Shown: positions 1 to 64,000, numbered from the stretch's first letter. The stretch: 64,000 bases of DNA from Alphaproteobacteria bacterium (GCA_965261735.1 OZ253470.1:4704001-4768000), one strand, 5' to 3'. Made by a program: numbers and translations. Notes: generated by a model from the sequence alone, not told the origin.

Positions 1-3000
1 CGACGGCGCCAGAGAGCATGGTGCCGACCGTGCGCTGGATGTTGCGGACCGGCGTTTCGATGGCGACGGGGTGCCCCGACTCGAGCGCAGGCCTGGCCCG
101 CTCGATCAGCCACTGGTCGAGCGCCTTGTCGAGCTGGTGGTCCTGAACTTCGCAGTGGCGCACCGCCACGCCGGGCCCGGCCTCGGGCCGATGGAGGATG
201 CGGGCCAAATCGACGCCCTGCGCCTTCCAGTGGCCGACCGCGCGGCGCATATCGAGGAGGTCGGAGCGGCCGATAAGATCGTCGAACCGGCGGATGCCGA
301 GGGACGCCATGATGTCGCGCACTTCCTCGGCGACGAAGAAGAAGTAGTTGATCACGTGCTCCGGCGTCCCCGTGAAACGCTTCCTCAGGTCCGGGTCCTG
401 GGTGGCGATGCCAACCGGGCAGGTATTGAGGTGGCATTTGCGCATCATGATGCAGCCCATCGCGATGAGCGGCGCCGTGGAAAAGCCGAACTCATCGGCC
501 CCGAGCATGGCGCCGACCACGACGTCGCGCCCGGTCCGCATGCCGCCATCGACCTGCACGGCGATGCGCCCGCGCAGGCGGTTGAGCACCAGGGTCTGGT
601 GCGTCTCGGCGAGGCCGATCTCCCACGGCGAGCCTGCGTGGGTGACCGAGGTCAAGGGGCTCGCGCCGGTGCCGCCCTCGAAGCCCGAGATCAGGACGTG
701 ATCCGAGCGTGCCTTGGTGACGCCGGCGGCGACCGTGCCGACGCCGACCTCCGACACCAATTTCACGCTGATGCGCGCCTCCGGGTTGACGTTCTTGAGA
801 TCGTGGATGAGCTGGGCGATATCCTCGATCGAGTAGATGTCGTGGTGCGGCGGGGGCGATATAAGGCCGACGCCGGGCGTCGAGTGCCGGACCTTGGCGA
901 TCGGGCCATTGACCTTGTGGCCGGGCAGCTGGCCGCCTTCGCCCGGCTTCGCGCCTTGGGCGATCTTGATCTGTAACTCGTCCGAGTTGACCAGGTATTC
1001 GGTCGTCACGCCGAAGCGCCCCGAGGCCACCTGCTTGATCGCGGAGCGCATCGAATCGCCATTGGCGAGCGGCACGAAACGGTCAGGTTCCTCGCCGCCC
1101 TCGCCGGTATTGGAGCGCCCGCCGATACGGTTCATGGCGATGGCGAGGGTGGTGTGCGCCTCGCGCGAGATCGATCCGTAGGACATGGCGCCGGTGGCAA
1201 ACCGCTTGACGATGTCCGTCGCCAGCTCGACCTCCTCGACCGGCACCGGCTCGCTCTCGGGCCGTAGCGTAAACAACCCGCGCAGCGTCATGAGCCGCCT
1301 GTTCTGGTCGTTGACGGCGCGCGCGAAGGCCTTGTACTTGTCGCCGCTGTTGCCGTTCACGGCGTGCTGGAGGTCGGCGATCGTGTCGGGCGACCAGGTG
1401 TGGTCCTCGCCGCGCAGCCGGAAGGCGTACTCGCCGCCAGGATCGAGCATGTTGCGCAGGATCGGCGAGTCGCCATAGGCGAGGTGGTGGCGGGCCACGG
1501 TTTCGGCCGCGATTTCCTCGAGGCCGACGCCCTCGATCATTGTCGCCGTCCCGGTGAAGTACTTGGCCACGAACGCGCTCGACAGGCCAACCGCGTCGAA
1601 AATCTGTGCCCCGCAGTAGGACTGGAAGGTCGAGATGCCCATCTTGGACATGACTTTGAGCATGCCCTTGTCGACGGCCTTGATGTACTTCGCCTGAACC
1701 TCGTCCTCGGTCATCTCCTCCGGCAGGCTCGGTCGGAGGGCGGAAAGGGTCTCGAACGCGAGATAAGGATTGAAGGCCTCGGCCCCATAGCCGGCGAGAA
1801 GGCAGTAGTGGTGCACTTCGCGCGCCTCGCCTGTCTCGACGACGAGGCCCGTTTCGGTGCGCAGCCCCTCGCGGATGAGGTGGTGGTGAACGGCCGACGT
1901 CGCCAGCAGCGCCGGCATGGCGATTCGCTCGCGGCTCATCGAGCGGTCGGACAGGATGAGAATGTTATATCCCTCGAGCACCGCCTGGTGCGCGCGCTGG
2001 CACAGAGCCTCGAGCGCCTCCGCCATGCCATGGGCGCCGTTTGCCGCCGGATAGCAGATGTCCAGTGTCTGGGTACGAAAGGCTGCCCCGACGTGATCGG
2101 TGATACGCCGGATCTTCTCGAGATCGCCGTTGGTGAGCACTGGCTGGCGCACCTCGAGCCGCCAATGGTCGTCGGCGTGGTTGCGGCCCAGCAGGTTGGG
2201 TCGCGGCCCGATGAGCGACACCAGCGACATCACCGATTCCTCGCGGATCGGGTCAATGGCGGGGTTGGTGACCTGCGCGAAGTTCTGCTTGAAGTACATG
2301 TAGAGCAGCTTGGACCGGCGTGAGAGCACGGCCAGCGGCGTGTCCGTGCCCATCGAGCCGACCGGGTCCTCGCCGCTTGATGCCATCGGCTCGAAGAAGA
2401 CGCTGAGGTCCTCGTCGGTGTAGCCGAACGCCTGCTGCCGGTCGAGGAGCGTATCCTCCACGGGGGCCTCGGCGAGGGGCTCGGCCGCGATGTCCTCGAG
2501 CACGAACTGCGTGCGCGCGAGCCACTCTTGATACGGCTGCGCCGAGGCAAGCTCGGCCTTGAGTTCGGTATCGTCGATGATACGGCCGCGCTCGAGGTCG
2601 ATGAGCAGCATCTTGCCGGGCTGCAGGCGCCATTTCTTGACGATCTTGCTTTGCGGCACGTCGAACACGCCGACCTCGGAGGCCATGACGACAAGATCAT
2701 CGTCGGTCACGATGTAGCGTGCGGGCCGCAAGCCGTTGCGGTCCAAAGTCGCGCCGATCTGGCGTCCGTCGCTGAAGGCAATCGCCGCCGGCCCATCCCA
2801 TGGCTCCATGAGCGCGGCGTAGTACTCGTAGAACGCGCGCCGCTTTTCGTCCATCAACGGGTTGCCCGACCACGCCTCCGGTATCAACAGCATCATCGCA
2901 TGCGCCAGTGAATAGCCCCCCAGCACAAGGAGCTCGAGCGCGTTGTCGAAGCTAGCGGTATCGGACTGGCCCTCGGGAATGAGCGGCCACAGCTTGTCGA

Positions 3001-3847
3001 GGTCGTCGCCAAACAGCTCGGATTTCATGGAGTGCCGCCGCGCCGCCATCCAGTTGACGTTGCCGCGCAGGGTGTTGATCTCGCCGTTGTGGCACACCAT
3101 TCGATAGGGGTGGGCGAGGCGCCACGACGGGAAGGTGTTGGTGGAGAAGCGCTGGTGTATCAGCGCGAACGCGCTCGTGAGGCGTGCGTCGTCGAGATCT
3201 TTGTAGTAGGTGACGAGCTGGTTGCCCATCACCATGCCCTTGTAGACGAGGGTCCGCGCCGACATCGAAGGGATATAGAAGTCCTCGATGCCGGCGTGCG
3301 GACGCGCGCCGAGGAGCGAGTTCTCGATCCGCTTGCGGATAACGAACAGCTTGCGTTCGAATTCGTCGTCATCGGCGATGCTGGCGCCCCGGCCGATGAG
3401 GATCTGGCGGACCACGGGCTCGGTCTTCTTCATCTCTTCGCTGATACGCGAATTGTCGACCGGCACGTCGCGCCAGCCGAGCACGGCCTGACCCTCGGCC
3501 CGGACGTAGCGCTCGACGCGGTGCTCGAAGGCCGCCCGGGCGGTCGCGGCACGCGGCAGGAACACCATGCCGACGCCGTAGGCGCCGACCTCGGGCAGGG
3601 CGATGCCCACGGCGTTGCACTCGGCGCGCAGGAAGTCGTCGGGGATCTGGAGGAGGATGCCGGCGCCGTCACCCGCCAGGGGATCGGCACCGACCGCGCC
3701 GCGGTGTTCCAGATTCACCATGACCTGGAGGCCCCAACGGACGATGTCGTGGCTCTTTTCGCCCTTGATGTGGGCGACGAACCCGACGCCGCACGAGTCA
3801 TGCTCGCGGCGCGGATCGTACAGCCCCTGTGGCGACGGCAACGACAT
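1..3847 (-). CDS. gltB: Glutamate synthase large subunit (partial, runs off the left edge)
   Basis: Manual minus-strand translation from ATG 3847: [29 protein letters not shown] (Ntn Cys motif). In-frame [18 protein letters not shown] near 930-980 and [14 protein letters not shown] near 10-50. Missing from the ORF track because there is no stop in the window. Confidence 0.97.
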
Positions 3848-4196
3848 GGTCACGCGTTCCTCTTGGCCCTGAACCACACTCAACAGCGGGCATAGCGGTA
3901 ACGAATGGCCCGCACGGCGCTTGCTCCGGCCAACCTACCATAATGCCCGATTCGCACCGAATCGTGAACCGTTTGGCGGCGTACCGCCGGTAGTGGAAGG
4001 CCCCCTCGACCGCACCGCAACCGGTAGGCTGCGGGTGTTGGCGTCATTATAGGAGGGTGCGCGCGGCCAATGAACAGGGAAAGCGCCGCCCGCCGCCCGA
4101 TGCCGGCATCACCCCTGAGAGCCGCGAATGAGCCTGAAATGGACAGGCAGCGCGCCGAGGACGTAATCTTGCGGCTCACCAGGCGCTGCAAGGGAG

Positions 4197-4604
4197 ATGG
4201 GCATGGCACGGCTTCGGCATATCGCGATCGTCGTTAGCGACAAGGAGAAAGCGGCCCAGTTCTACGAGCGCGTGTTCGAGATGAAGCGGGTTGGCGAAGA
4301 GGACGTGGGCGGCGGCAGCGCCATCTACCTGTCCGACGGCGTCATCAACCTAGCGCTCCTCAACTACAGATCCGACAAGATGGCCGGCATCAAGGACGCC
4401 AAGAACTTCATCGGCACCCACCATTTCGGCTTTCAGGTGGACGATCTCGCGGACTCGCAGGCGAAGATCGAGGCGGCTGGCGGCAGTTTCCACTTCGATC
4501 TCGGCGAAGACGACGAGAAGGTCAACTTCGAGAAGAAGTTTCGCGACCCCGACGGCATCATTTTCGATATTTCGAAGAGCGGCTGGGTCGGCACCGACGG
4601 CTGA
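4197..4604 (+). CDS. VOC/glyoxalase/bleomycin-resistance family protein
   Basis: ARLRHIAIVV, HHFGFQVDDL and KFRDPDGIIFDIS motifs. AGGGAG RBS upstream; the start could be ATG 4203. Confidence 0.85.
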   Translation: MGMARLRHIAIVVSDKEKAAQFYERVFEMKRVGEEDVGGGSAIYLSDGVINLALLNYRSDKMAGIKDAKNFIGTHHFGFQVDDLADSQAKIEAAGGSFHFDLGEDDEKVNFEKKFRDPDGIIFDISKSGWVGTDG

Positions 4605-4669
4605 AAGCGGACCACGACGATCCGACGCGGCCGCCCCCGGCCGGCGCGCCACCTACCTGCGGGTCGGTC

Positions 4670-5536
4670 TCAGAAGACCGACTTCTCGCTCTTCAGGAAG
4701 TGCCACGGTATCACCCACCGCTCGATAAACGTGACCGCGAGGAACAGCGTCACCGCGATCGTCGCGAGATAGAAGATCGCGGCGAAGGTCTCGGCGGTCT
4801 TGAACGCCGCGTTGGCGGCGATGATGACCGGACCCAGCCCCTCGTGGGCGCCCACCCATTCGCCGACGATGGCGCCGATGGGAGCGATCGTCGCGGAGAT
4901 CTTGAGGCCGGTGAAAATGTAGGGGGCCGAGCCGGGGAAGCGAACCTTCCAGAAGATTTGCCATTTGCTCGCGCCGAGCGAATCCATGAGGCTGATGGTG
5001 TCGCGATCGATCGAGACGAGGCCGGCGAAGACGTTCACGAACACCGGGAAGAAGACGATGATCGCCGCAACGATCACCTTGGGCGCCATGCCGAATCCGA
5101 ACCAGATAATCAGAATCGGTGCGATCGCAATGGTCGGGATGGCTTGTGTGCTGATGATCAGCGGCAGGATGGCCTGGCGCAGCGTGCGCGAGTGAAATAC
5201 GGCGGTGCCGAGAACGAATCCGATTCCGGCGCCGTAGCTGAAGCCAAGGATGATTTCCTGCAGTGTCACCCAGGCGTTGGGCAAGAACTTGTCGAGCGCG
5301 CGGTCATAGGCCGCGTACAGGATCTGATGAAGGGGCGGCAATATGTAGTCCGGCTGGTTGAACCAAACGTTGAAGTTTTCCCAGACGAAAACGATCAGCG
5401 CGACGGCGATCATCGCGGGTACAGCTGAACGCAGCCGCTCGGCGAGCGGTCTGCGCGGCGGGCCGCTGCGCGCCGGCGGGCCGGCCGGGCCTGCCGCCGT
5501 CTCTATTTCGCGGTCCAATCGCGCAGTCTGCGTCAT
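4670..5536 (-). CDS. NitT/TauT (ThiX/SsuC-like) ABC transporter permease
   Basis: Multiple TM segments. Motifs QAIPTIAIAPILIIWFGFG, EAA-like loop SLGASKWQIFWKVRFP and IGAIVGEW. Confidence 0.92.
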   Translation of the reverse strand: MTQTARLDREIETAAGPAGPPARSGPPRRPLAERLRSAVPAMIAVALIVFVWENFNVWFNQPDYILPPLHQILYAAYDRALDKFLPNAWVTLQEIILGFSYGAGIGFVLGTAVFHSRTLRQAILPLIISTQAIPTIAIAPILIIWFGFGMAPKVIVAAIIVFFPVFVNVFAGLVSIDRDTISLMDSLGASKWQIFWKVRFPGSAPYIFTGLKISATIAPIGAIVGEWVGAHEGLGPVIIAANAAFKTAETFAAIFYLATIAVTLFLAVTFIERWVIPWHFLKSEKSVF

Positions 5537-5660
5537 TCGTCCGCCACCCTACGGCGCCCGATCAAGGCGTCAACATGGCCGTCGCGCCGCCGCCGCCCCG
5601 GGGAGGACGATTGCCGACCCTGAGGGGAGCGAGCCCACGAAGGTTGAGCGCGCGGCCACC

Positions 5661-6683
5661 TTATGGCAGGTACTCGTTGGTGAAATACGTGGTTGCCGCG
5701 GCCGGTACGGTAATCAGCTTTTCCTGGACCGCCCAATCGAGCGATTCCTGCCAGATCGCCACGTCCTGGACGAGCATCTTGCCGTCGGCGGTGAACCAGT
5801 CACCCTTCGCGCCCTCGGCGATCTTGGTATGCTGGGCCAGCGTAAAAATCTCGTTGCCCTTGGCGATGACCTCGTTGGTTGGCCCGGGATTGGCGAAGAA
5901 GTCGCGCGCGCCCTTTTCCGTCGCCCGCAGGAAGCGACAGGTCGCGGCGGCGTTCTTCCTGACCCAGTTCTCGTTGCCAACGAGGACCTGGTAGTAGAAG
6001 GCGGGGACGCCGAAGTCGCGGTAGAGCAGCCAACGCACGGGGCCCTTGCCCTGTCCTGCCAACACCTCGTCGGCGACGATGCCCTCGCCGTACGTGATGC
6101 CGTGGGCGGCGTCGACCTTGTCCTCGACGATGAGGGCGACATGGGCGAAGCCCGGGTCGATGACCTTGACATCGTCGACGGTCAGGCCGCCCGACTTGAG
6201 GACGCTGCGCAAAAACGCCTGGGCATCGAGCTTGGGTCCGACGCCCAGCGTCATGCCCTTGAGATCGGCCGCCGACTGAATCGCCTTATCGCCCTTGAAG
6301 AACAGGCCCGACGAGATAACCCGCAACATCGCGGCGACCGAAATCACCGGAATGCCGGTATCGCGGGAGATCATGACCTCGGGCACGTAGGTCATGCTGA
6401 ACTGTACGCGCTCGCGCGCCACCAGCTTGATCGGGTCGGCCGGGTTGGCCGGCGAGATGACGTTAACCTCGAGCCCCTCGGCCTTGTAGAAGCCGTTGTT
6501 GATAGCCGAGAAAAACGGGCCCTGGACCGCCCACGGGAGCCAGTCCGCCATGACCGTGATCTTGGTTGTCTCGGCGGGCGAATCGCAGGGTCCCGCCAAG
6601 GCGTCGCGGGCCGGCACGCTAGTTGCGATCAGCGCAGCGGCGAGTGCCGCGGCGCCAAGTGTCCGAAATGAAATGTCAATCAC
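5661..6683 (-). CDS. NMT1/THI5-like (ThiY/SsuA family) ABC substrate-binding protein
   Basis: Signal peptide, then DWLPWAVQGPFF, GFYKAEGLEV and ADLKGMTLG motifs. Lies between the NitT/TauT ATPase and permease. Confidence 0.88.
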   Translation of the reverse strand: MIDISFRTLGAAALAAALIATSVPARDALAGPCDSPAETTKITVMADWLPWAVQGPFFSAINNGFYKAEGLEVNVISPANPADPIKLVARERVQFSMTYVPEVMISRDTGIPVISVAAMLRVISSGLFFKGDKAIQSAADLKGMTLGVGPKLDAQAFLRSVLKSGGLTVDDVKVIDPGFAHVALIVEDKVDAAHGITYGEGIVADEVLAGQGKGPVRWLLYRDFGVPAFYYQVLVGNENWVRKNAAATCRFLRATEKGARDFFANPGPTNEVIAKGNEIFTLAQHTKIAEGAKGDWFTADGKMLVQDVAIWQESLDWAVQEKLITVPAAATTYFTNEYLP

Positions 6684-6723
6684 CTTACTCCTCCCTCTCC
6701 TCTAGTTGCCTTCAATACCAGGG

Positions 6724-7524
6724 CTAAACAGCCGCAAAGCCCGGGCTCGCGGCCTTCACGCTTTCATCGTAAATCTGATCGAGCACGATTTTTTTCAGCT
6801 CGTTGAACCGCGCCGAGGTCAGCATGGTGTGGTCCCGCGGCCGATCCAGGTCGATGACCAGCTCGCCCTTGATGCGCCCCGGACGCGCCGACATCATCAG
6901 CACCCGATCGGACAGGAACACCGCCTCCTCGATGTCGTGGGTGATGAAGATGATCGTACGGTGGTCCTTCTCCCAGATGCTAAGCAGCCACTCCTGCATG
7001 ACCGAGCGGGTGAGCGCATCGAGCGCGCCGAACGGCTCGTCGAGCAGCAGGATGCTGCGGTCGCACAGCAGCGTGCGCATAAGGGCGGCGCGCTGGCGCA
7101 TGCCACCGGAAAGCTGGCTCGGATAGTTGTCGGCGAAGCCGCCGAGTCCGAATTCATCGAGGATCCGCTGTGCGCGCTCCTGCGCCTCTTTGCGCTTGGT
7201 GCCCAGCACCTCGATGCCGAGCGCCACGTTCTCTCGGATGTTGCGCCAGGGGAACAGCAGATCCTTCTGGAACATGTAGCTGAAATGTTCGTGCCGGACC
7301 GCGACCTCACTACCGTCGATCAGGATGTGTCCCGAGGTCGGCTCGAGCAGGCCGGCGATGATGTTGAGCAAGGTCGTCTTGCCGCAACCGCTGGGCCCGA
7401 CAATGGTGAGAAACTCCTTGGCCCGGACCGACAGGTCGGTGGACTCGACGGCCACGACGTCGAGCCCGTCGCCCTGCGGCGGAAACACCTTGTGGATGCC
7501 GACCAGCGTGACCTTGTCGTTCAC
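6724..7524 (-). CDS. NitT/TauT ABC transporter ATP-binding protein
   Basis: Walker A GPSGCGKT, signature LSGGMRQR, Walker B LLLDEPFGALD, and ITHDIEEA. Confidence 0.95.
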   Translation of the reverse strand: MNDKVTLVGIHKVFPPQGDGLDVVAVESTDLSVRAKEFLTIVGPSGCGKTTLLNIIAGLLEPTSGHILIDGSEVAVRHEHFSYMFQKDLLFPWRNIRENVALGIEVLGTKRKEAQERAQRILDEFGLGGFADNYPSQLSGGMRQRAALMRTLLCDRSILLLDEPFGALDALTRSVMQEWLLSIWEKDHRTIIFITHDIEEAVFLSDRVLMMSARPGRIKGELVIDLDRPRDHTMLTSARFNELKKIVLDQIYDESVKAASPGFAAV

Positions 7525-7636
7525 CGGCGGCGCCCCCCGTCCGCGCTCGCACGGCCCCGGAGGTGCATGGGGCGCTCGTTACCTACAGTTGTCACCGTGT
7601 CCCCCCGCAAATGCAGCGCTCGCCTACCGACGACGC

Positions 7637-8410
7637 TTAGGCGGCCTTTTTGTGCTGTGGCCAGAACGCCTGCGGAAGGTCGAGATCGGCGGCCTTGAAC
7701 ACGCCGTCCCAGCATTCCCACAGCCGGTCACGAACGAACCTGGCGTTGCCGTAGAAGCGCCGCCGCTGTAGCGGCGTATGGGCGTAGGCGCGGATCAGCT
7801 TCCTGCCCTCCGCCGCGTGCTCCATATCGCCCTCGATGTGGACGATGAAGATGTCGAGGTCGCGGTTCGTGAAGCCGAAGTGCTTCTTGAGCGGTGGCAC
7901 CAGGCGGATGTAGAAATCCGGCAGCATCGCTTCGCCGCCGACCATGCCGGCGGCCATCGCCAGCGCCGGCTCGTCGTGGATGCCGAAATGCACGATGTCC
8001 TCCATCGCGTCGCCGAGCTGGGGGTGGGGGCGCAGCCGTCCCTCGCGGTTCGCCGCCTCGATCTCGCCCCTGTCGTACCCACACGCCTCGGCAAACTCGA
8101 TCGCCAATACGTAGTGCGCGGCGTGACCACAACGCTCCTCGGTCTCTTCGTCGATGAGGTTCTCCATGATGGCGGTACGGGCGCCGAGATCCATGTTGTG
8201 CATCAGGCACGATCCGATGTTACGCACGCTATGGTTGTAGTAGTACATCATCTGATAGCAGATCTTGTTGATCTGATCGCGGGCAACCTCGCCCCGCACC
8301 AGGCGGTCGAGAAACGGGTGGTCGGCGAGCCGGCGCTGCTCGATCATGCCGGTGATCGTATCGACGAACTCATCGGGCTTCATCTCGCGGGTGACATCGA
8401 TGCCATCCAT
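7637..8410 (-). CDS. Heme-oxygenase-like diiron oxidase (HDO; PqqC/CADD/TenA fold) with complete metal-ligand set
   Basis: N-terminal HPF. ENLIDE(88)E...H99, E160 and H191-x3-D195-x2-H198 match the CADD-type E/H/E/HxxxDxxH diiron pattern. Confidence 0.8.
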   Translation of the reverse strand: MDGIDVTREMKPDEFVDTITGMIEQRRLADHPFLDRLVRGEVARDQINKICYQMMYYYNHSVRNIGSCLMHNMDLGARTAIMENLIDEETEERCGHAAHYVLAIEFAEACGYDRGEIEAANREGRLRPHPQLGDAMEDIVHFGIHDEPALAMAAGMVGGEAMLPDFYIRLVPPLKKHFGFTNRDLDIFIVHIEGDMEHAAEGRKLIRAYAHTPLQRRRFYGNARFVRDRLWECWDGVFKAADLDLPQAFWPQHKKAA

Positions 8411-8527
8411 GGTTGGCTCTCCCGGCTCTCTTCGGCGCCGCTCACATCGCGGCGTCGGTCTCTATCAGGTCGCTACGGTATTCCACGGGACGCGACCCTG
8501 CAACAGCCGGCGAAACTGGCGAAAGGT

Positions 8528-9235
8528 CTAGGCGGCGCGCGTGCCCTGCGCACCAACGAACAGCGAATCCCAGCATGCGTACCATTCATCGCGCAGCCGC
8601 TCGGTGTAGTACACCAGGCGCAGCCGATCGAACGTGTCGCGGCAGTGCTGGAGCGCGTGGTCGACGTCGGACGGAGCGAATAGCGCCGGCGCCTTAAAGA
8701 CGCGAAGCGCGCTCTCGGGAACCCCGTAGTGGGTCCTGAACGCCTTGGCCAGGGCACGGTTGAGGCCCTTCATCTGGGACTCGACCGCGGCGCAGGCGCC
8801 TAGCGTGACCCAGTACACGGGCCGTTCCATTGTCGCGATGACCTCGCCAAAACGGTCTTCCAGCGTCGACGAAAGAGCTGCGGCCCGGGCCGCCTTGGCC
8901 GACACGCCGAGCGCCCGCGCCAGCTCCCGCGCCAGCGCCGCATGCGCGCCCTCGCCGATGCGCAAGCTGGTGCCGTCGCCGAGCTTGATCGGGGTCAGCA
9001 TTTTGTCGACGAAGAGGCGGCGGATCGTGTAGTCGGCGCTGTTCATGTACATCGGGCCGTAGAGCTCGATGACGTTGTCGTAATAGGGGATGAGCTGCGT
9101 CGCGACATCGCGCACCTGCCGCTTCGATGCGCGACCGGTCCGGAACTGCGCCTTGAACCACGGATGATCGACGATGCGGCGTTGGAGCGCGGTGCCGTAC
9201 AACGTCTCGGCATTCACGACCGGTTCGGCGCTCAT
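8528..9235 (-). CDS. Second heme-oxygenase-like fold protein with degenerate metal ligands
   Basis: Collinear with the 7637-8410 protein (QRRIVDHPWF vs QRRLADHPFL; AHAALA; AVESQ; HYG; WYACWD vs LWECWD). It lacks the DEE glutamate and the His of HxxxDxxH. Confidence 0.7.
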   Translation of the reverse strand: MSAEPVVNAETLYGTALQRRIVDHPWFKAQFRTGRASKRQVRDVATQLIPYYDNVIELYGPMYMNSADYTIRRLFVDKMLTPIKLGDGTSLRIGEGAHAALARELARALGVSAKAARAAALSSTLEDRFGEVIATMERPVYWVTLGACAAVESQMKGLNRALAKAFRTHYGVPESALRVFKAPALFAPSDVDHALQHCRDTFDRLRLVYYTERLRDEWYACWDSLFVGAQGTRAA

Positions 9236-9370
9236 CGATTCTCTCTCTCGGAGGATAACTTGGTGTCCAGGTATAGGAATCGCCTAGGCGAGTCAAGCCG
9301 GGGCCAACGCCGCATCGGGCGGGGGTGATGTAGCCTGGCCGAGGCCCGAAAACGGCCACCCGGGCGCGCC

Positions 9371-9399
9371 TTGCCGGGCCTGCCGCCATCCGTTATGGT
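9371..9399 (+). promoter_or_regulatory. Candidate sigma70 promoter of the FAH gene
   Basis: TTGCCG-N17-TATGGT, about 55 nt upstream of ATG 9454. Confidence 0.4.
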
Positions 9400-9453
9400 G
9401 CGCGCCGCCGCACAGACATCACAATAATACGTCCCTGGGGAGGAGCCCTGAAC

Positions 9454-10305
9454 ATGCGTTTCGCCACACTCGTCGGTCCCGACCGCCAGTCCTATTTCGT
9501 GCGCGTCAAGGATGGGGTCGCGACTCCCATCGGCCGTGCCTATGAGCGGCCCGGTGCCGACCCGCTGCGCGACCTCCTCGAGGCCCGCAAGAGCCCGGCC
9601 CGCGCGCCGGCCATCGCCGATCCCTTTCCCGCCGGCCGCGCCCGCCACCACCCGGCGGTCACCGCGCCGTCGAAGATCGTCGCCATTGGCCTCAACTACC
9701 GCAAGCACGCCAAGGAGACGAACAATCCTCTTCCCAAGGCGCCAATGTCGTGGTGCAAGTACACGAGCAGCCTGCTCGGCCACAACCGGCCGATTCGCTA
9801 CCGGCGCAAGGATTCGACCAAGATCGATTACGAGACCGAGCTCGCGTTCGTCTTTGGGAGTCGCGCGCGCGACGTCAAGAAGTCCAAGGCCCTCGATTAT
9901 GTCTTCGGCTACACCATGTGCAACGACGTCACCGCGCGCGACCACCAGTTTGCGGAGGGGCAGTTCGCGCGTAGCAAAAGCTTCGACACCTTCTCGCCGC
10001 TGGGACCCGTGATCGTCACCGCGGACGAGATTCCCGATCCACAAGCCATCACCATCCGCACCCGGCTCAACGGCAAGGTGATGCAGGAGGAGACGACCGG
10101 CGACATGGTGTTCTCGTGCGCCGAGCTCATCGAGTACCTGTCGCGCTTCTTCACCTTCGAGCCGGGCGACGTGGTCAGCACGGGCACGCCGTCCGGTGTG
10201 GGCGTCGCCCGCAAGCCGCCGGTGTTTATGAAGAACGGCGATATCGTCGAGGTCGAGGGCGACAAGATCGGCACCCTGCGCAACCCCGTCCAGGTCTACA
10301 AGTAG
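9454..10305 (+). CDS. Fumarylacetoacetate hydrolase (FAH) family protein
   Basis: IVAIGLNYRKH, DYETEL, NDVTARD, KSFDTFSPLGP and PGDVVSTGTPSGVG motifs. GGAGGAG RBS. Confidence 0.95.
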   Translation: MRFATLVGPDRQSYFVRVKDGVATPIGRAYERPGADPLRDLLEARKSPARAPAIADPFPAGRARHHPAVTAPSKIVAIGLNYRKHAKETNNPLPKAPMSWCKYTSSLLGHNRPIRYRRKDSTKIDYETELAFVFGSRARDVKKSKALDYVFGYTMCNDVTARDHQFAEGQFARSKSFDTFSPLGPVIVTADEIPDPQAITIRTRLNGKVMQEETTGDMVFSCAELIEYLSRFFTFEPGDVVSTGTPSGVGVARKPPVFMKNGDIVEVEGDKIGTLRNPVQVYK

Positions 10306-10354
10306 CGCGGGACGAGCCGGCGCTGGCCCGCCCAACCTCACGGGCGGCCGAGCC

Positions 10355-11194
10355 TCAGCCCGCCTTGGTCCGGCGCGCGCGGCCCGAGCGTCCGGCGCGC
10401 CCGTGGTGCACGATCTCGGGGCCCATGAAGCCGAGGGCGGCGCCGCCGTCGATGGGAATCAACACGCCCGTCATCCAGGACGACTTCTCGGAGGCGAGGA
10501 ACGAGACCAGCTCCGAGACGTCGTCGGGCTCACCCGTCCGCCCCAGCGGATACCTTGAGTTGCGCTGCTTGAGGTCGGCCTCGTAGTCCTTGCGCGACAC
10601 GCCTTCCGGGAAATAGATCTCGCTGCGCACCAGGGCCGGGCTGATGATGTTGACGCGGACGCCGAAGGGGCCGAGCTCCAGTGCTAACGATTTCGAGAAG
10701 GCATCGATGCCGCCTTTTGAAGTCGCATAGACCATGTGCCCGAAGCCGGGGCGGTAGGACAGGCTCGACGAGATGTTGATGATCGAGCCTTTGGTCTTCT
10801 TCAGCGCCGGGATGCACGCGAGCGAGAAGTTCATCGTGCCGTAGAGGTTGATGCCCATCGTGTAGGCGATGGCTTCTTGCGTGACCTTGTCATAGGTCTG
10901 GCGGCGCACGACGCCGGCGTTGTTGACCAGCACGTCGATGCGGCCGAAGTCGGCGAGGACACTCTTGACCGTCTGCTTGACCTGCTTTAGGTCGGCGATG
11001 TCGCATACGTAGGGGTGGAGCTTCTCGCCGCGGCGCGGCTTGAGGCGGCCTGCGCGGCGGCCGATCACGGCGACCGTGAAGCCGTCGTCGACGAGCGTGT
11101 TGGCGGCGTCACGCCCGAGGCCGGTGCCACCGCCGGTGACGATCGCAACCCTCTTTGCGTTGGGGCGTCTCTTTGTTGTCGCCGTTCTCGCCAT
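10355..11194 (-). CDS. Short-chain dehydrogenase/reductase (SDR)
   Basis: True start ATG 11194 after GGAGGA RBS. TGGGTGLG, NNAG and YATSK motifs. Basic N- and C-terminal tails. Confidence 0.93.
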   Translation of the reverse strand: MARTATTKRRPNAKRVAIVTGGGTGLGRDAANTLVDDGFTVAVIGRRAGRLKPRRGEKLHPYVCDIADLKQVKQTVKSVLADFGRIDVLVNNAGVVRRQTYDKVTQEAIAYTMGINLYGTMNFSLACIPALKKTKGSIINISSSLSYRPGFGHMVYATSKGGIDAFSKSLALELGPFGVRVNIISPALVRSEIYFPEGVSRKDYEADLKQRNSRYPLGRTGEPDDVSELVSFLASEKSSWMTGVLIPIDGGAALGFMGPEIVHHGRAGRSGRARRTKAG

Positions 11195-11205
11195 GGTTCC
11201 TCCCC

Positions 11206-12191
11206 TTAGCTGTCGAGCGTTTCCATCATCGCCTGCGGATAGCGTGGTCCCGAGGCCGCGCCGGGCGGCAATGCCCGGTCGAGCTCGGCGAGCTCGTCGC
11301 CCGACAGGGTGAGGTCGAGGGCGGCCACGTTCTCTTCGAGATAGGCGCGCCGCTGCGTCCCCGGGATCGGAATCACGTGATCGTCGCAGTGCACGACCCA
11401 GGCGAGCGCGAGCTGCGCCGGCGTGCACCCTTGTTCCCGGCGATGTCGGCGATGGCGCGGACGAGTTCGAGGTTGCGGGTGAAATTCTCGCCTTGAAAGC
11501 GCGGATGGTTGTGGCGCCGGTCGCTCTCGGGGAGCGCGCCCACGTCCTTGACGCTGCCCGCCAGCATGCCGCGCCCGAGTGGGCTGTAGGCGACGAAGGC
11601 GACGCCGAGGGCGCGGCTCGCGGCGAGCGAACCCGACTGATTGTCGCGGCTCCACAGCGACAGCTCGCTCTGCAGGGCAGCGATCGGGCATACGGCCATC
11701 GCGCGTTCGAGCGTCGCTCCGGAGGCCTCGGAGAGGCCGACATAGCGGACCTTCCCGGCCTCGCGCAGCTTCGCCATGGCGCCCATGGAGTCCTCGATCG
11801 GGACGTTGGGATCGACCCGGTGCAGGTAGTAAAGGTCGATGGTCTCAACGCCGAGGCGTTTGAGACTGGCGTCGCACGCTTGGAGGATGTAATCGGGGCG
11901 GCCGTCGAGGGACAGGCCTTGGGCGCCGAACTTGTTGCCGCATTTGGTGGCGAGGAAGACGCCCTCGCGCCGGCCCCGGATGGCGCGGCCAACGAATTCC
12001 TCGTTCTCGCCATTGCCGTAGACATCGGCAGTGTCGAGAAAGGTGACGCCAAGCTCCAGCGCGCGCTCGATAGTGGCGCGGGCCTCGCCGTCGTCGCGCA
12101 CGCCGTACCAGCCGGCCATGCCCATGCAGCCGAGGCCGAGCGCGGAGACGAGCGGGCCGCCGCGGCCGAGCTCGCGTGTCTTCATATCCAC
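11206..12191 (-). pseudogene. Aldo/keto reductase split by a one-base frameshift (pseudogene or sequencing indel)
   Basis: N-terminal part in ORF 11373..12191 ([28 protein letters not shown]). C-terminal part ([19 protein letters not shown]) in the other frame, ending at 11206. The shift lies at about 11428-11442. Confidence 0.85.
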
Positions 12192-12210
12192 GGTTCCTCG
12201 CTTGCTCGGG

Positions 12211-13197
12211 CTAAAGGTTGAGGCGGCCCATCATCGCCTCGGGGTAGCGCTCGCCGGCGGGCGCGCTCGGCGGCACTGCCGTATCGAGGCGGGCGAGCTC
12301 AGCCTCGGTGAGGACGATGTCGGCTGCAGCGAGATTTTCCTCGAGGTAAGTGCGCCGCTGCGTCCCCGGTATGGGCACGATGTCCTCGCCCTTGTTCAAT
12401 ACCCAGGCGAGCGCGATCTGGGCTGGCGTCACGTTGCGCTCGGCGGCGAGCGCCGCCACCTCGCCGAGCAGATCGAGGTTGCGCTCCATGTTGCCTTCCT
12501 GGAAGCGCGGGAAGCGCCGGCGTACGTCGCCCGCCGCGAGGTCGTCGATCTTGTGGATGACACCGGACAGGAGGCCCCGGCCGAGCGGGCTGTAGGCCAC
12601 GAAACCGATGCCGAGCTCGCGGCACACATCCAGGTGCCCTATTTCGGGCTCTCTGGCGAGTAATGAGTACTCGGTCTGCAGCGCGGTGATCGGATGCACG
12701 CCGTGGGCGCGGCGGATGGTCTCGGGCGCCGCCTCGGAGAGGCCGATGTGTCGCACCTTGCCCGCCTCCACGAGCCGCGCCATGGCCCCGACCGTATCCT
12801 CGATCGGGCAATTGGAGTCGACGCGGTGGAGATAGTAGAGGTCGATGACGTCGGTGCCGAGGCGGCTCAGGCTGCCCTCGCACGCCTTCGCCGCGTAGGC
12901 GGGGCTGCCATCGACGTCGACCGAGGCACCGGAGTCGTTCCACACGTGCCCGAACTTGGTCGCCAGGAACACCCGATCGCGGCGCCCGCGCAGCGCCTCG
13001 CCGACGAAACGCTCGTTGTCGCCGGCGCCATAGACGTCGGCCGTATCGAGGAAGTCGACGCCGAGCTCGAAGGCGCGTTCGAGCGTGGCACGAGCCTCGC
13101 CGTCGTCGCGCACCCCGTACCATCCGGCCATGCCCATGCAGCCGAGGCCCAGGGCCGAGACCTCGGGGCCGTCGCGCCCGAGCTTGCGTCTTTGCAT
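12211..13197 (-). CDS. Aldo/keto reductase
   Basis: Start ATG 13197 ([23 protein letters not shown]). DTADVYG, LYYLHR, SPLGRG and PIPGT motifs. Intact. Confidence 0.95.
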
Positions 13198-13264
13198 GAT
13201 CCCCCCCTTTCGTTGGCGGCTGAGTGTGCCCGCTCGCCGCCACCGGCGCAAGCCGCCGGGCGCA

Positions 13265-13293
13265 TTGCACGCCTCCCAGGTTTGTTTTATAAC
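13265..13293 (+). promoter_or_regulatory. Candidate sigma70 promoter
   Basis: TTGCAC-N17-TATAAC upstream of the 13378 hydrolase. Confidence 0.55.
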
Positions 13294-13377
13294 CGCGTGA
13301 GGGCGGCTCGATAATGCGCGATTTTTCAATGCGTTATGAGACTCGCGCCGCCACGAAACACAGAGCCGGAGAGCACC

Positions 13378-14262
13378 ATGTCGTTCGATGATATGCCGGA
13401 CCGCGGCAAGCTGATGTTGCCCGGCGCGCAGGAGTATGCGGAGCGCGCGCTCGATGTCTCCAAGAAGGTGGCGGCCTCGACCCGCAACCTGATCGATGTC
13501 GCCTATGGCGAGGACTACTGGCAGAAGATCGACATCTTCCTGCCCGACGATGAGAGCGTGCGCGACGTACCGGTGCTCCTCTTCATGCACGGCGGCGCCT
13601 GGCGCCACGGCTTCAAGGAGTGGATGGGCTTCATGGCGCCGCAGTTCATCGATCTGCCGGCGATCTTCGTTTCCGTCGGCTATCGCCTGGCGCCCGAGGC
13701 CAAGTACCCCAAGCCGCTGGAGGACTGCTTCGCGGCGCTCGAATGGGTGTACCGGAACATCATGGCCCACGGCGGCGACAAGCGGCGCATCTTCATCGGC
13801 GGCCATTCCGCGGGCGCGCATTTGGCGGCCCTGGTGGCGCTGCGCAAGGACCTCGCGCTCGCGCGGCTCATGCCCAAGGACGTGATCAAGGGATGCTTCC
13901 CCGTGAGCGGGGCCCTCAACCTGCACCTCGATGAGGTCGAGCCGGGCGGGCGCCGCGAGATGGTCATCAACCTGCTGCTGGAGAGCCCCGAGCAGGACCG
14001 CGAGGCGAGCGCCATCGACCATGTGGACGGCAACACCACGCCCTTCTTTCTCACCTGGGGTTCGCAGGACTTACCCGAACTCATCGAGCACAATCGGCAG
14101 ATGGTGCCGCTGATGAAGGCCCAGCCCTGCGTGTTCGAACACTACGAGTTCGAGGGGGCGAACCACTTCGACACCAATGAAGCGGCCTACGACCGCGACT
14201 CTCTCTGGGTTCGCAAGGTGCGCGACTGGATGGTCAACACGCCGTCCCTGGTCACCGCCTGA
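13378..14262 (+). CDS. Alpha/beta hydrolase, arylformamidase/kynurenine-formamidase-like (HSL-type)
   Basis: DVAYG, HGGAW, GYRLAPE and GHSAGAHL motifs, plus a C-terminal NHF. GGAGAG RBS before ATG 13378. Confidence 0.85.
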
Positions 14263-14288
14263 GCGCAGGCCGCCGTGCGTAGCGCACG

Positions 14289-14317
14289 TTGACACCCCAA
14301 GGGGTGGCCACTAACTT
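14289..14317 (+). promoter_or_regulatory. Candidate sigma70 promoter with overlapping palindrome
   Basis: TTGACA-N17-TAACTT. Inverted repeat CACCCC-AA-GGGGTG at 14293-14306. Confidence 0.55.
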
Positions 14318-14351
14318 CGCGCCAAATCCGTAAACCCGGGCAGGGGAGGGG

Positions 14352-15164
14352 ATGGCGCTTAGCGAGCACGATCTCGACTTCGAGGGCATCAAGGTCCATT
14401 GCTGGGAGGGCGGCACCGGCTTTCCCATCGTCATGCTGCACGGCTCCGGGCCCGGCGCCTCGACGCTCGGCAACTGGCGTCACGTCATGGACCCGCTGGC
14501 CGAGCGCTACCACGTGCTCGCCGCCGACCTCGTCGGCTTCGGCCTGTCGGGCCGCAAGCCTGCCGAGCCTTACTTCGATCTCGATCTATGGGTGCGCCAG
14601 GGCCAGTTCCTGATCGACCGGTTTCCCGATCAACCCGTCGGCCTCGTCGCCCACTCGCTGTCGGCCTACTTCGCGTTTCGCCTCGCGCTCGCGAATGTGC
14701 GCGTCACCAAGTTGTTGTTGACCGGCGCGGTCGGCCGGCCCTTCCGCATGGGCGCGGTCGGCGAGGCCGTGTGGACCTTCCCCGAGACGCGCGAGCAGCT
14801 GCGGGCGACGATGGAAGCCATCATCGCCGACCACTCGATGATCACCGAGGACTTCCTCGACAACCGCATGGCCGTTCTCAGCGACGCGCCCTACCGTGAG
14901 TACTTCTCCAAGATGTTTGCCGGCGACAAGCAGAAGTTCCTCGACGCGACGGTCATCCCCGAAGAGGAACTGGCGCAGCTCAAATGCGAGGTCACGCTGG
15001 TTCACGGCAAGGAGGATCAGGCGACGCCGTTCGAGGAGACCGCCGTGGCGCTATGCCGGGCGATTCGACAGGCGAACCTGTATGCGATCGCGCGCTGCGG
15101 GCACGGGCCCGCGCTCGAGCAGCCGGATCGATTCATGAGCGCCGCGAAGTTCTTGTTTGGCTGA
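14352..15164 (+). CDS. Alpha/beta hydrolase, meta-cleavage-product hydrolase-like (MhpC/BphD-like)
   Basis: HGSGPGAS..GNW and DLVGFGLS motifs. Nucleophile elbow AHSLS, acid HGKED, catalytic CGH. Confidence 0.85.
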   Translation: MALSEHDLDFEGIKVHCWEGGTGFPIVMLHGSGPGASTLGNWRHVMDPLAERYHVLAADLVGFGLSGRKPAEPYFDLDLWVRQGQFLIDRFPDQPVGLVAHSLSAYFAFRLALANVRVTKLLLTGAVGRPFRMGAVGEAVWTFPETREQLRATMEAIIADHSMITEDFLDNRMAVLSDAPYREYFSKMFAGDKQKFLDATVIPEEELAQLKCEVTLVHGKEDQATPFEETAVALCRAIRQANLYAIARCGHGPALEQPDRFMSAAKFLFG

Positions 15165-15216
15165 GCGCGTTTAGCGCCGGCCACGGAAACGGCGACGCGA
15201 CAACAGGGGGGACCCG

Positions 15217-16032
15217 ATGGCGATTAAGGAATACGACGTCAAGTTCGAGGGCATGAAGGTGCATTGCTACGAGGGCGGCAAGGGCTACCCCATATTGCTT
15301 ATGCACGGCTCGGGCCCCGGCGCCTCGTCGGTCGGCAACTGGGCCAAGGTCCTGGGCCCGCTGGCGCGCCGCTATCACGTGCTGGCGCTCGACCTGATCG
15401 GGTTCGGGATGTCGGGGCGCAAGCCGAGGGAGCCCTATTTCGATAATGAGCTATGGACCCGCCAGGGCCAGTTCATGCTCAACCGGCTCGCCAAGAAGGG
15501 CCCCGTGGGGCTCATCGGCCACTCGTTGTCGGGCTACCTCGTGCTGCGCCTGGCCGCGAACAACGCGCGCGTCGACAAGGTCTTGGTGACCGGCTCGCTC
15601 GGGGCGAAATCGAAGCTCAACGGCGTCCTGCGCCGGGGCTGGACCTTCCCCGAGTCCGAAAAGGCGTTCCTCAACTTCTACCGCTCCGCCGTCGCCGATC
15701 CCTCCGTCATCACCAAGGAGTTCGTCAAGAACCGCATGGAGGTTCTGAACCAGGGCGACTACGGCGCCTACTTCACCAAGATGTTCAAGGGTGAGAAGCA
15801 GCGCTACCTGGACAAGTCGGTGCTGACCAAGGCCGAGCTCAAGCGGATCAAGTGCGAGGTCCTGATCCTGCATGGAGCGCAGGACCGGGCGGTGCCGTTC
15901 AAGCAGGCCGCGGTGCCGCTGGCCGACGCCATCCCGCAGGCCGATCTCATCCGCCTCGCCGCCTGCGGCCACGGGCCGGCGCTCGATCAATCGGGCAAGT
16001 TCGTCGACGTGGCGCGCGGGCTCTTCGGCTAA
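15217..16032 (+). CDS. Alpha/beta hydrolase, tandem paralog of 14352-15164
   Basis: HGSGPGAS..GNW, GHSLS, HGAQD and CGHGPAL motifs. Collinear with the upstream gene over its whole length. Confidence 0.85.
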   Translation: MAIKEYDVKFEGMKVHCYEGGKGYPILLMHGSGPGASSVGNWAKVLGPLARRYHVLALDLIGFGMSGRKPREPYFDNELWTRQGQFMLNRLAKKGPVGLIGHSLSGYLVLRLAANNARVDKVLVTGSLGAKSKLNGVLRRGWTFPESEKAFLNFYRSAVADPSVITKEFVKNRMEVLNQGDYGAYFTKMFKGEKQRYLDKSVLTKAELKRIKCEVLILHGAQDRAVPFKQAAVPLADAIPQADLIRLAACGHGPALDQSGKFVDVARGLFG

Positions 16033-16180
16033 CGATTCTCATGTGCCGGAGCCGTTGCGCGTCGATTTTGACTGATGCCGACGATAGCCAGGGGTGCTAG
16101 TATCGACGCAAGAACACGGGGTCGGTAGCCCCGGAAAAGCAGAAGCGCGTCGCTCGGTGGTGGCGCAATGGAGGAAGCCG

Positions 16181-17554
16181 ATGAGAAAGCACATTCGATG
16201 CGGCAAGCTGTTCACCGGGTCGGGCGACGACGCCAAGACCGATCAGACCATCGTCATCGAGGATGGCGCGATCGCCTACGTCGGCGACACGGCGCGTGCC
16301 CCCAAGCCCAACGGCGATGAGGTTGTCGACCACTCGCAGTGGTTCGTCATGCCGGGCATGATCGACGTCCACACGCACTTGGCCTACGGCAACGCCAAGA
16401 GCGAGGAAGACATCGACATTTATGCGCCGGTCGAGTTTCGCGCGCTGCGCGGCATGTTCATGGCCCACCGCGTGCTGCTGGCGGGCGTGACGTCGATCTG
16501 CAATCCGGGCGACGCGGCACGCGTCACCCTTTCCATTCGCGACGCCATCAACGCCGGGCTCTTCGAAGGCCCCCGCATCACCACCGCCGGCCCTTACATT
16601 ACGAGCCGTCAGGGCCTGACCGACTGGTACCCGACCTGGATCGGCCAGCCGGAGACCTCGATCGGCCACGTCGTCAAGAGCCCCGAGGAGGCGATCGAGG
16701 AAATCCGCGTTCAGGTCAAGGACGGCGTCGACGTCATCAAGTTCGCGATGGACGGCGATACTGCCCTTCAGCCCAATGGCGTGTCGGCCTATACGGGCCT
16801 GCTCGCCTCCTTCAACCAGGAGGAGCTCGACCGCTACGTTACCGAGGCGCACCGTCTCGGCAAGAAGGTGATCACGCACGCGCGCGGCAAGGAGGCGACG
16901 CTCTATTCGGCGAGGTCCGGCGTGGACCTCATCTTCCACGCGTCCTTCATGGACGATGAATGCCTCGACGAGATTCTCAAGAACAACTGCGCGATCTGCC
17001 CGACGCTCACGCTCCTCGTCAACAATTACGAGTTCTCCCAGCCCACGGATGCGGCGGGCAAGGGTTGGTACGAGGCGTCCAAGGCGGAGGCCGAAGCGGC
17101 GTTCGTCAACTTGTCGAAGGCGCACAAGGCGGGCGTGCCCATGCTCGCCGGCACCGATACCGGCTTCGCCATCACGCCATACGGCGAGTGGCATGCCAAG
17201 GAGCTCGACCTCTTCGTCCGCTTCCTCGGCATGACGCCGGCGGAGGCCCTGCGCTCGGCGACCTCTCTCAACGCCTCGATCCTGACCGACGGCGAGCGCC
17301 TGGGCGCCATCGAGGTCGGCCGCCACGCCGACATTCTGGTGCTGGATGGCAATCCACTCGAGGACGTGACCCATCTGATGGACCGGTCACGGTTCAAGGA
17401 CATCATGTTGGGTGGTGAGACCGTGACGGTGACGACGCACGATATCGACACCACCAAGGTCAGCGAGTTCTCGTACAACATGTGGAACGACATGTACACG
17501 CAGGCGCGGGTTGCGGAGCTGTCGAACTCGATTCGTACGATCGCTGTCTCCTGA
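16181..17554 (+). CDS. Metal-dependent amidohydrolase (Amidohydro_1; HutI/prolidase-like)
   Basis: MPGMIDVHTH, VIKF, ITHARG, IFHAS, AGTD and G.IEVG..ADILVLDGNPLED motifs. GGAGG RBS before ATG 16181. Confidence 0.9.
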   Translation: MRKHIRCGKLFTGSGDDAKTDQTIVIEDGAIAYVGDTARAPKPNGDEVVDHSQWFVMPGMIDVHTHLAYGNAKSEEDIDIYAPVEFRALRGMFMAHRVLLAGVTSICNPGDAARVTLSIRDAINAGLFEGPRITTAGPYITSRQGLTDWYPTWIGQPETSIGHVVKSPEEAIEEIRVQVKDGVDVIKFAMDGDTALQPNGVSAYTGLLASFNQEELDRYVTEAHRLGKKVITHARGKEATLYSARSGVDLIFHASFMDDECLDEILKNNCAICPTLTLLVNNYEFSQPTDAAGKGWYEASKAEAEAAFVNLSKAHKAGVPMLAGTDTGFAITPYGEWHAKELDLFVRFLGMTPAEALRSATSLNASILTDGERLGAIEVGRHADILVLDGNPLEDVTHLMDRSRFKDIMLGGETVTVTTHDIDTTKVSEFSYNMWNDMYTQARVAELSNSIRTIAVS

Positions 17555-17658
17555 CGTAAGGCGCCTGCAGGCCAACGGAGGGGCGCGAGCCCGGACCTGA
17601 ATCCGGGGCTCGCGCCGCCTCTGCATCAACCTCGACCACCTGAGCCCGAAAGCCGTAC

Positions 17659-18447
17659 ATGGCCGATCTCTTTTCGCTGAAAGATAAAGTCGTGCTCATG
17701 ACCGGCGGCTCGCGCGGGCTCGGTTTTGCCATGGCGCGTGGGATGGCCGAGCACGGCGCCCACGTCGTCCTCAATGGCCGCCAGCGCCAGACGGTCGAGG
17801 CCAAGGCGAACGAGCTTTCGGCTACCGGCCTGGCAGCGTCGGCGCTGGCCTTCGACGTCGCCGACTCGGAGGCGTGCGTGGCCGGGGTCAAGAGCGTGAT
17901 CGACCAGCACGGCCGCCTCGACGTGCTCGTCAACAACGCGGGGACTGCCGAGTACTCGGCCGTGACGGAGTATCCGACCGACATGTGGCAGCGCCTGATG
18001 GACATCCACCTGACGGCGAGTTTCGTGCTGGCACGCGAGAGCGGGCGCCAGATGGTGGCCCAGGGAAGGGGCACCATCATCAATATCTCTTCGGTTGCCG
18101 GACCTGCGATCGCGCTGCCGACCATGCCGGCCTACGCCGCGGCCAAGGCCGGCCTGACCGGCCTCACGCGGGCGCTCGCGGTCGAACTCGGGCCCCAGGG
18201 CGTGACCTGCAACTGCATCGCACCCGGTTATTTTCACACCGAGTTGGGCGGCGCCTTGACGGAGGGCGAGCCGCCGCCCGAGCCGGTACGGCCGTTCTAC
18301 GACAAGGTGAGCGAGCACACGCCGCTCGGGCGTTGGGGCGACCCCAGCGAGATCGCCGGAATCGCGGTGTTCCTCGCCTCGGACGCGGCCTCCTACGTGA
18401 ACGGTAGCATCCTCACGATCGACGGCGGAATGTCCGTACTCCAATAA
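17659..18447 (+). CDS. SDR, gluconate-5-dehydrogenase-like subfamily
   Basis: LFSLKDKVVLMTGGSRGLG, NNAG, YAAAK, IAPGYFHTE and TPLGRWG motifs. Confidence 0.92.
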   Translation: MADLFSLKDKVVLMTGGSRGLGFAMARGMAEHGAHVVLNGRQRQTVEAKANELSATGLAASALAFDVADSEACVAGVKSVIDQHGRLDVLVNNAGTAEYSAVTEYPTDMWQRLMDIHLTASFVLARESGRQMVAQGRGTIINISSVAGPAIALPTMPAYAAAKAGLTGLTRALAVELGPQGVTCNCIAPGYFHTELGGALTEGEPPPEPVRPFYDKVSEHTPLGRWGDPSEIAGIAVFLASDAASYVNGSILTIDGGMSVLQ

Positions 18448-18543
18448 CGAAGCGCTTGATCGCGTGCCGGCGCGAGGCGATGTAGATTGACTGAAGCAAA
18501 CATGGAAGGCCCGATGTTCGGGCATAACGACAGGGAGGTTTGA

Positions 18544-19602
18544 GTGATGATTAGGTTTTTCCAAATGGCGGCGGCGGCGGTGATCGCTTTGTCGATGACC
18601 GTGGGATTGGCCCCCGGCGGCGCCGGCGCGGCGGAGATGGATCGCCTGCGCGGCGTGGTCGAGCCCGTGAAGGCGAAAAAGCCCTACCGCGTGGGCGTGG
18701 CGCTCGTGCACTTTATCGACGACTACTGGAAGGGCGTCGCCTACGGCATCCTCGACGAGGCCAAGGAGGCCGGCGTCGAGATCGTCCGCGTGCTTGGCGC
18801 TGGCGGCTACGGCAAACTGCCCGAGCAGATCGCCAACCTTGAGCAGCTCGCCTCTCTCAATGTCGATGCCATCATCCACGGACCGGTGAGCTACGACGGT
18901 TTCGACAAGACCATCGAGCGCATCACGCAGAAGGGCATCAAGGTCATCATGGCCGACATTCCCATCAACAGTAAGCACCCGGCGATCCTCGTCGGTCAGG
19001 ACCAGTGGGCGATCGGCGCGGCGATGGCAAAGTACGTCTGTGCCGAAGGGCCGGGCGCCAAGGTGGCGACGATTCCGGGGCCGGCGGGCGCCGAGTGGAA
19101 CCGCATCCGCTTCGAGGGCTTCAAGGCGGGGGCTAAGGAGTGCGGCCTGGAGTTGCTCGGCAACACCTACCAGAAGGCGACGGCGCTAGAGGATGGCCAT
19201 TCGCAGGCTTCGGACCTGGTCATCAAATATCCCGAGGCGGAGTTCCTCTACACCGCGGCTGGCCATCTCGGCACTGGTGCGGCGATGGCCGTGAAGCAGC
19301 TCAATCGCAAGGTTCGGATCGTCGGTTCGGGTATCGTCGAGCGCGTGCCGGAGCTGATCAAGTCGGGTGACATCGATATGTACGTCTCGGAGCCGGCCAT
19401 TCTGATCGGGCGCCTCGAGCTGCAATACGCGGTACGCCTCCTCAATGGTGATCCGCTGCCGGGGATTGGAGAGACCGAGGGCATCCAGTATCCGCGGTTC
19501 TTCATTCCACCCTTCTCGGTGACCGCGGAGACGCTCAAGACGTACGATCTGAGCAAGTACGACATGCCGCCCAAGGGCTGGCAGCCGCCGGCGTCACAGT
19601 AG
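18544..19602 (+). CDS. Periplasmic binding protein, type 1 (TorT/RbsB-like)
   Basis: Signal peptide. DDYWKGVAYG, AGGYGKL..QI, DAII.GPVSYDG and PGPAGAEW resemble TorT-family motifs (recalled, not searched). Confidence 0.8.
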   Translation: MMIRFFQMAAAAVIALSMTVGLAPGGAGAAEMDRLRGVVEPVKAKKPYRVGVALVHFIDDYWKGVAYGILDEAKEAGVEIVRVLGAGGYGKLPEQIANLEQLASLNVDAIIHGPVSYDGFDKTIERITQKGIKVIMADIPINSKHPAILVGQDQWAIGAAMAKYVCAEGPGAKVATIPGPAGAEWNRIRFEGFKAGAKECGLELLGNTYQKATALEDGHSQASDLVIKYPEAEFLYTAAGHLGTGAAMAVKQLNRKVRIVGSGIVERVPELIKSGDIDMYVSEPAILIGRLELQYAVRLLNGDPLPGIGETEGIQYPRFFIPPFSVTAETLKTYDLSKYDMPPKGWQPPASQ

Positions 19603-19617
19603 CGTAAGCGGCCTTTT

Positions 19618-19659
19618 TGCCCCGGTCGCACCGCCAGCACTGGCGGTGCGACCGGGGCA
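19618..19659. repeat. Perfect 20-bp inverted repeat (stem-loop) after the SBP gene
   Basis: TGCCCCGGTCGCACCGCCAG-CA-CTGGCGGTGCGACCGGGGCA. Confidence 0.9.
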
Positions 19660-19814
19660 CGCCGGGTGGCTCCGGGCCTCTGGGCCGCGCCCTCGCCGTG
19701 GCTTCGCGCTGGGACACGGTGCGGTTGCCGGTTCGGCGGACCGCGCTCTATACTCGCCGCCGCCCGCTCGCCGCGGGCGGATCGCAGGGGCACGAGGGAG
19801 AGGGAGAACACGTC

Positions 19815-20939
19815 ATGACGAAGCGGATGGTCATCTCCGCCGACTCTCACGTCGTCGAGCCGGACGACCTTTTCACCAAAGCGCTCGGCGCCACGTACGG
19901 CGACAAGTTGCCGCAGATTGTCCCCAGCCATGCCGGCACCGACGGCCCCTTCCTGTACACCGGACTGGAGTACGTACACCTGTCCGGGACCATGGATGTC
20001 GGCGACGACACCGCGGACAAGCTCGAGGAGGCCAACAGGGACCCCTCGATCCGGCTCTCCTGCCTCGACCAGGACGGAATCTATGCCGAGGTGCTGGTCG
20101 CCACGACCATGATGCTGGCGCTGCGCGCCCGTAACGACGACATGGTTCGGGACTGCTGTGCGGTGTTCAACGACTGGCTGATCGACTATTGCTCGCAGGC
20201 GCCCAAGCGCCTCTACGGGATCGGCATGATCCACATGGCCGATGTCGGGTGGGCGACCAAAGAGCTCGCGCGCGCCGCCGGCCGCGGCATGCGCGGCGTG
20301 ATGATCAACACCGACACGCGGCCCGAGTGGGCGCCGTATCAGGACAAGTCCTACGATCCCTTCTGGGCCCAGGCCGAGGAGGCCGGGCTTCCGGTCATGA
20401 TCCACATCGTCGGCGGCAACAAGCGCGACCCCTTCACCCTGCACGGCGCCGAGCGCAAGGATGTGGCGCGCCTTCTCATCGACCTCTTTACCGACGGCCC
20501 CATCACCCTCGCCAACGAGTTCATTTTCGGCGGCATCATGGACCGCTTCCCCAATCTCAAGATCGTTCTCGGCGAGTACGAGATCTCGTGGCTGCCCTAC
20601 TGGCTGTTCCGGGCCGAGCAGGTCCAGGACATCTTCATTCCGATGATCGGCGGCGAGGCGCGGCAGAAGACGGTGCGCGAGTACATGAGCCGTGTCCATC
20701 AGGGAGTCATCGACGAGCCCTACCTCGACAAGGTGATCGACCTCCTCAACATCGACACCCTGATGTGGGGATCCGATTTCCCGCACCCGCGCTGCACTTA
20801 CCCCAACTCCCTCAAGGTCATCGATAACAATTTCGGTCATCTCGGCAAGGACGTGGTGCAAAAGATCGCCCAGGACAACGCTGCCCGTTTCTACAATATC
20901 GAGGTGCCCGCCGAATATGTGGCCGTCGCCGCCGAATGA
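19815..20939 (+). CDS. Amidohydrolase_2 family metal-dependent hydrolase/decarboxylase
   Basis: ISADSHVVEP, FNDWLIDYC, YDPFWA, PVMIH and MWGSDFPH motifs. GGGAG RBS before ATG 19815. Confidence 0.9.
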   Translation: MTKRMVISADSHVVEPDDLFTKALGATYGDKLPQIVPSHAGTDGPFLYTGLEYVHLSGTMDVGDDTADKLEEANRDPSIRLSCLDQDGIYAEVLVATTMMLALRARNDDMVRDCCAVFNDWLIDYCSQAPKRLYGIGMIHMADVGWATKELARAAGRGMRGVMINTDTRPEWAPYQDKSYDPFWAQAEEAGLPVMIHIVGGNKRDPFTLHGAERKDVARLLIDLFTDGPITLANEFIFGGIMDRFPNLKIVLGEYEISWLPYWLFRAEQVQDIFIPMIGGEARQKTVREYMSRVHQGVIDEPYLDKVIDLLNIDTLMWGSDFPHPRCTYPNSLKVIDNNFGHLGKDVVQKIAQDNAARFYNIEVPAEYVAVAAE

Positions 20940-20960
20940 CGCCCGGGCACAGGCAGATAT

Positions 20961-22535
20961 ATGGCGGTGAGTGACGTGGTCGGGGACGCCGCCGAGGCGG
21001 GCCCGGGCGCGGCGGTTCTCGAAGCTGAGAACGTCGTCAAAGCCTTTGGGGCGACCCCGGCGCTGGCTGGAGCGTCGCTGTCGGTGCGCGCCGGCGAAAT
21101 CCACGTCTTGCTCGGCGAGAACGGGTCAGGCAAGTCCACGCTGGCCAAGATCGTGGCCGGAATCCACCAGATGGATGCCGGCCGCATCCTGATCAACGGG
21201 CAGCCGATCACCATCCACGATGCGCACCAGTCTCGTGAGCTCGGCGTCGCCATCGTGTTTCAAGAGCTCTCGCTCGCACCGGATCTGTCGGTCGCCGACA
21301 ATCTGTTCCTGGGCCGCGAGAATGCGGCCCACCCGTTCGCCTTCGTGCGCAGGTCCGAGGAGGCGCGGGCGTGCCGGGAGGTTCTGCGCCGCCTCGACAT
21401 CGATATCGCTCTCGATCGCAAGGTCAATACGCTGTCAATGGCGCGCAAGCAGATGCTCGAGGTCGCGAAGGCCCTGCTCCAGCAGCCCGTGATCATGATC
21501 CTCGACGAGCCTTCGTCGATGCTCACGGAGAAGGAGAAGGCGCACCTGTTCGAGGTGATCGAGCGCCTCAGGGAGGACGGCGTCGCCATCCTTTACGTGA
21601 CCCACCACCTACCGGAAGTGGCCGAGATCGGCGACCGGGTCAGCGTCATGCGCGATGGCGAGGTGGTCGTCACCTTGAACGTTACCGAAGACCTGACCGA
21701 GGCGCACCTTCTCGAACTCCTCACCGGGCGCAGCATCTCGGCGATGGTTGAGCGCGTTACGCCCGACGCCGCGACACCGATCGTCGATATCGAGAACGTC
21801 GTTATGGACGGCCGGCGCGAAGGCGTCAGCCTGCGCGTGCATCCGGGTGAGATCGTGGGTCTCTACGGCATCGTCGGGTGCGGTCGCGAGGAACTGGGGC
21901 GTGCGCTGATCGGGCTGACGCGCCCCAAGAGCGGGTCGATACGCTTGCGCGGCCGCCCCTACCACCCGCGCAGCCCGGCGCACGCGTTGTCGCTCGGCGT
22001 CGGCTATCTACCCACGGACCGCAAGGAGACCGGCATCCTGCCGGAGCGCACGATCCGGGAGAACCTCAACCTGTCGAACCTGCACGCGTTCGCGAGCGTC
22101 GGTTTCCTGTCGCGGCAGAGCGAGCGCGATCCGGCGCTGCGCCAGCTCGCCGAGCTCGGCGTCAAGTACGAATCGTCCGAGCACCCGATCATCAGCCTGA
22201 GCGGAGGCAACCAGCAGAAGGTGCTGTTCGGCCGCGCGGTGGGGCGGGGACCGGGCCTGCTGGTGCTGGAGGACCCGACCGCCGGTATCGACATGGGTGC
22301 CAAGCTCGACCTCTACCAGCAGATGAAGGCGTGGGCGGCAGACGGCATCGCGTTCCTGTGGCTGTCGAGCGATCTCGTCGAGACGCTGACGCTTTGCCAT
22401 CGCGTCTACGCCATGTATGACGGCCATATCGTCGGCGAGTTCGTCGAACCCACGCTCGACGACGAGGAGGCGATGCTGGCCGGCGTGCTCGGCCGCGGGG
22501 CGGCCCCTCAGGCGACGGCCGGATCGATGGAATGA
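20961..22535 (+). CDS. CUT2 (RbsA/MglA-type) tandem ABC ATP-binding protein
   Basis: GENGSGKST, ILDEPS, LSGGNQQK and LEDPTAGID motifs in a two-domain architecture. Confidence 0.95.
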   Translation: MAVSDVVGDAAEAGPGAAVLEAENVVKAFGATPALAGASLSVRAGEIHVLLGENGSGKSTLAKIVAGIHQMDAGRILINGQPITIHDAHQSRELGVAIVFQELSLAPDLSVADNLFLGRENAAHPFAFVRRSEEARACREVLRRLDIDIALDRKVNTLSMARKQMLEVAKALLQQPVIMILDEPSSMLTEKEKAHLFEVIERLREDGVAILYVTHHLPEVAEIGDRVSVMRDGEVVVTLNVTEDLTEAHLLELLTGRSISAMVERVTPDAATPIVDIENVVMDGRREGVSLRVHPGEIVGLYGIVGCGREELGRALIGLTRPKSGSIRLRGRPYHPRSPAHALSLGVGYLPTDRKETGILPERTIRENLNLSNLHAFASVGFLSRQSERDPALRQLAELGVKYESSEHPIISLSGGNQQKVLFGRAVGRGPGLLVLEDPTAGIDMGAKLDLYQQMKAWAADGIAFLWLSSDLVETLTLCHRVYAMYDGHIVGEFVEPTLDDEEAMLAGVLGRGAAPQATAGSME

Positions 22536-22575
22536 CGACCATGCACAGATTGCTGCCGGGCGAGGCGAACCGGTC

Positions 22576-23562
22576 ATGACAACACCGCCGCTGGAGTCGC
22601 CAGGCATCCTGTCGCTGGCGTGGCGCCGCCTCAAGGTCAGCCAGATCGGGCTGCCCGCCTTCATCATCGCCATGGCGTTGGTCACGGGGCTCATCGAGCC
22701 CCGCTTCCTGTCCGGCGAGAATCTGCTCAACATTAGCCGCCAGCTCGCGCCGTTGATGATCCTCGTGGCGGGCCAGGTGTTCGCCGTCATCAGCGGCGGG
22801 CTCGACCTGTCGGTGGCGGCGACGCTCGCGCTCGCCGGTGTGATCGGCATCCTCGTCATGAACGCCACCGGCAGCATCGTCATCGGGCTCGCGACGATGG
22901 TCGGTGTCGGTCTCGGGGTCGGTCTCCTCAACGGCCTGATCATCGTCAGCTTCGGCGTATCACCCCTGATCGTGACGCTCGGCATGTGGTCCATCGCCAA
23001 GGGACTCGCGCTCATCCTGACTGGCGGCTCCCCGATCTACGACGTGCCCGGCGAACTCGTCGATGTCATCGGCTACGGCACCGTCGCCGGCATCCCGGCG
23101 CCGGCCGTGGTCGCCATAGCGATGCTGGCGCTAGGCGCGGTGATCCTGCGCTACACCGTGTTCGGGCGCTACGTCTACGCCATCGGCTCTAACCCCGTGG
23201 CGGCGTTCAACTCCGGCATCAACGTAAAGCTCCACACGACGCTCGTGTACGTCGTGTGCGGCGGCATGGCCGGGGTTGCGGCGGTGGTGTTCACGTCCTG
23301 GGTCAGCGCGGCGCAACCGACGGCGGCCGCCGGCTACGAGTTGCAGTCGCTGGCCGCGGTGGTGGTCGGCGGGGTCGCGCTCACCGGCGGTTCCGGGAGT
23401 ATGCTGCAGGCGTTCTACGGTGCACTGATCCTCGGCATGCTATCCAACGTGCTCAACATGGCCGGGGTCTCGTCGTTCTACCAGGTCCTGGCCGTAGGCT
23501 TGGTCATCGTGATCGCCGTGATCTTCGACCAGATGCGCCGCAGTCGCATCCCCGGGACATGA
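22576..23562 (+). CDS. CUT2 (RbsC-type) ABC permease
   Basis: ISGGLDLSV, PLIVTLGM, T.FGRYVYAIGSN and YELQSLAAVVVGG motifs. Confidence 0.93.
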   Translation: MTTPPLESPGILSLAWRRLKVSQIGLPAFIIAMALVTGLIEPRFLSGENLLNISRQLAPLMILVAGQVFAVISGGLDLSVAATLALAGVIGILVMNATGSIVIGLATMVGVGLGVGLLNGLIIVSFGVSPLIVTLGMWSIAKGLALILTGGSPIYDVPGELVDVIGYGTVAGIPAPAVVAIAMLALGAVILRYTVFGRYVYAIGSNPVAAFNSGINVKLHTTLVYVVCGGMAGVAAVVFTSWVSAAQPTAAAGYELQSLAAVVVGGVALTGGSGSMLQAFYGALILGMLSNVLNMAGVSSFYQVLAVGLVIVIAVIFDQMRRSRIPGT

Positions 23563-23658
23563 ACACGGACCTGGCGGCAGCCGGCCTTGCCGAGCGTCGC
23601 CCGAGCAACCATTTCCTCACCGTGCCGGTGACATGATGCCCAAGCGTGGAAGAGAGCG

Positions 23659-24636
23659 ATGGCGATAGAGACGCTCCGTGTGCGTGTTGCACGCATCATC
23701 CGTCGGGCCGACGACATCAACACCTATGAGCTCGTCGATCCCGACGGCAGGCCGCTGCCCCCTTTCAGCGCCGGCGCCCACGTCGACGTGCATGTGGATG
23801 GCGAGGTCACGACCGGTCGCATCAGGCAGTTCTCGCTCTGCAACGAACCGCACGAGACACACCGCTACCTAATCGCCGTGCTGCGCGAAAGCCACGGGCG
23901 CGGCGGCTCGGTCACCTTCCACGACAACGTGCGCGAGGGCGACATCATCGCGATCAGTCCGCCGCGCAACAACTTTCCGCTCGACGAGAGTGCGGCCCGG
24001 CATCTGCTGATCGCTGGCGGCATCGGCATCACGCCGATTCTCGCGATGATCGGGCGCCTCGCAGAAATCGGCGCCGATTACAGGCTCTACTACTGCACGC
24101 GCACGCCCGAACAGACAGCGTTTCACGATATCCTATCGCGGCCCGAATACGCCGGCCGTGTCGAGTTCATTTTCGACAACGGCGATCCCTCGCAGGGGCT
24201 CGACGTCAAGAGCCTGTTGGCCGCACGAGAGTCCGGCACCCACCTCTATTGCTGCGGGCCCGGCGGCCTGATGTCGGCGGTCAAGGACGCGGCGGCCCCC
24301 GCCTATCCGCCCGACGCGATCCACTTCGAGTACTTCTCGGCCGATCCGGCCGCGCTCACCGGCGAGGTCGGGGCCTTTCAGGTCAAGATCCAGAGCACCG
24401 AAGAGGTCATCGACATCCCCACCGACCGCACGATCCTCGAGGTGCTGCGCGAGCGCGGCTGGGACCTCGATTCGAGCTGTGAGGACGGGGTGTGCGGGAC
24501 CTGCGCAACGGCGGTGATCGAGGGCCTCCCCGAGCACCGCGACTTCTTCCTCACCGAGAAGTCGAAGAAAGAGAACAAGTGGATACTCATTTGCTGCTCG
24601 CGCTCCAAAACCCCGATCCTCACGCTCGGGCTTTAG
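23659..24636 (+). CDS. PDR/VanB family FMN-[2Fe-2S] oxidoreductase (oxygenase reductase)
   Basis: PPFSAGAHVDV, RQFSL, GRGGS, AGGIGITP and YCCGP motifs. C-terminal CEDGVCGTC...C ferredoxin domain. Confidence 0.95.
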   Translation: MAIETLRVRVARIIRRADDINTYELVDPDGRPLPPFSAGAHVDVHVDGEVTTGRIRQFSLCNEPHETHRYLIAVLRESHGRGGSVTFHDNVREGDIIAISPPRNNFPLDESAARHLLIAGGIGITPILAMIGRLAEIGADYRLYYCTRTPEQTAFHDILSRPEYAGRVEFIFDNGDPSQGLDVKSLLAARESGTHLYCCGPGGLMSAVKDAAAPAYPPDAIHFEYFSADPAALTGEVGAFQVKIQSTEEVIDIPTDRTILEVLRERGWDLDSSCEDGVCGTCATAVIEGLPEHRDFFLTEKSKKENKWILICCSRSKTPILTLGL

Positions 24637-24685
24637 CGGCCCCGTAGCCTCAAGGGCGCTAGCCGCCGCACCGACGAGCGCGCCG

Positions 24686-25114
24686 TCAGGGGACCTGCGC
24701 GATGACGTCGATCTCGAGCAGCATGTCCTTGTGCGCGAGCGAGGGAATCTCGATCAGCGTGCGCGGCGGCATCATCTCGCGGCCGAACAGCTCCCAGGTA
24801 ATCTCGTTGAGCACGTCTTGGTCGCGAAACACATCGACCAGATAGTGCGTCATCTTGATGATGTTGCCGAGGTCGGCGTTGCCTGCCTTGAGGATGAGCT
24901 CGATGTTCTTGAAGGTCTTGGTGCACTGGTCGCGGAAGTCGCCCTCATACCACTTGGCCTCCTCGACGGGGTCGTGGGGGTGCTTGTGATAGATCGACAC
25001 CGGGCCCATGCCCGAGAGCCAGATGGTGCGGCCGCCCTCGACCGAGAAAGCGGGAACGAACGGCATGTTGTGCTCGGGTAGCGGGGTGCCGGGGTGAACG
25101 GGCGTGATTTTCAT
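24686..25114 (-). CDS. RidA/YjgF/RutC family protein
   Basis: IWLSG, TFKNIELILKAG, PPRTLIEI (conserved Arg) and LLEIDVIA motifs. GGGAGG RBS before ATG 25114. Confidence 0.88.
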   Translation of the reverse strand: MKITPVHPGTPLPEHNMPFVPAFSVEGGRTIWLSGMGPVSIYHKHPHDPVEEAKWYEGDFRDQCTKTFKNIELILKAGNADLGNIIKMTHYLVDVFRDQDVLNEITWELFGREMMPPRTLIEIPSLAHKDMLLEIDVIAQVP

Positions 25115-25254
25115 GGATGCCTCCCTTTGCTGGCTTGGCAACGACCCTGAAATTCGGCCGCGGAGATCGAATCGCGGCGCCGGTTATGTAACCCGGCACC
25201 CGGTAGGCCCGCCAGCATTTTGTGAAAGTGTCCGCCGCGCGCCGGCCGCCTCCC

Positions 25255-25659
25255 TCACCCCTTGGCTTGGGCGATCTTGGCCGCAATCCGGGCGCCCGTT
25301 TTCGCCTTGTCGACCACGAAACGGGAATGGCGCCCGCGCGCCACTTCCTCGACCGCGTCGCGCACCGCGAAGGAAAGCGCGACGCGCCGCCCCTCGACCG
25401 CGCTCACGGTCACGCTGACCTCGGCCCACAGGCCGAGCGGCGTCGCCGCCACATGGGCCAACTCGACCTCGGTGCCGACCGAGTCCTCGCCCGGATCGAG
25501 GTGCTCGAGCAGCAGGTCCCGCGCGGTGAGCTCGACATCGCGCAGTAGCGCGGGCGTTGCGTAGACCCGCAGGTCCTCGCCCATGAAGTCTATCGTGCGC
25601 GCGCGGTCGACCTCGATTCGCCGCGTCGCCGTCACTCCTGGTTTGAGCGTTGCGTTCAC
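25255..25659 (-). CDS. Hotdog-fold thioesterase, FlK (fluoroacetyl-CoA thioesterase)-like
   Basis: VYATPALLRDVE, SVGTEVELAHVAATP and G.HSRFVV motifs (Thr/Glu/His triad). GTG start at 25659. Confidence 0.85.
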   Translation of the reverse strand: MNATLKPGVTATRRIEVDRARTIDFMGEDLRVYATPALLRDVELTARDLLLEHLDPGEDSVGTEVELAHVAATPLGLWAEVSVTVSAVEGRRVALSFAVRDAVEEVARGRHSRFVVDKAKTGARIAAKIAQAKG

Positions 25660-25725
25660 GCCCTTCCCTTCCCCTTGTCCGCCCGTCCCCAGGCTTCCAT
25701 AGAGGCGGCGCCAGATCAATGGCCG

Positions 25726-26334
25726 CTAGACGATCAGCGAGAACAGGTCGAAGGATTGGATGGTCGGGGCGGTGATGAGCCGGATGCGCGCCAACGCGCT
25801 CTTGTAGGCCTCGATCTGCGCCAACAGGGCCGGAGAGGCGACGTCAGGGTCGGGGGTCTCGGGGGCCGGCCCCTCGGTAATGAAGGTGTAGGCCTTTTGC
25901 AGCTGCAGCAGCGCGTTGTCGATGATCACCTTGGCGTCCGCGGCGTTTGTTCGGCTGAGCAGGTCGAGGCCGGCGACCAGGCCGAGCTCGAAGACCGAAA
26001 GGGCGGCCGCCTCCTCGTCCGTTTCGTCCGTGAGCTCGCCGAAGAGGCGCGCCGACTTGAGGCCCATCCCTACGAGCGCGTCGAAGCCCTCGCTGCCGGC
26101 GCGAATCTCGACCTCGGCGCCGTTGAGCGCGGTGATCTCGAGGTGCCTCGTGCCGAGCTCGTCGACGATCTGGGCGCGCCCGTCCGTGCCGAGCGCCTGG
26201 TTGATGCGGAAGGCGAGGAAGCCGAACGTGTCGTCCTCGTCGACCGTGACCTTCTTGGCTGGGTTGCCATTGACCGACACGTAGAAGAACTGTCCCGGGC
26301 GCACCGTCGTCGCGGCCGTCACCGTGGTTGCATC
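25726..26334 (-). pseudogene. C-terminal fragment of a FlaEY-like flagellar-locus protein, 5'-truncated by the IS
   Basis: The open frame begins at the IS boundary. T.VRPGQFFYVSVNG..KKVTV..DDT, GLDL, and C-terminal PALLAQIEAYKSALARI resemble the C-terminus of Caulobacter FlaEY-type proteins (from memory). Confidence 0.55.
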
Positions 26335-27439
26335 CTTGCCTATCCGGTTAACACCCATGACCGCTACATGTAGGGTGCCGCCACTCTCCCGAGTAAAGCT
26401 CGGCATAGGTTGGAGCAGAGGTGTCGCCCGCGATGCCGAGCAATGAGCGGAAGGCGTTGAACGGGTAGAACCGCCTGTTGAAGCGGAAGGTGAACTCGTT
26501 GAGGTAGGCTTGTAGGTGCTGGTGGCTAACGCCGTGGTGGATACCGATCAGCCACGTCTTCAGGTTGGCGAAAACCAGATGGATGATCGGCAGGTATTGC
26601 TCGGCAACCTCTGGATCACCACACTCGGCAACAGCGAAGTGCTCATAGCCGCGCTTACCGAGGCCAGCATAGCCGCTCCAATCGTCAGTAACGATCAGCG
26701 ATCGCGGCGCGACGGTGCTCTCGACGAACCCACAGAGCGACTCGGCGCTACGGTCGAGCACGACGGCGAGCCGAACGCGTCCGGCATAGCGTCCGTCTTT
26801 CCGGTTGTCGAGCTTGGTGCCCGGCTTTCGATGACGCACCTCGATGGCACAGGAGACGGGAACCTTGTGGTGAACACCACGGCCTTCCCCACGCGTTCGC
26901 CCGCCAACCCAGGTTTCGTCCACCTCAACATGGTTCTTGGGCTGTCCACCGATCCTGTCTTGGTTGGGCCGCACCATGCCCGAGCGGAGCTTGTGGAGAA
27001 TTTGAAAGGCCGTCTCGTAGCGCGAAAGACCAAGTTGCCGCTGAAACTGCACGGCGGACATGCCGGGCGTCTGACTGGCGACCAGATAAGCGGCCCAGAA
27101 CCAGACGTTCAGCGGAGTGTGGCTACGCTCCATCACTGTTCCCACCGTCAGCCCGGTGTTCTGGCGGCACTTGCGGCAGCGCAGGACGCCAGGGCGGTTT
27201 TCAAAGTGGAACGGCTCTCCCGCCGTGCCGCAGTGCGGGCAGGCAAAGCCGTCTCCCCAGCGGGCTTTCTCCAGGTAGGCGGCGCAGGCCGCATCATCGG
27301 GGAAAAGTCGCTGGAACTCGGGTAGCGAATGCGGGAATGGGAGATCGGCGCGGTCGAGAACATCCATGGCGCGCTCCCCTATATCCGGTTTGCGCCTATT
27401 CTAGCCCTAGTGGGTGTGGGTGTAAACCGGATAGGCAAG
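26335..27439 (-). mobile_element. IS1595-family insertion sequence, ISSod11 group
   Basis: Terminal IRs CTTGCCTATCCGGTT(A/T)ACACCCA with one mismatch, matching the nnnGcnTATC end consensus. No flanking 8-bp direct repeat (GTTGCATC vs GATCGTAC). Confidence 0.9.
26348..27367 (-). CDS. IS1595-family transposase
   Basis: Zn ribbon CPHC...CRKC, VEVDET, IVTD, H-x6-K (IIHLVFANLK) and YLNEFTFRFNRR. The stop codon lies inside the IR. Confidence 0.95.
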   Translation of the reverse strand: MDVLDRADLPFPHSLPEFQRLFPDDAACAAYLEKARWGDGFACPHCGTAGEPFHFENRPGVLRCRKCRQNTGLTVGTVMERSHTPLNVWFWAAYLVASQTPGMSAVQFQRQLGLSRYETAFQILHKLRSGMVRPNQDRIGGQPKNHVEVDETWVGGRTRGEGRGVHHKVPVSCAIEVRHRKPGTKLDNRKDGRYAGRVRLAVVLDRSAESLCGFVESTVAPRSLIVTDDWSGYAGLGKRGYEHFAVAECGDPEVAEQYLPIIHLVFANLKTWLIGIHHGVSHQHLQAYLNEFTFRFNRRFYPFNAFRSLLGIAGDTSAPTYAELYSGEWRHPTCSGHGC

Positions 27440-27533
27440 GATCGTACGTAGGTCACATGGGACGCAATATTTGGGTTGTCTGGATTCTGTATCACCGGCT
27501 AACATGTTGGTGTGGCGGAGTTAGGGAGTTCGC

Positions 27534-28799
27534 ATGACCAAGTCCGCGGGCGGTGACTCAAAGAACACCCTCTACTGCTCGTTCTGCGGCAAAAGCCAGC
27601 ACGAAGTTCGTAAACTCATCGCCGGACCCACGGTGTTCATATGCGATGAGTGCGTTGAGCTGTGCATGGACATCATCCGCGAGGAGCACAAGAGCGCTCT
27701 CGTCAAGACGCGCGACGGCGCCCCGACGCCGGCCGATATCTGCCGCGTCCTCGATGATTACGTGATCGGTCAGGATCACGCGAAGCGAGTCCTCTCCGTC
27801 GCCGTCCACAACCATTTCAAGCGCCTCAATCACGCCGCCAAGAACAACGACGTCGAGCTCGCCAAGTCGAACATCGTCCTGATCGGACCGACGGGGTGCG
27901 GCAAGACGCTGCTGGCGCAGACTCTCGCGCGCATCCTCGATGTGCCGTTCACCATGGCCGATGCGACGACTCTGACCGAAGCCGGCTACGTCGGCGAGGA
28001 CGTCGAAAACATCATCCTCAAGCTGCTCCAGGCCGCCGACTATAATGTCGAGCGCGCGCAGCGCGGAATCGTCTATATCGACGAGGTCGACAAGATCAGC
28101 CGCAAGTCCGACAACCCTTCGATCACCCGTGACGTCTCGGGCGAGGGCGTCCAGCAGGCTCTCCTCAAGATCATGGAGGGGACCATCGCCTCGGTGCCGC
28201 CCCAGGGCGGGCGCAAGCATCCGCAGCAGGAGTTCCTCCAGGTCGACACCACCAACATCCTGTTCATCTGCGGCGGCGCGTTCTCGGGGCTCGAGAAGAT
28301 CATTGCCGCGCGCGGGCGCGGCACCTCGATCGGCTTCGGTGCCGACGTGCGCGCCCCCGACGAGCGCCAGACCGGCGAGATCCTCAAGGACGTCGAGCCC
28401 GAGGACCTACTGCGCTTTGGGCTGATTCCGGAATTCGTCGGCCGCCTGCCGGTCATCGCCACGCTCACCGACCTCGACGAGGTCGCGCTCGTCGACATCC
28501 TCACCAAGCCCAAGAACGCGCTCGTCAAGCAGTACGAGCGGCTGTTCGACATGGAGGACGTGCGCCTCACCTTCTCCGAGGACGCCATGCGCGCCATCGC
28601 GCGGCGCGCCATCGCGCGCAAGACCGGCGCTCGGGGTTTACGCTCCATCCTCGAGTCCATCCTCCTCGAGCCGATGTTCTATCTGCCCTCGTTCGAGAGC
28701 GTCGAGGAGGTCGTGATCAACAGCGAAGTCGTCGAGGGACGCGCCTCGCCCCTGAAGATCCACAGCGACCGCCGTGGCGATCTTGGCTCGAGCGCTTGA
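27534..28799 (+). CDS. clpX: ATP-dependent Clp protease ATP-binding subunit
   Basis: CSFCGK zinc finger, [17 protein letters not shown] loop and IGF motif. Confidence 0.99.
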
Positions 28800-28818
28800 C
28801 GAAGCAGCGGGGCGGCGC

Positions 28819-28847
28819 CTTGACCCGTGCCGCCGAAAGCGCCATGT
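28819..28847 (+). promoter_or_regulatory. Candidate RpoH (sigma32) promoter of lon
   Basis: CTTGAC-N15-CGCCATGT, close to the CTTGAA-N-CCCCAT consensus. lon is a typical heat-shock gene. Confidence 0.5.
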
Positions 28848-28871
28848 GTGACCGTGACCGCGGACTAGCCC

Positions 28872-28921
28872 GCCGGAACCCCTCGTTCCGCCCTTCATGC
28901 CGGAACCGCTCGTTCCGCCCT
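28872..28921 (+). repeat. Tandem 23-bp direct repeat (22/23 identical), each unit a hairpin
   Basis: GCCGGAACC(C/G)CTCGTTCCGCCCT at 28872-28894 and 28899-28921. Each unit contains CGGAAC-N5-GTTCCG. Confidence 0.85.
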
Positions 28922-28937
28922 ACATATTGAAGAGAGA

Positions 28938-31349
<2,412 letters not shown>

Positions 31350-31365
31350 CGAGTTGTCCCGCTAG

Positions 31366-33012
31366 GAGCGTGCGCCGCAGAAAGGTCCGCGCGGCAAAGT
31401 TGATAGCGGACGGGTTGTGGGTGGATTTGCGCAGGGGGAAGTATGATCCGATACGCCAGTTGCGTGTGGGAACTCCCGATGCCGACCACGTTTCGTGCCT
31501 ACCAGCCGGACCAACCCTTGCTTTTGCCGCCGGACTTGCAGGAGTGGGTTTCCCCAGGGCACCTGGCTCATCACGTCAGCGATGTGGTCGATGCACTGGA
31601 CTTGACGGCGTTCTATGCGCCCTACGAGGGGGACGGTCGACGCAACGCCCCCTACGAGCCGTCGATGATGGTCAAGGTGCTGATCTATGCCTACGCGACG
31701 GGCACATTCTCCTCGCGCGCGGTGGCGAGGAAGCTGGAGGAGGATGTAGCGTTTAGGATGCTCGCGGCGGGCAACTTCCCGCAACATCGCACGGTATGTG
31801 AGTTCCGACGCCGACATCTGGCGGAGTTCAGCGAGCTGTTTGTGGGGGTGGTGCAGGTGGCGCGCGAGATGGGACTGGCGCGGTTCGGCAAGCTCTCGGT
31901 CGACGGGACGAAGGTGCGAGCGAACGCGAGCAAGCGCAAGGCGATGAGCTATGAGCGGATGGGCAAAGAGGCGGCTCGCTTGCAGGCGGAGATCGAGGCG
32001 CTGCTGACGACGGCGGGGATGGTGGACGCCGAAGAAGACGAGCGTTGGGGCGAGGATTTCCGGGGCGACGAGTTGCCCGAGGAGTTGCAACGCAGGGAGA
32101 AGCGCCTGGCGGCGATCCAGGCAGCCAAAGCGCGTTTGGAGGCGGCGCAACGCGGGCGCGACGATGAGCGCGGGCGCGAGCCGGGGCAGGACCGCAATCC
32201 CCGGGGCGGGCGGCCTTACAAGCGGGCCTACGGCGAGCCCGAGCCGAAGGCGCAGAGCAATTTCACCGATCCCGAGAGCCAGATCATGAAGACCAGCAGC
32301 GAGGGGTTCCAGCAGTGCTACAACGCGCAGATGGCGGTCGATGGGGAGCACCAGATCATCGTCGCGACTCAGGTGGGGCCACAGGCCAGCGACCAGGGTC
32401 AGCTGGTGGGGATGCTCGACGAGATCAACGAGACGTTTGGGGTCGAGCCTGCGGTGGTACTGGCCGATGCGGGCTACTGCAACGAGCCGGATCTGTTGGA
32501 GCTGGAAGATCGCGGCATCGACGCGCACGTAGCGCTGGGGCGTGAAGGCAAGTCCCAGGTGGCGGTCGACCCGGCCCGGCTCCCTGCCACGCACCGCATG
32601 GGTGAGAAACTGGCGAGCCCCGCGGGCAAAGCCCGGTACGCGCAACGCAAGTGGCTCTCGGAGGCGCCGAACGGGTGGATCAAGGAGGTGCTCGGATTCC
32701 GACGATTCAGCCTGCGAGGCTTGGCGAAGGTGCGCGGCGAGTGGGACCTCGTGTGCTTGGCGTTGAACATCAAGCGGATGGGGACGGTGGCCACGTGCTG
32801 AGGCAGGTGCTGGCCTGCCAACGCACTTGATCCGGGGCGCGCAGTGCCCATCGACCGCGTATGAAACGCGAATCTCTTCCCTTCCGGCCTTCCGGTCTGG
32901 GATTTCCATCCCAGAGTCGGGCGGGCCAGATATCCACACTCGGGCCAAAATCCCACCTCTCCGGCGGCCGCGCGCCAATCGCCCAACATCAAAACTTCTA
33001 CGGCGCACGCTC
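31366..33012 (+). mobile_element. IS1182-family insertion sequence
   Basis: 17-bp IRs GAGCGTGCGCCG(C/T)AGAA, flanked by CTAG at 31362-31365 and 33013-33016 (target duplication). Confidence 0.9.
31479..32801 (+). CDS. IS1182-family transposase
   Basis: Q.LLLPPDL.EW, PYEP.MMVKVLIYAY, SSR, VDGTKVRANAS, TDPES, YNAQ, ADAGY and GFRRFSLRG motifs. Confidence 0.93.
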   Translation: MPTTFRAYQPDQPLLLPPDLQEWVSPGHLAHHVSDVVDALDLTAFYAPYEGDGRRNAPYEPSMMVKVLIYAYATGTFSSRAVARKLEEDVAFRMLAAGNFPQHRTVCEFRRRHLAEFSELFVGVVQVAREMGLARFGKLSVDGTKVRANASKRKAMSYERMGKEAARLQAEIEALLTTAGMVDAEEDERWGEDFRGDELPEELQRREKRLAAIQAAKARLEAAQRGRDDERGREPGQDRNPRGGRPYKRAYGEPEPKAQSNFTDPESQIMKTSSEGFQQCYNAQMAVDGEHQIIVATQVGPQASDQGQLVGMLDEINETFGVEPAVVLADAGYCNEPDLLELEDRGIDAHVALGREGKSQVAVDPARLPATHRMGEKLASPAGKARYAQRKWLSEAPNGWIKEVLGFRRFSLRGLAKVRGEWDLVCLALNIKRMGTVATC

Positions 33013-33051
33013 CTAGGGGGCAGAAACCTGGGGATATCTGCGTTTTCCCCT

Positions 33052-33081
33052 TTGACGCGCCGCCTGGGCGCGCTCTAGACT
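33052..33081 (+). promoter_or_regulatory. Candidate sigma70 promoter of hupB
   Basis: TTGACG-N18-TAGACT, located outside the IS. Confidence 0.4.
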
Positions 33082-33150
33082 TTTCCCGCAATTGGCTCTT
33101 CTCTCATGCTATTCGCCCGATAAATGTAATTTCCGAAGGGGGGGTTCATC

Positions 33151-33423
33151 GTGAACAAGAACGATCTCGTTGCCGCCGTCGCCGGGGCTACATCCATTAG
33201 CAAGTCCGATGCCGCGAAGGCCGTGGACGGCGTATTCGACGCCATTACGTCGAGCCTCAAGGGAGGCACGGACGTCCGGCTGGTCGGCTTCGGCACTTTC
33301 AGTGTCGCCAACCGCAAAGCTTCCGAGGGCCGTAACCCGCGGACCGGCGAAAGGATCAGCATTCCGGCGTCGCGCCAGCCCAAGTTCAAGGCCGGGAAGG
33401 CCCTGAAAGACGCCGTGAATTAA
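33151..33423 (+). CDS. hupB: DNA-binding protein HU
   Basis: MNKNDLV, GFGTF, GRNPRTG and PKFKAGKALKDAVN motifs. Conserved position after lon. Confidence 0.97.
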   Translation: MNKNDLVAAVAGATSISKSDAAKAVDGVFDAITSSLKGGTDVRLVGFGTFSVANRKASEGRNPRTGERISIPASRQPKFKAGKALKDAVN

Positions 33424-33444
33424 TCGGCACCCGTCCCCGACGTG

Positions 33445-33475
33445 GCCGGCTGCCCCTTTTGGCGGCCGGCTTTTT
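33445..33475 (+). terminator. Rho-independent terminator after hupB
   Basis: GCCGGCTGCC-loop-GGCGGCCGGC followed by TTTTT. Confidence 0.75.
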
Positions 33476-33520
33476 GCACTGTTGATCGGGGCGCCGAGCC
33501 TTGGCTAATCTAAGTGCCGC

Positions 33521-33596
33521 GGGCGATTAGCTCAGCTGGTAGAGCATCTCGTTTACACCGAGGGGGTCGGCGGTTCGAGTCCGTCATCGCCCACCA
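33521..33596 (+). tRNA. tRNA-Val (TAC)
   Basis: GGGCGAT/ATCGCCC acceptor stem, anticodon loop TTTACAC, GGTTCGAGTCC T-arm, encoded CCA. Confidence 0.97.
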
Positions 33597-33796
33597 CACC
33601 GCCGCGCGGCCCACCCCTCGGCCGTCTTCGATTTTGCTTGCAACCGATCCCGATTGCACTAGCCTCATGTCATCGCTTTTCGAGGACACGGCGTATCTGC
33701 TCCGTCGCGCCGACTAAGCTGCCATACCCGGACATCGGTGAGCTGAGACATCCTGGCAATGTGCTTGGATCGTGAAACGTTCGGAGACACACGACT

Positions 33797-34006
33797 ATGA
33801 CTACTGGAACCGTAAAGTGGTTCAACTCTGCCAAGGGCTATGGGTTCATCAGCCCTGACGATGGTTCGAAGGACGCCTTCGTTCATATTTCAGCCGTGGA
33901 GCGGGCCGGGTTGCTGGGCCTTACGGAGGGCCAGCGTATCGAGTTCGAGCTGCAGCGCGGCCAGAACGGAAAGTCCTCGGCCGAAAACCTGAAGGCAGTC
34001 AGTTAG
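33797..34006 (+). CDS. Cold-shock protein (CspA family)
   Basis: GTVKWFNSAKGYGFI and FVHISA motifs. Confidence 0.97.
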   Translation: MTTGTVKWFNSAKGYGFISPDDGSKDAFVHISAVERAGLLGLTEGQRIEFELQRGQNGKSSAENLKAVS

Positions 34007-34028
34007 CGCTTAGCGCTGTGACGAGAAG

Positions 34029-34058
34029 GGGCCGGCAGCCGCCGGGCCCATTTTTTTT
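34029..34058 (+). terminator. Rho-independent terminator after csp
   Basis: GC-rich hairpin followed by T8. Confidence 0.7.
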
Positions 34059-34081
34059 GCGGTGGCACGCGGTCGCCGGTA

Positions 34082-35278
34082 TCAGTCATCGCCGCAAACG
34101 ATGACGCCCCGCTCCGCCAGGGCCGCGACCTCCGGCGAGCTGTAACCCAACTCCTCAAGCACCGCTCGCGTATGCTGGCCCGCCCTCGGCACGTCGAGGC
34201 GCGCGCCGAGCCGGTGTCCCCCCATCTCGAGGGGCAGTGCCGGGACCCGGGTCGATCCTCCGCCCGGTAGCGACACCTCGATCAGGCCATCGCCGGCGTT
34301 GAGGTGCGGGTCCTCGAACAACTCCTCGGGCTTGGTGATGGGGGCAAACGGCAGTTCGCTCTTTTCGCACAGGTCGATGAGCTCGGCCCGGGTGTAGCGC
34401 CCGAACAGGTCGCGCACGATCGGCATCAGCCGAGGGCGCTGGCTCACCCGGCTTGGGTTGTCGGACAGGGTCTCGTCGGCCAGCAGTTCCTCTAGACCAA
34501 AGTTCTGGCAAAACAGGCGCCACTGGGTATCGGTGACGACGCCCACGAACAATTGCTCGCCGTCCTTGGTCGCGAACACATCATAAATGGCCCATGCCGA
34601 GAGGCGCACGGACATCGGCTCGGCCGGCCTACCGGTCACGGCGTACTGCGCCATGTGCTGGCCGACGAGGAAGGCATTGTTCTCGAAGAGCGAGCTCTTG
34701 ACGAGTTGACCGCGGCCCGTTGCCCAGCGCTGGTGCAGGGCCGCCAAGACGCCAATGGCCGCGAACATCCCGCCCATCACGTCGTTGATCGAGGCGCCGG
34801 CCCTCAGCGGTTGGCCGGGCGGCCCGGTCATATAGGCGAGCCCGGCCATCATTTGCACGACCTCGTCAAGCGCCTTGCGGTGCTCGTAGGGCCCGGAGAG
34901 GAAGCCCTTGAGCGAGCAGTAGATGAGACTCGGGTAGTCGGGCGCGAGCGCCGCGTAGTCGAGGCCAAGGCGGATCATGGCGCCGGGGCGGAAATTCTCC
35001 GTCATAACGTCGGCGCCGGCGATCAGGCGGCGCGCGACCTCCGCGCCGGCGGCCGCTCTCACGTCGAGCGCGATGCTCTTCTTGTTGCGATTGTAGGTCG
35101 TGAAGTAGCCGGCACCAGACCCCGTCAGTCGGCGGGTGTTATCGCCGTCGGGAACCGGCTCGACCTTGACTACATCGGCCCCTAGGTCGCCGAGCACGAG
35201 CCCGCACGTCGGGCCCATGACCATGTGCCCGAACTCGACGACGCGGATGCCCGTCAACGGCAACGGATCGCTCGTCAT
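34082..35278 (-). CDS. CaiB/BaiF (family III) CoA-transferase
   Basis: PLTGIRVVEF, GDLGADVVKVEP, NRNKKSIALD, ENFRPG and PRAGQHT motifs. True start is ATG 35278 or 35281. Confidence 0.93.
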   Translation of the reverse strand: MTSDPLPLTGIRVVEFGHMVMGPTCGLVLGDLGADVVKVEPVPDGDNTRRLTGSGAGYFTTYNRNKKSIALDVRAAAGAEVARRLIAGADVMTENFRPGAMIRLGLDYAALAPDYPSLIYCSLKGFLSGPYEHRKALDEVVQMMAGLAYMTGPPGQPLRAGASINDVMGGMFAAIGVLAALHQRWATGRGQLVKSSLFENNAFLVGQHMAQYAVTGRPAEPMSVRLSAWAIYDVFATKDGEQLFVGVVTDTQWRLFCQNFGLEELLADETLSDNPSRVSQRPRLMPIVRDLFGRYTRAELIDLCEKSELPFAPITKPEELFEDPHLNAGDGLIEVSLPGGGSTRVPALPLEMGGHRLGARLDVPRAGQHTRAVLEELGYSSPEVAALAERGVIVCGDD

Positions 35279-35492
35279 CATTGTCCTTCGTCCGCCATGT
35301 CGGGGGTGCCGACCCACTATAGGCCGGACGAGCCGCGCGCACGAGGATGGGGGCCGGGCGTGGGCCGGGGCGGAACGGTTTGCACGCACCTCGGAGGCGT
35401 GTAAACTCGTCGTTTCGTGCACGGCTGGAGCGGAGCGCAGATGACTGCGCCGGGTTGGCGCGAAGGGCTCAAGACCAACAAGGGAGGTCGTT

Positions 35493-36677
35493 ATGAGAGT
35501 CAGTTCTCGTTTAGCAACGTCGTTTACGGCGGTATTGGGCATCGCCATCGCCGGCGTGCTGGTTTCATCGCCGGCGGCGCTGGCAAGCTCGCACTGCAAG
35601 CTCGCGGGCGATCCCGTTCGCATTCCCGACATGGGTAGCTATAGCGGCCTCGGATCCTCCTACGGTGAAGAGTTCTGGAAAGGGATCAGGGCCGCACAGA
35701 AGATCGTCAACGAACAGTATTGCGGGATCAAGGGCCGGCCGCTCGAGTTCTACAAAGCAGACGCGCCCTATGAGGACCTGCCAGCGAACGTGACGATGTT
35801 CCGCAAGCTCGCTCGCGATCCCAGCAATATCATGATCTTCGACGCCAATACCTACTCGGTCGTCAACGCGATCCAGGATCTCACGAACGAGTTCGGGATC
35901 ACCCTGTATACCCATACCTCGGGCGGCCGCTGGAAGGGCGAGTTCCCAAAGTGGATCTTCCGCTCCTACTTCCTCGACCACACGTCGATGCCGGTCTTGG
36001 TGCCGCTGGTCAAAAATAAATTCAACGTCAAGAAGGCGGCGCTCGTGTTCTCGGTCGACGACGAGGGCATGGTGGCGCGCGCCGACGCCATGCGCCAGGC
36101 CGCCAAGGCCAACGGGATCGAGGTGGTCGAGGTCAGCTCCAAGTCGAACGAGCCCGATTTCTCAGCCCAGGTCACGCGCGTCAAATCCGAGAACGTGCAA
36201 CTGTTGATGACCGCGCAGCAGCCCCACGATTCTGGGCTGTTCGTGTTCCAGGCTCGGGGCGCCGGCCTCGACCAGCCGATCATCGCCGGCCCGGGCGCAA
36301 GCTTCAGCGACTACAAGAAGATGGGTCGCGAAGCCATCGAAAACACCTACTTCGTCGGCATGTACGATCCCACCGACACGCGGCCGTACGTTCAGACGAT
36401 GAAGGATGTATACAAGGAGGTGAACGGCGAGGAACTCACGACGTTCGCGGCGCTGACCGCAGACGCCGTGCTGATCCTGTCGCGGATTCTCGACGGGGCA
36501 CCGGCGCTGACCCGCGAGGGCGTGCGCCAGGCCTTCGCCTCGACGACATCGATCGAGGCCCTGACCGGCAACATCGGTTGGCCCGACGGCAAGGGTGAGG
36601 CGGCACGCTCGCGTGTAGCGGTGTTCCGCTGGATCGGCGGCGAGACCGAGCCCGTTCCCGACTCATTCTGGAAATAA
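35493..36677 (+). CDS. Orphan LivJ/LivK-like ABC substrate-binding protein
   Basis: Signal peptide, GIKGRPLEF, WIFRS and DFSAQVTRVK motifs. No cognate permease adjacent. Confidence 0.85.
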   Translation: MRVSSRLATSFTAVLGIAIAGVLVSSPAALASSHCKLAGDPVRIPDMGSYSGLGSSYGEEFWKGIRAAQKIVNEQYCGIKGRPLEFYKADAPYEDLPANVTMFRKLARDPSNIMIFDANTYSVVNAIQDLTNEFGITLYTHTSGGRWKGEFPKWIFRSYFLDHTSMPVLVPLVKNKFNVKKAALVFSVDDEGMVARADAMRQAAKANGIEVVEVSSKSNEPDFSAQVTRVKSENVQLLMTAQQPHDSGLFVFQARGAGLDQPIIAGPGASFSDYKKMGREAIENTYFVGMYDPTDTRPYVQTMKDVYKEVNGEELTTFAALTADAVLILSRILDGAPALTREGVRQAFASTTSIEALTGNIGWPDGKGEAARSRVAVFRWIGGETEPVPDSFWK

Positions 36678-36697
36678 CTAGAGCATACGTGTGACAC

Positions 36698-36733
36698 GGA
36701 CCCCGCCCGCCACGGGCGGGGTCCTATTTTTTT
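36698..36733 (+). terminator. Rho-independent terminator after the SBP gene
   Basis: GGACCCCGCCCG-CCA-CGGGCGGGGTCC followed by a T-tract. Confidence 0.8.
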
Positions 36734-36752
36734 CGAACCGGGAGCCAGGGAG

Positions 36753-38240
36753 TTGGCGATGACTGCAGCCGCCAGTGAAGCGGGTGATGCGGCCTCGATT
36801 AGGGCCAAGCTCGGCCACCCGGTCATCGATGGCGATGGCCACCTAATCGAGGTCGGGCCGGTCTTTCTCGACTACCTCAAGGAGGTGGCCGGCCCCGACG
36901 TGGTGGGCCGCTACACCCGGGCCCTCGAGGGTGCCTTCTTTCGCTGGTACGACATGTCGCCGCAGGAGCGGCGGCATCATCACGTTACTCGGCCCGCGTT
37001 CTGGGTCCCCACCGGCAATACGCTCGACCGCGCCACCGCCATGTTCCCGGCGCTGCTGCGCGAACGGATGGACGCGCTGGGGATCGACTTCTCGGTGCTC
37101 TATCCCACGGACGGCCTTCTGTTCCCGCTGCTCGCCGACGACGAGCTCAGGCTCGCCACCTGCCGCGCGGCCAACATCATGAATGCCGAATTGTTCGGCG
37201 GCCACGCCGACCGCATGACGACACCCGCGATCATCCCCATGCACACGCCCGAGGAGGCGCTCGCCGAACTCGATTTCGCCATCGGCGAGCTCGGCCTCAA
37301 GGCAATCTACATTTCCGGCACCATCGAGCGCCCCATCCCGGCCGCGCTGGAGGCAGCGCCGGAGCTGAGCGGCCGCAACCGTGGCTACTGGATCGATCCC
37401 CTCGGGCTCGACAGCGCGCACGACTACGACCCCGTGTGGCAGAGGTGCGTCGATCTCAAGGTCGCCGTCACCGAGCACACGGGCAGCCAGGGCTGGGTCA
37501 ATCGGGCCTCGGTGTCCAACTACATGTACAACCACATCGGCCACTTCGCGGCCTCGGGCGAGACCTTCTGCAAGGCGCTGTTCCTGGGCGGCGTGACGCG
37601 GCGCTTCCCGACGCTCAAGTTCGCCTTTCTCGAGTGCGGCGTGGGCTGGGCGTGCAGCCTCTACAACGACTTGATCGGTCACTGGGAGAAGCGCAACTTC
37701 GGTGCGCTGATGCGCAACCTCGACCCGGCGCGAATGGATCGCGCGCAGTTCGCGGACCTCGTCGAGCGCTATGCCGACGACCGGGTGAGAGCGCGAATCG
37801 ACGAAACCACGGGACGCGATCCCACGGCGCTCGACCCCGACCATCCGCAGAACTCGAGCGAGATCGACGAATGGGCGGCGTGCGCGATCGAGCGCGCGGA
37901 GGATATTCGAGATCTGTTCGTGCCCAATTTCTATTTCGGCTGCGAGGCCGACGATCCCATGACCGCGGTGGCCTTCAACACCCGGCTCAATCGCTTCGGC
38001 GCCCGGCTCAACGCGATGATGAGTTCCGATATCGGCCACTGGGATGTACCCGATGCGAGCCAAGTCCTGTGCGAGGCCTATGAGCTGGTCGAGCATGAAG
38101 TCATGACGGAGGACGACCTACGCGGTTTCGTGTTTACGAATCCCGTAGGCCTCCACACCGGCATGAACCCTGACTTCTTCAAGGGCACCGTGGTCGAGGA
38201 CGCGGTCGCGGGCCTGCTGTCTAACACGGCGCCGGCCTGA
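36753..38240 (+). CDS. Amidohydrolase_2 family protein
   Basis: HPVIDGDGHLIE, YDPVW, FAFLECGVGW, FGCEADD and SSDIGHWD motifs. The start may be ATG 36759. Confidence 0.88.
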   Translation: MAMTAAASEAGDAASIRAKLGHPVIDGDGHLIEVGPVFLDYLKEVAGPDVVGRYTRALEGAFFRWYDMSPQERRHHHVTRPAFWVPTGNTLDRATAMFPALLRERMDALGIDFSVLYPTDGLLFPLLADDELRLATCRAANIMNAELFGGHADRMTTPAIIPMHTPEEALAELDFAIGELGLKAIYISGTIERPIPAALEAAPELSGRNRGYWIDPLGLDSAHDYDPVWQRCVDLKVAVTEHTGSQGWVNRASVSNYMYNHIGHFAASGETFCKALFLGGVTRRFPTLKFAFLECGVGWACSLYNDLIGHWEKRNFGALMRNLDPARMDRAQFADLVERYADDRVRARIDETTGRDPTALDPDHPQNSSEIDEWAACAIERAEDIRDLFVPNFYFGCEADDPMTAVAFNTRLNRFGARLNAMMSSDIGHWDVPDASQVLCEAYELVEHEVMTEDDLRGFVFTNPVGLHTGMNPDFFKGTVVEDAVAGLLSNTAPA

Positions 38241-38311
38241 GCCGCAGGCTGTGCCGCCGCCGTGTTGCTTGACACCACGGGCGACGTTTGGGTAAACGGG
38301 CCTTTCCTTTA

Positions 38312-38389
<78 letters not shown>

Positions 38390-38602
38390 CCTCGTTGCAC
38401 CAAACGATCAGTGCCGGCCGGGCCGTGGTAACGGTCGCTGAAGCACTTGCCGAATAGTATGTGACGGCGCCTTCCGCGGCGCCTCGACGGGCCCTGGGGG
38501 AGCGGGCGCTCGGGCTCGGCAATGTCCCTTTTGTTCGCGCGGGCTCGGCACTATAATGCGCGCGGCGCGCGAGAGGGGCATTGGCGGGGGCGAACGCAAT
38601 CG

Positions 38603-38968
38603 ATGGAAGCAATGCTTCTCGAGTACTTGCCCATCCTTATTTTCCTTGCCATTGCCCTTGCGCTCGCAATGCTGTTCGTCGCCGCCCCCTTCGTGGCTGC
38701 GCGCCAGCACCCCGATCCCGCCAAGCTGTCCCCGTATGAATGCGGTTTCGAGGCTTTTGACGACGCCCGCGGCCAGTTCAACGTGCGCTTCTACCTCGTC
38801 GCTCTCCTCTTCATCATCTTCGATCTCGAAGTTGCCTTCCTATTTCCGTGGGCCATATCCCTTGGCGAGATCGGGATCTTTGGATTCTGGTCGATGATGG
38901 TCTTCCTCGCCATCCTCACGGTCGGGTTCATCTACGAGTGGAGGAAGGGAGCGCTCGAATGGGAGTAG
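38603..38968 (+). CDS. nuoA: NADH-quinone oxidoreductase subunit A
   Basis: [20 protein letters not shown] and [11 protein letters not shown] motifs. Confidence 0.97.
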
Positions 38969-39486
38969 CGGTTTCACCGGAACCGGCCCGGCCTGCGGCC
39001 GTCGGCCAGCTGCTGACGGACGAGCTCTCCGACAAGGGCTTTCTTGTGGCCAAGCTCGACAAGCTCGCCAATTGGGCGCGTACCGGGTCGCTGTGGCCGA
39101 TGACCTTCGGCCTTGCGTGCTGCGCGGTCGAGATGATGCAGGCCTATATGCCGCGCTATGACATTGAGCGGCTTGGCATGTTGCCGCGCGGCAGTCCACG
39201 ACAATCGGACGTCATGATCGTGGCCGGTACGCTGTGCAACAAGATGGCGCCGGCCCTGCGGCGGGTCTACGACCAGATGGCCGAGCCTCGTTACGTCATC
39301 TCCATGGGGAGCTGCGCCAACGGCGGCGGCTATTATCACTATTCCTACTCCGTGGTCCGGGGTTGTGATCGAATCGTGCCGGTGGACGTCTATGTCCCCG
39401 GATGCCCACCCACCGCCGAAGCATTGGTCTATGGCATACTCCTGCTGCAGAAGAAGATTCGCCGCACCGGGACGATTGCCCGGTAA
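38959..39486 (+). CDS. nuoB: NADH-quinone oxidoreductase subunit B
   Basis: [20 protein letters not shown] and VPGCPP motifs. Confidence 0.98.
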
Positions 39487-39510
39487 ACGATCCGCCTCAG
39501 CATTTCCATA

Positions 39511-40128
39511 ATGGACGACGCGCTCACCGAACTCGGCGAAACGATCGCCGCCGCTCTGCCCGACGAGGTTACTGGGGTCAGCGTCGCCCTCGGCGAACTG
39601 ACGATCACGGCGAGGGCCGGCGCGATCATCAAGGTACTCTCGTTCCTGCGCGACGACACCGCTTGCCAGTTCAGGCTGCTGATGGATTTGTGCGGCGTCG
39701 ACTACCCGGAACGTAGCCCGCGCTTCGAGGTCGTCTACAATCTCCTGAGCCTGACCCACAATCAGCGCGTGCGGGTGAAGATCGCGGTCGACGAGAACGC
39801 CCCGGTGGCCTCGGCGGTGCCGGTTTACAGCGCCGCCGGCTGGTTCGAGCGCGAGACCTGGGACATGTATGGCATCCTGTTCTCGGGCCACCCCGACCTA
39901 CGCCGCCTCCTCACCGACTACGGCTTCGAGGGCCACCCCCTGCGCAAGGACTTCCCCCTCACCGGCTACGTTGAGATGCGCTATGACGACGAGGAGAAGC
40001 GCGTCGTCTACGAGCCGGTCAAGCTCACTCAGGAGTACCGGCGCTTCGATTTCATGAGCCCCTGGGAGGGCGCCGAGTACATCCTGCCCGGTGACGAGAA
40101 GGCCGGGGAGGGGGGGAGTGATGGCTGA
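39511..40128 (+). CDS. nuoC: NADH-quinone oxidoreductase subunit C
   Basis: ERETWDMYG and [10 protein letters not shown] motifs. Confidence 0.98.
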
Positions 40129-41299
40129 TCCCTTGATCAAGACCACGACCGTCAATCTCGGGCCCCAGCACCCGGCGGCTCACGGCGTCCTGCGTCTGGT
40201 CCTCGAGCTCGACGGCGAGATCATCGAGCGCGCCGATCCGCATATCGGCTTGCTCCACCGCGGCACCGAAAAGCTGATCGAGCACAAGACGTACCTCCAG
40301 GCGGTGCCCTATTTCGACCGGCTCGACTACGTCGCGCCCATGAACCAGGAGCATGCCTTCGCCCTGGCGACCGAGAAGCTGCTCGGAATCGAGGTGCCGC
40401 CGCGCGGCCAGTACGTCCGCGTCCTCTTTTGCGAGATCGGGCGGCTGCTCTCGCACCTGCTCAACGTGACGACCCAGGCGATCGACGTCGGCGCGGTCAC
40501 GCCAAGCCTGTGGGGCTTCGAGGAGCGCGAAAAGCTGATGGTGTTCTATGAGCGCGTCTCGGGTTCGCGCCTGCATGCCGCCTATTTTCGGCCCGGCGGC
40601 GTCCATCAGGACATGCCGGCCGGCCTCGCCGACGACATCAACGTCTTCTGCGACGAATTCCTCCCGGTACTCGACGACATCGAGGGACTGCTGACGGAGA
40701 ATCGCATCTACAAGCAGCGCAATGTCGATATCGGCGTCGTCAGCGCCGACGAGGCCATGGACTGGGGCTTCTCGGGCGTCATGCTGCGCGGCTCCGGTAT
40801 CCCGTGGGATCTGCGCAAGTCGCAGCCCTACGAGGTGTATGACGAGTTCGAATTCGACATACCTGTGGGCAAGAACGGTGATTGTTACGACCGCTATCTC
40901 TGCCGCATGGAGGAGATGCGCCAGAGCGTGCGCCTCATGAAACAGTGCCTCGAGCGGATGCCCGAGGGCCCCGTGAGCACCTCGGACAGGAAAATCGCGC
41001 CGCCGCCACGGGCGGAGATGAAGCGCTCGATGGAGGCGCTCATCCATCACTTCAAGCTCTACACGGAGGGCTACCACGTCCCAGCGGGTGAGACCTATTC
41101 GGCGGTCGAAGCGCCTAAGGGCGAGTTCGCCGTCTACCTCATCTCGGACGGGAGCAACAGGCCCTATCGCTGCAAGATCCGCCCCCCCAGCTACGCCCAT
41201 CTTCAGGCCTTCGAGCCGATGGTCAAGGGCCACATGCTCGCCGACTCGGTGGCCATTATCGGGACCCAGGACATCGTCTTCGGCGAGATCGACCGATGA
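40121..41299 (+). CDS. nuoD: NADH-quinone oxidoreductase subunit D
   Basis: [17 protein letters not shown] and DIVFGEIDR motifs. Confidence 0.98.
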
Positions 41300-41907
41300 G
41301 CGCGCGCGCCTCCGGCCCCATCAAGCAGCCCGAGTCCTTCGCCTTCACGCCCGACAACCAGGCGCGCGCCGACGCCTTCATCGCGCGTTACCCCGAGGGC
41401 AGGCAGCAAAGCGCCGTAATGGCGCTGCTCGACCTCGCCCAGCGCCAGTCGGGCGGCTGGCTGCCGCGGGCGGCGATGAACCAGGTCGGCGCGATGCTCG
41501 GTATGGCGCCCATCCGCGTCTACGAGGTCGCGACCTTCTATTCGATGTTCAATCTCGCGCCGATTGGCGAGCACCACGTGCGTGTGTGCACGACGACGCC
41601 GTGCCAATTGCGCGGCTCCGGCGAGGTACTGGCCGCGTGCGAGAGCGCGCTCGGCATTGGGCTCGGCGAAACCACGTCCGACGGCAGGTTTACCCTCGGG
41701 GAGGTCGAATGCCTGGGCGCCTGCGTCAACGCGCCCGTGGTACAGATCGGCGACGACTACTACGAGGACCTCGATCCCGCGCGCACCGCGGCCCTGCTCG
41801 AGGCGCTCAAGCAGGGCAAGCCGCCGCCCGCGCCCGGCCCGCAGATCGAGCGACAAACATCGGCGCCGGTTCGCGGTCAATCGACACTATTGGAAGCGTC
41901 GGGATAG
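41296..41907 (+). CDS. nuoE: NADH-quinone oxidoreductase subunit E
   Basis: [15 protein letters not shown] and [10 protein letters not shown] motifs. Confidence 0.97.
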
Positions 41908-41912
41908 TCGGC

Positions 41913-43214
41913 ATGCTGGCCGAGAACGACCGCATCTTCACCAATCTCTATGGCGCTCACGATTGGCGCCTCAAGGGGGCCGAGTCGCGGGGGGACTGGG
42001 ATGACACCGGGGCGCTGCTCGCCCGAACGCGCGACAACATCATCGAGGAGGTCAAGGAGTCGGGCTTGCGTGGGCGCGGCGGCGCCGGTTTCCCGTCCGG
42101 CCTCAAGATGTCGTTCATGCCCAAGGAATCCGACGGCCGGCCCTCCTATCTGGTCGTCAACGCCGACGAGGGCGAGCCTGGAACCTGTAAGGATCGCGAT
42201 ATCATGCGACACGATCCTCACAAGTTACTTGAAGGCTGCCTGGTCGCCGGCTATGCCATGGGCACGGTCGCCGCCTACATCTATATCCGTGGCGAGTTCT
42301 ACCGCGAGGCCGAAGTCCTAGAGGGGGCGATCGAAGAGGCGTATGCGGCCAAGCGCCTGGGCCGCGACGCGTGCGGCTCGGGCTACGACTTCGACATCTA
42401 CGTTCATCGCGGGGCCGGTGCCTACATCTGCGGCGAGGAGACGGGCCTGCTCGAGAGCCTCGAAGGTCGCAAGGGCATGCCGCGCCTCAAGCCGCCATTT
42501 CCCGCCGCCGTCGGCCTGTGGGGCTGCCCCACGACCGTTAACAACGTCGAGACGATCGCCGTCATCCCAACGATTCTGCGCCGCGGCGCGAGCTGGTTCG
42601 CCTCCATCGGCCGCCCCAACAACACCGGGACCAAGTTGTACTGCATCTCTGGTCACGTCGAGACGCCGTGCAACGTGGAAGAGGCGATGAGCATCCCCTT
42701 GCGCGAGCTCATCGAGAAGCACGCCGGCGGCGTGCGCGGGGGCTGGGACAACCTGCTCGCGGTGATCCCGGGCGGCTCGTCCGTGCCGTTGCTGCCCAAG
42801 TCGATCTGCGACACCGTGCTGATGGATTTCGACGCGCTCAAGGAGGTCAAGTCGGGGCTCGGCACGGCGGCGGTCATCGTTATGGACAAATCGACCGACA
42901 TCGTTGCCGCGATCGCGCGGCTGTCGAAGTTCTACATGCACGAGAGCTGTGGCCAGTGCACGCCGTGCCGCGAAGGGACGGGCTGGATGTGGCGAGTCAT
43001 GGAGCGGCTGGTCGCGGGCCGCGCCGAGATCGGCGAGATCGACCTGCTGCTCGAAGTCGCCAGCCAGATCGAGGGACATACGATCTGCGCCCACGGCGAT
43101 GCCGCCGCGTGGCCGATCCAGGGCTTGGTTCGCCACTTCCGATCAGAGATCGAGCGCCGCATCCTTGCCGCCAAGAAGTCAGCGCCGCTGGCGACGCAAC
43201 CCGCGGCCGCGTAG
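41913..43214 (+). CDS. nuoF: NADH-quinone oxidoreductase subunit F
   Basis: [26 protein letters not shown] and [12 protein letters not shown] motifs. True start ATG 41913. Confidence 0.98.
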
Positions 43215-43225
43215 GGAACCTGGAA

Positions 43226-45304
43226 ATGCCCACGCTCACGGTCGATGGTATCGAGGTCACGGTCGAACCCGGCACCACCGTCCTTCAGGCGTGCGAGACG
43301 GCGGGCAAGGAGATCCCGCGCTTCTGCTACCACGAGCGCCTATCGGTTGCCGGCAATTGCCGCATGTGCCTGGTCGAGATGGAGAAATCGCCGAAGCCGA
43401 TCGCGTCGTGCGCGATGCCGGCCGGCGACGGCATGGTCATCCACACCCAGTCGGCGGTGGCCAAGAAGGCGCGCGAGGGGGTGCTCGAGTTCCTGCTCAT
43501 CAACCATCCTCTCGACTGCCCGATTTGCGACCAGGGCGGTGAATGCGACCTGCAGGATCAGACGATGGCGTACGGCCTCGGCATCAGCCGCTATGTCGAG
43601 CATAAGCGGGCCGTCGAGGAAAAGGATCTCGGGCCGCTCATCAAAACCTTCATGACGCGGTGCATTCATTGTACGCGCTGCGTGCGCTTCGCCACCGAGA
43701 TCGCGGGCGTCGAGGAGCTCGGCACAACCGGGCGCGGCGAGGACATGGAGATCGGCACCTACGTCGAGAAGGCGCTGACCTCGGAACTGTCCGGCAACAT
43801 GATCGACATCTGCCCGGTCGGTGCGCTGACTTCGAAGCCGTACGCCTTCACGGCCCGTTCGTGGGAGCTCGTCAAGACAGAGACCATCGACGTCCACGAT
43901 GCGGTCGGCTCCAACATCCGCATCGATTCGCGGGGCCGCGAGATCATGCGGGCGCTGCCGCGCCTCAACGAGGACATCAACGAGGAGTGGATTTCGGACA
44001 AGACCCGCTTCGCCACCGATGGGCTTAACCGCCAGCGCCTGGACAGGCCCTATGTGCGTCGCGCCGGCAAACTTGAGCCGGCGACGTGGGATGAGGCCTT
44101 TGCCGCCATCGCGGCCCGCCTGCAGGGAGTCGCCGGGGACAGAATTGGGGCGATCGCCGGCAACCTCGCCTGCGTCGAATCCATGCTCGCGCTCAAAGAC
44201 CTGATGGTGGGACTCGGCTCGCCGCACCTCGATTGCCGGCAGGACGGCGCCGCCCTCGATGCGCGGGCACGCACCGGCTACCTCTTCAACACAACGATCG
44301 CCGGCATCGACGAGGCGGACGCGTGTCTGCTGATCGGCACCAATCCGCGCTGGGAAGCGGCGCTCGTCAATGCCCGGCTGCGCGGACGCTATCTCGCCGG
44401 GGGCTTCCCGATCGCCGCGGTCGGCCCACGGATCGACCCTAGCTATAGCTACGACCATCTCGGCGCGGGTCCCGAGACGCTGGCCGAGATCGCCGCCGGG
44501 ACGCATCCGTTCCACGCGGTGTTGGCCGCGGCCGAGCGCCCGATGTTGATCGTGGGGCAGGGGGCGCTGGCGCGGCCCGACGGTGCCGCCGTTCTCGGCG
44601 CCGCACGCCGCATCGCCGAGAGTGCGGGGCTCATCGCCGAAGGCTGGAACGGCTTCAATGTTCTGCATACCGCGGCGGCGCGCGTCGGTGGGCTCGATCT
44701 CGGCCTCGTGCCGGGTGAGGGTGGCCGCGACGTCGGCGGCATTCTCGAGGGCGCCGGCAGCGGCGACGTCGAGGCGGTGTTCCTTCTCGGCGCGGACGAG
44801 GTCGACATGGCCGCGCTGGGGCAGGTCTTCGTGATCTACCAGGGTCACCACGGCGATGCCGGCGCCTACCGCGCCGACGTGATCCTGCCTGGCGCCGCGT
44901 ATACCGAAAAGGATGCGACGTACGTCAATACCGAGGGACGCCCGCAGCAAGCCTGGCGCGCGATCTTCCCACCCGGGGAAGCGCGCGAGGACTGGGCGAT
45001 CTTGCGGGCGCTGTCGGAGGTCCTGGCGGGCGCGGGCACAGGCGCGCGGCTCGCTTACGACAACCTCGCCGAGCTTGGCGCGCGCCTCGCCGAGGTCGCG
45101 CCCAACCTGGCGCGCAGCGGCGACATCGAGGCTGCGCCGTGGCAGCCGTTCGGCAACGATGGCGCCATGGACCCGACGCCCTTTGCCAGCCCGGTCGACG
45201 ACTTCTACATGACCAACGCGATATGCCGCGCGTCCGAGACTATGGCCGCGTGTAGCTCGGCCTACGTGGTCGACGAGCGGCCTTCGACCGGCACCCATGG
45301 CTGA
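43226..45304 (+). CDS. nuoG: NADH-quinone oxidoreductase subunit G
   Basis: [30 protein letters not shown] and RCIHCTRC motifs. True start ATG 43226. Confidence 0.98.
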
Positions 45305-46304
45305 TTTCTGGGCCGGCTACGCCCTTCCGACGATCATTATCGTCGCGCAGGTCTTGGCCATTCTGGTGCCGCTGCTGCTCGCCGTCGCCTACCTCACCTA
45401 TTTCGAGCGCAAGGTTATGGCGGCCATGCACCTGCGGATGGGCCCCAACGTGGTCGGCGCCTTCGGCCTCCTGCAGCCCTTCGCCGACGCCATCAAGCTG
45501 CTCTTCAAGGAAACCATCCTGCCGACCGGCGCCAACAAGGTCGTGTTCCTCGCTGCGCCGATGCTGACCTTCGTCCTCAGCCTCATTGCGTGGGCGGTGA
45601 TCCCGGTCGGCGCCGGGCTCGCGCTCGCCGATATCAATGTCGGCGTCCTGTACCTGTTCGCGATCTCCTCGCTCGGTGTCTATGGCGTCATCATGGCCGG
45701 CTGGGCCTCCAACTCGCGTTATGCCTTCCTGGGTGCGCTGCGCTCGGCGGCGCAGATGGTGTCCTACGAGGTCTCGATGGGCTTCGTCATCATCACCGTG
45801 CTGCTGTGCGTCGGCTCGCTCAATCTGTCGGCGATCATCGAGGCGCAGCGCACGGTATGGTTTGCCATCCCGCTGCTGCCGATGTTCGTCATCTTCTTCA
45901 TTTCGACGCTGGCCGAGACCAACCGTCACCCCTTCGACCTTCCCGAAGCCGAATCCGAGCTCGTGGCCGGCTACCAGGTCGAGTACTCGTCGCTCACCTT
46001 CGCGCTCTTCTTCCTCGGCGAGTACGCGAACATGATCCTGATGGCCGCCTTCACCACGATCCTCTTTCTCGGCGGCTGGCTGCCCCCCTTCGATGTCGTA
46101 CCCTTCACGTGGATACCGGGGCCGATCTGGTTCGTCCTCAAGGTTGTCTTCCTGCTCTTCGTCTTCATCTGGATACGGGCCACGTTTCCGCGCTACCGCT
46201 ACGACCAGCTCATGCGACTGGGCTGGAAAGTATTCCTGCCGGCGTCACTGTTTTGGGTCGCTGCGACGGCGGCGGTCCTCGTGACCTTCGATTGGCTGCC
46301 ATGA
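45297..46304 (+). CDS. nuoH: NADH-quinone oxidoreductase subunit H
   Basis: [23 protein letters not shown] and RYRYDQLM motifs. Confidence 0.98.
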
Positions 46305-46338
46305 GCGCCGCGTCGACCGAACCTGGGAGCTGATCGAG

Positions 46339-46827
46339 ATGACATTCCTGGAGCGCAGCGCGCGAACACTCCTGTTGGGCGAGCTCCTGGCAGGCATGTC
46401 GGTGACCTTGCGCTACCTGTTCAAGAAGCGCGTGACCATCAATTACCCTTACGAGAAGGGGCCGCTCAGCCCGCGCTTCCGCGGCGAGCACGCGCTGCGC
46501 CGTTATCCGAGCGGCGAGGAGCGCTGCATCGCCTGCAAGCTGTGCGAGGCCGTGTGCCCGGCGCAGGCGATTACCATCGAGGCCGAGCCGCGGGCGGACG
46601 GCAGTCGGCGCACGACTCGCTACGACATCGATATGGTGAAGTGCATCTATTGCGGCTACTGCGCAGAATCGTGCCCGGTGGACGCGATCGTCGAGGGGCC
46701 GAATTTCGAGTTCGCCACCGAAACGCGCGAGGAGCTCCTCTACAACAAGGAAAAACTACTCGCCAACGGCGACCGTTGGGAGCGCGAGATTGCCGCCAAT
46801 ATTGCGGCCGACGCGCCCTACCGCTAG
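46339..46827 (+). CDS. nuoI: NADH-quinone oxidoreductase subunit I
   Basis: Two CxxCxxCxxxCP [4Fe-4S] motifs. Confidence 0.98.
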
Positions 46828-46890
46828 TTAAGGCGAGCCGTTAGGGGGGCACAGGATGCGTCGATACGGCGGCACGCTCGGGAGGCACCC

Positions 46891-47505
46891 GTGATCGTTC
46901 AGGCGCTTGCGTTCTATCTGTTCGCGGCCATTGCCGTTGCGTCCGGCGTCATGGTGATCTCGGCGCGAAATCCGGTCCATTCGGTACTCTTTCTCATCCT
47001 CGCCTTCTTCAACGCGGCAGCGCTGTTCGTGCTGATGGGGGCCGAGTTCCTGGCGATGATTCTGGTCATCGTCTATGTCGGCGCCGTCGCCGTCCTGTTC
47101 CTCTTCGTCGTCATGATGCTCGACATCAATTTCGTCGAGCTCCGCCAGGGGTTCCTCCAGTACCTGCCGGTCGGTAGTACCATTGGCCTTATCCTCCTGA
47201 TCGAGCTGATCCTCGTGGTCGGTGCCTGGGTGGCGCTACCGGAGGCGGGATCCGTGATCGCCGCGCCGGCACCGCCGGCGGCGGAAATTACGAACACCGA
47301 TGCGCTCGGGCGGCTGATCTACACCGACTACGTGTACCTCTTCCAGGCCGCCGGCATGATTTTGCTCGTGGCCATGGTCAGCGCGATCGTGCTCACCCTG
47401 CGCGTGCGCCAGGACGTGCGCCGGCAGCGCATCTCGCACCAGGTCCACCGGCGTCGCGAGGACGCGGTGGAAGTGCGGGAAGTCGAGCCGCGGAGGGGAA
47501 TCTGA
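46891..47505 (+). CDS. nuoJ: NADH-quinone oxidoreductase subunit J
   Basis: NPVHSVLFL and [12 protein letters not shown] motifs. Confidence 0.97.
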
Positions 47506-47813
47506 TGACGGTCGGCCTCGGCCATTATCTGACCGTAGCGGCGATGCTGTTCACGATCGGCATCTTCGGCATCTTCTTCAACCGCAAGAACGTCATCGTC
47601 ATCCTCATGTCGATCGAGCTCATGCTGCTTGCGGTCAACATCAACCTGGTCGCCTTTTCGACCCACCTCGGCGATCTCGTGGGTCAGGTGTTCGCCATGT
47701 TCGTCCTCACCGTCGCGGCGGCCGAGGCGGCCATCGGGCTCGCCATCCTCATCGTCTACTTCCGCAACCGCGGCACCATCGCGGTTGAGGACATCAACCT
47801 GATGAAGGGCTAA
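47505..47813 (+). CDS. nuoK: NADH-quinone oxidoreductase subunit K
   Basis: MSIELML and [10 protein letters not shown] motifs. Confidence 0.97.
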
Positions 47814-47824
47814 CGCGCGCCTCG

Positions 47825-49756
47825 ATGCTGTATGTCCTGATCGTATTTCTGCCGCTGCTGGCCGCCATCGGTGCGGGCTTCTTCGGCCGCATGATGGGCG
47901 ACCGGGGCGCCCAGCTCCTGACCTCGCTCGCGGTCAGCGGATCGGCGCTGCTGTCCTTTGTCGCCTTCTACGACGTCGCGATCCTCGGCAATACCGCCGA
48001 GGTGGTCCTGCTCGACTGGATGAGCTCGGGCGCGCTCGAGGTGAGCTGGGCCTTGCGTATCGACACCCTCACCGCGGTCATGCTGATCGTGGTCACGGTG
48101 ATTGCGGCGTTGGTGCATTGGTACTCGATCGGCTACATGGCGGGCGATTCGAGTATCCCGCGCTTCTTCGCCTACCTCTCGCTGTTCACCTTCGCGATGC
48201 TGATGCTGGTGACGGCGGACAACTTCCTCCAGCTCTATTTCGGCTGGGAGGGCGTCGGCCTGTGCTCCTACCTGCTGATCGGATTCTGGTACGACCGGCC
48301 GAGCGCCAACGCCGCCGCTATCAAGGCCTTCGTCGTCAACCGCGTCGGCGACTTCGGCTTTGCCATCGGTATCATGGCGATCTTCCTGGTGTTCCGCTCG
48401 GTCAGCTTCGATACCGTGTTCGATGGCGCCGCCGACGTGGCCGGGCAGAGCTTTACCTTCCTCGGCGGCGAGTTTGACATCCTCACCGTCATCACGATCC
48501 TGCTCTTCCTCGGGGCCATGGGCAAATCGGCTCAGCTCGGCCTGCACACCTGGCTGCCCGATGCGATGGAGGGTCCGACGCCGGTTTCGGCGCTGATCCA
48601 TGCGGCGACCATGGTGACCGCCGGCGTGTTCATGGTTGCCCGATGCTCGCCCTTGTTCGAGCACGCACCCTTCACGCTGGGCCTCGTAGTCGTGGTCGGC
48701 GCGACCACGGCGATCGTGACGGCGTCGATCGGGCTCGTGCAAACCGACATCAAGCGGGTGATCGCCTATTCCACCTGCAGCCAGCTCGGCTACATGTTTT
48801 TCGCCTGCGGGCTGTCGGCCTACTCGGCGGCGATCTTCCACCTTTTCACCCACGCCTTCTTCAAGGCGCTGTTGTTCCTGGCCGCGGGCTCGGTGATACA
48901 CGGCCTCTCCGGCGAACAGGACATGCGGCGCATGGGCGGGCTCTACAAGCTGCTGCCGATCACCCACGCGGTGATGTGGATCGGATCGCTCTCGCTCGCC
49001 GGAATCCCGTTCTTCGCCGGCTTCTATTCCAAGGACGTCATTATCGAGACCGCGTACGCCGCCGCCTCCGGGGTCGGCAACTACGCCTTCTATCTCGGGG
49101 TCCTGGCCGCGGCGATGACCGCGTTCTACTCGTGGCGGGTGCTGTTCATGACCTTCTATGGGACGCCACGGGCCGACGCCGAGGTCATGGCCCACGCCCA
49201 TGAGTCGCCGCGGGTGATCACGATCCCGCTGATCCTGCTGGCAGTCGGCGCGGTCTTCGCCGGCGTGATCGCCGCCGGCGCGATGGTCGGCTCCCATACC
49301 ACCTTCTGGGGGGATTCGATCTTCGTCCTCGACGCCCACCGCGCGCTGGAGGACGCGCATCACTCGCCGTTCTGGGTCAAGGCGCTGCCCAGCATCGTCG
49401 CCGTCGCCGGCATCGCGCTCGCCTGGTACTTCTATATCGCCCGCCTGCAGGTGCCGGCACGCCTCGCGGAAACGCACGGCGAGCTCCACCGCTTCCTCCT
49501 CAACAAGTGGTACTTCGACGACATCTACGACTTCCTGTTCGTCGAGCCGGCCAAGTTCGTCGGCCGCACCCTGTGGCGCGGCGGCGACGGTCGGGTGATC
49601 GATGGCCTTGGGCCGGACGGTATCGCCGCCAACGTGCTCGCTCTGGCGCGCCGCGCGACCTGGCTCCAGACCGGGTACCTCTATCACTACGCGTTCGCGA
49701 TGCTGGTGGGTGTCGCCGCCTTCGTGACCTTCTTCTTCTACACGTCGGGCGGCTGA
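47825..49756 (+). CDS. nuoL: NADH-quinone oxidoreductase subunit L
   Basis: GWEGVGLCSYLLIGFW and WLPDAMEGPTPVSALIH motifs. Confidence 0.98.
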   Translation: MLYVLIVFLPLLAAIGAGFFGRMMGDRGAQLLTSLAVSGSALLSFVAFYDVAILGNTAEVVLLDWMSSGALEVSWALRIDTLTAVMLIVVTVIAALVHWYSIGYMAGDSSIPRFFAYLSLFTFAMLMLVTADNFLQLYFGWEGVGLCSYLLIGFWYDRPSANAAAIKAFVVNRVGDFGFAIGIMAIFLVFRSVSFDTVFDGAADVAGQSFTFLGGEFDILTVITILLFLGAMGKSAQLGLHTWLPDAMEGPTPVSALIHAATMVTAGVFMVARCSPLFEHAPFTLGLVVVVGATTAIVTASIGLVQTDIKRVIAYSTCSQLGYMFFACGLSAYSAAIFHLFTHAFFKALLFLAAGSVIHGLSGEQDMRRMGGLYKLLPITHAVMWIGSLSLAGIPFFAGFYSKDVIIETAYAAASGVGNYAFYLGVLAAAMTAFYSWRVLFMTFYGTPRADAEVMAHAHESPRVITIPLILLAVGAVFAGVIAAGAMVGSHTTFWGDSIFVLDAHRALEDAHHSPFWVKALPSIVAVAGIALAWYFYIARLQVPARLAETHGELHRFLLNKWYFDDIYDFLFVEPAKFVGRTLWRGGDGRVIDGLGPDGIAANVLALARRATWLQTGYLYHYAFAMLVGVAAFVTFFFYTSGG

Positions 49757-49759
49757 GCG

Positions 49760-51271
49760 ATGGGTGAGTGGCCGCTTCTGTCGCTGGTGACCTTCCTGCC
49801 CCTGGTGGGCGCGCTGATCATCCTGGTGATCCGCGGCGACAGGGAGATCGTCAACCGAAATACTCGCGCCGCCGCCTTGTGGACGTCGCTCTTCACCTTT
49901 GGGCTTTCGCTCGTCCTGTGGTTCCAGTTCGACACAAGCACGTCCGCCTTCCAGTTCGTCGAGCAGAAAACCTGGTTCTACGAGGGCGTCAGCTATCACC
50001 TCGGTGTGGACGGCATCTCGATGCTGTTCATCGTGCTCACCGCCTTTCTGACCCCGATCTGCATTCTCGCGAGCTGGGAGTCGATCCAGGAGCGCGTGCG
50101 CGAGTACATGATCGCGTTCCTGGTGATGGAAACGATGATGATCGGCGTCTTCTCGGCGCTCGACTTCGTTTTGTTCTATCTGTTCTTCGAGGGCGGCCTG
50201 ATCCCTATGTTCCTCATCATCGGCGTGTGGGGCGGCGAGCGGCGCATCTACTCGACCTTCAAGTTCTTCCTCTACACGCTGCTCGGCTCGGTGCTGCTGC
50301 TGCTGGCGCTGATCTACATGTACTCCGAGGCCGGCACCACCGACATACCGGCCTTGATGCGCCACGGATTCGAACCTTCGGTGCAGCGCTGGCTATGGCT
50401 GGCGCTCTTCGCCTCGTTCGCGGTCAAGGTGCCGATGTGGCCCGTCCACACATGGCTTCCCGATGCCCACGTCGAGGCCCCGACGGCGGGCTCGGTCATC
50501 CTGGCGGGCGTGCTGTTGAAGATCGGGGCCTATGGGTTTATCCGCTTTTCGATCCCGATACTGCCCGATGCCACGGCCTTCTTCACGCCGCTGGTCTTTA
50601 CGCTCAGCGTCGTCGCCGTGATCTATACCTCGCTCGTGTGCCTCATGCAGGAGGACATGAAGAAGTTGATCGCCTACTCCTCGGTCGCGCATATGGGCTT
50701 CGTCACCATCGGTATCTTCACCTTCACGGCCCAAGGAATCGAGGGCGGCCTGATACAGATGCTGAGCCACGGCCTTATCTCGGGCGCCCTGTTCCTGTGC
50801 GTCGGCGTCCTTTACGACCGCGTCCATTCGCGCGACATCGCGCGCTACGGCGGCGTCGTACACCGCATGCCGATGTACGCGTTCGCCCTCATGGTTTTCG
50901 CGCTCGCCAACGTCGGACTTCCCGGCACCAGCGGCTTCGTCGGCGAGTTCCTCGTGCTCGTCGGCATCTTCCAGGTCAACACCTGGGTCGCCGTCCTCGC
51001 CACGACCGGCATCATTCTCGGCGCCGCCTACACGCTATGGCTCTACCGGCGGGTCGTCTACGGTGTGCTCGAGAAGGCCGAGCTGACGACGCTTCGCGAC
51101 CTCGGGCGCCGCGAGATATTGGTGCTCGCACCGCTCATCGCCACCGTGCTGTTCTTCGGCTTCTATCCACAGCCCTTGCTGGAGGTCATGCACGAGTCGG
51201 TCGCCAACCTCATCGCCCAGCACGAGCTCGCAAGAGCGGCCACCGAGGACGCGACCCTCGCCGTGCGCTAG
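49760..51271 (+). CDS. nuoM: NADH-quinone oxidoreductase subunit M
   Basis: PVHTWLPDAHVEAPT and IAYSSVAHMG motifs. Confidence 0.98.
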   Translation: MGEWPLLSLVTFLPLVGALIILVIRGDREIVNRNTRAAALWTSLFTFGLSLVLWFQFDTSTSAFQFVEQKTWFYEGVSYHLGVDGISMLFIVLTAFLTPICILASWESIQERVREYMIAFLVMETMMIGVFSALDFVLFYLFFEGGLIPMFLIIGVWGGERRIYSTFKFFLYTLLGSVLLLLALIYMYSEAGTTDIPALMRHGFEPSVQRWLWLALFASFAVKVPMWPVHTWLPDAHVEAPTAGSVILAGVLLKIGAYGFIRFSIPILPDATAFFTPLVFTLSVVAVIYTSLVCLMQEDMKKLIAYSSVAHMGFVTIGIFTFTAQGIEGGLIQMLSHGLISGALFLCVGVLYDRVHSRDIARYGGVVHRMPMYAFALMVFALANVGLPGTSGFVGEFLVLVGIFQVNTWVAVLATTGIILGAAYTLWLYRRVVYGVLEKAELTTLRDLGRREILVLAPLIATVLFFGFYPQPLLEVMHESVANLIAQHELARAATEDATLAVR

Positions 51272-51292
51272 CAGGGACCGACGAACACCGCC

Positions 51293-52741
51293 ATGTCCGC
51301 GAACTCCTTCCCCGAACTCGGTCCCGCGGTGCCCGAGATTTTCGTCGCCGTCGTGGCGATGGCGCTCCTGATGTTCGGCGTCTTCCGCGGCAACAAGGCG
51401 ACGCGGGCGGTATCCTGGCTCGCCGCTCTGGCGCTCGCGGTGGCGCTGGTGCTGGTTTTCCTGGCGCCGCCAGAGCAACAGATCACGTTCACCGGCATGT
51501 TCATCGCCGATCCGTTCGCGCGATTCATGAAGGTCCTCGTGTTGCTCGGCTCCATCCTCGCCATCGTCATGTCCCTCGGCTACATCCGGCGCGAGCGCAT
51601 GGAGCGCTTCGAGTACCCCATCCTTATCCTGCTGGCGACGCTCGGCATGATGATGATGGTCTCGGCCAACGACCTCATCTCGCTCTACGTCGGCACCGAG
51701 CTCCAGAGCCTGTCGCTCTATGTGGTTGCCGCGTTCAAGCGCGATTCGCTGCGCTCGACGGAGGCCGGGCTCAAATATTTCGTCCTCGGGGCGCTGTCCT
51801 CGGGGATGTTGCTGTACGGTTGTTCGCTGATCTACGGCTTCACCGGAACCACCAACTTCCAGACGCTGGCGGAACTGTTCGCCGGCGGGGCACAGCTGTC
51901 GCTCGGCCTCATCATCGGCCTCGTGTTCCTCATCGCCGGCCTCGCCTTCAAGGTCTCCGCCGTGCCCTTCCACATGTGGACGCCCGACGTATACGAGGGC
52001 GCACCGACGCCCGGTACCGCCTTCTTCGCGGTCGCGCCCAAGATCGCGGCGATGGCCCTGCTGTTGCGCACGATCGTCGCGCCCTTCATCGAGCTGGTCG
52101 GCGAATGGCAGCAGATCATCATCTTCCTGTCGATTGCGTCGATGCTGCTCGGTGCCTTTGCCGCCATCGGCCAGTCCAATATCAAGCGGCTCATGGCATA
52201 TAGCTCCATCGGCCATGTCGGCTTTGCGCTGATCGGGCTCGCCGCCGGGACCGAAGAGGGCGTTCGCGGCGTCCTCGTCTACATGGCGATCTACTTGGCC
52301 ATGAACGTCGGTGCTTTTGGCGTCATTCTTTGCATGCGGCACAAAGATTCGATGGTCGAAGGCATCGACGATCTCGCGGGGCTGTCGCAATCGAACCCGA
52401 TGATGGCGTTGGCCATGGCCATCTTCATGCTGTCGCTCGCCGGCATCCCGCCGTTGGCCGGGTTCTTCGGCAAGTTTTACGTGTTCATCGCGGCGATCAA
52501 CGCCGAACTGTACGGCCTGGCCGTCATCGGCGTGCTCGCGAGCGTGGTCGGCGCGTTCTACTACCTGCGCATCGTCAAGGTGATGTACTTCGACCCGCCC
52601 GCCGAGCCCTTGGAGCGGCCGATCGGCGGCGAAATGACGATCGTGCTCGCGGCGACCGGTGTCTTCACCCTGTTCTTCTTCCTCTACCCGACCCCCTTGA
52701 TCGCCAGCGCCGAGACGGCCGCGCGCTCCCTGTTGCCGTGA
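51293..52741 (+). CDS. nuoN: NADH-quinone oxidoreductase subunit N
   Basis: [21 protein letters not shown] and [11 protein letters not shown] motifs. Confidence 0.98.
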
Positions 52742-53526
52742 CGCCCGCCTCCCACGCCGCGGGCGGCCGGCGACCCGACCTTCCGTCCTTCTACGAACTC
52801 GTCCAGCTCGATGATGTCGACAGCACGAACGCCGAGGCGGGGCGCCGGGCGCGCGTCGGTGCCCGCGAGGGGACGCTGGTCTGGGCAACGCGCCAAAATG
52901 CGGGCCGCGGTCGGCTCGGCAAGCGTTGGTCCTCGCCGCCTGACAATCTTTACATGTCGCTCCTGCTCCGCCCGAGCTGCGCCGCAGCCGAAGCGGCTCA
53001 GGTGTCCTTTGCCGCCGCACTCGGCGTCGGCGAAGCCTTGAGCGCCATGCCGCTCGACGCCGCCGTGCACTACAAATGGCCCAACGACGTCCTCCTCGGC
53101 GGGCGCAAGGTGGCCGGCATTCTGCTCGAATCGAGCACGGCGGACGGCGGGCGCCGCGTCGACGAACTCATCGTCGGGATCGGCGTCAACGTGGCGTCGC
53201 ACCCAGCCGACTCGGCCTATCCGGCAACCTGCCTCGCCGAGCATGGCCATACGGGCGGTGTCCTCGGGGCGCTCGAGGCGATTGCGGCCGAGCTCCTCGA
53301 GTGGGTCGCACAGTGGAGGCAAGGCGGCGTTGCGGCACTCAGGGGTGCGTGGCTGGCGCGGGCGGCCGGGCTCGGCGCCCGACTCGAGGTTCGCCTCCCA
53401 ACGGCAACTCTGGCCGGCACGTTTGCCGATCTCGACGGCGCCGGCGCCCTGATCCTGGACGCCGACGACGGCAGCCGCCGCTCCATCAGCACGGGCGAGG
53501 TCTACTTTCCCGACCTCGTACCCTAG
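52738..53526 (+). CDS. birA: Biotin--[acetyl-CoA carboxylase] ligase
   Basis: DSTN, Q.AGRGR, KWPND and KVAGIL motifs. GTG start overlapping the nuoN stop. Confidence 0.93.
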
Positions 53527-53543
53527 CCCTGGACCACCGGTCC

Positions 53544-54320
53544 ATGCTTCTCGCGATCGACGTCGGCAACACGAACGTTACGTTCGCGGTGTATGACGGT
53601 GCCAATTTGCACAATCAGTGGCGGGCCACGACGACGGCCGATCGCACCGCCGACGAGTACGCCGTCCTGCTGGCTCAGCTGATGTCCGCGGCCGACCTCG
53701 ATACGGGCGACATCGACGCCGCGATCATCGCCTCGGTGGTGCCGCAGGCCCTGCCTCACCTGCGCGCTCTATGCCAGAACTTCTTCGGTTGCGAGCCCGG
53801 GGTCGTCGGGGAGAACCTCGATCTCGGCCTCGACGTGCGCATCGAGCGCCCGGCCGACGTCGGTGCCGACCGCTTGGTCAACGCGCTCGCCGCGCACCAG
53901 AGCTACGGCGGCGCGCTGATCATCGTCGACTTCGGCACGGCGACCACGTTCGACGTCGTCGATGCCGAGGGCGCCTACTGCGGTGGCATCATCGCCCCCG
54001 GGGTCAACCTCAGCCTCGAGGCGCTGCATGGCGCGGCGGCCCAGCTGCCGCGAATCGCCGTGACCCGACCCGAGCGCGTCATCGGCGGCGGCACCATCCC
54101 GGCTATGCAATCCGGCATCTACTGGGGCTATCTCGGTCTGGTCGAAGGACTCGTCGCGCGGATCAAGGCCGAGTATGGGGCGGCGATGACGGTGATCGCC
54201 ACGGGGGGCCTGGCGTCCCAGTTCGCCGGTGGAACCGACGTCATCGAACACGTCGATCCCGACCTCACCATACGCGGCCTATGGGAGATCCACCGCCGCA
54301 ACAGCGAGCCGGTGCCATGA
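53544..54320 (+). CDS. coaX: Type III pantothenate kinase
   Basis: [19 protein letters not shown] and ATGG motifs. Confidence 0.96.
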
Positions 54321-56029
54321 CCGAACACGGGGTCGAGTCACCGCAACTGTTGTTCGTGCCCCTCGGCGGTGCGGGCGAAATCGGCATGAACCTCAACCTC
54401 TATGGTTACGACGGCAAGTGGCTGATGGTCGACCTCGGCATCACCTTTGCCGACGAGCGTCATCCCGGCATCGACATCGTCGTGCCCGACCCCGCGTTCA
54501 TCGTCGAGCGCCGCGACGACCTGCTCGGATTGGTGCTCACCCATGCCCACGAGGATCACCTCGGGGCCGTGCCCTACCTGTGGGAGCGCCTGCGCTGCCC
54601 GGTGTACGCGACCAAGTTCACCGCCGGCATGCTCAAGGGCAAGCTCACCGAGGCGGGGTTGCTCCATCAGGTGCCGCTCATCGAGGTGGCCGAGGGTGGG
54701 CGCCTGAGCCTCGGTCCCTTCGACGTGCGCTACTTGCCGATCACCCATTCCATCCCCGAGAGCAACGCGCTCGCCATCCGCACCCCGGCCGGGCTCGTGC
54801 TGCACACCGGCGACTTCAAGCTCGACCCGGAGCCCCTCGTCGGCGAACCGACGGAGCGCGATCACTTCGTGGCCCTAGGGGAGGAGGGTGTACTCGCCGT
54901 CATCGCCGACTCGACCAACGTGTTCGAACCGGAGCGTGCCGCCTCGGAGGGTTCCCTGCGGCGCAGCCTGACCGCGCTGGTGGAGGGTTGTGAGGGCCGT
55001 ATCGCGATGACCACGTTCGCCTCTCACGTCGCGCGCATCGAGACCGCGGCCGCGGTGGCCGCGGCGAACGGGCGTCACATAGCGCTGGTCGGGCGTTCCC
55101 TGTGGCGGACGCTAGCTGTCGCACGCGCCGCCGGCTATCTCAATGGTGCGCATACGTTCCTCTCCGAGGCGGACGCGATGCACGTGCCGCGTGGGGAGCT
55201 GCTCCTGCTGTGCGCCGGATCGCAAGGTGAACCGCGCGGCGCGATGACCCGCATCGCCCGCGGCGAACATCCGCAGGTCAGCCTCGAGCCGGGCGACGTC
55301 GCGATCTTTTCCTCCAGGATCATCCCCGGCAACGAACGCGCGCTGGCGGAGGTTCACAACCGGCTCGTACGCGATGGCGTTCGGGTGATTACCGAAAAGG
55401 ACCATTTCGTGCACGTCTCCGGCCATCCCGGTCGCGAGGACCTCGCCGAGATGTACCGCTGGTTGCGCCCGCGCATGGTCGTCCCCGTCCACGGCGAGGC
55501 GCGCCACTTGGCGGAGCACGCGGCGTTCGCCCGCTCTCTTCAAATCCCCGAGGCGGTCGAGGTCGACAACGGCGCGGTGCTGCGCCTCGCCCCCGGGCCC
55601 GCCAAGGTCATCGACCGGGCGCCCGCGGGCCGGCTCTTGTTGGACCACGGGAACTTGGTCGCCGAGGACAATGAGGCGGTGCGCCAGCGCCGCAGGCTCG
55701 GGCAGTCGGGCCTGCTGCTCGCCACGCTCGTCATCGGTGCCGAAGGTTGCCTCGCCGCCGAGCCCCAGCTCATGACCAAGGGCGTCGCGTTGAACGGTGG
55801 CGAGAGCGCCGAGCTCGGGATATCGCTGGGCGCGGCCCTGCGCCAGGCCATTGCGACGCTGTCGCCGGCGGCGCTCAAGAACGACGAGGCGATAAAAGGA
55901 GCGGCGGCCGCGGCACTGCGGGCGACTCTCAAGCAGGCAGGCGCCGGGCGCGCCGCCATCGAAACGCAGATCGTTCGCCTTGGCGAATTACCGCAAGTCC
56001 AGGCCCCGAGCAGCACGGAGATGCCATGA
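54317..56029 (+). CDS. rnj: Ribonuclease J
   Basis: [34 protein letters not shown] and PVHGE motifs. Confidence 0.96.
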
Positions 56030-56430
56030 TCGGTCGCCTCAATCATGTCGCCATTGCGGTCCCCGACCTTGCCACCGCGTCACGCCAATACCGCGACGTC
56101 CTGGGCGCCCAGGTGTCCGAGCCCGCGGATCTGCCGGAGCATGGCGTCACCGTCGTCTTTGTCGAACTCGGCAATACCAAGATCGAACTCCTCCACCCGT
56201 TGGGCGAGGAATCGCCCATAGCCGCGTACCTGGCGCGCTCGGCCGCCGGTGGTATTCATCACGTGTGCTACGAAGTCGCCGACATCGCGGCCGCGCGCGA
56301 TAGCCTGGTCGCCGCCGGCGCCCGCATCCTCGGCGATGGCCAAGCGCGTCCCGGTGCCCACGGCAAGCCGGTCCTCTTCCTGCACCCCAAGGACTTCTCC
56401 GGCACGCTGATCGAGCTCGAGGAGGTCTGA
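56026..56430 (+). CDS. mce: Methylmalonyl-CoA epimerase
   Basis: [22 protein letters not shown] and GAHGKPVLFLHPKD motifs. Confidence 0.96.
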   Translation: MIGRLNHVAIAVPDLATASRQYRDVLGAQVSEPADLPEHGVTVVFVELGNTKIELLHPLGEESPIAAYLARSAAGGIHHVCYEVADIAAARDSLVAAGARILGDGQARPGAHGKPVLFLHPKDFSGTLIELEEV

Positions 56431-56431
56431 G

Positions 56432-56674
56432 GTGACATGGGTGACGGGGCTCGCCACCTACCTCATCATCTGGTGGCTGGTTCTGTTCATGGTGTTGCCC
56501 TTCGGCGTGAGGCCGCCGGATAACCCCGAGCCAGGGATGGCGGCGAGCGCGCCCGAGAAGCCGCAGCTGTGGCTGAAGGCGGGCGTCACCACGCTGGTCG
56601 CGGGGCTGATCTGGGGGGTCGTGTTCGCCCTCATCGAGAGCGATCTCATCACGTTTGCCGAGGCGGGGCCCTGA
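56432..56674 (+). CDS. DUF1467-like small membrane protein
   Basis: YLIIWWLVLFMVLPFGV and G.A.SAP motifs. Conserved position after mce. Confidence 0.85.
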   Translation: MTWVTGLATYLIIWWLVLFMVLPFGVRPPDNPEPGMAASAPEKPQLWLKAGVTTLVAGLIWGVVFALIESDLITFAEAGP

Positions 56675-56684
56675 GCATCGGACA

Positions 56685-56822
56685 AAAAAAGCAAGGCCCA
56701 GTATGGGTCTTGCCCTCGCGCTTCAAGTTACGCGGCCGCTATACGGCTCAGTCGCTTCTCCCGGGTACGATTCCTCCCTGAACCTGGGCTTCGCATCGTA
56801 GGGCCGCAGCCCTATGATATGC
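56685..56822 (-). ncRNA. Candidate trans-encoded sRNA at the alpha-r9 (Smr9C)-like locus
   Basis: Minus-strand GTGACG-N17-TACACT promoter (56857-56829), two internal hairpins, and a terminator GCAAGACCC..GGGCCTTGC-T7 (56713-56684). Lies between DUF1467 and proS. Confidence 0.55.
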
Positions 56823-57003
56823 TCCAATAGTGTAGGGTATATGGTCCCCGGCGTCACCATGAATTTGGCGCGAAACAACACCTTAACAAGTAGCGTGGCC
56901 GCGCCGCGTGAACTTCGATCGGCGCACGCGATTCGTCGCATGTTGGCCTAAACGGGTGATGCGCATCATGCGCGCAACTGGCGCCTCGCGCGCTGCTGAC
57001 TGG

Positions 57004-57408
57004 ATGTCGACCATCGCCATCGCTTTCGTGGCGGCCCTCTGGGTCGAGCGAGGCGCCATGGCCCAGGACAAGTACGTGATCACCAAGTCCGACTGCCGGC
57101 AGCTGGTGCGCCACAAGCCCCGCCCCGACGTCACCTTCACGCCCGGCGTTGACGTTCGCGGCAAACCGGTGGCACCGGCAAATCTCGGCGGTAGTCGGAT
57201 CGCGCTCCCCGACGAGATCGTCATCGACGTCACGGTGCAGGTTTACGAGGCGCTCGGCCGAACGCCGCCCAAGGGGCTCGGGGACAGCGCCGCGCGCCTC
57301 GGCACGATAGTGCTCCGGGACGGCGCGCTCACCTTCAACGGTGAGCCCCTCGGAACCGATGGCGAGGCGGCCATTGCGTCCGCGTGCCGGGAGATGGTGG
57401 AGCCGTAG
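57004..57408 (+). CDS. Hypothetical exported protein with two Cys (start uncertain)
   Basis: Hydrophobic N-terminus ending AMA|Q, then C.QLVRH.P.PDV.F.PGVDVRGKPVAPA.L and a C-terminal C. Confidence 0.65.
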   Translation: MSTIAIAFVAALWVERGAMAQDKYVITKSDCRQLVRHKPRPDVTFTPGVDVRGKPVAPANLGGSRIALPDEIVIDVTVQVYEALGRTPPKGLGDSAARLGTIVLRDGALTFNGEPLGTDGEAAIASACREMVEP

Positions 57409-57532
57409 GAGTAGGGCCATCGGGCGCGTTCGCGGCGCGCGCATTGCCTTGGAAGAGGCCTTTCCCTAAAGTCACGATGCTCTGACCCGGCGGCACCGGG
57501 CGGTTCCCGGCGAGGCGTTGACGGGACGCACC

Positions 57533-58852
57533 ATGCGGTTGTCCAGTTTCTTCATGCCGACGCTCAAGGAGAATCCGAGCGAGGCCCAGATCGTCTCGCA
57601 CCGGCTGATGCTGCGCGCCGGCATGGTGCGCCAGTCGAGTGCCGGCATCTATTCCTGGCTGCCGCTTGGTTTGCGCGTGCTGCGCCGCATCGAGCGGATC
57701 GTCCGCGAGGAGCAGGACGCGGCAGGCTGCCAGGAGTTGCTGATGCCGACGGTTCAGCCAGCCGGCCTGTGGCGCGAGAGCGGCCGCTACGAGGACTACG
57801 GCAAGGAGATGCTGCGCATCAGCGACCGGCACGCGCGCGAGATGCTGTATGGGCCGACGAACGAGGAGCTGATCACCGATATCGTGCGCCACACGATCAA
57901 GAGCTACCGCGACCTGCCCAAGCTGCTCTATCACATCCAGTGGAAGTTTCGCGACGAGGTGCGCCCACGCTTTGGCGTCATGCGCGGGCGCGAGTTTCTC
58001 ATGAAGGACAGCTACTCCTTCGACCTCGACTACGAGGGGGCGCGGCGCTCCTACAACAAGATGTTCCTGTGCTACCTGCGCACGTTCGCGCGCATGGGCC
58101 TCAAGGCGATTCCAATGCGGGCCGAGACCGGGCCCATCGGAGGCGATCTCAGCCATGAGTTCGTGATTCTCGCCAATACCGGCGAGTCGGCCGTCTTTTG
58201 CCACCGCGACCTGGTCGAGCGTGACGTTCTGGCAAGCGACATCGACTATGAAGCCGACCTCGATCCCGCGGTCGAGGCTTGGACCAGCTTTTATGCCGCC
58301 ACCGACGACAAGCACGATCCCGCCCGCTTCGAGCAGGAGGTTGCGGCAAACGATCAGATCGCGGCGCGAGGCATCGAGGTCGGCCACATCTTCTATTTTG
58401 GCAACAAGTACTCGGTCGCCATGAATGCCACGGTCGCCGGCCCTGAGGGGCAGGGGGTGAGCCTGGAAATGGGCTCCTACGGTATCGGCGTCTCGCGGCT
58501 TGTCGGCGCGATCATCGAGGCCAGCCACGACGACGCCGGCATCATCTGGCCCGAGGCCGTCGCCCCGTTCGATGCCGGCCTCCTCAACCTCAAGCCCGAC
58601 GACGCCGCGTGCGAGCGCATCGCCGGCGACCTCTACGCCAAGTTCCGCAACGCGGGCCGCGACGTGCTGCTGGATGACACCGATGAACGCCCAGGCGCCA
58701 AGTTCGCGACGATGGACCTCATCGGGCTCCCGTGGCAGGTGGTGGTGGGGCCGCGCGGAGCGGCGGCCGGCCTCGTCGAGGTCAAGGAGCGCCGGAGCGG
58801 CAAGCGTGAGGAGCTCACGCCTGAGGCGGCACTGGCACGGCTCGCCGCTTGA
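57533..58852 (+). CDS. proS: Proline--tRNA ligase (short alphaproteobacterial type)
   Basis: [33 protein letters not shown] and GSYGIGVSR motifs. Confidence 0.98.
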
Positions 58853-60102
58853 ACGGGGTGTTCTCGGCCGTCGAATGGATGATCGCCGCCCGCTATCTTC
58901 GGGCGCGCCGCACCGAGGGGCTGATCTCGGTGATCGCCGCCATCTCGCTGATCGGCATCGCGCTCGGCGTCGCCACGCTCATCATCGTCCTGTCCGTCAT
59001 GAATGGGTTCCGCGCCGAACTCCTGGGCCGCATTCTCGGCCTTAACGGTCACATCATGGTGCACGGCTTGCCGGCGCCATTGACCGACTACGAGACGCTG
59101 GCCGAGCGCGTGCGCGGCGTCGCCGGCGTCGTGCGCGTCACCCCGATCATCGAGGGCCAGGTCATGGCGAGCTCGCCGGCGGCGGCGACAGGGGCCCTGG
59201 TGCGCGGCGTGGGCCCTGCAGACCTCAAGGCGAACGAGCTCATCCGCGGCAGCATCACGCAGGGCACCCTCGACGACTACAGTGGCGAGGACGCCGTTGT
59301 TGTAGGCGCCCGGCTCGCAGGCAAGCTCGGTCTTCGGGCCGGCGATCGGATTACGTTGATCTCGCCGCGCGGCAGGGCGACCGCCCTCGGAACCGTGCCC
59401 CGGCTGCGTGCCTACCGCGTGGCGGCGACGTTCGAGATCGGCATGTTCGAGTACGACTCGGCGTTCGTCTTCATGCCGCTCGCCGCGGCCCAGATCTATT
59501 TTCGCCTGCCCGGGGCGGTGAGCGCCCTCGAAGTCATGATCGACGATCCCGATCGCATCGATGCGTTGAGGCCGCCTATCTTTACCGCGCTCGATAGCGC
59601 CGTGCGGCTCGTCGACTGGCGTCAGGTCAACGCCCACTTCTTCAACGCGCTCCAGGTCGAGCGCAACGTCATGTTCCTGATTTTGACCCTAATCATCCTG
59701 GTCGCGGCCCTCAACGTGGTGTCCAGCCTCATCATGCTGGTCAAGGACAAGGGAAGGGACATCGCGATCCTGCGGACCATGGGCGCACCGCGCGGCATGG
59801 TGATGCGCATCTTCATGATCGCCGGCGCCAGCGTGGGCGTGTTCGGGACGGCGCTCGGGTTCGTGCTCGGCGTGAGCTTCGCCGCCAATATCGAGACGAT
59901 CCGGCGCTGGTTCGAGGGCCTGACCGACACGGAGCTGTTCGCCGCCGAGATCTACTTTCTCTCGAAGCTGCCGGCCAAGATCGATGCCGGCGAGGTGGTC
60001 CTGGTCGTCGCCATGGCGCTCTTTCTGTCGTTCCTCGCGACCCTCTATCCGTCGTGGCGCGCCGCCCGCCTCGATCCGGTCGAGGCGCTGAGGTACGAAT
60101 GA
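58849..60102 (+). CDS. Lipoprotein-releasing ABC transporter permease (LolC/E)
   Basis: [22 protein letters not shown] and [18 protein letters not shown] motifs. Confidence 0.95.
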
Positions 60103-60791
60103 CGCACCCGCCCCGCGACGCCCTTCTTGCGCTCGAGCGAATCGAGCGCACCTTCGCTCAGGGGGACATGCGGCTCGAGGTTCTGCGCGGCGCATCGCTC
60201 GAGGTCGCGGCCGGCGAGTGCGTCGCCCTGGTCGGCCCTTCCGGGACGGGAAAGTCGACGCTCCTGCATATCGCCGGCCTGCTCGAAGCCGCGGACGGCG
60301 GTGAGGTGCGCATCAACGGCGTGGCCTGCGATGCCATGTCCGACGCGGCCCGCACCCGCACCCGGCGCACCTCGCTCGGCTTCGTCTACCAATTCCACCA
60401 TCTGCTGCCTGAGTTCTCGGCCCTCGAGAACGTGGTGCTGCCGCAGCGGATTGCCGGGGCGTCGCGGGCCGCGGCGCGGACACGCGCCGCCGATCTGCTG
60501 GAGCGGTTCGGCCTCGCCGAGCGGCTCGACCACCGCCCAGGCAGGCTCTCCGGCGGCGAGCAGCAGCGGGTCGCCATCGCACGGGCGATTGCCAATCGGC
60601 CGCTAGTGCTGCTGGCCGACGAACCGACCGGCAATCTCGACCAACGCACCGCGGAGCAGGTGTTCGACGAGTTGCTCGCCGTCGTCCGCAAAGGCGATCT
60701 TGGCGCGCTTGTCGCGACCCACAACGCACAGCTCGCGGCCCGCATGGACCGCACGCTATTGCTACAAGATGGAGTAGTGGGGCCGCCGTAG
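60099..60791 (+). CDS. lolD: Lipoprotein-releasing ABC transporter ATP-binding protein
   Basis: [27 protein letters not shown] and DEPTGNLD motifs. Confidence 0.95.
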
Positions 60792-60900
60792 TCCACAACA
60801 AATGGACATGTTTCTGATCTGTTCACGATGACTCACTGGGGTCGCCGTGGAATGCTCGACCCTCTCGGTGAGCGCTGCCGAACCGGAACCCGACGACGAG

Positions 60901-63900
60901 ATGGCCCACGCCGACTTCGTCCACCTGCGCGTCCATTCCGCCTATTCGCTGCTCGAAGGCGCAATATCGGTCAACGATCTGGTGCGCCTATGTTGCGATC
61001 AGGCGATGCCGGCCATCGCCGTCACCGACAGCGCCAACATGTTCGGCGCCCTCGAATTCTCGATGGCCTGCGCGGCGGCCGGGATACAACCGGTTATTGG
61101 CACCATCCTCAACGTCAGCCAAGCCGCTCCGCCCGCCGCCAACGGCCGCCGCGAGACACCGGACAGGCTCCTCCTGCTGGCCCAGGACGAGAGTGGCTAC
61201 GCCAACCTCCTCAAGCTGTCGAGCCGGTCTTTCCTTCATAGCGACCGACTCGATCTGCCGCAGGTCGCTGCCGCCGACCTCGCGGGCCACGCCGACGGGC
61301 TGATCGCGCTGAGCGGCGGTCTCGAGGGGCCTGTCGCGAGAAGGCTCCGCGAAGGCCAGAAACAGGCCGCGGAAGGCGCGCTCCTCGAGCTAGCGCACAT
61401 CTTTCCCGGGCGCCTCTACGTCGAGCTGCAGCGTCACGGGCTGCCCGACGAGCAGCGCATCGAACCCGACCTGCTCGACCTCGCCTACCGTCACGATCTC
61501 CCGCTGGTCGCGACCAACGACGTCTATTTTGCGAGCGAGGACATGTTCGCCGCGCATGACGTCTTGATCTGCGTCGCGGAGGGCGCCTACGCGAGCCAGA
61601 GCGATCGCCGCCGTCTGACGCCGGAGCACCGCTTCAAGAGCGCGGCCGAGATGCGCGCCCTCTTCGCCGATCTTCCCGAGGCTGTCGATAACACGCTTGT
61701 CGTGGCGCAGCGCTCGGCCTACCGGCCGCGGGCACGCGAGCCCATCCTACCGCGCTTCGAGACGCCGGTCGGGCGCGACGAGGCGGGCGAGCTGACGGCC
61801 GAGGCGCAAGCGGGTCTCGAGGAGCGCCTCGATAACCGGGTATTCACCGAGGACATGGATGGAGCGGCGCGCGATGCCGTGGCGGCGCCCTACCGCGAGC
61901 GCTTGGCCGATGAGTTGGAGGTCATCATCGGGATGAACTACCCCGGATACTTCCTTGTTGTCGCGGACTTTATTCGCTTCGCCAAACAGTCGGGAATACC
62001 GGTCGGGCCGGGCCGGGGATCGGGTGCCGCGTCGGTGGTCGCCTGGTCGCTCGCCATTACCGACCTCGATCCGCTGCGTTTCGGCCTGGTGTTCGAGCGC
62101 TTCCTCAATCCGCACCGCGTCTCGATGCCCGACTTCGATATCGATTTTTGCCAGGAAAAGCGCGATCAGGTGATTCGCTACGTCCAGGACAAGTACGGGC
62201 GCGACCGGGTCGCCCAAATCATCACATTCGGCACGCTTCAGGCGCGCGCCGCGCTCCGCGATGTCGGCCGCGTGCTCGAGATGCCGTACGGACAGGTCGA
62301 CCGCCTGTGCAAGCTAGTGCCCTACAATCCTGCGAATCCGGTGACACTCGACCAAGTGATCGCGGCCGAGCCGCGGCTCGCGGAGCGGCGCGACGCGGAC
62401 GGCGCGGTCGCCAGGCTGCTGGAGATCGCGGCGCGCCTGGAAGGCCTCTACCGCCACGCGTCCACCCATGCCGCAGGCCTGGTCATCGGCGACCGGCCGC
62501 TCGACGAGCTGATCCCGCTCTACCGCGATCCGCGCTCCGATATGCCGGTCACGCAGTTCTCGATGAAGTACGCCGAGCTGTCGGGGCTAATCAAATTCGA
62601 CTTCCTCGGGCTCAAGACGCTGACGGTGCTCGACCGCGCGTGCCGGCTCGTCGCGCGGCGCGGGGTCGACCTCGACCTCGGTGCGATCGCACTTGACGAT
62701 GCAAAGACTTACGACCTGCTGACGCGTGGCGACACCGTCGGCATCTTCCAATTCGAGAGCTCGGGCATGCGCGACCTGCTGCGCGAGGCGCGCCCCGACC
62801 ACTTCGAGGACGTGATCGCCCTGGTCGCCCTGTTTCGCCCCGGACCCATGGAGAACATCCCCAAATACGTCGCCTGCAAGCATGGTCGCGAGGCGCCCGA
62901 GTTCCTGCACGAGCTCATCGAACCGGTCGTCGCCGATACCTATGGCGTCATCATCTATCAGGAACAGGTGATGCGGATAGCCCAGGTCTTCGCCGGCTTC
63001 AGCATGGGTGAGGCGGACCTACTGCGGCGCGCAATGGGCAAGAAGATCAAATCCGAGATGGAGGCTCAACGCGACAGCTTCGTGGCCGGGGCAACGGCCA
63101 AGGGCGTGCCCACTGAACGAGCAATCCACGTCTTCAATCTGGTCGACAAGTTCGCCGGCTACGGCTTCAACAAGGCGCATTCGGCGGGCTATGCGCTCCT
63201 CGCGTATCAGACCGCGTGGATGAAGGCGAACTACCCGGTCGAATTCCTGGCGGCGTCAATGACGCTCGATCTCGGGAACACGGATAAGATCGCGGCGTTC
63301 AAGCGTGAGCTCGAGAGGCAAGGGATCGAGCTCCGCCATCCCGACATCAACCGCTCCGGCGTCGAGTTCACCGTCGAAGCCGCCGAGGATGGCCGCCAGA
63401 CCGTCCGCTATGCGCTCTCGGCTATCCGCAACGTGGGCCGCGCCGCCATGGAGGCACTGGTCTCCGAGCGTGACGAGCGCGGCCCCTTCACCGACCTCGC
63501 CGACTTTGCCGAGCGCCTCGATCACCGGACGATCAATCGGCGCCAGCTCGAGAACCTCGCCAGAGCCGGTGCGTTCGACAGTCTCAATGCCAATCGCGCC
63601 CAGGTCCTCGCGGCGGTCGAGACCCTCATTGGCCTCGCCAGCGCCGCGACCGAGGAGCGCGAGAGCCAGCAGGTCAGCCTCTTCGGCGGGGGCGATCGCG
63701 GCGCCGACAGCCTGCGACTCCCGGCGGCCGACCCCTGGCACGGGCTGGAGAAACTGCGCCACGAGCGGGACGCGCTGGGCTTCCACCTCTCGGCCCACCC
63801 GCTCGATGGCTATCGCCGCGTGCTCGCCCGTCTGAACGTGCGTTCGGCCGCCGACGCGTTGCAGGCGCTGAACGGGGACGTTCGCCGGCTCTGCCTCGCC

Positions 63901-64000
63901 GGCGCGGTCGAGAGCGTCTCGGAGCGTACCTCCCAGCGCGGGAACAGGTTCGCGAGGGTCAGCCTTTCCGATACCAGCGATACTTACGAAGTTATTGTTT
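60901..64000 (+). CDS. dnaE: DNA polymerase III alpha subunit (partial, runs off the right edge)
   Basis: Manual translation from ATG 60901: MAHADFVHLRVHSAYSLLEG, then VGPGRGSGA, SMPDFDIDF, KFDFLGL and YGFNKAHS. The frame is still open at the window end. Confidence 0.98.
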   Translation, partial: MAHADFVHLRVHSAYSLLEGAISVNDLVRLCCDQAMPAIAVTDSANMFGALEFSMACAAAGIQPVIGTILNVSQAAPPAANGRRETPDRLLLLAQDESGYANLLKLSSRSFLHSDRLDLPQVAAADLAGHADGLIALSGGLEGPVARRLREGQKQAAEGALLELAHIFPGRLYVELQRHGLPDEQRIEPDLLDLAYRHDLPLVATNDVYFASEDMFAAHDVLICVAEGAYASQSDRRRLTPEHRFKSAAEMRALFADLPEAVDNTLVVAQRSAYRPRAREPILPRFETPVGRDEAGELTAEAQAGLEERLDNRVFTEDMDGAARDAVAAPYRERLADELEVIIGMNYPGYFLVVADFIRFAKQSGIPVGPGRGSGAASVVAWSLAITDLDPLRFGLVFERFLNPHRVSMPDFDIDFCQEKRDQVIRYVQDKYGRDRVAQIITFGTLQARAALRDVGRVLEMPYGQVDRLCKLVPYNPANPVTLDQVIAAEPRLAERRDADGAVARLLEIAARLEGLYRHASTHAAGLVIGDRPLDELIPLYRDPRSDMPVTQFSMKYAELSGLIKFDFLGLKTLTVLDRACRLVARRGVDLDLGAIALDDAKTYDLLTRGDTVGIFQFESSGMRDLLREARPDHFEDVIALVALFRPGPMENIPKYVACKHGREAPEFLHELIEPVVADTYGVIIYQEQVMRIAQVFAGFSMGEADLLRRAMGKKIKSEMEAQRDSFVAGATAKGVPTERAIHVFNLVDKFAGYGFNKAHSAGYALLAYQTAWMKANYPVEFLAASMTLDLGNTDKIAAFKRELERQGIELRHPDINRSGVEFTVEAAEDGRQTVRYALSAIRNVGRAAMEALVSERDERGPFTDLADFAERLDHRTINRRQLENLARAGAFDSLNANRAQVLAAVETLIGLASAATEERESQQVSLFGGGDRGADSLRLPAADPWHGLEKLRHERDALGFHLSAHPLDGYRRVLARLNVRSAADALQALNGDVRRLCLAGAVESVSERTSQRGNRFARVSLSDTSDTYEVIV

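Follow-up and report, generated by a model that had tools for sequence, protein, structure and literature searches.

What does a predicted dimetal oxidase/oxygenase of the heme-oxygenase-like (HDO) type do when it is encoded beside a paralog with an incomplete metal site and beside an ABC importer? This question is raised by a locus in a 64,000-nucleotide stretch of an Alphaproteobacteria bacterium genome (GCA_965261735.1 OZ253470.1:4704001-4768000; hereafter the window), which a sequence-only reading had interpreted as an uptake-and-oxidation system built on a heteromeric HDO. All validated HDOs are biosynthetic according to the accessible part of a 2026 review (PMC13108848). The earlier statement that no catabolic HDO heterodimer has been described agrees with the literature that we searched, including that part of the review, where we found no catabolic or heteromeric HDO. 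A rare, conserved pair joined to an importer points to a role for HDOs in handling imported compounds, and not in natural-product making alone.

Organization of the locus

An ORF check found the five co-oriented genes that had been reported, all on the minus strand and in the order HDO-B, HDO-A, ABC ATPase, ThiY-like NMT1 binding protein and permease (Table 1). The gaps between B and A measure 72–124 nt, and translational coupling was not seen. The combination in one operon of an NMT1-type binding protein, a BPD_transp_1 permease and an ABC_tran ATPase corresponds to a NitT/TauT-family (ThiXYZ-like) layout.

Table 1. Features of the locus, numbered from the first nucleotide of the window
Feature	Position	Strand	Basis and remarks
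HDO-B	8528..9235	-	235 aa; ORF; ligand-degenerate heme-oxygenase-like paralog
HDO-A	7637..8410	-	257 aa; ORF; predicted catalytic dimetal oxidase/oxygenase
ABC ATP-binding subunit, NitT/TauT type	6724..7524	-	ABC_tran 121.9 bits
Periplasmic solute-binding protein, NMT1/THI5-like	5661..6683	-	NMT1 155.5 bits
ABC permease	4670..5536	-	BPD_transp_1 111.8 bits
Fumarylacetoacetate-hydrolase-family (FAH) enzyme, divergent from B	9454..10305	+	FAA_hydrolase 254.8 bits
Intergenic region between divergent B and FAH gene	9236..9453	.	Position only
VOC/glyoxalase-family protein, downstream side of the operon, opposite strand	4197..4604	+	Glyoxalase 59.2 bits

HDO-A carries an invariant six-ligand site

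HDO-A scores 50.3 bits on the Pfam family Haem_oxygenas_2 (PF14518, cut-off 28.9), and among proteins of known structure it matches the 4-aminobenzoate synthases 9pj4, 1rcw and 8va9 best (E about 1e-10). In the alignment with CtCADD, residues E88, H99, E160, H191, D195 and H198 fall on the CADD ligand columns. The full CADD-like set previously read from HDO-A extends to its whole family: each of the six ligands (3 His/3 carboxylate, E-H-E-H-D/E-H, alpha1 to alpha3) is present in 39/39 distinct A-family sequences. The block ENxIDEETxxRCG is likewise invariant and contains Cys94, which lies between the two alpha1 ligands and is also found in 39/39 sequences. HDO-A would be expected to bind Fe/Fe or Fe/Mn and to activate O2.

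The predicted model of HDO-A (pLDDT 86.4) superposes on 8va9 with Foldseek TM values of 0.73/0.86, and that of HDO-B (pLDDT 89.0) has seven helices, CtCADD as its nearest structure and a beta hairpin at 82–92. The CADD-like, seven-helix heme-oxygenase-like fold is present in both models, whose top Foldseek matches are CtCADD followed by PqqC, UndA, BesC, HrmI and PolF, all with probability 1.00.

Family membership was evaluated against profiles of the characterized relatives. By these scores HDO-A does not resemble an ordinary TenA or PqqC, an outcome named beforehand as speaking against the proposal, and it misses the thresholds for all four families: TENA_THI-4 (PF03070; 19.5 bits, cut-off 22), PqqC (TIGR02111; 24.4, cut-off 240), CADD (TIGR04305; 65.7, cut-off 200) and BesC (NF042919; 19.7, cut-off 500). 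HDO-B has no match to TENA_THI-4 or PqqC and reaches 32.3 bits on the CADD model. In CADD the sacrificial Tyr and amine-donor Lys, which we take to be Tyr27 and Lys152 in CtCADD, align with A positions 34 (L in 15, F in 23 and V in 1 of 39 sequences) and 170 (L, I, M or V in the same 39). CtCADD and NePabS (1rcw, 8va9, 9pj4) are the best sequence and fold match of A and B as single-domain, compact seven-helix bundles, and share the six-ligand dimetal site with A, but CADD has neither a paralog partner nor a link to an importer.

HDO-B has lost two ligands and keeps motifs of its own

HDO-B aligns with HDO-A nearly end to end (A 11–241 with B 4–229, 23% identity, E 5e-12), and its score of 29.5 bits on PF14518 lies barely above the cut-off. 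In the window, HDO-B has DKMLTP at the position of ENLIDEE in A and F186 at the position of H191, and retains H98, E152, D190 and H193, exactly as had been described; it does not have the 3 His/3 carboxylate set. Among 27 distinct B sequences the first His of the HxxxDxxH motif is never His (26 Phe, 1 Tyr), and no residue is conserved at the first carboxylate position. The retention of H, E and DxxH is only partly a property of the family: position 98 is H in 22 and Q in 5 sequences, position 152 is E in 26 and D in 1, position 190 is D in 25 and another residue in 2, and position 193 is H in 22, R in 3 and Y in 2. Since these four positions are kept in at least 22 of the 27 sequences, beyond what a purely structural need would call for, HDO-B could bind one metal. 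One MAFFT alignment placed D87 of B in the column of E88 of A; we rejected D87 as a conserved replacement ligand because orthologs have D, N, E, Q or K there.

Conservation in B also takes a form of its own. Among 21 B sequences 38 columns are invariant, E95 is invariant, and the family shares the invariant motifs HPW, YGPxY, DYxxRR, RxGEGA, PxxW, FxAP and YYxxRxRxE. The genome encodes 21 HDO paralogs, and HDO-B alone among them lacks the full ligand set.

The B–A pair is kept together and probably ancient

Whether B and A occur together was a test set in advance. B is the gene immediately upstream of A in the window, as it is in 7/7 same-family genomes and 2/2 Acidimicrobiales genomes. The A-family metagenome loci show this arrangement in 11 of 12 cases (11/11 with room), the remaining locus having only 113 nt upstream. 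The pair is kept together across two phyla. As a control, 67 more distant ENxIDEET-type HDO loci were examined, and none carries another HDO or any ABC component of the NitT type. HDO genes number 5–33 per genome in the host family and 0–2 in other families of its class.

Judging from the tree, HDO-B is probably an ancient duplicate of A: A and B are sisters, placed together on one side of a branch with support 95/88. This branch recurs in 94% of the bootstrap trees, the inner topologies of A and B match, and the B stem is long (1.61 vs 0.72). A B profile run against 1.84 billion representatives gave A-like proteins as the best matches after B's own two clusters. Relaxed selection on B, the other test set in advance, was not seen. 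In seven within-genus pairs dN/dS is 0.09–0.18 for B, indicating purifying selection, and 0.03–0.09 for A; in six of the pairs the rate of B exceeds that of A by a factor of about 1.5 to 4, and in the seventh the two are equal. The gene is intact in all 10 genomes examined, its in-frame TAG being the natural stop. One relative, G002, carries one B with five diverged tandem copies of A, which shows that strict 1:1 genetic pairing does not hold. We searched for a fused A–B protein and found none, which is weak evidence against an A:B contact.

Importer parts of two classes adjoin the pair

The best solved relative of the binding protein is the FAMP-binding ThiY (3ix1, E 4.5e-34), and its N-terminus resembles a signal peptide; the presence of binding proteins suggests that transport is directed inward. 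The best NCBIfam matches are SaoA, TauB and NtrCD for the ATPase and SaoP, TauC and SsuC for the permease, all under their cut-offs. Against the equivalog cut-offs the ATPase scores 221.5/360 (SaoA), 220.6/357 (TauB) and 146.5/245 (ThiQ), and the binding protein scores 35.2 on SsuA_fam (cut-off 163.5). No substrate-specific transporter equivalog (TauB, SsuB, ThiQ, SaoA and others) exceeded its NCBIfam cut-off.

In the neighborhood survey, the expected linkage of A, B and ABC genes was most consistent for the ATPase. An ATPase ortholog with 75–80% identity directly follows A in 6/6 relatives whose contig continues, making it the most conserved neighbor of the pair. Binding-protein orthologs (52–53% identity) occur in the G003 and G005 clusters and a permease ortholog (65%) in that of G002; the G002 cluster shows no binding protein and the G003 cluster no permease. 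In three of the seven relatives (G001, G004 and G006) the ATPase alone adjoins the pair, and binding protein and permease are absent beside it. Farther afield the proposed importer linkage proved stronger than first claimed. In three Acidimicrobiales-type loci (L027, L028 and L055), B–A is followed by a Liv-type binding protein, permeases and ATPases that are non-homologous to the NitT-type parts; the occurrence of the pair with this unrelated ABC importer indicates that the uptake link survives a swap of transporter class. Of the 19 other HDO paralogs in the host genome, 12 have an importer part no more than two genes away, and NMT1-type binding proteins adjoin six other paralogs.

Proposed function and competing explanations

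We propose, with about even confidence for and against, that the locus is an uptake-coupled oxidative processing module in which HDO-B is an obligate non-catalytic partner of HDO-A. The ABC importer would bring in a small molecule, and HDO-A, through its intact two-metal site (Fe/Fe or Fe/Mn), would activate O2 and oxidize it by chemistry of the kinds known in the superfamily, namely C–C cleavage, desaturation or N-oxygenation; the product may then feed hydrolytic neighbors such as the FAH-family enzyme, in a catabolic or scavenging role. HDO-B, with two of its six metal ligands lost for good, would stand in for one of the two A subunits and so form an A:B heterodimer, where it may stabilize A, help to load a labile cofactor or hold the substrate. 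Such a heterodimer is the most likely arrangement given that characterized HDOs are homodimers in crystals, with UndA, BesC, CADD, AetD, FlcD and SznF described as homodimers in the accessible text of PMC11363339.

A model for the possible role of B is offered by the small subunit of yeast ribonucleotide reductase. There, Rnr4 lacks the iron ligands, and it helps Rnr2 to fold and to load its cofactor. Rnr2–Rnr4 is, in the portion of PMC4245953 available, a heterodimer of a diiron protein with its paralog, which is the point of likeness to A and B; it differs in being ferritin-like in fold and eukaryotic and in that contact is proven, whereas for A and B we infer it.

The metal positions left in B lend themselves to a different explanation, in which B, active with a reduced site, and A are two sequential enzymes that treat the imported compound in either order. 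B would hold one metal through H98, E152, D190 and H193, or none, as in PqqC and TenA. We consider this possible but doubtful. The available part of PMC11363339 describes a precedent in the fluopsin C operon, where two HDO paralogs, one with a full and one with a degenerate site, act in turn: FlcE with two irons and FlcD, a proven one-iron HDO (pattern E-H-X-H-V-R) that uses a single iron after loss of two ligands and keeps the Fe1 ligands. The four positions retained in most B sequences, the invariant E95, the invariant polar residues of DYxxRR and RxGEGA, the confident B model (pLDDT 89) and the single B serving five A copies in G002 also fit an active B. Against this, B reads X-H-E-F-D-H and, by the description of FlcD in that text, has lost two of the three iron-holding Fe1 residues that FlcD keeps; in some orthologs its surviving positions hold Q, R, Y, V or I, substitutions that one would not usually expect of essential metal ligands, and its faster evolution relative to A argues in the same direction. 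The Flc enzymes are biosynthetic homodimers with an N-terminal domain and no importer. The opposite extreme, a functionless B duplicated from A and now decaying or neutral, would account for its marginal PF14518 score, long stem branch and lost ligands, but is barely credible; we regard it as ruled out by intact frames in 10/10 genomes, low dN/dS and the 38 invariant columns, and the position of B next to A across two phyla likewise opposes it.

Other explanations concern what is imported and why. In the tauABCD and ssuEADCB operons, the genes for an importer stand beside that for an O2-dependent oxygenase whose substrate is the compound taken up. HDO-A might in the same manner cleave a C–S, C–P or C–N bond so that S, P or N is set free from an imported organosulfonate, phosphonate or amine, with the carbon left unused, a variant of the partner-subunit proposal that differs from it in physiological role alone and that we judge unlikely. 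The NitT/TauT-family importer and oxygenase are common to both layouts, the models that the ATPase and permease match best describe taurine, sulfonate and nitrate transporters, and near other HDO paralogs there are binding proteins that match Phosphonate-bd and, in one case, a TauD gene. The transporter scores nevertheless fall far below the equivalog cut-offs, importers of the Liv type, as in the Acidimicrobiales loci, typically serve amino acids and amides, and the FAH, SDR and aldo-keto reductase neighbors suggest that the carbon skeleton is used; the Tau and Ssu oxygenases are also Fe/2-oxoglutarate- or flavin-dependent and have no pseudo-subunit. TenA with ThiXYZ, the salvage pathway of the thiamin pyrimidine, likewise combines a heme-oxygenase-fold protein with an importer of the NitT family whose binding protein is of the ThiY type. 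A and B could then replace the same-fold TenA beside an importer of a formylaminopyrimidine-like compound, as the similarity to ThiY, the TenA structures among the fold matches of both models and the weak TENA_THI-4 match of A would allow. We hold this to be very improbable: that match is under the cut-off and B has none, TenA is metal-free and its chemistry does not need the six invariant metal ligands of A, and the search for a TPP riboswitch or another Rfam family gave nothing here at E values up to 1 in 4000–10500, and nothing at gathering score in nine orthologous loci (L020–L028). The Liv-type importer, the five tandem A copies in G002, the catabolic-enzyme neighbors, and the six other HDO paralogs that adjoin NMT1-type binding proteins also argue against thiamin salvage.

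Neighboring genes, regulation and expression

The FAH enzyme is a recurrent neighbor in the alphaproteobacterial family and a candidate for the downstream step. Orthologs with 62–75% identity lie in the fetched stretch of 5/7 relatives; in G002, G003 and G005 the gene is the immediate divergent neighbor of B. It is present in L045 and L046 as well but was not found in the Acidimicrobiales loci. SDR and aldo-keto reductase genes are among the neighbors, and some relatives have molybdenum-hydroxylase, Rieske and Amidohydro_2 genes nearby. Together with the ThiY-like binding protein, the latter genes might point to an N-heterocycle or pyrimidine substrate, and the neighborhood hints, weakly, at catabolism of an N-heterocycle or similar compound.

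The region 9236..9453 presumably holds the promoter of B as well as that of the FAH gene. It yielded no sigma-70-like site and no Rfam match, and an alignment of six orthologous regions contains no conserved block. Contigs from RNA libraries (up to four runs), in which DNA can occur, match portions of six genes (permease, binding protein, ATPase, A, B and FAH) with 0–4 differences from the window, and in three of these runs, where DNA is again possible, a contig bridges the A–ATPase gap.

Homologs of the VOC/glyoxalase gene turn up again close to the pair in one related genus, as a tandem of two next to the ATPase in G001 and G006 and at a distance of about 6 kb in G004.

Architecture of the five-gene operon

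The five minus-strand open reading frames that the sequence-only reading had described were recovered at the same positions by ORF, Pfam and alignment analysis, with the families and ligand patterns that it had claimed for them.

Genes of the HDO-B/HDO-A operon, with window positions and Pfam matches
Gene	Position	Strand	Pfam match
HDO-B	8528-9235	minus	PF14518 Haem_oxygenas_2, 29.5 bits (cut-off 28.9)
HDO-A	7637-8410	minus	PF14518, 50.3 bits
ATPase	6724-7524	minus	ABC_tran, 121.9 bits
Binding protein	5661-6683	minus	NMT1/THI5-like, 155.5 bits
Permease	4670-5536	minus	BPD_transp_1, 111.8 bits

The two heme-oxygenase-like dimetal oxidase (HDO) genes encode proteins, hereafter A and B, that share 23% identity across nearly their whole length (E 5e-12). 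Among solved structures, A comes closest to CADD-type 4-aminobenzoate synthases (E about 1e-10), and B matches one structure of this type at E 0.004 only. AlphaFold models built on family alignments reach pLDDT values of 86.4 for A and 89.0 for B, and for both models the best structural match is CtCADD, followed by PqqC, UndA, BesC, HrmI, PolF and TenA. The sole poorly predicted internal stretch of the A model, residues 88-95 (EETEERCG), lies between two α1 ligands; at the equivalent place in the B model, residues 82-92 form a confident β hairpin. ESM Atlas returned only generic HDO/TenA-family clusters with B (scores 0.92-0.93), and fused forms of B were absent among proteins of 413-2000 aa, which counts as weak evidence. 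For the transporter, the nearest NCBIfam models are taurine, nitrate, sulfonate and 'Sao' systems, all far under their equivalog cut-offs.

Metal ligands of A and B

In a HMMER alignment, residues E88, H99, E160, H191, D195 and H198 of A fall on the six ligand columns of CtCADD. None of the six varies among 39 distinct A-family sequences, and E83, E89 and Cys94 of the ENxIDEETxxRCG block are likewise constant. In B, DKMLTP replaces the ENLIDEE of A, and F186 replaces H191. Among 27 distinct B sequences, position 186, which corresponds to the first α3 His of A, is Phe in 26 and Tyr in one; E152 is Glu in 26 and Asp in one; D190 is Asp in 25, with other residues in two; H98 is His in 22 and Gln in five; and H193 is His in 22, Arg in three and Tyr in two. 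The first-carboxylate region holds no conserved acid across the B sequences. Thirty-eight invariant columns are specific to B, including HPW, YGPxY, DYxxRR, RxGEGA, FxAP and YYxxRxRxE, and B alone among the 21 HDO paralogs of the genome lacks the full ligand set.

Cys94 of A (window positions 8129-8131; block residues 83-95) is invariant (39/39 sequences); it is part of an RCG motif located between the α1 metal ligands, and sits within the low-confidence stretch of the A model. Ala-Ala forms the extreme C-terminus, encoded at 7637-7660 for the A of the window, in 24 of the 39 A-family proteins, mostly within KKAA, NKAA or QKAA, and the B protein of the window finishes with RAA. Such an ending is reminiscent of protease recognition tags.

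Conservation and origin of the B-A pair

The concern that B might be a decaying duplicate was not borne out: an intact B is present both in the window and in nine further genomes, and dN/dS is low, with values in seven within-genus pairs of 0.09-0.18 for B and 0.03-0.09 for A. The in-frame TAG reported for three B orthologs proved to be their normal stop codon, which the aligner had read through. A lack of co-occurrence with A, the other ground on which the pair had been open to doubt, was not found either, as all seven genomes of the window's family have B, in each case immediately upstream of A (7/7). B was detected in 0/33 genomes from other families of the same class and in 0/400 further genomes sampled across the phylum. 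Two Acidimicrobiales genomes hold the pair, with 38% (B) and 58% (A) identity to the window's proteins. Twelve metagenome loci have an A-family gene (54-76% identity), and in 11 of them B is again directly upstream, the twelfth having just 113 nt of upstream sequence; these loci partly duplicate the counted genomes (the contig of L047 is as long as G006:C49, and the intergenic sequence of L045 is the same as in G005). As a control, 0/67 loci of more distant ENxIDEET-type HDOs (23-31% identity) contained another HDO or any NitT-type ABC part, and three such loci had unrelated genes beside the HDO (rotamase, HupE/UreJ, amidohydrolase), none of them informative.

The B family is very small. At 90% identity, 5.8 billion proteins yield 19 clusters of it, and a B profile searched against 1.84 billion representatives gave two clusters at E up to 1e-30, the next best matches after these and one 104-aa fragment being A-like proteins. 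The A family comprises 35 clusters and reaches down to 46% identity. In an IQ-TREE phylogeny of 56 rows (the genome's 21 paralogs, the A and B orthologs of nine loci and 13 hand-picked database proteins, without known HDOs), A forms one clade (99/99) and B another (100/100); a single branch (95/88; 94% of bootstrap trees) separates A and B together from the other rows, and the topology inside the A clade agrees with that inside the B clade. B is on a long stem, and its attachment could therefore suffer long-branch effects. The simplest reading of these sequences is that a single ancient duplication of an A-like gene would have been followed by joint inheritance or joint transfer of the two copies.

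The relative G002 carries one B followed by five tandem, diverged A copies and then ATPase and permease genes (L020:3564-8924); the five copies are 54-63% identical to the window's A, and all have the ligand set. The true start of B is uncertain in one related genus, where its open frame runs further upstream (L024:1220-1430, L025, L026:7386-7466). In G007 a possible ATG start would lengthen the N-terminus by a Lys-rich segment (MAKKSKPRK...), and G003 and G005 have a comparable ATG and Lys-rich stretch upstream of B.

Association with importers of two classes

An ATPase ortholog (75-80% identity) directly follows A in 6/6 relatives in which the contig continues. A permease ortholog is adjacent in G002 and binding-protein orthologs in G003 and G005; in the fetched stretches of G001, G004 and G006, neither binding protein nor permease was found at E up to 1e-15. 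The B-A pair of the two Acidimicrobiales genomes (loci L027 and L028) and of the metagenome locus L055 precedes a gene for a Peripla_BP_6 binding protein (in L028 at 9517-10908), behind which lie BPD_transp_2 permeases (two in L028, one called in each of L027 and L055) and Liv-type ABC ATPases (two Pfam-confirmed in L028, one in L027, and by tblastn only in L055); a GntR/FCD regulator is present in L028 and L055. This importer belongs to a different, non-homologous ABC class, with Leu/Ile/Val-binding proteins as the closest solved relatives. Since an importer stays beside B-A while its class changes, the arrangement argues for a functional tie of the pair to uptake. NMT1-type and Liv-type binding proteins that serve one B-A module should share one ligand, which offers a practical route to function.

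Gene neighborhood

A FAH-family hydrolase gene is transcribed divergently from B in the window, and SDR, aldo-keto reductase, esterase and amidohydrolase genes lie past it. FAH orthologs are near the pair in 5/7 relatives; the G003 locus also holds a Rieske oxygenase and an Amidohydro_2 gene, and molybdenum-hydroxylase subunits are encoded within a few kb of the pair in G001 and G002. In both Acidimicrobiales genomes a gene for a Suc_Fer-like protein (thioredoxin-like ferredoxin) is divergent from B (L028:6892-7893, L027:402-1418), and this protein may supply the oxidase with electrons. The neighbors fit oxidative breakdown of a nitrogen-containing or aromatic small molecule and prove nothing.

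The aldo-keto reductase gene at 11206-12191 on the minus strand is probably frameshifted. Its ORF 11373-12191 (minus) matches just positions 2-237 of the 291-position Pfam model, and the overlapping ORF 11206-11691 carries, in another frame, a typical C-terminal end of the family, like that of the intact neighbor at 12211-13200.

HDO expansion in the host family

HDO genes number 5-33 per genome in the host alphaproteobacterial family. PF14518 matches are 21 in the window's own genome (G000) and 33, 20, 5, 22, 22, 20 and 15 in G001-G007, the genome with 5 matches being 86% complete and that with 15 being 63% complete. Of 33 genomes from other families of the class, 29 have no match, three have one and one has two. 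By heuristic gene calls in G000, 12/19 other HDO paralogs have an importer part within two genes (NMT1 binding proteins, TRAP DctP/Q/M, permeases or ATPases), and amidohydrolases, amidases or alpha/beta hydrolases are often beside them (loci L029-L042, e.g. L040, G000:C1:4197000-4216999).

Five HDO genes occur together in one 20-kb cluster, along with genes for two NMT1 binding proteins, an FAD oxidoreductase, two hydrolases and a VOC protein. Two HDO genes are duplicated with identical scores (G000:C1:641159-641863 and 4206420-4207124; 2586342-2587040 and 3087523-3088221), each together with a neighboring NMT1 binding-protein gene, and IS1595, IS66 and DDE_3 transposase genes are near them. 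At L030, an FAD-oxidoreductase ORF continues into an IS1595 transposase domain.

A putative heteromeric oxidase and its alternatives

With confidence evenly poised, we propose that B-A forms an uptake-coupled oxidative module, in which A would be the dimetal catalyst and B a non-catalytic partner that has been kept, probably as the other subunit of a putative heterodimer. Yeast Rnr4 lacks metal ligands. The yeast Rnr2-Rnr4 pair, a heterodimer according to the available part of PMC4245953, follows a logic comparable to that of the proposed A:B heterodimer. In the available text of PMC11363339, UndA, BesC, CADD, AetD, FlcD and SznF are homodimers. The same text describes FlcD as a one-iron HDO with the ligand pattern E-H-X-H-V-R and shows FlcD and FlcE to act in sequence, and the main rival likens B-A to these two: A and B would be enzymes that act one after the other, B through a reduced site. 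We consider this unlikely.

A thiamin salvage system would agree with the closest solved relative of the binding protein, the formylaminopyrimidine-binding ThiY (3ix1, E 4.5e-34). This reading is weakened because no riboswitch was found (no Rfam match in the operon at E up to 1, and none at gathering score in nine orthologous loci), the TenA score is under threshold, the Acidimicrobiales loci use a Liv-type importer, and G002 has the five tandem A copies. The identity of A as a pABA synthase was rejected, its TIGR04305 score being 65.7 vs 200 and the sacrificial Tyr and Lys columns holding hydrophobic residues.

The uptake-coupled module may, more doubtfully, be the first heteromeric HDO, in which a dedicated pseudo-enzyme subunit would stabilize or load the labile cofactor of the dimetal catalyst or present the substrate, within a wider, undescribed catabolic or scavenging use of HDOs that are wired to importers and expanded in one alphaproteobacterial family. 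The available part of a 2026 review (PMC13108848) counts about a dozen validated HDOs, acting mostly on fatty-acid or amino-acid substrates, with the characterized ones serving natural-product or cofactor biosynthesis, and notes the lability of the HDO cluster. A full-text literature search gave no catabolic, importer-linked, heteromeric or pseudo-enzyme HDO, and supplementary similarity networks may include this group. A conserved, importer-linked HDO would extend the superfamily to catabolism or scavenging, and HDOs would, if the wider reading is true, be a major enzyme class that consumes environmental small molecules, beyond natural-product making. B would be the first pseudo-enzyme subunit in the heme-oxygenase-like fold, and a long-retained, ligand-degenerate partner would be a new way to cope with the labile cofactor, which has been an obstacle to structural studies of HDOs.

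Regulation and expression

A promoter scan gave 0 promoter-like sites, and a terminator scan gave three terminator-like sites vs 3.6 expected, all three inside genes. Folding of the B-A (z -0.52) and A-ATPase (z +1.54) intergenic regions indicated no structure, and six aligned FAH/B intergenic regions share no conserved operator-like block.

The stretch is present, in whole or in part, in 20 public runs from 12 studies; 14 of these contain at least half of its sampled words, and RNA is on record for five of the 20. Contigs of four RNA-library runs cover the permease, binding-protein, ATPase, A and FAH genes and part of B with 0-4 differences; cover is absent over about 8991-9207 and almost absent over 8774-8990 (the 5' half of B), which is not evidential. 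The A-ATPase gap is bridged by a contig in three runs; such RNA libraries can contain DNA, and the contigs do not prove a single transcript. One RNA-library run labelled 'sponge metagenome' has pieces of 197 and 273 nt that match the binding-protein and A genes without a difference, and in three runs the contigs are without one base at 7601, in the A-ATPase gap.
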